From Candidatus Woesearchaeota archaeon (GTDB taxonomy: Archaea > Nanobdellota > Nanobdellia > Pacearchaeales > GW2011-AR1), in NCBI GenBank assembly GCA_964384965.1, contig CAYLLR010000002.1, forward strand, positions 1 to 40,080: a stretch of 40,080 bases of DNA, read 5' to 3'. How positions within the stretch are numbered: the first letter of the stretch is position 1; each line of letters begins with the position of its first letter. Of the stretch, positions 1 to 40,080 are shown piece by piece. The position numbers were made by a program, and so were the translations under genes. The notes below the pieces were generated by a model, which worked only from the letters and a program-made list of their open reading frames with translations, was not told where the DNA came from and did no database searches.

Positions 1-396
1 ACGGGAACCGAGATAAAGCGAATCTATGAAGAAATAGAAAATTCAGATTTAAACGACGGACTTGATTTAATTGAGGGGATAACCACCGAAAGTTTAGGAC
101 AACTTAAAGAGGATATTGATTATTTTCTTGGCGAAGAGGAAGAGGAGAAAGAAGAATCTAAAAAGAAAGAAGGTTCAAATCCCTTTCTTGCCCTTTTTGG
201 ATTTTATAATGAATCTAAGGAAAAAAGGAAAGATAAAACTGAAAAAGGAAAGATTCGTGGAGTTTACCCAAAACAATTAAAATGGTACGAAAAAGAATAT
301 TTTATTCCCACAATCGAAAAGAATGCAGAAGAAATTACCAAAACAATTTTTGAATTATATAAAAAAGCTCATGGGATGAGTGCTTTTCCAGCATGA
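1..396 (+). CDS. hypothetical protein, C-terminal part (5' end lies outside window)
   Basis: Frame 1 is open from base 1 to TGA at 394-396 (...KQLKWYEKEYFIPTIEKNAEEITKTIFELYKKAHGMSAFPA*). It has an E/K-rich linker and no recognisable family motif. Confidence 0.45.
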   Translation, partial: TGTEIKRIYEEIENSDLNDGLDLIEGITTESLGQLKEDIDYFLGEEEEEKEESKKKEGSNPFLALFGFYNESKEKRKDKTEKGKIRGVYPKQLKWYEKEYFIPTIEKNAEEITKTIFELYKKAHGMSAFPA

Positions 397-422
397 TAAA
401 TAAAAATTTCTGGTGATTTAAA

Positions 423-941
423 ATGGATGAAAAGAAAAAGAAATATTCTGATGAGGAAATTTCTCAAGACTGGTTTGAAGACCATGAATCTTATGATGAA
501 GAGGAAGAGGCAAAAGAATTTCTCGAGGAAGAAACGAATGAAATATTGGAAGAGGATGAAGAATTTAACCAGCGAGTGAGACATTTTTTAGCAAATCAGA
601 AAAAGGATGTTTCCTTAGAAAAAATGCTCGAGTTTACCGAGAATTCTTTTAAAGAAAATTTACCCCAACCAAAAGAAAGTATGGAAAAGACAGAAAGCAA
701 TATTGATTATTTGGCAGGAAATAAAATTGATGAAATGAAATATGAGGTTTTTGAGCCAGATACAAAGTTTTCTAGGACAGACCTTTCAAGTTCAGAAAGA
801 ATTTTGGAAGAACAAAAAATGCTTTACAAACATCTTAAATCTTCAGGTGGTGAAATGATTGGAGAGAAAAAATCGGAATGGAAGCCTACAGATCCGGAAC
901 AAACAATGAAAAAAGATTATTTCACTAAAAAAAGAATTTAG
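423..941 (+). CDS. acidic hypothetical protein
   Basis: 172-aa ORF starting 27 nt after the preceding stop on the same strand. Very acidic N-terminal half (DEEEEAKEFLEEETNEILEEDEE). No family recognised. Confidence 0.5.
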   Translation: MDEKKKKYSDEEISQDWFEDHESYDEEEEAKEFLEEETNEILEEDEEFNQRVRHFLANQKKDVSLEKMLEFTENSFKENLPQPKESMEKTESNIDYLAGNKIDEMKYEVFEPDTKFSRTDLSSSERILEEQKMLYKHLKSSGGEMIGEKKSEWKPTDPEQTMKKDYFTKKRI

Positions 942-1069
942 GTATCAAATCAATTTCCTTTCATTTTTATAATTCATTCTCAAAAAATAAATTCCCGAGG
1001 AAAAATTCCCAATCTCAATTTAAATCTTATCAATAATTTAATAAATGTCTTTCTCTTTAATTTTTTAAG

Positions 1070-2917
1070 GTGAAAATGGCAAAATCAAATTATACGATTG
1101 AAAATTTTTATGAACCGGGATATGCATCTTTTAAACCAAGCGAAGATAGTCCTTATCTGGGGAAGCAAGGACTAATTCCTGCTAATCAATTGGGATTGAC
1201 AACTGACCCAAGGGTTGCAAATCAAATTGCAGCATTAAGTCAATCTCTAAATCAGGGAGTCTCTGTTATGGAAATTGGAACTATCTCTCCCCAAGTTTTT
1301 GAGACAATTCCTAAACAACATTTTGCAGAAATGAGAAGAAAGGCAAAATTAGCAGGAGCAGAGGTAACACTTCACGCTCCAATACAAGGAACAGACCCTG
1401 CGGGATTTGGAGAAAGAGGGTACGACGAGTCAAATAGGGAATCTGTTGAAAGGCAACTAAAAGATGTCGTCGAGAAAGCAATATTGCTCGATGAAAAAGG
1501 GAATATGCCTATTACAATTCATGGGTCAAATGCTGCAGGTTCAACTTTTAAATATATCATGGATAAGGAAACCGGAAAAAGAAAAAAAGTAACAGATATG
1601 CTCATTGCCGTCGATAGAGAGACTGGGCAACTAATCCCAATAAAGGAAGAGATAAAGTTTTATGCTCAGCCAAAGATAGACGAAAAAACTGGGGAAGTTT
1701 TAAATTTTTCCATAAATAAAAATCATTCTCCAGAGGAACAGTTGGAAAATCATAATTCAACAAAATGGTTAGATAGTTTACAAAAAGTTGAATTTGAAAG
1801 GGAAAATGCTGAAAAATTAATAAAAGATGTTGATCCAATGGTTCAGATGGGAATTCTTAGCAATTCTTTAACTCAACAAACTCCTGAAATTGAAAGTGCA
1901 AAGCAAAAAATATATTTTGCGGAACAGCATCTTCAAGAAGCTTCGAGAGTTGCACAGATGGAATTTAGTAGAGCGTATAAGATTGCCAAAGAAAAAGGTG
2001 ATGAAGAACAAATAAATAATTTAAATAAAATTTCTGAAGAGTATGCTAAAAATTTAAGTATTGTCAAAGGAAAAAAGATCCCATTAGAATCAAGTTTACC
2101 ATTTGTTCAGTCTCAGGCATTGGGAAAATTAATTGATGGTTTAAGAGGAATTAAAACACCAGAACAATTTGTTCCGATTGAAGATTTTTCAATAGATAAA
2201 GCTTCAGAAACCTTCTCAAATGTTGCAATACACGCATATGAAAAGAAGGGTGAAAGAGCCCCTGCACTTTCAATTGAAAATCTCTACCAAGAAATGGGGT
2301 TCTCCCAAGGAAAGGATTTAAAAAATCTTGTAATGAAATCAAGAGAAAAATTTGTTGAAAAATTAGCAAAGCAAAAAGGAATTTCAAATTCAAAAGCAGA
2401 GCAGATTGCTTCTAAATTGATTGGGGTAACTTTTGACGTCGGTCACCTTAATATATCAAGAAAAGCGGGTTTTAATGAAAAAGATTTAGTTAAAGAGGCA
2501 AAGGAAGTTTCCAAATTTGTGAATAAAGTTCATTTAACTGATAATTTTGGATTTAATGATTCTCATCTTCCCCCCGGAATGGGAAATGTTCCTTTTCAGG
2601 CACTTTTAGAGGCCCTCGGCGAGAAAGGTGCAAAAGCAATCAAAATAAATGAAGTTGGAGGTTGGTTTGAACATTTTAAATCCTCTCCATTTCCTCAGAT
2701 TTTGGAAGCTTATGGTTCTCCAATTTATTCGTCTGGAACAGGGCCTTACTGGTCGCAGGCCGGAGGGTTTCAACAAAGTTACATGGAAGGATATGGACAA
2801 ATGTTACCCCAAATAAATTACCAAACCTTCGGAGCAGGATTTTCTCAACTTCCACAAAATCTTGGAGGGCAGCAAGGACAACAGGGAGGGGGAAGAATGG
2901 GCGGAGGAGGATTTTAG
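1070..2917 (+). CDS. xylose isomerase-like TIM-barrel (AP endonuclease 2 fold) protein with large internal insert and G/Q-rich C-terminal tail
   Basis: Ordered barrel motifs seen: VMEIG, TLHAP, ITIHGS, LSIENL, FDVGHLN, VHLTDNFGFNDSHLPPGMGNVPF. About 250 aa of helical K/E-rich sequence lie between IHGS and IENL. The tail is GGQQGQQGGGRMGGGGF. AGGTGA lies just upstream of the ATG at 1076; the track start is GTG at 1070. Confidence 0.6.
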   Translation: MKMAKSNYTIENFYEPGYASFKPSEDSPYLGKQGLIPANQLGLTTDPRVANQIAALSQSLNQGVSVMEIGTISPQVFETIPKQHFAEMRRKAKLAGAEVTLHAPIQGTDPAGFGERGYDESNRESVERQLKDVVEKAILLDEKGNMPITIHGSNAAGSTFKYIMDKETGKRKKVTDMLIAVDRETGQLIPIKEEIKFYAQPKIDEKTGEVLNFSINKNHSPEEQLENHNSTKWLDSLQKVEFERENAEKLIKDVDPMVQMGILSNSLTQQTPEIESAKQKIYFAEQHLQEASRVAQMEFSRAYKIAKEKGDEEQINNLNKISEEYAKNLSIVKGKKIPLESSLPFVQSQALGKLIDGLRGIKTPEQFVPIEDFSIDKASETFSNVAIHAYEKKGERAPALSIENLYQEMGFSQGKDLKNLVMKSREKFVEKLAKQKGISNSKAEQIASKLIGVTFDVGHLNISRKAGFNEKDLVKEAKEVSKFVNKVHLTDNFGFNDSHLPPGMGNVPFQALLEALGEKGAKAIKINEVGGWFEHFKSSPFPQILEAYGSPIYSSGTGPYWSQAGGFQQSYMEGYGQMLPQINYQTFGAGFSQLPQNLGGQQGQQGGGRMGGGGF

Positions 2918-3089
2918 AGTTTCTAAAACATTGAAACCAATCCTATACAAGGGTCTTCTTTTAAATGTTCTTTGTGATTTTAGATAAAATAGACAATAAA
3001 ATTAAATTTTTTAGAGGGACACCTCTAAGGTAATCTTACAATTAATTCCTAATATTTAAATACTCTAAAATATATATTAAAAAGTAAAG

Positions 3090-4004
3090 ATGGTAAAAAA
3101 GAATCTAAAAAAAAGTTCTAAGAAGGTCAAGAGGGGAAAAGTTTCAAAGGTTGGAGAACGTAAAAAGAAAGCTCTGAAAAAATCTTCTAAAAAAGTTAAT
3201 CCTCCGAAAACTTTTAAACTAAAAACAGACCACGAAATTGCGACGGACTTTGCGGTTAAGGCCTATAAGAAGTTTGATAAAATAATTAAGTCAATTGTGC
3301 TTTTTGGGTCTGTCGAAAAAAAGAAAGTTTCATTAGGTTCTGATTTGGACATCATAATTATTATAGATGATGTATCCCTGAATTGGGACCAAGAACTAAT
3401 TGCATGGTATAGGGAAGAGTTAGATAAACTTTTACAATCAAATCCCTACCCCGCAAAAATTCATATAAATACTATTAAATTGAGTACATGGTGGGATGAT
3501 TTAATGAAGGGGGACCCGGTAGTTCTCAACATAATAAGGAGTGGTTTTCCGGTTTTAGATAGTGCCGGTTTTATAGAACCTTTAAAATATTTGATGGCAA
3601 GAGGAAAAATTAAAGGAACCCCCGAAGCAATTTATCAGGCACTCCAAAGAGCTCCAGGTCACCTCGCAAGGAGTAAAGCGGCTGAACTTGCGGCAGTTGA
3701 TGGAGTTTATTGGTCGATGGTGGATGCTGCACATGGCGCCCTAATTTCAGCAGGATATTTTCCTCCGTCCCCCGAACATGTAATGGTGGATTTAAAAGAA
3801 GCATTTGTAGATAGAGGGGTTTTAAAAATGAAATATGTTTCGTGGTATAAAGACATATATTATTTACATAAAAAAATTGACCACAAAGAAATTTTAGACC
3901 TTAAAGGTGTTGAAATAGATATGTGGCAGGAAAGGGCTGAAGAATTTATGAAAGTTATGGTTGATTTGGTTGAAAAAATCATTAATTCTAAAAAAAGGGA
4001 TTAA
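3090..4004 (+). CDS. nucleotidyltransferase-domain protein (Pol-beta/MNT-KNTase-like) with lysine-rich N-terminal tail
   Basis: Minimal NTase motif LFGSVEKKKVSLGSDLDIIIIIDD (G-S...D-x-D) followed by an all-alpha C-terminal domain. Clear paralogy to the C-terminal half of the 7445-9280 product (KGTPEAIYQAL.../KPSPEAIDMFM..., SAGYFPPSPEHV/LGGFPPPTSKEL). Confidence 0.7.
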   Translation: MVKKNLKKSSKKVKRGKVSKVGERKKKALKKSSKKVNPPKTFKLKTDHEIATDFAVKAYKKFDKIIKSIVLFGSVEKKKVSLGSDLDIIIIIDDVSLNWDQELIAWYREELDKLLQSNPYPAKIHINTIKLSTWWDDLMKGDPVVLNIIRSGFPVLDSAGFIEPLKYLMARGKIKGTPEAIYQALQRAPGHLARSKAAELAAVDGVYWSMVDAAHGALISAGYFPPSPEHVMVDLKEAFVDRGVLKMKYVSWYKDIYYLHKKIDHKEILDLKGVEIDMWQERAEEFMKVMVDLVEKIINSKKRD

Positions 4005-4040
4005 TTTTTCACTTATAAAAAGAACGTTAAGAATAAAACG

Positions 4041-4385
4041 TTATTCCTCTTTAGAGTTTTTCAACACTTTTGAATAATTTAAACAAATTTTTTCTTTACT
4101 AATATCGCAATACCATTTGGGAATTATAAAATTTCCTTTATTTTGCCTCTCCCCTATTAATTCATAGGCAATTTTTACCCTTCTTGAAGTTGGAAAAAAT
4201 CCAAGGAGGTTTGATAAAACTCTTATGGTTAATGAATCATCTTTTTTCATAAGTTTATTTATCTCATAACCTTGTATAATATCAATTAAACCATAATCTC
4301 CCCTCTTATCAATCCTTTTTCTTGTTCTGCCATAAAGATAATTATTAATATTCTCTAATTTTAAAATTTTCTTTATTCCTTCCAT
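4041..4385 (-). CDS. hypothetical protein (third gene of a tight 3-gene operon)
   Basis: 114-aa ORF starting 10 nt after the stop of 4396-5067 on the same strand. No motif recognised. Confidence 0.45.
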   Translation of the reverse strand: MEGIKKILKLENINNYLYGRTRKRIDKRGDYGLIDIIQGYEINKLMKKDDSLTIRVLSNLLGFFPTSRRVKIAYELIGERQNKGNFIIPKWYCDISKEKICLNYSKVLKNSKEE

Positions 4386-4395
4386 TTTTCAAGAA

Positions 4396-5067
4396 TTATT
4401 CTTTTTTCGGAGTGGGAATTTCAATCGTTTTTACAATATTTTCTAAATTAGTTTTCTTCCTTTTTGAAATAGTTTTATATTTAAGGGTTTCCAATTTTAA
4501 ATCGTGTAACTCTTGTGAAACTTGCATAAATGTTTCATATTTTTCGTAAGTTTTTTTTGCATTTTCAATCTCTTCTTTTTTATATGCTTCCCCTTTTTCT
4601 GCTGAATCAATTATCTCACTTGCTTTGACAAATTCGGTATAGATTTCCCCATATTTTTTATCCTTAAAAGAGTCATAAACAAAATTTATTTTTTTTCGAA
4701 TTTCTGGCGACAATTTTTTTGTTTCATCACCATAAAACTTGTATAATTTTTCAATTTTTTCTTCATACATTGCTAATTGAGATTCTTTAGAGAAAATTTT
4801 TATTGCCTGTTCTAAAGCATATGGGGACGATTTAGCCATTTCCGGATTAATAAATAAGTCATATAACGCTTCGCCTGAGTGAACTCCTCCTAAAAGTGTG
4901 ATTGCTAAAGATTTTTTTTCTTCACTTAAGCTTAATTTCCCTCCAATATTAACAAAGCAATCCCTCATTGCAGCTTCGGCAAGAAAATATTTTTCATAAT
5001 TACTTTTTGGTTTTTGATTGTAATTTTTTCCTTCCATTTTATCTTCCCCTCTTTCCAAAATATTCAT
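4396..5067 (-). CDS. hypothetical all-alpha protein
   Basis: 223-aa ORF. A more likely start is the ATG at 5037 (MEGKNYNQ...), 1 nt after the stop of the upstream ORF. The sequence looks helical and K/E-rich. No family recognised. Confidence 0.5.
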   Translation of the reverse strand: MNILERGEDKMEGKNYNQKPKSNYEKYFLAEAAMRDCFVNIGGKLSLSEEKKSLAITLLGGVHSGEALYDLFINPEMAKSSPYALEQAIKIFSKESQLAMYEEKIEKLYKFYGDETKKLSPEIRKKINFVYDSFKDKKYGEIYTEFVKASEIIDSAEKGEAYKKEEIENAKKTYEKYETFMQVSQELHDLKLETLKYKTISKRKKTNLENIVKTIEIPTPKKE

Positions 5068-5266
5068 TTAAATTTTCGTCTATAATTTCATAAAAAAACT
5101 CTGAAGGAGTTTCATCTTCAAACCTATTTGGATTAGAATACTTCATTTTTGGAGAAACATTGGTATAAAAAAGAAAATAATCCTCGGAGTTTGAAAATAA
5201 TTCAAATTCCTTAGATAGAACTTTCTTATTTATAATTTTTCCGATTAATTGACTTTCTTTTTTCAT
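5039..5266 (-). CDS. small hypothetical protein
   Basis: 75-aa ORF whose stop (5039-5041) abuts the ATG at 5037 of the next gene. This translational-coupling geometry supports it being a real gene. Confidence 0.4.
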   Translation of the reverse strand: MKKESQLIGKIINKKVLSKEFELFSNSEDYFLFYTNVSPKMKYSNPNRFEDETPSEFFYEIIDENLNEYFGKRGR

Positions 5267-5332
5267 ATTAAACTTATAATTTTAAACTTTATAAATCTTT
5301 CTATTTTGTAGTATCTAAATAATGGTAACAAA

Positions 5333-5884
5333 TTAGCATTTATTTAAAGAAAGATTTTCATAATCAGTTCTTATCTTCCCGGGGAGTTTCGGATTAACCT
5401 GCTTAATTAATTTCCTTGCAAATATGACAGCTTTTTCGTTAGCAACAGCAATAATAAAAATTTCCTTTCCAGGTTTCAAAATCGCAGATTTTCCCATAGA
5501 TTTTCCAAAAGCTAATTGCATTCCAGTTTGCATACGGTCAGCCCCTGCACCCGTAAGCATTTTGTTTTCTCTTTGAATATGGTGCGGAAAAGGAACGACT
5601 TTAAACATATATTGCCCTCCGAACTCTTTATCAAGCTTTTTATTAAGATATTGTCTACAAGCTTCAAAAGCATTATGTCTTATCTGAACTTTTTCTGTGG
5701 AAATGACCTTTAATATATGTGGAAGTTTTCCCTCCTTATAAAGAGCGATTTTTCCCATTTCAAATTTTACAATTTTCTGTTGTGGAACAGTTTTGATGTA
5801 AGATTTTTGCCTTCTTTTAGAAACCCTTGTGAAGGGGGTAACTTTCTTTTTTGAATATGCATATGCTTTTCTTAATGTTCCCAT
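5333..5884 (-). CDS. rpl10e: 50S ribosomal protein L10e (uL16)
   Basis: The N-terminus RKAYAYSKKKVTPFTRVSKRRQKSY, together with FPHHIQRENKMLTGAGADRMQTGM, is characteristic of archaeal/eukaryotic L10e. Confidence 0.9.
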   Translation of the reverse strand: MGTLRKAYAYSKKKVTPFTRVSKRRQKSYIKTVPQQKIVKFEMGKIALYKEGKLPHILKVISTEKVQIRHNAFEACRQYLNKKLDKEFGGQYMFKVVPFPHHIQRENKMLTGAGADRMQTGMQLAFGKSMGKSAILKPGKEIFIIAVANEKAVIFARKLIKQVNPKLPGKIRTDYENLSLNKC

Positions 5885-5885
5885 T

Positions 5886-6158
5886 TTATTTTATATTGAC
5901 TTTTGTTGTAATGGATTGACCAGGTAAACCTTTTTCGAAAATTGCCCTCACAACCCCTTTTTTACCGTGCGGAGCCGAAATTTTTCCCCTAATTATTTTT
6001 CCAGCTGAAGATTTCCATTCAACTTCTTTTCCAATTAATTTTGAAGCTTCTTCCCTTGATAAAATTCCTTCTATTTCAATTAAAAATTGCCTTTCGTGGA
6101 TGGTGTGTCTCCCTCTTCGAAATTGCAAAACTTTTCCTGTTATCATAACAATTATCAA
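5886..6158 (-). CDS. rpl35ae: 50S ribosomal protein L35Ae (eL33)
   Basis: GKVLQFRRGRHTIHERQFLIEIEG...GKEVEWKSSAGKIIRGKISAPHGKKGVVRAIF matches the L35Ae pattern. The stop lies 1 nt from the L10e start. The true start may be the internal ATG at 6146. Confidence 0.85.
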   Translation of the reverse strand: MIIVMITGKVLQFRRGRHTIHERQFLIEIEGILSREEASKLIGKEVEWKSSAGKIIRGKISAPHGKKGVVRAIFEKGLPGQSITTKVNIK

Positions 6159-6200
6159 GAAAATTAGTTTAAAAAACCTTCGTTCAGGTTTCCAATTTTT

Positions 6201-7319
6201 TCATTGATTTTTTTCCAAAACGTAAATCATCCTCCCAACAATCTGGTTTTCTCTAAATTCGGGAAATCCTTTTCCAATAGGAAAATATCCCGTGTTAGAG
6301 CAAATTTTTTCTATGTTGCAATGAACTCTTCTTTTACCAATCCTAATATATGGAGAACTAAAAACAATTTTTCCAGAAATACTTTTTTTTAAATTATTAA
6401 TTGTCTTAACCATTAAAGACTCAAACTTTTTTAACATTTCTCGGGCTTTTTCTTCCGTCGGGATTTTTTTTAGAATTTCTCCCAGGTCAGGTTCGGTGAC
6501 TACTACGGAAACTTTTGGAATTTCAACATTCATTGAATCAGAATTAATGAGGGAATAATTTTTTTCTGAAAAGTTGAGCCATTGGAGGTTTTTCTTTGCA
6601 CCTTTAATTGCATCCTTGTCTTTATCAATTCCTATAACTTGAAAATTCTGCAGAAGTGCTTCTTGCAAAATTGTTCCAACACCACAAAAAGGGTCAAGCA
6701 AGAATTTTCGTTCGTCAACTTGTGAAAGATTTATCATTATCTTTGCTAACCGTGGGGAAATAGCCAAAGATTCCCGTCTTACAGGTTTTTCTATATCTCT
6801 TTTTTCAATGGAAGAATAATCACATTTCTCAATAATTTCTCCAAAGTAGGTAATTTTTTCCTTATCAAAGGCAAAATATTCTTTATTGATTAATTTTGAA
6901 GAGGGTTTCCTTGCGTTTTCCCCTCTCTGTAACTTCACATTTCCGCTAAGGTGTTTGAAAATAGCTTTTATTTTTTCTTTTTTAAATCTTCTCTTTAAAT
7001 AGTCTTGTATTTTTTCATAATTTTTCGAAAAATTCCAAATGGTGTAAGTTAGTTTATTTTTATTTCCGGAGTATAATATTCTCTTTTCAAGATTTCTTAT
7101 AATTTCTTTTTCTCCTCCAGAAGTCAAAATTTTTCCAATCGAGATAACTCCTCCAAAATTTTTGATTATTTTCTTTTCTATTGGTTTTTCTAAATCAATA
7201 AGCAAGGCATTTTTTCTAATTAAATAATTTAAAATTTTATTTTTAGAATTTTTAAAATAAGAAAAAACTTCTGCTTTTGATAGTTCGGGATTTCTCCCCA
7301 ATATAAATAAATATTTCAT
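6201..7319 (-). CDS. Trm11/Trm-G10-like RNA (guanine-N2) methyltransferase
   Basis: N-terminus MKYLFILGRNPELSKAEV is typical of Trm11-family N-domains. SAM motif I is LLDPFCGVGTILQEA. The motif IV position reads VVVTEPDLGE instead of the usual D/N-P-P-Y/F. The gene lies upstream of the L35Ae-L10e pair on the same strand. Confidence 0.6.
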   Translation of the reverse strand: MKYLFILGRNPELSKAEVFSYFKNSKNKILNYLIRKNALLIDLEKPIEKKIIKNFGGVISIGKILTSGGEKEIIRNLEKRILYSGNKNKLTYTIWNFSKNYEKIQDYLKRRFKKEKIKAIFKHLSGNVKLQRGENARKPSSKLINKEYFAFDKEKITYFGEIIEKCDYSSIEKRDIEKPVRRESLAISPRLAKIMINLSQVDERKFLLDPFCGVGTILQEALLQNFQVIGIDKDKDAIKGAKKNLQWLNFSEKNYSLINSDSMNVEIPKVSVVVTEPDLGEILKKIPTEEKAREMLKKFESLMVKTINNLKKSISGKIVFSSPYIRIGKRRVHCNIEKICSNTGYFPIGKGFPEFRENQIVGRMIYVLEKNQ

Positions 7320-7444
7320 ATAACATAAAAGAGGATGGTTGTTTTTAGAACTTTTGATTAAAAAATAATTTCAAATTATTTTTATTTAATAATTTATTTT
7401 CCTTAAATTTTGAAATCTAATCATACCAAGAATATTTTTTAATT

Positions 7445-9280
7445 CTAAAAAACAATTTCAAAAGTTCCATATTTCTTTTTCAGAATATCAAAAACTTTAG
7501 AGTTAATTTCTATATCCTTTTTTTCCTTTTGTTTTGCAACAGCTTTCTCAAGTTCTTCTGAATTAGAATTTTCAATTTTGTCGGTTATTTTTTTGATTGT
7601 ATTTTCTTCAAACAAAAATGTTTTTCCGTCAGCATTTATTAATTCAATAATCTTGTTTTTGAATTTGAGAGTCATTTTCCCTTTATTAATCGGAATCATT
7701 TCTTTCCTTTGAATAAATTCAATTAAATCTTTAATCAAAATTTCGGCATCTTTTCTTATCCTATCTATTTTATGAGAATCTGATTTTTTCTTTTTAAATT
7801 CTTTTTTGGATTTAATCACTTCTTTTAAAATTCTCGAATGTTGGTTTGTAAATTTGCCTTTTTTGACATATGATTTTTCAAATTCTTCAATTATTTTCTC
7901 TTGAGATTTGCTTTTTAGAATGGTTTTCATAAGACCCATAACATCTCCATAAATTCTTTCAATAGTTTTTTCTTGAAATTTTGCTTCAATCTCCTTTCGC
8001 AATTCCTTAAGTCTTTTAAGATAATTTTCAGTTTCAACCAAGAGCACATCAATCTCTTTTCCAGAAATTTCTTTTATTTTTTCATGCTCGTAATTCTTCC
8101 AAGTTTTTACAACCTTTTCCAAGAAATCAACATACTTTTTTTCTATCATTTTTGTATTTAAAAATGCTTTTTTGAATACTCCAACCAATTCTTTAGAAGT
8201 TGGGGGGGGAAACCCTCCAAGCATCAATATCGCTTGTGCAGGAGTTGTAACTCCCCAAAAAATATTTGTAAAAACATCACTCAAAAGAGTTTTTTTACTT
8301 CTTTGTATTACTCCATCGCCCATACTCATAAACATATCAATAGCTTCTGGGGATGGTTTTAATTTTCCCATTCTTAAAAGAGATTTCCAGGGCATAAATG
8401 TTCCTCTGTCGTAAAGTGGGACTCCATCACGAATGAAAGTAAACATTACAGGGTGAGCGTCTTTAACTGCATCCCAAAAATCAGTAAGAAGGTAGATTTG
8501 GGGCTCCAACCTATTTTTTACGCCTGCAATTTGGGTTGCCTCTGCAACATATTGATAGATTATCCCTCTAAGTCTTTCCAAAAGTTCTCTACGAGGCATT
8601 CTTTTAACATCGGTATCATTAATGATTACAAAAACATCTACATCGCTGGTTTTTATAGCATCACCCCTAACCAAACTTCCTCCTATAACATAACTTACCA
8701 CATATTTTTCAAATTTTTGTAAAACGAGAGATTTATGAATTTCAGAAACTCTCAACGCACCCAAAATTCCTTTGTCATACAAAGGGTAACTCATTGCAAT
8801 TGCCCCGGAGAGTTCAAATTTCTGGTCCATAGCAATTTCCCAAATTTCAGAAGGGGTCAAAACATGAACCCAAACTTTCTCCTTTGATTTTTGAATCTCT
8901 TTAATTATTTCTTGTTTAATTTTGAAAATTTCTTTAGATTTGTCCTCGGGAATAATTATTTCAATATGAACAAATTCTTTTGATTCTTCAGGTGCCTCTT
9001 CCTCTTCGATAAACTTTGGAATTGATTGGGGGGGAAGAATTCCTACAGCAAGAATATACTTAAATTTTTTAAGCACGAAATTTTTTAATTTTTCTATTTC
9101 TTTTTTCGTTTTTTCAAATTTTTTCTTTTCATCCTGAGGATTTTTAATTATTTTAGACTTTGAATATTTTAGATCCATTCCTGGGATGGAGCTTGAATTA
9201 GGTTCAACCATTATCTGAAAAATCTTTGGTTGTTTATAAAAGTTTGGTGAAAATTTGTTTTTATTTTGATAGAAAAACAT
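7445..9280 (-). CDS. large nucleotidyltransferase-domain protein (degenerate plus intact NTase modules, helical C-terminal region)
   Basis: Intact NTase motif IGGSLVRGDAIKTSDVDVFVIINDTD. An upstream segment (LAVGILPPQS...VHIEIIIPEDK) looks like a degenerate second NTase module. The downstream helical domain is paralogous to the 3090-4004 product. The start is uncertain; the ATG at 9211 (MVEPNSS) is plausible. Confidence 0.7.
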   Translation of the reverse strand: MFFYQNKNKFSPNFYKQPKIFQIMVEPNSSSIPGMDLKYSKSKIIKNPQDEKKKFEKTKKEIEKLKNFVLKKFKYILAVGILPPQSIPKFIEEEEAPEESKEFVHIEIIIPEDKSKEIFKIKQEIIKEIQKSKEKVWVHVLTPSEIWEIAMDQKFELSGAIAMSYPLYDKGILGALRVSEIHKSLVLQKFEKYVVSYVIGGSLVRGDAIKTSDVDVFVIINDTDVKRMPRRELLERLRGIIYQYVAEATQIAGVKNRLEPQIYLLTDFWDAVKDAHPVMFTFIRDGVPLYDRGTFMPWKSLLRMGKLKPSPEAIDMFMSMGDGVIQRSKKTLLSDVFTNIFWGVTTPAQAILMLGGFPPPTSKELVGVFKKAFLNTKMIEKKYVDFLEKVVKTWKNYEHEKIKEISGKEIDVLLVETENYLKRLKELRKEIEAKFQEKTIERIYGDVMGLMKTILKSKSQEKIIEEFEKSYVKKGKFTNQHSRILKEVIKSKKEFKKKKSDSHKIDRIRKDAEILIKDLIEFIQRKEMIPINKGKMTLKFKNKIIELINADGKTFLFEENTIKKITDKIENSNSEELEKAVAKQKEKKDIEINSKVFDILKKKYGTFEIVF

Positions 9281-9578
9281 CCACTTTTTTTAATAAAATA
9301 GAAAATTCTTAATATAATAATAAATTTAATTTTTTGAAAGGGATAAATTTTATTTTTTTCTATTTTCCGCGTTTCTTCAAAGTATCTTTTTGATTTTCTG
9401 CCCTCTTTTCGTTTTTTATAATAACTGCAAAGGGTTCTCTTGTCCAAGATTTTCGAACTATTTTAGGACCTTAAACACATTGTAATTGGAAATTTTAATT
9501 TTATTTGTATGAATTAAATTCCGTATGTTTTATCCATAAAATTAGTGAATAATTTTGGGGGGAGGATTTTAGTAAATA

Positions 9579-9649
9579 TGGACCCGGCAGGAATCGGACC
9601 TGCGCTTCCTCGGTGTAAACGAGGTGTTCTACCATTAGACTACGGGTCC
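9579..9649 (-). tRNA. tRNA-Val (anticodon TAC), atypical T-loop
   Basis: Manual fold of the reverse complement gives acceptor GGACCCG/CGGGTCC and anticodon stem CCTCG/CGAGG. The anticodon loop is TTTACAC and the T stem is GCAGG/CCTGC. Two deviations: the T-loop reads TCCGATT (C at position 55), and the D stem has a C12:A23 mismatch. No encoded CCA. Confidence 0.75.
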
Positions 9650-9856
9650 AGGTAATAAGAATCAGACTACTCACTATTTTAAAAAGGTTATTATTTCCAA
9701 ATACTTTTTCACAAATACTCTCCACAATTAATTCTTGAATATTCCTAAATCCAAAATTTTAGCATAACTTTAAGATTAATCTGTTTTATTTCCATATCTA
9801 TCGGTCGTCATTAGTATTCGCATAGTTTTTGATCAACTAATTTAAAAATTAAAATA

Positions 9857-9927
9857 TGCGCCTGCCGAGATTCGAACCCGGGCCACAACGTTGGCAACGT
9901 TGCATTCTACCACTAAACTACAAGCGC
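9857..9927 (-). tRNA. tRNA-Gly (anticodon GCC)
   Basis: Manual fold gives acceptor GCGCTTG/CAGGCGC and anticodon stem CAACG/CGTTG. The anticodon loop is TTGCCAA and the T arm is CCGGG-TTCGAAT-CTCGG. An AT-rich TATA-like TTATAAATA lies about 30 nt upstream on the minus strand. Confidence 0.85.
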
Positions 9928-10132
9928 CTAATTTAAAATAATAATTGATATTTATAATATTAATCTTTCTAATTCATTGTAATTTTTTACAAATTTTTTC
10001 CCAAATAATCTTTTCCATGTTTCTTCGAATAAGCATTTTCAATTTAGATAATCTTTTATTATAATTTTTATTTAAAAAATAATGCTTTTTTAAGATATAT
10101 AAATTTATATTTGCTTTTTAGTTAATTAGAGA

Positions 10133-10882
10133 ATGATTTTTGACGTTCATGCACATTTAAACTTTTTAAAAGAAAATAAATTAAAAGAGATTCAAAGAGA
10201 TAAAAAAATAAAAATCGTTATTTCCAATTCAATAGATTTGAAATCCATTAAAAAAAATTTGGAAATTTCAAAAAAATTTTCAAAAATAAAAACTTCTGCA
10301 GGACTTTATCCTTTGAAAAATTTATCTTTAAAAGAATATCTCCCATTTAAGAAATTAATTTTAAATAATAGAAAAAAAATAATTGCTCTTGGAGAGATTG
10401 GATTGGACTTGTACCATACAAGAGGAAATTTTGAATTACAAAAAACAATTTTTAAGAAACAATTAGATTTGGCAAAAAAATTGAACCTCCCTGTAATTAT
10501 TCATACAAGAAAAGCAGAAAAAGAGAGTTTAGAAATTTTGAAAAATTACAAAGATTTGAGAATGATCTTACATTGCTTCTCGGGGAATTTTAAGTTGGTT
10601 AAAGAGGCAATTAATCTGGGCTGTTTTTTTTCTATTCCGACGAATATTGTAAGAAATAAACACTTTCAAAAGATGGTTGGAGAAGTTCCAAAAACAAAAA
10701 TTTTAACCGAAACGGATACTCCCTTTCTCTCACCATTTAAAGAAAAACAAAATGAGCCATCTTTTATTAAAGAAACAATAAAAGAAATTTCAAAGATATG
10801 GAAAATTAATGGGGAAAAAGTTGAAAAAATAATTGAAGCAAATTTTATGGGAATTTTCGGGAATAATTTAAATTTAACTTAA
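10133..10882 (+). CDS. TatD-family metal-dependent hydrolase/DNase
   Basis: N-terminal MIFDVHAHLNF, then GEIGLDLYH, VIIHTR, HCFSG and ETDTPFLSP. These are the ordered TatD motifs. Confidence 0.85.
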   Translation: MIFDVHAHLNFLKENKLKEIQRDKKIKIVISNSIDLKSIKKNLEISKKFSKIKTSAGLYPLKNLSLKEYLPFKKLILNNRKKIIALGEIGLDLYHTRGNFELQKTIFKKQLDLAKKLNLPVIIHTRKAEKESLEILKNYKDLRMILHCFSGNFKLVKEAINLGCFFSIPTNIVRNKHFQKMVGEVPKTKILTETDTPFLSPFKEKQNEPSFIKETIKEISKIWKINGEKVEKIIEANFMGIFGNNLNLT

Positions 10883-12490
10883 TCCACCCATATAATCTGG
10901 CATTGAGCCCAAGTTATTCATTCTTCCTTTTTTTGAAGGCTTAGAAGCAATAACATCATCGATTCTTAAAATCATCGTCGCGACATCGGTTGCAGAATTT
11001 ATTGCTTGAATCTTTATTTTTGCAGGTTCAATTATTTTTGAATTTAAAACATTTTCAATTTTGTTTGTAAATAAATTTAATCCGGCATTCATTTCTCCGG
11101 CGTCGTGTTTTGATTTCAGTTCGGTTAAAACATCAATTGGGTCCATTCCAGCATTTTCAGCAAGGGTAATAGGGATAAATTCAAGTGCATTGGCAAATTC
11201 ATCTATTGCAAGCTGTTCCCTTCCGTGTAATTTTTTTCCAAATTCTTTAAGTCTTTTTGAAATTTCCATTTCTATCGCTCCTCCCCCTGGAACAACTAAG
11301 CCGGTTTCAAAAGCACTCACGACATCGAGAAGACCATCGAGAAGGGCTCTTTCAATTTCATCCACGACGTGACTACTTCCCCCATGAACAAGTATTGTAA
11401 AACTTTGAGAATTTTTACATCCTTTAATATAAGTTAAATGGTCTCTACTTTCTTTAATTTCTTCGATAAGTTCGGCTTCTCCAAGGTCTAAATGACCCAC
11501 CTCATTTAAATTTGAAATGATTTTTGAACCCGTTGCTTTGGAAATTCTTTCCATATCTGATTTTCCGACCCTTCTACAAGCATAAATTCCTGATTTGGAA
11601 AGAAGATATTTTGCAAAATCGTCTATCCCGCGTTGGCAAAATAGGACATTACATCCCGTCTCGATGATTCTTTGGACCATTTTTTTCATAGATTTTTCTT
11701 CCTCATCTAAAAAATTTTGGAGTTCAGAATGACTAGAAATTGAAATCTTTGTTTCAATTTCGGGGCTTTTCAATTCCAAAGGAAAATCAATAAGTAAAAT
11801 TTTTGCACCATCTATTTTTTTTGGCATATCTTTGGAAATCTTCTCCTTGTCTATAAGGATTCCATTAACTAATTCCGTGTCTTTTATCCCTTCTCCAACA
11901 ATTTTTTCAATTTTTATGTTTTCCACATCAATTTTTTTATTATGACCAAGCATCTTTACAGCATTGACTAAAATTTTTGAGAATCTTTCCTTTTCATCTT
12001 CGGCTCCCTTTCCCGTCATAGCGGTTGTAGCTATTTGTCTCAAAATTTCGTCATTTTCTGGAGAAATTTTTAATGAAATTTCTTTTAAAATTTCTTGAGC
12101 TTTTTCTTGAGCCATCCTGTACCCTTTTACGATTAAGGTGGGGTGGATTTTTTTATCTAATAATTTTTCCGCGTTTTCCAAGAGTTTTCCTGCAATCATT
12201 ACGGAAGTAGTTGTTCCATCTCCAACTTCTTTTTCCTGTGTTTTTGCAATCTCAACCATCATTTTCGCAGCAGGATGTTCAATTTGCATCTCATCCAAAA
12301 TTGTAACCCCGTCGTTTGTCACAATAATCTCCCCCATTGGACTGACGAGCATCTTATCCATCCCTTTTGGTCCCAAGGTGGTTTTTACAATTTCAGATAC
12401 CAATTTAGCAGCTAAAATATTATTCCTCTGGGCATCTTTGCCAGTAACCCGTTCCATTCCCTCAGACATTAAATCTATTTTTTTATTCAT
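10874..12490 (-). CDS. ths: thermosome subunit (group II chaperonin)
   Basis: [36 protein letters not shown] and [13 protein letters not shown] are the canonical group II chaperonin (CCT/thermosome) motifs. Confidence 0.95.
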
Positions 12491-12696
12491 ACCTTTCTAA
12501 ATTTTCGGAATTATTTAAAGATTTATGCAACGAATTGATAAAAACCCCTTTCTCTTAAAAAATTATCATTATTCTTTCGATTCCGGAAAAAATTCAGCAA
12601 TTTTTGAAAGCTAAAGGTAAGAAATTATTTTTAAAATATTTTTTCTTCAAATCTCATAACAGAAGAATATTTAAAATAAAAATCCATAATAAAATC

Positions 12697-13200
12697 ATGT
12701 CAGAACAAGACGAAATATATTCAAGCAAAATTTCATACGAAGGAATTTTTAACTTTAAAGAATTTTATAAATTTTGTTATGATTTTCTTGCTGAACAGAA
12801 AGGAATTGAAATAAATGAAAACGAGTATTCTGAAAAATTAATTGGTCCGACAAAGGAAATATTGGTTAAGTGGACCGGAAAAAAGAAAGTTACAGATTAC
12901 TTTAAATTCGAGCTGAAAATTGAATTTAGGACTCTGAATATGTCTGAAATTGAAATAAACAAAGGGGGAGTAAAGTTAAAGACAAATAAGGGAAAAATTT
13001 CTGTCAAAGTTAAAGCAAACCTTATTAGGGATTATGAGGGTAAATTTGAAACTTCTTCGAGAATGAAATTTTGGAGAGGAATTTATGAAAAATGGATTAT
13101 TTCCCAAAGAATAAAGGAATTCGAGGATAAATTGATAGGACTTGCTGAAGGATTCTTAGAACAAGCAAAAGCTTTTCTAGATTTAGAAGGAAGGGGTTGA
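12697..13200 (+). CDS. hypothetical protein
   Basis: The track ORF begins at a TTG (12604), but the ATG at 12697 (MSEQDEIYSS...) sits about 25 nt downstream of a TTTAAAAT TATA-like box (12670-12677). No family recognised. Confidence 0.5.
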   Translation: MSEQDEIYSSKISYEGIFNFKEFYKFCYDFLAEQKGIEINENEYSEKLIGPTKEILVKWTGKKKVTDYFKFELKIEFRTLNMSEIEINKGGVKLKTNKGKISVKVKANLIRDYEGKFETSSRMKFWRGIYEKWIISQRIKEFEDKLIGLAEGFLEQAKAFLDLEGRG

Positions 13201-13298
13201 TTTTTGGAAATTGTTCTTTAACTCTTGCAGCATAGAAATGTTTATATAGAATTTTAGTGGTTTTTTAATATGTGTTTTGAAAGGTATGGAAAAGAAAA

Positions 13299-14678
13299 AT
13301 GGATGAAATAAAAAAGATATGTTTGTTTTTGCTAATTGGATTGTTTTTAATCCAACCAATAATTGCGGTAGATTTGAAAGTTCAAAAAATTAGTAGTGAA
13401 GAGACAATGATTTTTGGACTTGAAGATCCTGCGACTTTTAAAATAAACATTACAAATAATGGCCCTTCAGACACTTTTTCATTATACACTTTTTTCGGAA
13501 GCGGATTTGAACCGAAAGATCAAGTTAAAATAAATTCAGGGGAGTCAAAAATAGTAGAACTAAAAATTTTTCCAAGGAAAGATTTCAAAACGAAGGGGAA
13601 TACAATTTTTAGTTATTTTATTCAGGGAAGTGACCGAACGGAAGTTGAAGAAAAATTAATCGTAAACCTGATTGAATTGAAGGATGCTTTTGAAATTGGG
13701 GCAAGTTCAATATATCCCGAATCAAATTCTATAAATGTTTTTCTTCAAAATAAGGTGAATTTCAACTTTAAGAATTTGCAAGTTCATTTTTCTTCTCCAT
13801 TTTTTGAATTAAATAAAACACTTGATTTAGGACCCAATGAAAGAAAAGATTTTAGAATTGATTTGAAAAAAGAGGATTTTTCAAAACTAATTGCTGGTTT
13901 TTACACTCTTGGTGCAAATTTTAAAATAAAGGGTATTAGTGCAGAAGTGGATGAAACTATTAATTTTGTAGAGAAAAATCTTATAAAAAAAGAGAGAAGA
14001 GACTATGGATTAATTATTTCAACAACAATAATCAAGAATGTAAATGAGGGTAACACAATCGAAAATTCTAGAACCACCATTCAAAAAAACATATTGTCAA
14101 GAATTTTTACAAGTTTTTCTCCGGAGCCGACATTGACGGAGAGAGAGGGTTTAAAAGTCAATTACATATGGGATAGAAAATTAAATCCGGGAGAATCTTT
14201 TGAGGTAAATGTAAAGACTAATTGGATAATTCCCTTTCTAATAATTTTATTAATTGTTTTGACGGTTATCCTCGCAAAAAAATATTCAAAAACAGATTTA
14301 TTGATGAGGAAAAGAGTATCATTTGTAAATGCAAAAGGGGGAGAATTTGCCTTAAAAGTAATGATTTATATTGAAGCAAGGAAGTTTGTGGAAAATGTAA
14401 AAATCTTAGATCGGTTGCCTCCACTGGTAAAAGTTTATGAAAAGTTTGGAGGAGAGTTTCCAAAAAGATTTAATAAAACGAAAAGAATTTTTGAATGGGA
14501 GCTTGGAAATTTAGAAGCAGGAGAAAAAAGAATGCTTTCATATGTGATTTATTCTAAGGTGGGCGTTCTTGGAAGATTTGCCTTACCTTCAACAATTTCT
14601 ATTTTTGAAAAGGACGGAAAAATAAAAGAAGTTTCTTCAAATAAGGCATTCTTTTTGGCAGACCAAAAAGAGGATTAA
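13299..14678 (+). CDS. surface/membrane protein with signal peptide, beta-sandwich-like repeats and an internal TM helix
   Basis: N-terminal hydrophobic signal ICLFLLIGLFLIQPIIAVD. Segments of CARDB/DUF11-like character (FKINITNNGPSDTFSLY; WELGNLEAGEKRMLSYVIY). TM segment WIIPFLIILLIVLTVILAKKY. Confidence 0.55.
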   Translation: MDEIKKICLFLLIGLFLIQPIIAVDLKVQKISSEETMIFGLEDPATFKINITNNGPSDTFSLYTFFGSGFEPKDQVKINSGESKIVELKIFPRKDFKTKGNTIFSYFIQGSDRTEVEEKLIVNLIELKDAFEIGASSIYPESNSINVFLQNKVNFNFKNLQVHFSSPFFELNKTLDLGPNERKDFRIDLKKEDFSKLIAGFYTLGANFKIKGISAEVDETINFVEKNLIKKERRDYGLIISTTIIKNVNEGNTIENSRTTIQKNILSRIFTSFSPEPTLTEREGLKVNYIWDRKLNPGESFEVNVKTNWIIPFLIILLIVLTVILAKKYSKTDLLMRKRVSFVNAKGGEFALKVMIYIEARKFVENVKILDRLPPLVKVYEKFGGEFPKRFNKTKRIFEWELGNLEAGEKRMLSYVIYSKVGVLGRFALPSTISIFEKDGKIKEVSSNKAFFLADQKED

Positions 14679-15051
14679 ATCATTTTTTAAATAAATTTTT
14701 CAGAATAGAAATGCTTGAGGAGGATATACGCTCTTAAACAGCTTAATGAATTTTTATTGTACTATGAAAACTTAAAATTCACAAAAGGATGAACGCAAGG
14801 TGTAGGAAAGGCATAAACAAAGAAGAACTGAAATGCCTCTCTCTAAGGCCAAAGAAATAGCGGAAATGGCTTATAGAATGTTTGTTCCATAAGAGTTAAG
14901 ATAAAATAATCATATCGCCATATGGAAAAATTGTAAAGGGTTTTAAAAATTTAGAAAAATCTGGAATAGAAAAATGGTTTAATTTTTTTATTAAATAATT
15001 TTAATATTTTAATAGATAATTTTTTAAATTGCAATTTGTCTTTATTATTAA

Positions 15052-15203
15052 CCATCCATAGCTCAATGGCAGAGCGCTTGGCTGTAGATAATCTAAGGTG
15101 GAGAGTCGCTGAACGCGATGACTATGAAACCCTAAAAGTCAAGAAACTTAATTTGGCACAAGCAGTGCCCGAGAGGTTCCCGGTTCGAATCCGGGTGGAT
15201 GGA
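15052..15203 (+). tRNA. tRNA-Tyr (anticodon GTA) interrupted by an approximately 80-nt intron
   Basis: Acceptor CCATCCA/TGGATGG, with C1:G72 as in the archaeal Tyr identity pair. D arm GCTC-AATGGCA-GAGC. Anticodon stem CTTGG (15077-81) pairs with CCGAG (15169-73), and the anticodon is GTA at 15084-86. T arm CCCGG-TTCGAAT-CCGGG. Confidence 0.85.
15088..15167 (+). other. tRNA-Tyr intron at canonical 37/38 position (bulge-helix-bulge)
   Basis: Central 4-bp helix: C82 T83 G84 T85 pairs with G165 A164 C163 G162. It is flanked by 3-nt bulges, A86 G87 | A88 and T166 G167 | C168, which place both splice sites. The intron-side helix is weak. Confidence 0.65.
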
Positions 15204-15266
15204 TAAAAAACCCTTGATTTCACGAGGGTTTTCCTTTCTTTTAATCTTCTTGTTGAAGGAGGAATT

Positions 15267-16007
15267 TTAAAGTTTAGCCATTTTCCATAAAAACTTATGG
15301 TACATTTTGAAACTTTCAGAAATTTTTTTATTTTTTATCATAAAAACATAAGGCTTTTCTTCCCAAAGAAAGATATAAACATAATCCAAGAAAACATCTA
15401 TTGCAATTGGACTAATATATCCTTTAGGCATGTACCTAACTTCAGTAAAAGGTTCTTTTTCCCTATCTTTTCCAAGATTCTTTTTGGTTGACTGTTCTAA
15501 CAAGAGCTTAAGTTTTTGTTTCTTTTTAGAACTTTTTAGATTCATATTTATAAGAAATAATCTTAACTGTTCCATTTTATAAACTCTTTCTGGAAAACCA
15601 GTTACGTATATCGTTTCTCTTTTAGGACAATCCTCAATAATCTTTCTGAATGCTGTTTTAAACCCTTGAAAACCTTCATATATGGCCATAGTTGTTTCAT
15701 CTTGTTTTTTACCTTTAATATTTTGCAACTGAGGTACTAATTTTTTTATCCTTTCCTCCAATTCTTTCTGTTTTTTTAGAAGATTTTTTGGATCTAATGC
15801 TTCAAAATGTTTTCCATCTTTTTGTATATTATATATTACAAATCCTTTAGAAATTAGTGAATTTAAAGATTCATATACCCTGGAATTAACAATCTTTGTT
15901 TCTTTAATTATTGGCCCAGTAGTGATTGGTCCGTTTTTTAATAAAAAAGTGTATATTTTTATTTCATTTTCAGTCAAACCTAATTCTTTAAGTAGCCCTA
16001 TTTCCAT
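15267..16007 (-). CDS. TrmB-family transcriptional regulator
   Basis: N-terminal wHTH LGLTENEIKIYTFLLKNGPITTGPIIKETKIVNSRVYESLNSLISKGFV is typical of TrmB. The length fits an HTH plus a C-terminal effector domain. Confidence 0.8.
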   Translation of the reverse strand: MEIGLLKELGLTENEIKIYTFLLKNGPITTGPIIKETKIVNSRVYESLNSLISKGFVIYNIQKDGKHFEALDPKNLLKKQKELEERIKKLVPQLQNIKGKKQDETTMAIYEGFQGFKTAFRKIIEDCPKRETIYVTGFPERVYKMEQLRLFLINMNLKSSKKKQKLKLLLEQSTKKNLGKDREKEPFTEVRYMPKGYISPIAIDVFLDYVYIFLWEEKPYVFMIKNKKISESFKMYHKFLWKMAKL

Positions 16008-16105
16008 GAGATTCCAAGTCTATTTAAATATAAAAAACTTTCTCCTAAAAAGGAGAAATTAAGTTTATATATAATCTATCTCTAGAAATTTAAGAGAATA
16101 ACAAA

Positions 16106-16642
16106 ATGAAAATTAAGAAAAGAAAAAACAAAGGAATATACCTATCCGCCCTATTAAATAAATGGGGAGATAAGTTAATTAGCATTAGTGATAAAATGAC
16201 TCCAAAATTTAGAGAAGTTAAAATGAAAGAGATTCCAGAAGAGAGGATAGGGGTTAAATTATCACCTAAAAGGAGAAATTACAAACTTATAGATATGGAT
16301 AGCCTATCTAGAGAATCCAAGTTATTAAGTAAGAATCCAAAATTAAGAAGAGATTTGATGTGGGCTTATAATAATCGTGAACTTGCAAAGCCCCTAATAG
16401 GCTATAGTGGGGAATTTAATAGAATTAAAGAGGGCAGAGACCGGTTCAACCCAAATAAAACAGAATATTATGCAACTTTAAGCAATTTTGAAAGACCTTA
16501 TTTGAATACTGTTAAAGTTGAGGTTATCTATAAATCGAGCGATGTTTTAAAATATCTTGTTTCTGAATATGAAGATGAATTAATTCAGTCTAAACTTGAC
16601 GGTTTAGAAGGAAAGTTGTTTTTATTAAAAGAAAATAAATAA
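16106..16642 (+). CDS. hypothetical basic protein
   Basis: 178-aa ORF divergent from the TrmB regulator. No motif recognised. Confidence 0.45.
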   Translation: MKIKKRKNKGIYLSALLNKWGDKLISISDKMTPKFREVKMKEIPEERIGVKLSPKRRNYKLIDMDSLSRESKLLSKNPKLRRDLMWAYNNRELAKPLIGYSGEFNRIKEGRDRFNPNKTEYYATLSNFERPYLNTVKVEVIYKSSDVLKYLVSEYEDELIQSKLDGLEGKLFLLKENK

Positions 16643-16715
16643 ATTCCAAGATAGAGAATAATTCTCAAATCCAGCACTTTAACAATTATCTTGTATTCCA
16701 TTAGAAGGATGGTTG

Positions 16716-16737
16716 TGGGCTGAAAAGCCCATTTTTT
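16716..16737 (+). terminator. hairpin plus T6 tract downstream of 16106-16642
   Basis: TGGGC-TGAAAA-GCCCA is followed directly by TTTTTT (16732-16737). Archaeal termination commonly uses oligo-T tracts. Confidence 0.35.
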
Positions 16738-16997
16738 ATTTTCTTTATGGAGAATGAAAAATTTTCCTTTCTCAAAAACTCCAAAAAATACCTTTAAAAA
16801 ACTTTCTTAAATAATCTTTAAGATAAAATACCATTTTTTTATAGAAGAGTTTATATACTCCTTATTTCTAATGAAAATTATAAAAATGAGGTGCAAGTAA
16901 GACTTGTGAGCTAAAAAATGGAAGAATTTGATGGCGAAACGAGAGGCTCTTCCGACGATGATTTTGATGATCTAGTGGAAGAATTAGGCTTAGATGA

Positions 16998-17912
16998 TTA
17001 ATCCGATATTTTTGTAAGGATTATCTGATTGTTTATTAAAGAGATTTCTTTATTTTTGGTTTTAACAAAAATCTTTAATTTTTCTATTTTTCTTTTTGAA
17101 ACCCATATGTTTTCAAGTTTAATACTCAGACCATATCCTATTTTTATATTTTTAAAATCAATTTTTTTAAGAATTTCTTTGTCTCCATAGATAATCAATT
17201 CGCCTTTTTCCGAATCACTCAAACCAATATTTCTGATTGAAATATTAATTCGCAGATATCTCCCTTTAATTTCTGCAGAAACATTTTCAATTTTTAAATC
17301 CGGATATGGTGGAAAAGAATACAACCTTCCTATTTCATTTAATAGATCATCTCCAAGAGTTTGCGAGCATTTAGTTACAGGATACATAATATTGTTTTTG
17401 TTTTTTGAATGATCAAATCCTAAGGCATGAAGCAATTCATGTATTTCAATATTTGGCCTCTCACAAGAAGATTCTCTTAAAAGGAGGATATTTCCTTTAA
17501 AGATAATATTAAAATTTTCACCAGAAATAATTTTGGTTGGACCTCCCTCGCCCGCAATGAAAAGTCCACTTTTTGAAGTTTTTGATTTCTCATCACAATT
17601 AACCTCTATTTCTTCTCTTTCCACGACGGGATAAAATTTAAGAAGGGTTAGGTTGCTAAGATAGTTAAATCCTTTAATCATTTCACTCTTTTTTTTCAGG
17701 GTACAATTCTCGTCAATTTTATAAGAAATGTTTGGATTTGGAAATCTCATATTCTTATAGAACTGCATTTTGGTAGAGGTGTTTTTTATATTGAAGTTCG
17801 GGTTTTTATTCACACCGAATCGAACCTCTTCGAATGGCAAAAACCAATAAATAAAAATTGAAATTATAAAAAATATGCTGATAAATCCAAAAAAAATTTT
17901 TTTCCAATCCAT
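16998..17912 (-). CDS. membrane-anchored metzincin (matrixin-like) zinc metalloprotease
   Basis: N-terminal TM FFGFISIFFIISIFIYWFL. Zinc site HELLHALGFDH (HExxHxxGxxH) followed by an IMYP Met-turn. The C-terminal beta-rich segment (LKIENVSAEIKGRYLRINISIRNIG) resembles CARDB-type domains. Confidence 0.75.
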   Translation of the reverse strand: MDWKKIFFGFISIFFIISIFIYWFLPFEEVRFGVNKNPNFNIKNTSTKMQFYKNMRFPNPNISYKIDENCTLKKKSEMIKGFNYLSNLTLLKFYPVVEREEIEVNCDEKSKTSKSGLFIAGEGGPTKIISGENFNIIFKGNILLLRESSCERPNIEIHELLHALGFDHSKNKNNIMYPVTKCSQTLGDDLLNEIGRLYSFPPYPDLKIENVSAEIKGRYLRINISIRNIGLSDSEKGELIIYGDKEILKKIDFKNIKIGYGLSIKLENIWVSKRKIEKLKIFVKTKNKEISLINNQIILTKISD

Positions 17913-18004
17913 ACCCTCATTAGTGAAAATTGTTATATAAAACTTATTAAATAGTTCTTTAAAAAGTTAACAATTTATATAAATAATTTAAGACTTATTT
18001 TTAT

Positions 18005-19150
18005 ATGGAAAAACCAGAAAAAACTGATTTTTTAAAAATTAGTTTCGATTTGGACCCAGTTATAGAAATTAAAAAAAGAATTTCGTTTCCAGAATCAAAT
18101 ATAAAAAAAATTGATTTTAAAATAAAAAATGGTTTTTTTTATAGATTTACTTTCAATACTCTCTTTGAATATTTGGGAAAAAAAGAATCCTTATTAAATG
18201 AAATTTACACATTTAAGGGAAAGATAATAAAAGGGGATCTTTCAAATTATATTGTTTCGGAAGGAAATGAAAAAGAAATTAAAATCCCCGATTTCAAAAA
18301 TTCTTATTTTTTAGCAAAAGAAGAACTTAAAAAAATAACCCAAGAAAAAATAAACAATCTCTCAAAAATGTTAGGGGTTGATTTTGAAAATAAAAAAGAA
18401 AAAATTGAAAAAAATTTTATTTTAGAAACTAAAGAATTTCAAAATAGTCTCGAAGAAATAAGTGAAAAGTTAATGGGATTTGTAAAAAAAGGGGATTTGG
18501 AAAAAATTTCGGAACAAAAAAAATTAATTGATTCACTCAAGGAAAAATTAAATTTCGAAGATTTAGAAAAAGATAAATTGAGGGCAATTCAATTAGAAAG
18601 TCAGAAGCATATTCTAAATGTCAATAATAAACTTCAAAAAACAACAATAATTTATTATCCAATTTATCTTTTTGAGATTCAAATAGAAAAAGGGGGGGTA
18701 AAAAAATATTTTATTGTCGAATTTAATCCAATTACCAATGAAAGTCAAGGGATGGTTTGTGAAAATTGTTCGAACAAAGTAAAAGAAATTTTTATTTGTG
18801 GTTCTGGTCACGCTACGTGTAAGAATTGTTTAAAAATTTGTGGTTTATGCAATGGAAAATTTTGTGACAAATGTCTAAAAAATATTTGTGAGATTTGTTC
18901 AAAAAAAATTTGTCGTGATTGTTCCGTTAGGTGTTTTCGGTGTTCAAAATTAGTTTGTAAAAGCCATACGCGAAAAGATAAAATTTCCGGGCAAGTTAAT
19001 TGTTCTCTTTGTTTAAAGAGATGTGAAAGATGTGGAGAACAAAAAGACCCGTACACATTTAAAGTAAGCAAAAAAACAAATGCTGAAATTTGCGAAAAAT
19101 GCTTCAGAGATGAAATGCAGGGAAAAGTCTTGGAGGATCTCTTTGATTAA
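18005..19150 (+). CDS. coiled-coil protein with C-terminal multi-zinc-ribbon array
   Basis: The last ~130 aa contain about 11 CxxC/CxxH pairs (CENC, CKNC, CGLC, CDKC, CEIC, CRDC, CFRC, CKSH, CSLC, CERC, CEKC). The N-terminal ~240 aa are K/E-rich. Confidence 0.55.
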   Translation: MEKPEKTDFLKISFDLDPVIEIKKRISFPESNIKKIDFKIKNGFFYRFTFNTLFEYLGKKESLLNEIYTFKGKIIKGDLSNYIVSEGNEKEIKIPDFKNSYFLAKEELKKITQEKINNLSKMLGVDFENKKEKIEKNFILETKEFQNSLEEISEKLMGFVKKGDLEKISEQKKLIDSLKEKLNFEDLEKDKLRAIQLESQKHILNVNNKLQKTTIIYYPIYLFEIQIEKGGVKKYFIVEFNPITNESQGMVCENCSNKVKEIFICGSGHATCKNCLKICGLCNGKFCDKCLKNICEICSKKICRDCSVRCFRCSKLVCKSHTRKDKISGQVNCSLCLKRCERCGEQKDPYTFKVSKKTNAEICEKCFRDEMQGKVLEDLFD

Positions 19151-19216
19151 TTAAAAAAGTGAAAAAGAAATTCCAAGGGCAATTGATATTCTTTTTAATT
19201 TATTGGAGGTTGTAAC

Positions 19217-21115
19217 TTATTTTGGATTATCATTGCAATAAAAATTTTCCTCAATAAGTTCTTTTTTCATTTCCTTGTTAATGAAGTATGTATGATTTTT
19301 TCCAGAGTAAGTTAGATAAAGTTTGTTTTTAGCTCTTGAAATTGCGACGTAAAAAAGTCTAAGTTCCTCTTCTTCTTTGTCATATTCATACATTTTAATT
19401 TTTTCAATAATTGGGTGGTCTCCGGACTTACAGGGGAAGTTATTGTTTGTGCAACCCATTAAAAAAACAAGTTCGGCTTCAAGCCCTTTTATGGAATGAA
19501 TTGTAGAAAGAACAATCTCCCCTTTTTTTCTGAGAAATTTTTGAGAACCTTCTTCTTTTATACTATGAGGGATTCCTTCTTTAGAAAGAATCTTTGAAAA
19601 TTCTAAAAGTTTTTTATTTGTTCTGGACAAAACAAAAATTTCTTCACGTGAAATTTTGGAAGACAAAATTTTTTCCTTAATAAAATTAAATTCTAAATTT
19701 TCGTTAGAAAATTTGCAAAGTTTTAGAAATTTTTTTCCTTTGATGGTTGTTTCTAAATCCGGAAGTTTCATTTTTTTAATTGAAAGATTCATTAGTTTTA
19801 CAAGATGGTTATTGCTTCGATAGTTTTTTTTAAGGGTTATAATCTCACAACCAAAATATTTTTTTTGAAAATTTAAAATATATTTTACCTTAGAACCTCT
19901 CCAACCAAAAATTGATTGTCTGGGATCTCCAACACAAAAAAAGTTTTTTGAATTTAATAGATCTAAAAGTTCAACTTGTTCGGAGTTGACGTCCTGAAAT
20001 TCATCCACTAAGATATGGTCAAATTGGGGGATAAATTTAGGATACATTTTAAAAAAAGTAAGAACATCGTTTATCTGGTCAGAGTAAGTTCTTAACCCGT
20101 TTTCGAACATGTGTTTTTCCAAAAACTCCGTAATTTTTAAAATTAATTCCAAATTAGGATTTTTTTCTCTCGAAAAACTTTTTTTGAATTCTTCAAAACT
20201 TTTTTTTGTCGATTTAAAATATTCAAAAACTTCGAAACAATCCGAAACAAATAAATTTTGTAATTGATATAAATTTTTGTTTTTTTTCTGGCTTTCACTA
20301 AAATATTTATTAATTGCTTTTTGAATGTTTTCCCCAAAATTATCAAGTGCTCTTAAAATTGCGACCATTTTGTCTTGAAATGTGGCAACCCTAACTCTTC
20401 GACCATAGATTCTTCCCCCATTTTTTAAAAGAATTTTTTCACAAAAAGAATTAAATGTTTCGACAAATACTCCTACTCCCATCAACTCCAATCTTTTTTT
20501 CATCTCCTCTTTTGCTTTGCGAGTAAAAGTTATTGCTAAAATCTTTTCTGATTTTACCCTTCTCATTTTATTTAAAAATTCTATCCTTTTTGTCAGGACG
20601 GAAGTTTTTCCTGTTCCCGCTCCGGCAATACATAAAATTTTTTCTTTTGGAGAAATTATTGCTTTTTTTTGTTCCGGGTTAAATCCAGACAAAAAATTTT
20701 CCAATTCTTTAAATGCATAAATCTCTTCTTTGCTTATTTGTGTTTCAATTTTTGTATAATTTTCTGAAATTTTTTTAGAATTTAATTTTGGATTAATTAA
20801 TTCATTTACCCCCTTTTGACTAATTGACAAAACTTTTGCAAATTTATTAAAAACAGAATTTGAGATGGAAATAAGGTCATTAATTATTAAATTTTCAATA
20901 AGCTCTTTTATTTCTTCCTTGGATAAATGGGATAAAATTCCAAAATTATTTCTTTTAAACATTTTGTTTTTTTCTATTGATTTGTTTTTCATTTCTCCTA
21001 ATAAAAAATCAATCAAAAGGTTTTTTCCAATTGGGAAAGGAATTTCATTCAGACTTTTTAAGATAAATAAATAATCTTTGGATGTGTCTCTTTTATATTC
21101 TGGAATTTCCACCAT
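19217..21115 (-). CDS. UvrD/PcrA-like superfamily 1 DNA helicase with N-terminal winged-helix-like domain
   Basis: Q motif FNPEQKKAI, Walker A AGAGTGKTS, motif Ia AITFTRKAKEEM and motif II VDEFQDVN. Also GDPRQSIF, YRSN, TIHSIKGLE and motif VI LFYVAISRAKNKLYL. Confidence 0.85.
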   Translation of the reverse strand: MVEIPEYKRDTSKDYLFILKSLNEIPFPIGKNLLIDFLLGEMKNKSIEKNKMFKRNNFGILSHLSKEEIKELIENLIINDLISISNSVFNKFAKVLSISQKGVNELINPKLNSKKISENYTKIETQISKEEIYAFKELENFLSGFNPEQKKAIISPKEKILCIAGAGTGKTSVLTKRIEFLNKMRRVKSEKILAITFTRKAKEEMKKRLELMGVGVFVETFNSFCEKILLKNGGRIYGRRVRVATFQDKMVAILRALDNFGENIQKAINKYFSESQKKNKNLYQLQNLFVSDCFEVFEYFKSTKKSFEEFKKSFSREKNPNLELILKITEFLEKHMFENGLRTYSDQINDVLTFFKMYPKFIPQFDHILVDEFQDVNSEQVELLDLLNSKNFFCVGDPRQSIFGWRGSKVKYILNFQKKYFGCEIITLKKNYRSNNHLVKLMNLSIKKMKLPDLETTIKGKKFLKLCKFSNENLEFNFIKEKILSSKISREEIFVLSRTNKKLLEFSKILSKEGIPHSIKEEGSQKFLRKKGEIVLSTIHSIKGLEAELVFLMGCTNNNFPCKSGDHPIIEKIKMYEYDKEEEELRLFYVAISRAKNKLYLTYSGKNHTYFINKEMKKELIEENFYCNDNPK

Positions 21116-21224
21116 CTGAAATTAAGATAAAATAGGTTTAAATGATTAATGTCTTAGAGATATCCCCACTACTAAGGGATAACAAATAAAAAGATTTATA
21201 TACCAAAAAATAATTGAAATTTCA

Positions 21225-21770
21225 ATGGAAAATAATGAATATTATCAAAAAATAATTAAAGCAGATTTAAATTTCTGTAAAATGGAAAAATCGAATATCC
21301 CCCTCGATTTACCAAAATATACTTTTGATTCTAAGAGTAAATTTATTCTCGGGAAAGGGAGAGATTCTTATGTAATAAGATTAAATGGTAATTCTAAAGG
21401 ATTAGTGGCAAAGGTTCCGGAAGGGAACACCAAATTTAGAAGAATAATTCAATGGGGAGAAATTTTTAAAAATTATGAGGCTTTGGTGAAGGCTTATAAA
21501 ACGGGGTTTAAGGTCGTGAAACCCCTCGGATTTGCAAAAATAAGGGATGTCTCATCAGAAAAAGAATTCTGCGGATTTATTATGGAAAACGCAGGAAACA
21601 AAAATATTCTCGAAATCTCTCCAGAGAAAAGAAAACCCCTTGAATTGATGTTTAACACTCAACTTGAGAAAATGAGAAAATTATTTCCTGGAAAGAGGTT
21701 GGACTTCAATTATAAAAATGGAGTGATTGGAAGGAATAAAGAAATGAAAATTTGTGAAATTTTATACTGA
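21225..21770 (+). CDS. hypothetical protein, possibly truncated protein-kinase-like fold
   Basis: Gly-rich loop GKGRDSYV followed by VAKV, and a later DFNYKN (DxxxxN-like). No DFG-type motif was seen before the C-terminus, so the assignment is weak. Confidence 0.35.
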   Translation: MENNEYYQKIIKADLNFCKMEKSNIPLDLPKYTFDSKSKFILGKGRDSYVIRLNGNSKGLVAKVPEGNTKFRRIIQWGEIFKNYEALVKAYKTGFKVVKPLGFAKIRDVSSEKEFCGFIMENAGNKNILEISPEKRKPLELMFNTQLEKMRKLFPGKRLDFNYKNGVIGRNKEMKICEILY

Positions 21771-21776
21771 ATAATT

Positions 21777-22148
21777 TTAGATCCAGATTCCAGATTTAAA
21801 ATCATAGGTGAAAACTTTGTATTTTTCTTTTCCTCCATAAATAACCATCTTGCCATAAGGGACTTCTATATCTTGAATTAGTTCAAGAAATCTCTTCCCA
21901 GAAAGAATTTGTTCTTTCGCCCGACTTTTTTCATTAATCGATTTTTTTAACTCGACAGGAACGCCCATTCCCCCGTAATAAACGATTAGAATATCGCAGA
22001 GTTTGTTTGGGTTATTTTCCCCAAAATTTTTCCAAATCATTTCTTTTCCTATCCAAAGAACATCTTTTTTTCTTTCACCTATTCTTTCAAGATGTGAAAT
22101 TAACCTATCAAGATGTTTTGAATGAACCCTCATTGAACAATTCGACAT
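21777..22148 (-). CDS. hypothetical protein, possible PD-(D/E)xK nuclease fold
   Basis: CDILIVYYGGMGVPVELKKS fits a D...(E)xK arrangement on alternating beta strands. Weak, motif-only call. Confidence 0.35.
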   Translation of the reverse strand: MSNCSMRVHSKHLDRLISHLERIGERKKDVLWIGKEMIWKNFGENNPNKLCDILIVYYGGMGVPVELKKSINEKSRAKEQILSGKRFLELIQDIEVPYGKMVIYGGKEKYKVFTYDFKSGIWI

Positions 22149-22204
22149 ATCGAAGTTTAGAAAACAGGATTTAAGAAGATTATTGTTTAAGAAAATATAT
22201 TTTT

Positions 22205-22513
22205 TTATTTTTTAAATGATTTAAAATTAAATTTGCCAATTTCTTTTCTTAAAAAGTAAAAAAAGATTCCAGGAATGGTTAAAAGAATTGCCCCTAAAAA
22301 AAGAGAAAATGTTCTGGGTAAATCAAAAAAATAAGAAATTTGGATTCCTAAAAATTCGACAATTCCAATAAAATCAAAATTAAATTTTTCTCCGGGACCT
22401 CTCGAAGAAACCCCAATTAAGAAGGCCCCAACAAAAAATCCAAAAACACCAAAAATCAAACTTTTTATCTTTTCTTTCTTTGAATTTTTTTTGAGAATCT
22501 TTCTTTTCATCAA
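22205..22513 (-). CDS. small membrane protein (2-3 TM)
   Basis: Basic N-terminus followed by hydrophobic stretches LIFGVFGFFVGAFLIGV and LFLGAILLTIPGIFFYF. Confidence 0.45.
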   Translation of the reverse strand: MMKRKILKKNSKKEKIKSLIFGVFGFFVGAFLIGVSSRGPGEKFNFDFIGIVEFLGIQISYFFDLPRTFSLFLGAILLTIPGIFFYFLRKEIGKFNFKSFKK

Positions 22514-22692
22514 TTTTAAACGAAATGATTGTTTTTAATCTTTTTCTGGAACAAAAGCACCATTTCCATATTTAAAACATTTTTAAAATAGAATTAATAA
22601 ATTAATTTTTAACATTTCTTATCACATCATCAATTTTATAAAAAAGGGTCTTTTTATCGAAGTAGTTTTTAAGATACTTCATTCCAAGATAT

Positions 22693-23721
22693 TTAAGGTC
22701 CCCCCCTCCTAATGTCCAAAGAAGTTTTTATTTTACCGGTTTCTACCCTTTTTCTTAAAAAATTTGGAAGTTTTTTGTATTTTGATTGTCCAAGATGATA
22801 ATATAAAATTGTTTGAGCTTCATTATTTGATTCTTTTTCAAGAGTTTTTAGAAAATATGCTCCTACAAGGATGTTTTCCTTAGGACTAAATTTAACTCCT
22901 TTTTTGAAATCATCCAAGGAAGAATTGCTCATAAAATAAAAAAAAGAGGAATCTTTTTCATTTTTTAGTTTTCTATAAAGTCCTGGGATAATCTTTTCAT
23001 TTATTTGAAAGAAATTTATATCTCCCGATGAACCTAAAATATAGGGATAGCCAGAAGATTCATTGGAAAGGATTGTTAAAAGAGAAGAAATTTCCAAATT
23101 ATTTTTTTTAGAAACTTGGTATAGAAATGGAAAATATTCCGCAGAGCGTAAAAATGTTAAAGCCATTGCTCTTTCTGAAGAGGTTTTTGCTTCTCTGGAA
23201 AATTTTTCCAACTTTTTAAGTTTAGAAATTCCTTTAAGGATTTCCTTTAAATACTCATTATGAAAATAGTTTCCATCATTAGCCAAATGCAACAACCCAT
23301 TATAAGATAAAATATTGTAATCTTGGATTTTTGATTTTTCCTTATATATTTTTTCATTTAGCCTTACAAAATCATTATAAATTTTTTGGAAATCGTATTC
23401 TCTTTTAGAAAGATTCTTTCCGGAATAATCAGAAATCATCTGGATAAGACTATCTTTGCTTTTCTTGGAGATTTTCTTCTTTTTCAAGGAAAAGTTCTCT
23501 TTTTTTTCTAAAGAATCCAAAAAATGATAACTTTTTGAATTTCCTTCCAAAACATTTATTGCTTTTATTCTTTCAATCATTAAAGAATTAAGCTCATAAT
23601 AAATAATCTTGTCTGGGGGTTTTATGCTATTTTTAACAAAGAGGGGATTTGAAAAAAAGGCACCAAAAAAGATCGCCCAGATAAATTTTTTCATTTTCAT
23701 TTTATATTTATAACTATTCAA
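22693..23721 (-). CDS. secreted protein with SLT-like (lytic transglycosylase/goose lysozyme) domain
   Basis: Signal-like N-terminus KKFIWAIFFGAFFSNPLF. NNLEISSLLTILSNESSGYPYILGSSGDINFFQI aligns position for position with the SLT signature (x-ES-xxx-P-xxxxxx-G-xxxxx-Q), including the catalytic Glu-Ser. VGAYFLK lies downstream. Confidence 0.5.
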   Translation of the reverse strand: MNSYKYKMKMKKFIWAIFFGAFFSNPLFVKNSIKPPDKIIYYELNSLMIERIKAINVLEGNSKSYHFLDSLEKKENFSLKKKKISKKSKDSLIQMISDYSGKNLSKREYDFQKIYNDFVRLNEKIYKEKSKIQDYNILSYNGLLHLANDGNYFHNEYLKEILKGISKLKKLEKFSREAKTSSERAMALTFLRSAEYFPFLYQVSKKNNLEISSLLTILSNESSGYPYILGSSGDINFFQINEKIIPGLYRKLKNEKDSSFFYFMSNSSLDDFKKGVKFSPKENILVGAYFLKTLEKESNNEAQTILYYHLGQSKYKKLPNFLRKRVETGKIKTSLDIRRGGP

Positions 23722-23774
23722 AACTCCTTGAGAATATAAATTTTATTGGGACGAGAAGTTTATTTAATAAAAAT

Positions 23775-24257
23775 TTATTTTTTCATAAGCTTTCTAAAAT
23801 TTAAATAATTTATTTTTACCATTTTTAAATTTTTTAAATTATACTTTGTTTTTTCGTATTTTGTGAATTCTCTTCTTACATCAAAAAATCCATCCTTATT
23901 TGTGTCTTCTAAATTATAGTCAAAAATTCCGTCGTTATCTTCATCTATTACGACGGCTTCCGCTTTGAAACCCGCAGATATGGAGTTTGGTTTAATTTTT
24001 TTTACTTTGAAAGATGCGACCAAATCAATTTTTCCATCTGAATTTAAATCGTAACCTATAGAGATAAAATCTGGATTTCCCTCCTTAGAATATAAAATTT
24101 TTATCCCTCTGCCGCTTAGAGAGTAATCTCTCCCATCAAAAGAACGAAAAATATTTTGAAGAGAATTTTTAGAGGTGTTATTAGCATTTAAAGAAGGATT
24201 CCCAAAAGTCCAAATCGCAATCGAAGTTAAAAGTATTTTAACTAAATCCATAAGCAA
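23775..24257 (-). CDS. secreted protein with DxDxDG-type calcium-binding loops
   Basis: Signal-like N-terminus LLTSIAIWTFGNPSLNA. Loops DLNSDGKIDL, DEDNDGIFDY and DTNKDGFFDV match EF-hand/dockerin/FG-GAP-like DxDxDG Ca-binding motifs. Confidence 0.5.
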   Translation of the reverse strand: MLMDLVKILLTSIAIWTFGNPSLNANNTSKNSLQNIFRSFDGRDYSLSGRGIKILYSKEGNPDFISIGYDLNSDGKIDLVASFKVKKIKPNSISAGFKAEAVVIDEDNDGIFDYNLEDTNKDGFFDVRREFTKYEKTKYNLKNLKMVKINYLNFRKLMKK

Positions 24258-24335
24258 TTAAAAATTAAACAATTTATAATCATTATTGTGATAAAGAAGA
24301 GGAAAAATTAAAAACAAATTTTTTCTCATTAGAAC

Positions 24336-24698
24336 ATGAAAAAAAAGGTGGGTCTTCTAATTGTTCTCATTGGACTTTTAGGAATCGTGATAATTCTGGG
24401 AAATGACGTAAAAATCGTGGATTTTGATAGTTGTGTTGCCGAGGGAAATCCCATTATGGAAAGTTACCCAAGGCAATGTAGGGAAAAATTTAATGGAAAA
24501 ATTTTTGTTGAATCTATCGAGGAAGAATGGAAGTCTGACGGGATTATACTTATGCAAAATGAAGTAGAAAATTTTTTTGGTTGTTTTGGATGTGGAAAGG
24601 AAATTTGTATTGACCCCGTACCGGAAATGAAACGAATCAATGAAACGAAAGAGATGTATTGCGATTCAAATTTCAAAATTATCAGAGGTAAAAAATAA
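24336..24698 (+). CDS. small membrane-anchored/secreted Cys-containing protein
   Basis: N-terminal anchor VGLLIVLIGLLGIVIIL, then 7 Cys in about 90 aa (DSCVAEG, YPRQCRE, GCFGCGKEICID, MYCDS). Confidence 0.45.
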   Translation: MKKKVGLLIVLIGLLGIVIILGNDVKIVDFDSCVAEGNPIMESYPRQCREKFNGKIFVESIEEEWKSDGIILMQNEVENFFGCFGCGKEICIDPVPEMKRINETKEMYCDSNFKIIRGKK

Positions 24699-24711
24699 CA
24701 AATTAGATTTT

Positions 24712-25911
24712 TTAATTTAAAACAAGCTCAACATTAAATCCAGCTAAATCTTTTTTTAACAAATTAAGAGATTCTTCTTTGTTTCTTTTTAATTTTTTTC
24801 GTCTTTTTTCTTCTTTGATTTTTTCTAATTTCAAATTTTCAATTTCCAATAGAATTTCTTTTATTTTTGGAACTAATCTTTTGGTTTCATCTTTTTTTAT
24901 TTTTAATTTATGTTTTTCTATTTCTTTTAGCTTAAAATCTATTTTTTTTATTTTTTCCATTATTTTTTCATTGTTTAATTTAGCTTCATCTAATAAATTG
25001 ATGATTTGTTTTCCTTTATTCCCTAAAAAAACATCACAAAAATTTTCTCGATACATTTTCACAACTTCCATCTGTTTTGGATATTTGTGAAAAAAATTGG
25101 CCAGACCTTTAAAATCAATAATTTGTTTTAATTCTAAAATACATTTTGGCAGTTCTAACTTTAAAGATTCCTCCTTTCTTTGACTATCCAAAAAATCCAA
25201 ATAATCTTGACTTTTTTTAATTTCTTCTATTCTCTGATTAAGAATTTCTTTTTCTTTTTCTTTTTCTTCTACTTTTTTATTCAAAAATAATTCTCTCTCA
25301 ACGGTTATAGCAAGAAGGTTATCGATTTCATGAATTTTTTGGAGTTCCAATTTAATTTGTGAGATTATATTGAAAAAATCAACAACGCTTTTATTCTCTT
25401 CATGTATCTTAGACAATTCTCTTGAAAAAGTTTTTATTCCCTTTTTTATGTTTGCCATTTCCTTTCCTATTAAAATTGTGGCTCTTTCGTAATTATTATG
25501 GGAGGCTTTATTAAAATCAAAAAAAATTTTGTCTGTTTTTTTTATGAATTCATTGAAATTATCTGTTTCAAGATTTTTTAAATTTTCTAAGAAATTTTTA
25601 ACCATTTCAATATAATTTTTTTTCCCATTATTTACAATCTCTCTCACATCCTCTTTTTCTTTTTTTTCTTTGACATTAAAATCTTCCAAAATTTTTATTT
25701 TTTTATTTAATTCACCCTCATGTATTTTAATTATTTCTTTAATCCTCGAGATTGTTTCTTTTTCTTTGGATTTATTTTCCTTCCTTTTTTTTTCAATCCA
25801 ATTTTCAATCTCAGGAAAAGCAAGCTTTTCAAGGATGTTTTTCTCAACTTTCTTTTCATTAGCGAATTTTTTAAACAAATCAAAGATTCCCATATATTTT
25901 TTTAGAAACAA
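24712..25911 (-). CDS. K/E-rich coiled-coil protein
   Basis: 399-aa ORF, strongly heptad-like and K/E/I/L-rich throughout. No enzymatic motif. Confidence 0.5.
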   Translation of the reverse strand: MFLKKYMGIFDLFKKFANEKKVEKNILEKLAFPEIENWIEKKRKENKSKEKETISRIKEIIKIHEGELNKKIKILEDFNVKEKKEKEDVREIVNNGKKNYIEMVKNFLENLKNLETDNFNEFIKKTDKIFFDFNKASHNNYERATILIGKEMANIKKGIKTFSRELSKIHEENKSVVDFFNIISQIKLELQKIHEIDNLLAITVERELFLNKKVEEKEKEKEILNQRIEEIKKSQDYLDFLDSQRKEESLKLELPKCILELKQIIDFKGLANFFHKYPKQMEVVKMYRENFCDVFLGNKGKQIINLLDEAKLNNEKIMEKIKKIDFKLKEIEKHKLKIKKDETKRLVPKIKEILLEIENLKLEKIKEEKRRKKLKRNKEESLNLLKKDLAGFNVELVLN

Positions 25912-26346
25912 AGATATTTAAATTAAACGTAAAAATCACAGATAAAAGATTTCATTTTAAAATGTTCTATAATTAACTTCTTAAGATTCCGAAGAATTAA
26001 GAAAATTCAATATCCTCCCAAATTTCTTGTTTGATTCTTAACTTCTCAAAATTACCTCCCTTACATATTTGTTATTCCAAAAGTGGGATAAAATTTAACT
26101 TTGAAATTATTTTTAACATCGCTTTAATTCGGAAGGTTCTTTACAATTATTTTTTTAAAATTTCAAAACTACAATATTTTTCAAATAGTTTGAGAATCTT
26201 TATCAATTGAATTTTGTCAATTCTTCCAATTTCGTCCTACTAATAAATTTTTTTATGAATTTAACCTAAAAATTTCTGGTAGGTTATATTTCGAGAAAAA
26301 TTGAGGAAAAAGTTTACACAATCAATTCAAAAAGAACCTCTAAAAA

Positions 26347-26361
26347 CGAAAAGTATAAATA
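26347..26361 (+). promoter_or_regulatory. BRE/TATA-like promoter for the small peptide ORF
   Basis: CGAAAAG followed by TATAAATA (26354-26361). The ATG at 26383 lies about 25 nt downstream of the box centre, consistent with a leaderless or short-leader archaeal transcript. The AT-rich background lowers specificity. Confidence 0.35.
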
Positions 26362-26382
26362 TGTCAAATAGTTAATGTTTTT

Positions 26383-26511
26383 ATGGAAAATGAACTAATT
26401 GTGGAAGTTGTGAATGGAGCATTGGTTAAACCAGAAGCGATGGATTCTGTTCCAGAGCCCCTATTGGGCCTTGATGCCTGTGGTTGTACGGGAAACTCTA
26501 ATTGCCTCTAA
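26383..26511 (+). CDS. candidate RiPP precursor peptide (42 aa, Cys-rich C-terminal core)
   Basis: Not in the supplied ORF track because it is under 61 aa. My translation: MENELIVEVVNGALVKPEAMDSVPEPLLGLDACGCTGNSNCL*. It is co-directional with the radical SAM/SPASM gene and ends 32 nt upstream of it. It is visibly G+C-richer than the flanking spacer and has a TATA box upstream. Confidence 0.55.
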   Translation: MENELIVEVVNGALVKPEAMDSVPEPLLGLDACGCTGNSNCL

Positions 26512-26543
26512 ACTGACCTCGATTTGGTTATCCTTTAAATAGA

Positions 26544-27818
26544 ATGTATAAAGAAAGTTCGTACAACAGATTTTTTTTTGAAAAAGATTCTATTTTCTTA
26601 TTTAATTCTTTAAGCAAGGCGTGTCTTAAAGTTAGAAAGGAAAATTTAGAAAAGATAAAAAAAATATTAAAAGAAAAAATTTCTTGCAAGGGTAATGATA
26701 GAATTAATCAAAAGATACTAATAGACAATGGATTTATTATTCCGGAGGAGACGAATGAACTTGAAATTCTTGAGCATTTATATAAATCAAACTATTTTTC
26801 TACAGACAAGATTGCCATTGCGCTTGTTCCAACCCTGAAATGTAATTTTAAATGTCCCTATTGTTTTGAGGCAAAATCTAGAAAGGAAAATCGTGAATCA
26901 AAAGACTATTTTGAAGTTTTAAGAAAATTTTCCGATAAAAACTTTAAAAATAAAAAAAGGGTTCATATCGGATTATTCGGGGGAGAACCCCTTTTGAAAA
27001 AGAACCAATTGTTTTCTTACCTAGAACATCTTTTAAAACAAAGTAAGGAATATGGGTATAAATTTAGTGTGAATATTGTTACAAATGGCTTTTTTTTAGA
27101 CGAGGAAACGGTTAAAAAATTAATTAAATATAATTGTATTTCAATTCAAGTTACATTGGACGGGGGGGAAAAGACACATAATACATTGAGGGTATTACAT
27201 AACGGGGGAGAAACGTTTGATAAAATTGTTAGTAATTTTAAAAAAGCGATAAAATATTCAATTAAAATTAATTCTCCCACCCAATTTATTTTAAGAATAA
27301 ATTTACTAAACCAAAAAATAGAAAATCTCAAATCAGTTTTTGAAGCATTTAATAAAAAAGAAAGGAATAAAATAAAAATTCTTTTTAGGCCGGTTTATTC
27401 AACTAGTCAATTTAAAAAAACAAATTGCAATACAATTCATGATTTAAAAAAATTTTATGATAAATCAAATGAATACGGATATGGGGTAGCCAGAAATAAT
27501 TATTATTTGCAATATTGTGAATCTGACGGCGGAATTAATTTTTTTTATATAACTCCCGACTTAAAAATCTGGAAATGCATAAACGAATCATCAAAAACAG
27601 CAAATATTGGATACCTAAATAGGCAAGGAAAAATAGAATTGGATTTGACAAATATTGCCACTTGGACTGAAAAATCCGATCCTTTTAAAGATGGAAAATG
27701 CAGAAAATGTTATTATCTTCCAATATGTTATGGGGGTTGTCCCCTTTATCGTATTAAAACAGGAAAACGAAAATGCATATCTAAAGATATGGCTATAGCC
27801 CCTTATTTTTATCCTTAA
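26544..27818 (+). CDS. radical SAM/SPASM-domain peptide maturase
   Basis: CNFKCPYC (CX3CX2C), GLFGGEPLL and VTLDGGEKTHNTLR. C-terminal SPASM cysteines YCESDGG, WKC and CRKCYYLPICYGGC (CX2CX5CX3C). The ~90-aa N-terminal extension (YNRFFFEKDSIFLFNSLSKACLKV) is typical of peptide-modifying members. Confidence 0.85.
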   Translation: MYKESSYNRFFFEKDSIFLFNSLSKACLKVRKENLEKIKKILKEKISCKGNDRINQKILIDNGFIIPEETNELEILEHLYKSNYFSTDKIAIALVPTLKCNFKCPYCFEAKSRKENRESKDYFEVLRKFSDKNFKNKKRVHIGLFGGEPLLKKNQLFSYLEHLLKQSKEYGYKFSVNIVTNGFFLDEETVKKLIKYNCISIQVTLDGGEKTHNTLRVLHNGGETFDKIVSNFKKAIKYSIKINSPTQFILRINLLNQKIENLKSVFEAFNKKERNKIKILFRPVYSTSQFKKTNCNTIHDLKKFYDKSNEYGYGVARNNYYLQYCESDGGINFFYITPDLKIWKCINESSKTANIGYLNRQGKIELDLTNIATWTEKSDPFKDGKCRKCYYLPICYGGCPLYRIKTGKRKCISKDMAIAPYFYP

Positions 27819-27838
27819 CTATTTCTTCAAAAAAAATA

Positions 27839-27910
27839 CGCCCACGCCGGGAGTCGAACCCGGGTTTCCAGCGCGACAGGCTAGTGTCATAGCCGTTAGA
27901 CCACGTGGGC
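27839..27910 (-). tRNA. tRNA-Asp (anticodon GTC)
   Basis: Manual fold gives acceptor GCCCACG/CGTGGGC and anticodon stem CTAGC/GCTGG. The anticodon loop is CTGTCGC and the T arm is CCGGG-TTCGACT-CCCGG. Length is 72 nt including the discriminator. Confidence 0.85.
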
Positions 27911-28050
27911 AAGTCACAAACTTTCATACCGATTTTTATTTTTAAATCTTGTGATATCCTTAAAAGTTAATTTTAGGAAAAATGATAAAACAAAAAGTAT
28001 TTAAACTTAAAATAACTCTAAAATATGTTCAATTTCGGTTGAACATTGAA

Positions 28051-28090
28051 GGTAAAAATTTTCGGATTTTTACCTTCTTTTTTATTTTGG
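28051..28090 (+). terminator. 8-bp hairpin followed by T-rich tract
   Basis: GGTAAAAA-TTTTCGGA-TTTTTACC (28051-28074) followed by TTCTTTTTTATTTT. A second hairpin, GTTCAA-TTTCGG-TTGAAC, lies at 28027-28044. Confidence 0.3.
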
Positions 28091-28187
28091 TTTATATTTT
28101 TTTCAGGATAAGTGTTTGAGTTGAGAATTATTTCGAATAATCCTTTAATAAGGATATATTCAACGACGGCTTTTTATTTTCTTAACA

Positions 28188-29474
28188 CTATTTTTTAGGT
28201 TCAATCTTTTTTTTACCATTCATATATGGTTGAAGAACTTTCGGAATTAAAATAGAACCATCTTTTTGTTGATTATTTTCCATAATCGCAACCAGTGCCC
28301 TGGAAGTAGCAATGACCGTGTTGTTTAGGGTGTGAGCAAAATATTTTTTCCCTTTGTGTTCAATTCTTATTCCTAATCGTCTAGCTTGAGCCGATTCCAT
28401 ATTTGTTAAAGAAGTAACTTCAAAATATTCTTTTCTTCTTGGACTCCAACACTCCAAATCTAAACTTTTAGCTTTCAAATCGGCTAAATCTCCACTACAA
28501 CATTCTAAAATTCTAAATGGGAGTTCCAAGGATTTAAATAGCTCAATAGAATATTCCAACATTTTAGTATACCATTTATAAGAATCTTCTGGATTACAAA
28601 TCACAATCATTTCCTGTTTATTAAATTGATGAGTTCTATAAATTCCTTTTTCATCGACGCCATGAGATCCAATTTCTTTCCTAAAGCACATAGAATAAGC
28701 AGTTTGTTTAATGGGCAAATCTTTTCCATTCAAAGTTTTTTTAATAAATTGGCCAATCAAAGGATGTTCTGAGGTGGCAATCATATAAAGATTTTCATTA
28801 TCAATTTTATAACTCATTGCATCAATTTCTTCATTTGAGTAAACCCCCTTCAAAATTTCTTCTCTAATCATTAATGGAGGTTCTATATATTCAAATCCTT
28901 TTTTAATCATAAAATCTCTCGCATAATTAATTAAAGCCATATTCAATAAAGCCAAATCCCCTTTCATAAAGTAAAACCCTTTACCAGAAATGCTCCCTGA
29001 AAGGTCAAAATCCAAAACTCCCAATTTTTCCCCCAATTCGACGTGACTTTTGACAGGAAAGTTAAATTTTTTTATCTTTCCAAACCTTTGTATTTCAACA
29101 TTTTCAGTTTCATCTTTACCAATTGGAACGGATTCATGAATCATGTTCGGAATTTTAGTCATAATTTCATGAATCTTTTCTTCAAATTTTTTTCTTTTTA
29201 ATTTACTTTCCTCAATTTTTTCGGGAATTTTTTTTGCTCTTTTTTTCAATTCCTCTGCCTTTTTTTTATCTTTTAATTTTATTGCCTCGTTAATTTTTCT
29301 TGAAATTTTATTTCTTTCAGACCTTAAATTGTCCTCTTCATATTTTAGTTTTCTCCACTTTTCATCATATTCCAAAACCTCATCTACCAATGGAATTTTC
29401 TCTTTCTGAAATTTCTTTTTTATATTCTCTTTGACTAATTCAGGATTTTCACGAATCAAATTAATGTCAATCAT
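28188..29474 (-). CDS. serS: seryl-tRNA synthetase
   Basis: MIDINLIRENPELVKENIKKK, followed by a long coiled-coil arm and a class II core (FRKEIGSHG, YRTHQFNKQE, GSILIPKVLQPY). This is the canonical SerRS layout. Confidence 0.95.
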   Translation of the reverse strand: MIDINLIRENPELVKENIKKKFQKEKIPLVDEVLEYDEKWRKLKYEEDNLRSERNKISRKINEAIKLKDKKKAEELKKRAKKIPEKIEESKLKRKKFEEKIHEIMTKIPNMIHESVPIGKDETENVEIQRFGKIKKFNFPVKSHVELGEKLGVLDFDLSGSISGKGFYFMKGDLALLNMALINYARDFMIKKGFEYIEPPLMIREEILKGVYSNEEIDAMSYKIDNENLYMIATSEHPLIGQFIKKTLNGKDLPIKQTAYSMCFRKEIGSHGVDEKGIYRTHQFNKQEMIVICNPEDSYKWYTKMLEYSIELFKSLELPFRILECCSGDLADLKAKSLDLECWSPRRKEYFEVTSLTNMESAQARRLGIRIEHKGKKYFAHTLNNTVIATSRALVAIMENNQQKDGSILIPKVLQPYMNGKKKIEPKK

Positions 29475-29560
29475 AAAAACAAGAGAAAAAGCTTGTATTT
29501 AAATTTTGTTAGAAGGATTTTATTAGGAAAATTTAAAAGTGGGATTAACTAATTAAAACG

Positions 29561-30220
29561 ATGGGAGGTGTAATTAATGTGATAAGTTCTTTATTTAGAG
29601 AACTTTATAATGGATTTTTTTTAACACTTCCAAACTGGATTCAAGAATTTCTAAATCTTTTTTTCTGGTCACTTTTAATGGTTATTTATGCAATTTTTAT
29701 CTGGAAATTTTATAGATGGATTGCAAAAAAAGACATTTTAAAACTAAATCTCGACAAATTCAATACATCGGAACATCCTACAACCTCAAAGATTGTCGGA
29801 GGAATTTTATATTTTATAGAATATATTATAATACTCCCTTTTGTTGTTTTTTTATGGTTTGGAGTTTTCACAATTTTTTTAATGCTTTTGACTGAAACTC
29901 TTGAGCTAAAAACTCTTTTAGTAATTGCAGTAACGGTCGTGGTGGCAATTAGAATGACCTCCTATTATAAAGAGGATCTCGCAAGAGATTTGGCAAAAAT
30001 TATCCCTTTAACTCTCCTCGCTGTGGCAATAACTCAAGGACTTTTTAATTTTGAAAAAATAATAAATCAAATACAAATTCTTCCAGCCTTTTTTTCCAAT
30101 ATCTGGTTCTATCTCCTCTTTATAATAACTATCGAATTGTTATTGAGGATTGTGGATGTAATTTTTATTGCTTTTAAACTGTATGATGAGAGGGAAATAA
30201 AGGCTATAGATTCCAAATAA
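29561..30220 (+). CDS. integral membrane protein (about 5 TM), unknown function
   Basis: Multiple hydrophobic helices (FFWSLLMVIYAIFIW, ILPFVVFLWFGVFTIFLML, WFYLLFIITIELLL). Confidence 0.5.
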   Translation: MGGVINVISSLFRELYNGFFLTLPNWIQEFLNLFFWSLLMVIYAIFIWKFYRWIAKKDILKLNLDKFNTSEHPTTSKIVGGILYFIEYIIILPFVVFLWFGVFTIFLMLLTETLELKTLLVIAVTVVVAIRMTSYYKEDLARDLAKIIPLTLLAVAITQGLFNFEKIINQIQILPAFFSNIWFYLLFIITIELLLRIVDVIFIAFKLYDEREIKAIDSK

Positions 30221-30227
30221 TTCATAA

Positions 30228-31931
30228 TTAAATTTTTGGTTTGTGAAAATGATTACTTTCTTTGTTCAAAATTTCTTTTAACATTTTTATATGTTTTTTC
30301 TTTTCATTTGAATAATCCTCATCTCCAGATTTGGAATGTTTTATCATCCGTGCAACAAATTCTCCTCCTAAAAAATGGGGTGTTAAAACATAATTTGCAC
30401 CCCCGTCATAAAGCCTTAAGGCATCGTCAATAGTGTTTGCTCTTAAAATTATTACCGCTTTTTTATTCATTCTCCTAAGCGTTTCAAGAAGTAGTTCATT
30501 GGTTTTAACCTCTGGAATTGTTGAAATTACAAGGTTTAACTTTTCAAGCTTTAAATCTTCCAAGAAATCTGCGTCATAAACATCCCCATAAATAGCAGGA
30601 ATTTCAAATTTATTCAAATTATTTATTATATCTGGATTGAAGTCTACTACAATATATTTTTTCTTCAATTTTTTTAAAGAGTTGAGTATGCTAAATCCTG
30701 TTCTATTATAACCAAAAAGAATTGTATCATAATTTTCCTGTAAATTTTTTCTTTTTCTTATTTTTTTACTTTCAAAGATAAATAAAATTCCTGAAAGCTT
30801 ATTGTAAAAAGTTCCTGAATATGTAATAAAGTAACTTGATAACAGGATGGTTAGTATAAGCGTTAAAACGATTGTATTGAATGCTGACGAATTTATGTGT
30901 CCAACTGAAACTCCCAGAATTGCAACAATTAATGAAAATTCAGAAATTTGTGCGAGGGTGGAACCAACTAAAAAATTAGTCCTTTTAGTGAGTTTAAAAA
31001 ATCTTCCTAAAATCATGACGAATAATGGTTTAAAAATTAAAGCCAAACCTGACAAGATAATCGTACTAAAAATAATTGTTTGAATTTCTGAAATCTGTAT
31101 TTTTAATCCAAGAATTATGAAGAAGATTATTAAAAAGAAATCCCTAAGTGGTTTTATTTTTGAAGAAATTTCCGTCGCATACGGACTTGTAGAAAGGATT
31201 ATTCCCGCAATCAAAGAACCAATTTCCATGGAAAATCCGATATAAATAAAGAGAGCTGCAAGAACAAAAGACCAGCAAATTGAAAACAGAAAAAGTAATT
31301 CTTGGGATTTTGCAATCCCCCTCATAATTCTAGGAAGAACTAAAATTCCCACCAAAAAAAGCAAAATAATTAAAATTCCTCCAGAAATAAATCCACTAAG
31401 TGTATTCCCAGAATTGATTCCTGAAATAGAAGAGATAAACATTAAGACCCCAATTGCAACCAAATCTTGTACAATTAAAATCCCAATAGAAATTTTAGAA
31501 GACAGCGAATCCAATTCTTTTTTATCTGACAAAAGTTTCATAATAATAATTGTACTTGAAAAGGAAAGTGCAATACCAAAATAGATTGCAGTGATGGTGC
31601 TAACATTCAAAATATATAATGAAACTGCAAAAGTTAAGACGAATGTTAAAATAATCTGTCCCAAACCGATTAGGAGAGAGACTCCCCCAATTTCTTTAAT
31701 CACTTTTGGATTGAGATGGAGACCAACAATAAAAAGAAGAAATGAGATGCCAATTTCACTAAAAACATTAATTGTTTCAGTAGAGGTTCCGAGGCTGACT
31801 AAGAAAGGGCTAATAATTATTCCAGCAAAAATATACCCCACAATTAGCGGCTGATTTAGTGCTTTAATAACGTATGAAACGAGAAAAGCGACCAACAAAA
31901 TAACCGCTAACTGAATAAAAATTTCTTCCAT
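30228..31931 (-). CDS. Kef-type cation:proton antiporter (CPA2) with C-terminal RCK/TrkA-N domain
   Basis: About 12 TM helices starting MEEIFIQLAVILLVAFLVSYV...QPLIVGYIFAGIIISP. The C-terminal Rossmann-like part is ILFGYNRTGFSILNSL...VVDFNPD...YGDVYD. Confidence 0.8.
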   Translation of the reverse strand: MEEIFIQLAVILLVAFLVSYVIKALNQPLIVGYIFAGIIISPFLVSLGTSTETINVFSEIGISFLLFIVGLHLNPKVIKEIGGVSLLIGLGQIILTFVLTFAVSLYILNVSTITAIYFGIALSFSSTIIIMKLLSDKKELDSLSSKISIGILIVQDLVAIGVLMFISSISGINSGNTLSGFISGGILIILLFLVGILVLPRIMRGIAKSQELLFLFSICWSFVLAALFIYIGFSMEIGSLIAGIILSTSPYATEISSKIKPLRDFFLIIFFIILGLKIQISEIQTIIFSTIILSGLALIFKPLFVMILGRFFKLTKRTNFLVGSTLAQISEFSLIVAILGVSVGHINSSAFNTIVLTLILTILLSSYFITYSGTFYNKLSGILFIFESKKIRKRKNLQENYDTILFGYNRTGFSILNSLKKLKKKYIVVDFNPDIINNLNKFEIPAIYGDVYDADFLEDLKLEKLNLVISTIPEVKTNELLLETLRRMNKKAVIILRANTIDDALRLYDGGANYVLTPHFLGGEFVARMIKHSKSGDEDYSNEKKKHIKMLKEILNKESNHFHKPKI

Positions 31932-32149
31932 CTTACCTCTTAAATATTGTAATTAAAAATACTATAAAAAGGTTTTGAGAATTGCTTTCTTCCAAGCAAC
32001 CTTTTTATTTCCAAAACTTTATCTGAATAATTTTTATTTTTTATAATATTCTTTTATAGTTAACTTCTTTGATGCAACCTCCAATAAAAAACTTAAAATT
32101 GCTAATATCTTAATTCAAAGAAAAGCTTTTTAAACCGGCTCCCAATAAA

Positions 32150-32464
32150 TTGAGTATGACAAAAGTAAGAATAAAATTAAATTCAACAGATATAGGAATG
32201 TTAAATGAAATTTGCAATTCAATAAAGAATTTATCAAAAAATTCTGGAATTACAATCTCTGGACCGGTTCCACTTCCCACAAAAAAATTAAAAGTAACGA
32301 CGAGAAAATCTCCATGCGGAGATGGGACTGCTACTTTTGACAGATTCGAAATGAGAATCCATAAAAGATTGATAGATTTGCCTGCGAACGAAAAGGTCCT
32401 TCATCACATTATGAGGATGAAAATCCCGAAATCAGTTAATGTCAAAATTGAAATGAAGGATTAA
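32150..32464 (+). CDS. rps10: 30S ribosomal protein S10 (uS10)
   Basis: VRIKLNSTD...ISGPVPLPTKKLKVTTRKSPCGDGTATFDRFEMRIHKRLIDL is the uS10 pattern. The likely true start is the ATG at 32156; the track start is a TTG. Confidence 0.9.
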   Translation: MSMTKVRIKLNSTDIGMLNEICNSIKNLSKNSGITISGPVPLPTKKLKVTTRKSPCGDGTATFDRFEMRIHKRLIDLPANEKVLHHIMRMKIPKSVNVKIEMKD

Positions 32465-32551
32465 TTTTGATTAGAAATTTGTCCGGCATTAAATTTTCTC
32501 CGAAATTCCTCTTCTCTTTTTTTCTGATTTTTAATATTTTTTAAAAATATT

Positions 32552-33031
32552 TCAATTAAATATGTTTTTTTTGGGAAAAACCTTTTCAACAATTCCTTTT
32601 TTATCTTCAATCCAAAAAGGCCCTCTTTGCAGAAAATTTTTTTGAATCTTTAAGTCATCTTCTAATTCATTTTTTTCGAGGTAATAATCAATTCTACAAT
32701 TTGGGATTCCCAAATTTTTTTTCAACTCTGCAGGCAAATCAAACTCTAAGGAGTATTTTTCATAGAATCCGGAATATTCAATTGTTTTATCTAATAAATC
32801 TCTCTTAAATTTTAAAACACCAATTTTTGAAGGAAAAACAAATAAATCATAATAATCCGAAATTATTGAATAAAACGTTTTTTCAAAATTTTTCTTGACT
32901 TTTTTCTTTTCCTCGACTAAATGGAATGGTTTTATAATTTTAGAAAGTCCTTGAATATTTAATCTCATAGATTCCGAAATTTTTTTGAGTTTAAAAAGAT
33001 TGTTATTTAAAAAATTAGAACGGAACTGCAA
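32552..33031 (-). CDS. hypothetical protein
   Basis: 159-aa ORF with no motif recognised. Divergent from 33060-33518. Confidence 0.4.
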   Translation of the reverse strand: MQFRSNFLNNNLFKLKKISESMRLNIQGLSKIIKPFHLVEEKKKVKKNFEKTFYSIISDYYDLFVFPSKIGVLKFKRDLLDKTIEYSGFYEKYSLEFDLPAELKKNLGIPNCRIDYYLEKNELEDDLKIQKNFLQRGPFWIEDKKGIVEKVFPKKNIFN

Positions 33032-33059
33032 TAAAATTTATAAAATAATTTTATCTTAA

Positions 33060-33518
33060 ATGAAAATGGGGAGATTGGTAGGGCCATTTGAAATCGGAAA
33101 AAATTTAGAAAAAGTAATTATTGAAATGTGCGTTGATGAAGAGGGATGGACAGAACCAGAATCTATCGAGATAGACTATCTTTTAAATATATATTTTGAT
33201 ATTGAAGGACCAATTTCAAAAGAGTATGATCCTTTAAACAAAAGAAATGTTTATGTGAAAAGAATTGGTTTAGAGAAAGATGATTTTTTGGTGGATATTT
33301 CAAAAGCCAAAGACTATTCTTGGAGAAGGCTTTCTTCGAGAGAAATTGAAGATTTTGTAGAGGAATTTGGAGAGGATAGAATTGTAAAATTAAATTACAA
33401 TCAAGAAGATATTTCTTTAGAAAAAGCCATGCTAAGAGAGAAAATAAAAAGAGCCGTGGAAAATGAAGAGTATGAAAAGATAAAAAAATTAAAAGACAAG
33501 CTAAAAAGAAGCAAATAA
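33060..33518 (+). CDS. hypothetical protein with C-terminal UVR-like motif
   Basis: LEKAMLREKIKRAVENEEYEKIKKLKDKLK resembles the UvrB/UvrC-type UVR helical hairpin (M..A...E.FE.A..LRD.I..L). Confidence 0.45.
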   Translation: MKMGRLVGPFEIGKNLEKVIIEMCVDEEGWTEPESIEIDYLLNIYFDIEGPISKEYDPLNKRNVYVKRIGLEKDDFLVDISKAKDYSWRRLSSREIEDFVEEFGEDRIVKLNYNQEDISLEKAMLREKIKRAVENEEYEKIKKLKDKLKRSK

Positions 33519-33824
33519 AATTAAAGAGGGAAGAATAAAAAGAAGACTAAATCTTAAAAAATTTAGAAAAAGCAATTGAATGACTTTAGGAAATCCCTTG
33601 ATAATAGAACAAGCTATGTTAAAAATAGGTTCAAAAGAAAATATTATTTTATAGAATTTAATGAGAAATATCTAAAGATGAAATGAGGGGGCATTTAGAG
33701 TGAATCTATTAAAGAAAGATTTGAAAAAACAATCAGGATGAAAATTTTGGAATTGTATCAAAATCAAAAGAAAGAAAATAATTCTCAAAACCCTTATAAA
33801 TACTTCTTTATTATATAAGTTAAG

Positions 33825-36242
33825 GTGAAAATGAAAACTAAAGAAACTGCTTTTGTTCTTCCATTTAATAAAGTGGACATAAAGGATATTCCGTTCGTCG
33901 GAGGAAAAAACGCTTCCATAGGCGAGATGTATCGGGATTTGAAAAAGAAAGGCGTCGAAATTCCGAACGGATTTGCAGTAACAGCTTACGCATACAATTA
34001 CTTTCTTGAAAAAGCAGGAATAAAGCCTAAAATAAAAAAAATTTTATCAACTTTGGACATAAAAGACACGCGCAATTTGATGGCACGTGGAAAGAAAATA
34101 AGGGAGACTATTCTTAAATCAGAAATTCCAGAAGAATTGAAAAAAGAAATAATAAAGCATTATAAAAAATTATCCCGAGAATATAATGAAAGATATACCG
34201 ACGTTGCCGTGCGTTCTTCGGCTACCGCTGAAGACCTTCCAGATGCTTCTTTCGCAGGTCAACAGGAAACCTATTTAAATATACGGGGAGAAAAGGACCT
34301 TTTGGAAGCATGTAAAAAATCTTTTGCATCCCTTTTCACAAACAGAGCAATTTCATATAGGGAGGAAAAAAATTTTGACCATTTTAATGTTTCTCTTTCA
34401 ATAGGTATTCAAAAAATGATAAGAAGTGATTTGGCTTCCTCGGGTGTGATATTCTCAATTGATACGGAGTCAGGATTTAGAAATGTTGTTTATGTTACTT
34501 CCATATATGGGTTAGGGGAAAATATTGTTCAGGGGGCAGTAAACCCGGATGAATTTTATGTTCATAAACCCACTTTAAAGAAAGGTTACAATTCAATTAT
34601 TTCAAAAAAAATTGGAAATAAACAGATTAAAATGATTTATTCCTTTGACGGAAAGAACCCCGTAAAAAATGTTCCAGTTCCAAAAAATTTGCAAAACCAG
34701 TTTTCAATAAATGAAAAGGAAGTGATACAATTAGCAAAATGGGCATTGATTATCGAGGAACACTATAAAAAACCAATGGACATTGAGTGGGCTAAAGATG
34801 GGAAAACAAATAAAATTTTTATAGTTCAGGCAAGACCCGAAACGGTTCAAAGTCAGAAAGATTTAACAAAATTAGAGAAATACATTTTGAAAGAAAAAGG
34901 GGAAGTTTTAATTAGTGGAAGTAGTGTAGGTTCAAAAATTGGAATTGGAAAGGTACATATAATAAAAGATACTTCTGGAATTAATTCATTTAAAAAAGGG
35001 GAAGTTTTGGTAACAGAAATAACTGACCCAGACTGGGAACCTATTATGAAAATAGCGTCGGCAATTGTTACAAATAAAGGGGGGAGGACTTCCCATGCGG
35101 CGATCGTTTCTCGAGAATTTGGTATTCCTGCAGTTGTTGGAACAGATAATGCGACTGAAAAATTAAAAAATAAAGAAATGGTTACCGTGAGTTGTGCTGA
35201 AGGAGAAAAGGGGTATGTATATAAAGGAAAATTAAAGTATGAAATAAAAAAACAGAATTTAAAAAAAATCCCAAAGACAAAAACGAAAGTGATGATGATT
35301 CTTGGAAATCCAGATACTGCTTTTGAACAAAGTTTCATTCCTAACGAAGGAGTTGGACTTGTAAGAGAAGAATTTATTATAAATACATATATAAAAATTC
35401 ATCCAAATGCATTAATAAATTATTCGAAAATTGAGGATAAAAAATTAAAGCAGAAAATAGACTCTTTAACCTTGGGATATGAAGACAAAAAGAAATTTTA
35501 TGTTAATAAATTGGCAGAGGGGATTGCAATGATAACTGCAGCATTTTATCCAAAAGAAGTAATTGTTAGAACTTCCGATTTCAAATCAAATGAATATGTA
35601 AATTTGATTGGAGGGAAAGAATACGAACCCGATGAAGAGAACCCTATGCTTGGGTGGAGAGGGGCTAGCAGATATTATCACAAAGATTTTATTGAAGCTT
35701 TCACGCTTGAGTGTAAAGCATTAAAAAAGGTAAGAGATGAATTTGGATTAAAAAATTTAAAGATAATGATTCCATTTTGTAGAACTGTTGAAGAAGGTAA
35801 AAAAGTACAAAGGATTATGGCCAAAAATGGATTAAAGAGAGGAAAAGATGGATTGGAAATTTATGTAATGTGTGAAATTCCTTCCAATATAATTCTCGTC
35901 GATGAATTTTCAAAAATATTTGATGGATTCTCAATTGGTTCAAATGATTTGACTCAACTTACTTTAGGGCTGGATAGAGATTCTTCAATTGTCTCCGGAA
36001 TTTCTGACGAAAGAGATCCTGCAGTTAAAAAATTTATTTCAGAACTCATCAAAAATGCCAAGAAAAATAAAAAACCTGTGGGGATTTGTGGTCAAGCCCC
36101 TTCAGATTTTCCAGAAATTGCACAATTTTTAGTTAGGCAAGGAATAGACACAATTTCTCTGAACCCCGATTCAGTGATAGAAACTATTTTTACAGTTGCA
36201 AAAGAAGAAAAAAGATTAATGTCAAAAAAAATTAAACCTTAA
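33825..36242 (+). CDS. ppsA: phosphoenolpyruvate synthase (pyruvate, water dikinase)
   Basis: VGGKNASIGEM, VAVRSSATAEDLPDASFAGQQETYLN, the phosphohistidine motif GGRTSHAAIVSREFGIPAVVG, and the C-terminal PEP-utilizer GSNDLTQLTLGLDRD. AGGTGA precedes the ATG at 33831, and TATA-like CTTATAAATA lies at 33793-33802. Confidence 0.95.
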   Translation: MKMKTKETAFVLPFNKVDIKDIPFVGGKNASIGEMYRDLKKKGVEIPNGFAVTAYAYNYFLEKAGIKPKIKKILSTLDIKDTRNLMARGKKIRETILKSEIPEELKKEIIKHYKKLSREYNERYTDVAVRSSATAEDLPDASFAGQQETYLNIRGEKDLLEACKKSFASLFTNRAISYREEKNFDHFNVSLSIGIQKMIRSDLASSGVIFSIDTESGFRNVVYVTSIYGLGENIVQGAVNPDEFYVHKPTLKKGYNSIISKKIGNKQIKMIYSFDGKNPVKNVPVPKNLQNQFSINEKEVIQLAKWALIIEEHYKKPMDIEWAKDGKTNKIFIVQARPETVQSQKDLTKLEKYILKEKGEVLISGSSVGSKIGIGKVHIIKDTSGINSFKKGEVLVTEITDPDWEPIMKIASAIVTNKGGRTSHAAIVSREFGIPAVVGTDNATEKLKNKEMVTVSCAEGEKGYVYKGKLKYEIKKQNLKKIPKTKTKVMMILGNPDTAFEQSFIPNEGVGLVREEFIINTYIKIHPNALINYSKIEDKKLKQKIDSLTLGYEDKKKFYVNKLAEGIAMITAAFYPKEVIVRTSDFKSNEYVNLIGGKEYEPDEENPMLGWRGASRYYHKDFIEAFTLECKALKKVRDEFGLKNLKIMIPFCRTVEEGKKVQRIMAKNGLKRGKDGLEIYVMCEIPSNIILVDEFSKIFDGFSIGSNDLTQLTLGLDRDSSIVSGISDERDPAVKKFISELIKNAKKNKKPVGICGQAPSDFPEIAQFLVRQGIDTISLNPDSVIETIFTVAKEEKRLMSKKIKP

Positions 36243-36353
36243 AATCTTATATGATTTTATTAAAAAATCCACTTCATAATCAATTTTCCCTTAAATAACC
36301 TTATTCTTTAAACAATGTTAGATAAAAGATTAGAGGATAGATAAAGTTAAATA

Positions 36354-36926
36354 TTGTTAATATTGTTTAAGATTATGAAAAATAAAAACAGAATAGCAAT
36401 CTTTATAATCGGAATAATTCTCTTAGGATTAATTATCTGGATGATAATTCCCTCAAATAAAAAAATGACGCAAGTAAAATTAGAAACAAACTACGGAGAC
36501 ATTGTAATTAATTTGTATAGTGATATGCCTATTACAACGGGAAATTTTATTAATCTCGTCAAAAAAGGAATTTACGACGGAGTAGTCTTTCACAGGGTAA
36601 TTCCCAATTTTATGATTCAGGGCGGAGATCCGACAGGAACAGGGTTTGGGGACCCTTCTATTCCGAATATTCAAGACGAGTTTAGTCACGAAGGAGGAAA
36701 CAAAAACAATCGAGGAACAATTGCAATGGCAAACGCTGGACCGAATACAGGTTCCTCACAATTTTTCATAAATTTAGTAGACAATAATTTTTTAGACACA
36801 AAACACCCCGTCTTCGGAAAAGTTATTAAAGGGATGGAGGTTGTGGACGAGATAGCAAAGGTGCCAACTGATACAAATGATAGGCCCTTAAAGGAAGTTA
36901 AAATTTTGAAAGCCAGTTTAATTTAA
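36354..36926 (+). CDS. cyclophilin-type peptidyl-prolyl cis-trans isomerase with N-terminal membrane anchor
   Basis: FHRVIPNFMIQGGDPTGTG, GTIAMANAGPNTGSSQFFI and HPVFGKV. TM segment IAIFIIGIILLGLIIWMII. The likely start is the ATG at 36375. Confidence 0.9.
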   Translation: MLILFKIMKNKNRIAIFIIGIILLGLIIWMIIPSNKKMTQVKLETNYGDIVINLYSDMPITTGNFINLVKKGIYDGVVFHRVIPNFMIQGGDPTGTGFGDPSIPNIQDEFSHEGGNKNNRGTIAMANAGPNTGSSQFFINLVDNNFLDTKHPVFGKVIKGMEVVDEIAKVPTDTNDRPLKEVKILKASLI

Positions 36927-37298
36927 AATCATAAAAAGAATAAAGAAAATTATAAAAAAGAAGATTGGGAAAAACAAAGGTATTTCTGAACAATTTTTTA
37001 TTGTAAAGGATTCCTTAATTCAAATAGGAAGCGGTTTCCAATCACAATAACCTTTAAAAAATCTTTTTATACCAAAGATTATGGAAATTAAGTATTTTAA
37101 GAATTATTGTAATTCTCAAGATTGTTATGTTCAAGAAAAAAAAGGGAAATAGTGTAAGATTTGAAGAAAATAAAGAAGACATTGATTTTAAAAAAACTTG
37201 GGAAATGTATAAAAAATCAAAACCAATTTTAAAGGATACAAACCTTTAAATAAGAAAAATAATTTAATTTCTTAATTAAATGAATCCAAAAAAACAAA

Positions 37299-37625
37299 AT
37301 GGAAAAAGACATTGGTAAAATCCAGAAAAATGATACAACAGATATTGTTTTAAGGATTGATGATTTTGGTGGTCGAAGAGGGTTTACAATCCGAGAATTC
37401 GTGACTTCTGATAGATACACCGGTTTCACAAAAGCAGGTGTAAGAATTTTAGCAAAAGATTTTCCTAAATTTAAGGAAATGATAAACTCTGTTTCAGAAG
37501 AAGAAATGAAAGAAGAACCTTCAGAAGATTCAGAAGAGCAAAAAACTCTTTCTGAAGAGAAATCTACAGGGGACGAACCATCTGAAGCTGAATCTAAGTC
37601 GAAAGAAGATTTGCCAGATTATTAA
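37299..37625 (+). CDS. PC4/YdbC-like single-stranded-DNA-binding (transcriptional coactivator p15-like) protein with acidic tail
   Basis: IGKIQKNDTTDIVLRIDDFGGRRGFTIREFVTSDRYTGFTKAGVRILAKDFPKFKEMI parallels the PC4 core (IGK..YVSVRDFKGK.LIDIREY....PGRKGISL...W..L...I). The C-terminal tail is rich in S/E. Confidence 0.55.
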   Translation: MEKDIGKIQKNDTTDIVLRIDDFGGRRGFTIREFVTSDRYTGFTKAGVRILAKDFPKFKEMINSVSEEEMKEEPSEDSEEQKTLSEEKSTGDEPSEAESKSKEDLPDY

Positions 37626-37759
37626 ATTTATAAGAATAAATAAGAAAACAAAAGAGAAGTTTGGTAGATTTATGTCTATCGTTAGAATCAAGAAGTGATT
37701 CACAGCAAGATATTTATCTTCGGGGCATAAAAAATTATTTAATAAGAGGAATTTTAGAG

Positions 37760-38068
37760 CTATTTAAGATAGGTTGGCATCAGAGAATTATGTCCAAATT
37801 GGATCGTTAAATCAATGCCCAATTTGTCTATCCCGACGGGATAGTCGCACGCACCAAAACAATTCCCAAGATAAATTAAAAATTCAGCTTCTGTTTTATC
37901 TCTTAAATAATCTACAATTGCTGTTGCGTAGATTTTCAATCCATCAGGAAATTGAACTAAAACAAGTCTCGCTTTTTCTTCTTTAATGATTTTGATTGCT
38001 TTTTTCAAATCTAAGGAATATTCATCTTCCAAATCTTTGACAGTCCTTTCTTTCATGAACATAAACAA
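37760..38068 (-). pseudogene. dph2: Dph2 (diphthamide synthesis, 2-(3-amino-3-carboxypropyl)histidine synthase) N-terminal fragment
   Basis: ARLVLVQFPDGLKIYATAIVDYL...FLIYLGNCFGACDYPVGIDKLGIDLTIQFGHNSLMP matches the first domain of archaeal Dph2 (V.IQ.PEGL...YGACD...D.LIH.GHS). The ORF stops after 102 aa, whereas full-length Dph2 is about 330 aa. Only ~135 nt separate this stop from the neighbouring gene. Confidence 0.6.
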
Positions 38069-38120
38069 GCGTTCTCTCTTATAAATCTTTTTTATTAGAA
38101 ACCTTTAAATTCTTTATTAA

Positions 38121-39896
38121 ATGAAATTATTTATGGAAAGCAAAATAAGACAACCAATTGTGACAATAGCAGGACATGTGGACCATGGGAAAACCAGCAT
38201 CCTCGACTCACTTAGAAATTCCTGCGTTCAGGACGAAGAAGCAGGAGGAATAACCCAAAAAATTTCATTTACTTCCTATCCCATAGATAAATTAAAAGCT
38301 TCTTGTCCTTTAATCCAATCTTCCGGAATTGTTCTGAATATACCCGGGTTTTTACTAATTGACACGCCGGGGCATGCTGCATTCACGAATCTAAGAAAAA
38401 GAGGAAGTTCGCTTGCAGATTTGGCAATATTAGTTATTGACATAAATGAAGGAATAAAACCACAAACCGCTGAAGTAATTACCATCTTGAAGATGAACAA
38501 AATTCCCTTCATAATTGCATTAAATAAAATCGATAAAATTACTGGATGGAAAAAATTAGACGAAAATTTGAAAGTCTCAGTGGAGATGCAATCTGAAAGA
38601 ATAAAACAAGATTTTGATGAAAAATATTATACTCTCGTCGGAGCACTTCAGTCATATGGTTTAGAAACTGATTTATATTATAATATAAAGGATTTTACAA
38701 AGAAAATTGCAATGGTTCCTTGCTCGGCTAAAACAAAAGAGGGGATTCCAGAATTAATCATGGTACTTTGTGGATTAAGTCAGAAATTTTTAACAGAAAA
38801 GTTAAAATTACATTCTGAACCAAAAGGGGTTATGCTTGAAGTTAAAAAAGAAAAAAATACCCAATTTATTGAATCAATACTTTACGACGGAGAACTAAAA
38901 AAAAGCGACGAAATCGCGATAGCAAGTCTTGAAGGAAAACCAATAATTGCGAAGATAAGAATTTTGGAAGAGATTGAACCTCTTTGTGCGAAGTTTAGGA
39001 CAGTAAAAAAAGCAAAAGCATCGACGGGAATACGAATACAGCTCGTAGGCTCAAAAGAAATTTCTCCTTGTGGAAAGATAGAAATTCTTCCTGGAATGCC
39101 CTTTGTAAAATTTAAAAATAATTTAAAAGAAATTGAAAACCAATTTAAAAAAGAAGTTGGCGAATCAATAAAAACAGATAAACAAGGAATTATTGTAAAA
39201 GCAGATTCTCTCGGAAGTCTTGAAGCACTTTTAACCTTGTTAAAACAAAATAATGTTTCTGTTGTAAAGGCAGGAATTGGAAAAATAAATAAGGCCGATG
39301 CAATTTCTGCAAAAGCAAATTTAGAGATAAACGAAATGGATTCACTAATTGTTGGTTTTAATGTGGGAATTTGTGAAGGGGTAAATGAAATTTCTTCAAA
39401 AATAAAAATAATTACAAATGATGTTGTTTACAAAATTATTGAAGATTTAATTGATTGGAGAAAAGAAAAACAAATGGAAATTGAAAAGAAAAGATTAATG
39501 GGTTTATCAACAATTTGTAAATTAGAAGTTTTGCCTCAATATGTTTTTAGAAATACAAAACCTGCGATATTCGGGGTTAGGATAGTTGGAGGAAAATTAA
39601 TAAAAAATCTTCCGATTATAGATGTAGAAGAGAATAAAATTGGAAACATAAAAAATATTCAATCTGAACAAAAGTCAGTTGATGAGGTAAAAGAAGGCTC
39701 AGAAGTTGCAATTTCAATTCCAGGATTAAACTACGAAAGACAATTAAAAGGAAAAAAATTTCTTTATGTGAATCTTGGCGAATCTCAATTCAGAAATTTC
39801 AAAAAGAACAAGGATTTATTGACTCTCACCGAAATAAATATATTAAAAGAGATTGTTGAAATAAAAAGAAAAAAAAATCCCGAATGGGGAATATGA
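38121..39896 (+). CDS. infB: translation initiation factor aIF5B (archaeal IF-2)
   Basis: RQPIVTIAGHVDHGKTSILDSLR (G1), LIDTPGHAAF (G3) and ALNKID (G4). The length and C-terminal beta-barrel/helix region are typical of aIF5B. Confidence 0.95.
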   Translation: MKLFMESKIRQPIVTIAGHVDHGKTSILDSLRNSCVQDEEAGGITQKISFTSYPIDKLKASCPLIQSSGIVLNIPGFLLIDTPGHAAFTNLRKRGSSLADLAILVIDINEGIKPQTAEVITILKMNKIPFIIALNKIDKITGWKKLDENLKVSVEMQSERIKQDFDEKYYTLVGALQSYGLETDLYYNIKDFTKKIAMVPCSAKTKEGIPELIMVLCGLSQKFLTEKLKLHSEPKGVMLEVKKEKNTQFIESILYDGELKKSDEIAIASLEGKPIIAKIRILEEIEPLCAKFRTVKKAKASTGIRIQLVGSKEISPCGKIEILPGMPFVKFKNNLKEIENQFKKEVGESIKTDKQGIIVKADSLGSLEALLTLLKQNNVSVVKAGIGKINKADAISAKANLEINEMDSLIVGFNVGICEGVNEISSKIKIITNDVVYKIIEDLIDWRKEKQMEIEKKRLMGLSTICKLEVLPQYVFRNTKPAIFGVRIVGGKLIKNLPIIDVEENKIGNIKNIQSEQKSVDEVKEGSEVAISIPGLNYERQLKGKKFLYVNLGESQFRNFKKNKDLLTLTEINILKEIVEIKRKKNPEWGI

Positions 39897-40080
39897 AATC
39901 CTCCCTAAAAATATAGACATTTTTCCAGAAAATTTAACATTTTCTTTTGGAATTTCCTTTGATATCCATTCAAATAATTCAACTGAAAAATTTTAATCTG
40001 TGATAATAAAATTTGGTTTAAGTATAAATCTTCTTCAATGATTCTTCATAACAAAATTACTTATTTTTGTACCCTTTCCA

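Follow-up and report, generated by a model that had tools for sequence, protein, structure and literature searches.

Among the described systems, SCIFF (thermocellin) is the precedent for the locus reported here. It is typically a bare cassette of two genes, one for a radical-SAM (rSAM) enzyme and one for a peptide, and its maturase CteB joins a Cys sulfur to a Thr carbon. We know of no exporter for SCIFF. Secreted RiPPs usually have an accessory set, namely an exporter and a C39-peptidase transporter. Three further families, TIGR04463, CefB and Clo7bot, have to our knowledge no biochemically characterized member or product, so there is no chemistry to borrow from them. Predicted rSAM RiPP clusters are reported to be widespread in archaea, DPANN included, and none has been characterized (PMC12144867). 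We know of no rSAM-modified peptide from any archaeon that has been characterized, and a sequence-only reading of the present DNA had likewise called archaeal rSAM RiPPs essentially uncharacterized.

We have analyzed a 40,080-nt stretch of DNA, called the window throughout, in which a 42-aa ORF precedes a 424-aa radical-SAM/SPASM enzyme. We conclude that the two constitute a new, uncurated precursor/maturase family of the radical-SAM-modified Cys-rich RiPP class. Our best explanation is that the locus is a two-gene RiPP module, consisting of a precursor and a radical-SAM maturase, in which a thioether cross-link is the most likely modification, and we give this explanation as a whole a probability of about 0.6. 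The small ORF and the enzyme are a precursor/maturase pair, a point on which we are highly confident. The odds for cysteine-based thioether chemistry, argued by analogy, are about even or slightly better. The sequence-only reading had proposed a two-gene rSAM/SPASM peptide system, and this is supported by co-occurrence and by the NCBIfam grouping of the enzyme.

The host is archaeal, DPANN-like and Pacearchaeota-like. The window encodes a thermosome, aIF-2/5B and an intron-containing tRNA-Tyr, and the best named matches of the thermosome are from Pacearchaeota/Nanoarchaeota, all of which bears out the archaeal origin that had been proposed. The cassette abuts the 3' end of a tRNA-Asp gene (27838-27911, minus strand). 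This position, together with integrases upstream of the cassette in two related loci (L001 and L161), suggested an element integrated at the tRNA, a candidate that we rejected. No repeat of the tRNA-Asp sequence of at least 14 nt is present within the window, where only 13-nt matches from the A/T-rich spacer beside the tRNA were found, and the only direct repeats in the window are AT-rich low-complexity matches. The G+C content of the maturase gene (27.5%) is close to that of the window (29.3%). Nothing here points to a recent insertion. Genes for an exporter or a leader peptidase are missing beside the cassette, both in the window, as had been noted, and in six annotated archaeal loci. For the archaeal members, the data therefore do not support a product that is secreted and freed of its leader. 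No sulfatase or cofactor gene lies beside the cassette, and the window contains no sulfatase.

The precursor gene (26383..26511, plus strand) encodes the 42-aa peptide MENELIVEVVNGALVKPEAMDSVPEPLLGLDACGCTGNSNCL and ends 32 nt before the 424-aa ORF. Its G+C content is 0.49 at 26400-26499, compared with 0.20-0.27 in the flanks (23% in the spacer). Its coordinates and its G+C enrichment are thus as the sequence-only reading had given them. Relative to the precursor of L161, 11 codons differ synonymously and 12 non-synonymously, and in the core region, PEPLLGLDACGCTGN, the closest relative (79% identical) differs by 8 synonymous changes and 1 conservative replacement. Another 42-aa ORF overlaps the gene in a different frame (26414-26542); the synonymous pattern favors the 26383 frame. 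A profile search with the peptide against 5.8 billion sequences returned about 40 protein clusters at E<=1e-3, and overall 40-97 peptide clusters and about 90 enzyme clusters were available for comparison. The peptide has no match in Pfam and none among the NCBIfam models at E<=1. The ORF had been called unannotated, which does not hold everywhere, since an identical 42-aa protein (P0124) is already in a public protein collection and gene callers predicted the ORF in L161-L163.

Conservation of the peptide was assessed in an alignment of 19 precursors (A2) and in 60 further family peptides, and it is bipartite, with a variable stretch between a conserved motif near the N-terminus and a Cys core at the C-terminus, so that the leader/core layout read from this one peptide extends to the family. 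The N-terminal leader motif, I6-VEVVNG-A13 (26398..26421, plus strand), follows the family consensus [IVL]-[IV]-[NK]-x-A, and we propose that it is the recognition sequence for the RRE-like domain of the enzyme. The C-terminal core, L30-DACGCTGNSNC-L42 (26470..26508, plus strand), follows the family motif [L/R]-D-A-C-x-C-T-G-N-x(0-2)-C. Its three Cys, C33, C35 and C41, are invariant, with T36 conserved at 90% or more; across the 19 precursors of A2, no residue of the peptide other than these Cys is fully invariant. Because many homologues stop exactly at the third Cys (e.g., ...LDACGCTGNGLC), we place the C-terminus of the core there.

Upstream of the precursor gene is a BRE/TATA-type element, CGAAAAG-TATAAATA-T (26347..26362, plus strand), which can be read directly and probably acts as the promoter. 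TATAAATA occupies 26354-26361, is preceded by CGAAAAG and lies 21 nt from the precursor ATG. The element had been recognized before, at a stated distance of about 25 nt. The 21 nt imply that the transcript has no leader or almost none. All 16 nt of the element, CGAAAAGTATAAATAT, recur unchanged in L161 and L162, the closest relatives, despite diverged flanking DNA. There are 11 copies of TATAAATA in the window, against 5.2 expected, and 4 of these precede a gene start by 22-30 nt (26383, 18005, 33825 and tRNA-Gly). The 32-nt spacer between precursor and maturase genes (26512..26543, plus strand) has no significant RNA structure. An attenuator or terminator hairpin was considered at this position and rejected, its fold energy being no better than that of shuffled sequences (z 0.69). 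The length of the spacer varies among relatives (66 nt in L161), and the two genes are presumably co-transcribed.

The maturase (424 aa; 26544..27818, plus strand) is identified by matches in Pfam, NCBIfam and the PDB and by its AF2 model (pLDDT 92.8). It belongs to the radical SAM superfamily, with a Pfam Radical_SAM (PF04055) score of 72.5 bits against a gathering cut-off of 29.5, a Fer4_12 score of 33.4 bits and a CX3CX2C motif. This [4Fe-4S] motif, C100-NFK-C104-PY-C107 (26841..26864, plus strand), is invariant in 36 family members, and in the SAM-binding GGEPLL motif (residues 146-151; 26979..26996, plus strand) G146, G147, E148, P149 and L150 are invariant; both motifs had been located correctly from the sequence. 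A SPASM auxiliary-cluster region with seven conserved Cys follows (27516..27776, plus strand). C325, C345, C386, C389, C395, C399 and C411 are either invariant or conserved to at least 90% in alignment A1 of the 36 family members, and the CX2CX5CX3C segment (27699-27740) reads C386-RK-C389-YYLPI-C395-YGG-C399. In HMM alignments this region matches the SPASM regions in CteB and anSME. Pfam's model for SPASM, PF13186, gives no match to the enzyme at E<=1, and it is carried by only 1 of the 120 homologues listed (P0115); evidently, it is insensitive for this clade. The SPASM assignment made earlier therefore draws its support from the motif and its conservation and from how the region aligns with CteB and anSME, and not from Pfam.

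Residues 1-85 of the enzyme (26544..26798, plus strand) form an N-terminal domain with the predicted fold beta-beta-beta-alpha-alpha-(beta)-alpha. Three strands and three helices are present both in the full AF2 model and when the domain is modeled in isolation (pLDDT 89-96; isolated domain 88.8). Its top Foldseek matches are almost all RRE-containing RiPP proteins, including McbB, TbiB1, MccB, ThcOx, CteB, SuiB and the PbtF RRE, with weak E-values (0.02-0.7). Profile searches of PDB sequences and Pfam with the N-terminal 92 residues gave nothing meaningful for PqqD/RRE at the sequence level. We thus describe the domain as RRE-like at the level of the predicted fold.

The highest NCBIfam scores of the enzyme are all to RiPP maturases, namely TIGR04463 (194.8 bits; curated cut-off 525), CefB (NF038107; 175.4, cut-off 600) and Clo7bot (TIGR04334; 163.1, cut-off 600). 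These scores are about one third of the cut-offs or less, and the enzyme is therefore not a member of these families. No curated NCBIfam cut-off is reached. The scores to the PapB model (88.6 bits; cut-off 340), the anaerobic sulfatase maturase TIGR03942 (76.5; cut-off 349) and the SCIFF maturase TIGR03974 (63.6; cut-off 425) place the enzyme outside these families too, and only the rSAM core (residues 97-280) matches prokaryotic viperin (PADLOC 58.6 bits; NCBIfam 59.5 bits, cut-off 180), outside which it likewise falls. The enzyme thus groups with maturases of Cys-rich RiPPs and not with the sulfatase or PQQ/mycofactocin/heme families, the comparison on which the original proposal had been made to depend. 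By sequence and by fold, the best PDB relative is CteB (5wgg/5why; E 8e-29, fold E 1e-17, TM 0.65-0.69). The structural or sequence relatives also include TigE (8VPO), SuiB, anSME and the epimerase EpeE.

The pairing of peptide and enzyme is consistent across genomes. Of 24 loci with an enzyme of at least 32% identity, 22 encode a homologue of the small ORF next to it, as against 0 of 148 loci whose rSAM/SPASM enzymes are more distant; with enzymes of 31% identity or less, a DACxCT-type peptide is never present. The two loci without the peptide are L171, where only 150 nt of upstream sequence are covered, and L086 (enzyme 32% identical), which has no detectable family peptide upstream and a different small Cys-containing ORF downstream. 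In a neighbor-joining tree the enzyme clades match the core subtypes CTGN, LDACQCTDP and NQCxCTD, and the archaeal enzymes are one clade nested among bacterial ones. The co-occurrence at orthologous maturases that had been suggested as a check extends over four archaeal lineages and several bacterial phyla. The module is present in Pacearchaeota/Nanoarchaeota, Methanoperedens, Methanothrix and Thermoplasmatota. The family is not specifically archaeal; its hosts comprise several archaeal phyla as well as gut or environmental bacteria, with abundant members in the human gut, and a Lachnospiraceae-type peptide of the human gut (P0137) was found on 320 contigs.

The genomic settings of the cassette are diverse. 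In the bacterial loci L170 and L171 an ABC exporter is encoded directly downstream, and L170 also has a C39-peptidase ABC transporter. Variable or mobile surroundings are seen in L001 and L161 (integrases), L167 (restriction-modification genes), L169 (a conjugative element) and L175/176 (a Schlafen/AlbA_2 protein and a transposase). In L173/174 the cassette is flanked by UvrD helicases, and the window encodes another UvrD helicase, which is GajB-like, about 5 kb from the cassette. Membership in a defense system was considered and rejected, as PADLOC gives only a generic match of the rSAM core to pVip. A viral origin was likewise rejected: among the IMG/VR matches listed, the best relatives of the enzyme are 27-29% identical and none is a family member. 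The back-translated core motif has ten exact matches on viral contigs, all without a nearby enzyme and without a leader, and these are thus chance matches.

Based on these findings, we suggest the following mechanism. Transcription from the archaeal promoter would yield a short transcript carrying the 42-aa precursor and the 424-aa enzyme. The N-terminal RRE-like domain would bind the leader motif and so bring the core, D-A-C-x-C-T-G-N-x-x-C, into the active site, where 5'-deoxyadenosyl radical chemistry, together with two SPASM auxiliary clusters, would install at least one intramolecular cross-link. We favor sulfur-to-carbon thioether bridges from the invariant Cys as the most likely cross-links, and the leading candidates for the acceptor would be the Thr and the Asn/Asp after it, in analogy to CteB, NxxcB and PapB, which join Cys to Thr, Asn and Asp, respectively. 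Removal of the leader and export may follow; in the archaea these steps would need unlinked components, or they may be absent altogether.

Alternative explanations concern whether the ORF is a gene at all, what the enzyme acts on, which reaction it performs and where the product works. A 42-codon ORF that arose by chance between genes would fit the short length and the lack of a matching Pfam or NCBIfam family, but not the conservation over about 40-97 protein clusters, the conserved promoter element, the high G+C content inside a spacer of 23% G+C or the strict linkage to one enzyme clade. This reading has practically no chance of being correct, and it is already refuted by the synonymous substitution pattern in the frame, the profile search and the co-occurrence. 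Very improbable too is an enzyme that, like the anSME or PQQ/mycofactocin/heme types, acts on a distant protein or cofactor, with the small ORF only a co-conserved regulatory or leader peptide. Weak generic matches of the rSAM core, with anSME (76.5 bits) and with maturases for quinohemoproteins and tungsten cofactors, point in this direction; yet the anSME and cofactor scores are far under their cut-offs and far under the RiPP-maturase scores, and sulfatase or cofactor genes are missing from the neighborhood. Moreover, what is conserved in the peptide is the Cys-rich core at its C-terminus, which varies together with the enzyme clade, and the RRE-like domain predicted in the enzyme is absent from anSME.

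More serious, though still unlikely, is the possibility that the same precursor/maturase pair performs radical chemistry other than thioether formation, such as a C-C or C-O cross-link, epimerization, anSME-like oxidation of a Cys C-beta or cyclopropanation. The three invariant Cys would then be disulfide or metal ligands in the product, or ligands of an auxiliary cluster during catalysis. rSAM/SPASM maturases of the same fold catalyze many reactions, and among the relatives are TigE (methyl-cyclopropylglycine), SuiB (Lys-Trp C-C), anSME and EpeE; since TigE, a C-C-forming cyclopropyl synthase, is one of the closest solved relatives, the fold cannot fix the chemistry. The core also has invariant or near-invariant Asp, Ala, Thr, Gly and Asn. 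On the other side, Cys-rich substrates are common to all the closest curated families, CteB as the nearest solved enzyme is a thioether synthase, and no peptide residue other than the three Cys is fully invariant. Compatible with either chemistry, and in our estimate a little less probable again, is that the modified peptide acts inside the cell, possibly without losing its leader, and is a small factor for redox reactions or metal binding or else belongs to a mobile conflict or defense module. Such a role would explain the bare two-gene cassette in archaea, and it agrees with the lack of a linked exporter or protease in the window and the six archaeal loci, with the frequent variable or mobile surroundings and with the UvrD helicases described above. 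SCIFF, a widespread two-gene rSAM/peptide pair, likewise has no exporter that we know of. Several bacterial members nevertheless have ABC exporters directly downstream, one with a C39-peptidase transporter; the only PADLOC match is generic, no family member is on a viral contig among the matches listed, and bacteriocin genes are also common in mobile regions. We retain the two-gene module with a probable thioether cross-link as our preferred explanation.

The finding turns an anonymous prediction into a defined family, with a 42-aa substrate and a 424-aa enzyme that are small enough for direct co-expression and a sharply conserved core of 9-12 residues that shows where the modification should be sought. 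If the chemistry is a new cross-link, an enzyme class would be added, and if the archaeal product works without export, this would bear on the role of small modified peptides in genome-reduced symbionts. As an ordinary thioether bacteriocin, it would be one more ranthipeptide or sactipeptide family, of routine interest. Beyond this, we speculate that the core carries an undescribed pattern of cross-links, for example a very small bicyclic thioether knot with Thr and Asn/Asp as acceptors, that the DPANN product does its work without a protease or exporter of its own, be it in the cell with the leader attached or at the interface with a host cell, and that the module entered the archaea from bacteria a single time, later reaching at least four of their lineages. 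We consider this combination unlikely. Our literature search on TIGR04463, Clo7bot and Cys-every-fifth found no relevant paper, and the core-motif strings had zero matches in the main texts of freely accessible papers, which the search covered; the family may have been described earlier in a genome-mining atlas.

Among the characterized systems, the family is most similar to CteB/SCIFF of Clostridium thermocellum (5WGG/5WHY; TIGR03974, peptide TIGR03973). Both have an rSAM/SPASM enzyme and a short Cys-rich precursor directly upstream of it, the N-terminal RRE of CteB would correspond to the domain that is RRE-like by predicted fold here, and the Cys and Thr that are joined by CteB are also the invariant or near-invariant residues of the core here. 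They differ in that identity to CteB is only about 18% in the structural alignment, in that the SCIFF precursor has a six-Cys pattern whereas the precursor here has 3 Cys in a DACxCTGNxxC core and a different leader motif, and in that the present distribution includes archaea. TIGR04463 (rSAM_vs_C_rich), CefB ('Cys-every-fifth') and Clo7bot align with almost the whole enzyme, its N-terminal domain included, and each is paired with short Cys-rich peptides. The precursors of the Clo7bot-like loci L006 and L007 start with M-[KR]-Y-I-[VI]-K, which is similar to the M-[KE]-[IV]-I-[KN] of this family. PapB (freyrasin, Cys-Asp) and NxxcB (Cys-Asn) are also rSAM/SPASM enzymes and make small thioether rings with an Asp or Asn a few residues from the Cys; in the core here, Asp, Asn and Thr are all within three residues of a Cys. 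Their substrates have repeated CxxxD or NxxC units, whereas the family here has a single compact motif. Finally, anSME (4K36-4K39; TIGR03942) aligns through its rSAM core and SPASM region over residues 99-402 (TM 0.55-0.63) and also acts on Cys, as we propose for the present enzyme; it differs in having neither an N-terminal RRE domain nor an adjacent peptide gene.

We conclude, with a probability of about 0.9, that the 42-aa peptide and the neighbouring 424-aa rSAM/SPASM enzyme are a true precursor/maturase pair. Judged by its conservation, the small ORF (26383-26511, +; 42 codons, encoding MENELIVEVVNGALVKPEAMDSVPEPLLGLDACGCTGNSNCL) is a gene. It ends 32 nt before the co-directional enzyme ORF (26544-27818, +), and its G+C content is 0.49, against 0.20-0.27 in the flanking spacer. 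Relatives of the enzyme were collected from the protein database, and their DNA from genomes, metagenomes and assemblies. The family consists of 410-440-aa proteins, with identities from 79% down to about 33%, after which bit scores fall to about 180 (about 29% identity). Every close relative has an upstream small ORF with the same terminal motif. The peptide is MENEIIMEVVNEALVKPKATNFFPEPLLGVDACGCTGNKTCQ in the near kin of the cassette (loci L161-163), ...MKVINEAVVKPDTIELTPTRRLGLDACGCTGNGSCN in a Nanoarchaeota MAG (L001), MEDESIIEIINEAVIKTEATELILTQKLILDACTCTGNCPKY in a Methanoperedens MAG (L166), ...LILDACACTGNCPEN in a Methanothrix MAG (L002), ...SLDACGCTGNSFC in a Thermoplasmatota MAG (L167) and ...LDACTCTGNCNS in Muribaculaceae (L003). 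It reads ...CLDACQCTDP[DE]xC... in Lachnospiraceae and gut metagenomes (L004, L083, L084) and ...NQCxC[TS]DxxCxC in L005, L087 and L169.

A profile of 19 peptides was compared with the six-frame translation of 172 loci. Of the 24 loci with an enzyme of at least 32% identity, 22 have the peptide (21 upstream and co-directional, one divergent); no significant match came from the other 148, in which the rSAM/SPASM enzyme is more distant. The sequence-only reading stood or fell with the small ORF being kept beside orthologous enzymes, and it is kept there. The two misses are L171, where the sequence reaches only 150 nt upstream, and L086. In L086 the family enzyme (757-1986, +; 32% identity) has intact upstream sequence without the family peptide and is followed closely by a different small ORF (2041-2157, +) with the ending ...ISCKGNCGC. 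Compared with the 79%-identical relative, 11 codons of the ORF differ synonymously and 12 non-synonymously; the stretch P24-N38 (PEPLLGLDACGCTGN) has 8 synonymous differences and 1 conservative one (Leu to Val). At the nucleotide level, identity is 0.73-0.87 over the bulk of the ORF and 0.27-0.50 in the spacer that lies farther upstream. Searched against 5.8 billion sequences, the peptide profile matches about 40 protein clusters at E<=1e-3, a number that rises to 97 at E<=10; all are unnamed or 'hypothetical', and the motif is carried by all 60 family sequences inspected out of the profile matches. The peptide P0137 (L084, 3790-3915, +) is a LDACQCTDPESCQYD-type precursor found on 320 contigs, the longest of 176 kb. 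Since it is so widespread in human-gut assemblies, a culturable Lachnospiraceae member would offer the simplest access to the natural product.

In the precursor alignment C33, C35 and C41 are invariant, and at least 90% of the sequences have T36. The core consensus is [L/R]-D-A-C-x-C-T-G-N-x(0-2)-C, and in many family precursors the third Cys is the exact C-terminal end. A second conserved block, [IVL]-[IV]-[NK]-x-A, lies at the extreme N-terminus, and the middle part varies in length and sequence. Read from the alignment, this is the usual RiPP leader/core architecture, as had been proposed for the 42-aa peptide.

The putative promoter box TATAAATA (26354-26361, +) follows CGAAAAG and ends 21 nt short of the precursor ATG. 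We read it as a promoter on two independent grounds: L161 and L162, the nearest relatives, share the 16-nt element CGAAAAGTATAAATAT unchanged while the DNA around it has diverged, and the octamer recurs before gene starts. The window has 11 copies versus 5.2 expected. Four lie 22-30 nt 5' of gene starts: those of the precursor ORF, ORF 18005 (box 17978-17985, +), PEP synthase 33825 (33795-33802, +) and tRNA-Gly (9949-9956, -). This spacing is the pattern expected of leaderless archaeal transcripts, and it suggests that such transcripts are common in this genome. The ORF, enzyme motifs, G+C rise and promoter box of the sequence-only reading are all present as described.

The enzyme has the rSAM cluster motif C100-NFK-C104-PY-C107, the GGE motif G146-GEPLL and the SPASM motif C386-RK-C389-YYLPI-C395-YGG-C399. 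Pfam matches Radical_SAM (72.5 bits) and Fer4_12, and the Pfam SPASM model finds no match. The seven-Cys SPASM pattern is invariant or nearly so among 36 members and aligns with the SPASM regions of CteB and anSME. The best NCBIfam matches are TIGR04463 (194.8 bits, cut-off 525), CefB (175.4, cut-off 600) and Clo7bot (163.1, cut-off 600), followed by the geopeptide maturase (135.5); all are peptide maturases of Cys-rich substrates. Characterised PapB (88.6 bits), anSME (76.5) and the SCIFF maturase (63.6) score far under their cut-offs. A sulfatase-maturase identity is disfavoured by these scores. Because all NCBIfam scores are under cut-off, the enzyme is, by these profile comparisons, a peptide-maturase-type rSAM/SPASM protein outside every curated family.

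Among solved structures, the thioether synthase CteB is the closest relative by profile (E 8e-29) as well as by fold (Foldseek E 1e-17, TM 0.65-0.69, with an AF2 model of pLDDT 92.8); SuiB, anSME, ChlB and TigE come next. The fold does not fix the reaction, because TigE is a cyclopropyl synthase. By analogy with CteB, we consider thioether formation an even bet or slightly better. Residues 1-85 are modelled as three strands and three helices, and the isolated domain model has a pLDDT of 88.8. Sequence searches give no PqqD or RRE match for this N-terminal region. Its top Foldseek matches are almost all RRE-bearing RiPP proteins (McbB, TbiB1 with leader, MccB, ThcOx, CteB, SuiB and the PbtF RRE), at weak E values of 0.02-0.7. 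The modelled domain is likely an RRE.

We suggest that precursor and maturase would be expressed from a leaderless-type transcript, and that the RRE-like domain would bind the N-terminal leader motif. The rSAM centre would take a hydrogen atom from a core residue, and a Cys thiolate, possibly on auxiliary cluster I, would close the thioether ring. In the CteB structure a Cys thiolate is reportedly bound at auxiliary cluster I. In the core, C-x-C-T is invariant and Asn/Asp stands two residues further on, so that the simplest proposal would be links from Cys to Thr, or from Cys to Asn/Asp, spanning three residues.

The gene content of the window is archaeal: among its products are a thermosome subunit (721 bits with the equivalog model), aIF-2/5B and ribosomal protein L10e. 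Its tRNA-Tyr(GTA) gene (15052-15203, +; Rfam 50.8 bits) is interrupted at position 37/38 by an 80-nt intron; ARAGORN found this tRNA with introns allowed and missed it by default. An intron-containing tRNA at the canonical position is an archaeal hallmark. Among named thermosomes, the closest come from Candidatus Pacearchaeota (81% identity) and from Nanoarchaeota MAGs (71-77%). Together with the G+C content of 29.3%, these features support well the earlier guess of a reduced DPANN-type host.

The flanks of the cassette are unrelated to peptide maturation. Directly upstream is an orphan 399-aa Lys/Glu-rich protein, probably coiled-coil (24712-25911, -), for which neither Pfam nor PADLOC has a match; tRNA-Asp and seryl-tRNA synthetase follow downstream. 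A terminator-like 13-bp stem-loop with a T-tract (28048-28077, +), between tRNA-Asp and the serS 3' end, is the strongest such site in the scanned 25900-28200. As anticipated, no leader protease or exporter adjoins the cassette: the 40-kb window has no ABC transporter, and the six annotated archaeal loci (L161-L168) have no exporter or peptidase. The sole peptidase in the window, about 9 kb away, is a zincin-type metallopeptidase (16998-17912, -; weak Matrixin and Astacin matches), a speculative, unlinked candidate for leader removal. Among the bacterial members, an ABC exporter lies directly downstream in L170 and L171, and L170 also has a C39-peptidase ABC transporter. L172 has ABC ATPases and a second rSAM gene directly downstream (6389-7801). 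In the Methanothrix MAG, a convergent 613-aa second rSAM/SPASM protein (L002, 1766-3607, -) lies 86 nt past the maturase stop. In an abundant bacterial lineage (L173/L174), whose peptide P0178 occurs on 75 contigs, the genes after the maturase encode a PP2C phosphatase and a kinase of the APH type (8451-10195, +); the kinase could act on the invariant core Thr. UvrD helicases flank that cassette on both sides. The window itself encodes a 632-aa protein (19217-21115, -) in which a UvrD-type helicase is fused to an N-terminal RQC domain; PADLOC matches it strongly to Gabija GajB models (up to 203 bits). It also encodes a 342-aa lytic transglycosylase (SLT) protein (22693-23721, -), a peptidoglycan-cleaving domain in a DPANN-type archaeon without peptidoglycan, whose target could be a neighbouring or host bacterium.

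The neighbour-joining tree groups the enzymes by core subtype. All the archaeal ones form one clade within the bacterial ones, and those of different archaeal phyla are 56-66% identical, which suggests, from a tree without support values, a bacterial origin by transfer and then spread among archaea. Variable or mobile DNA is a frequent setting of the cassette, with integrases, restriction-modification genes, a transposase or a conjugative element nearby, and the cassette appears to be carried by mobile elements. In each of the two closest archaeal relatives (L001, 671-1489, +; L161, 301-1431, +) a tyrosine recombinase/integrase gene sits immediately upstream, and a relaxase and coupling protein lie near the cassette in a bacterial genome (L169, 238-2546, -). 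Recent insertion in the window was considered and rejected, there being no att-like repeat or compositional anomaly.

According to a 2025 survey (PMC12144867), predictions of rSAM RiPP clusters are widespread among archaea, DPANN included, with none yet characterised. Within the main texts of the open-access literature, we found no mention of the core motif and no relevant paper on the nearest NCBIfam families. The cassette is a useful, very tractable lead, in which specialists would find little surprise. The module is like the CteB/SCIFF system in its mode of working, but the enzyme fails the SCIFF maturase cut-off and the precursor has its own motif. It is likewise similar in mode of working to the TIGR04463, CefB and Clo7bot systems, though it misses each curated cut-off and again has its own precursor motif. 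On these sequence comparisons, with every curated membership cut-off failed and a conserved precursor motif of its own, we rate the module as a new family of a known kind.
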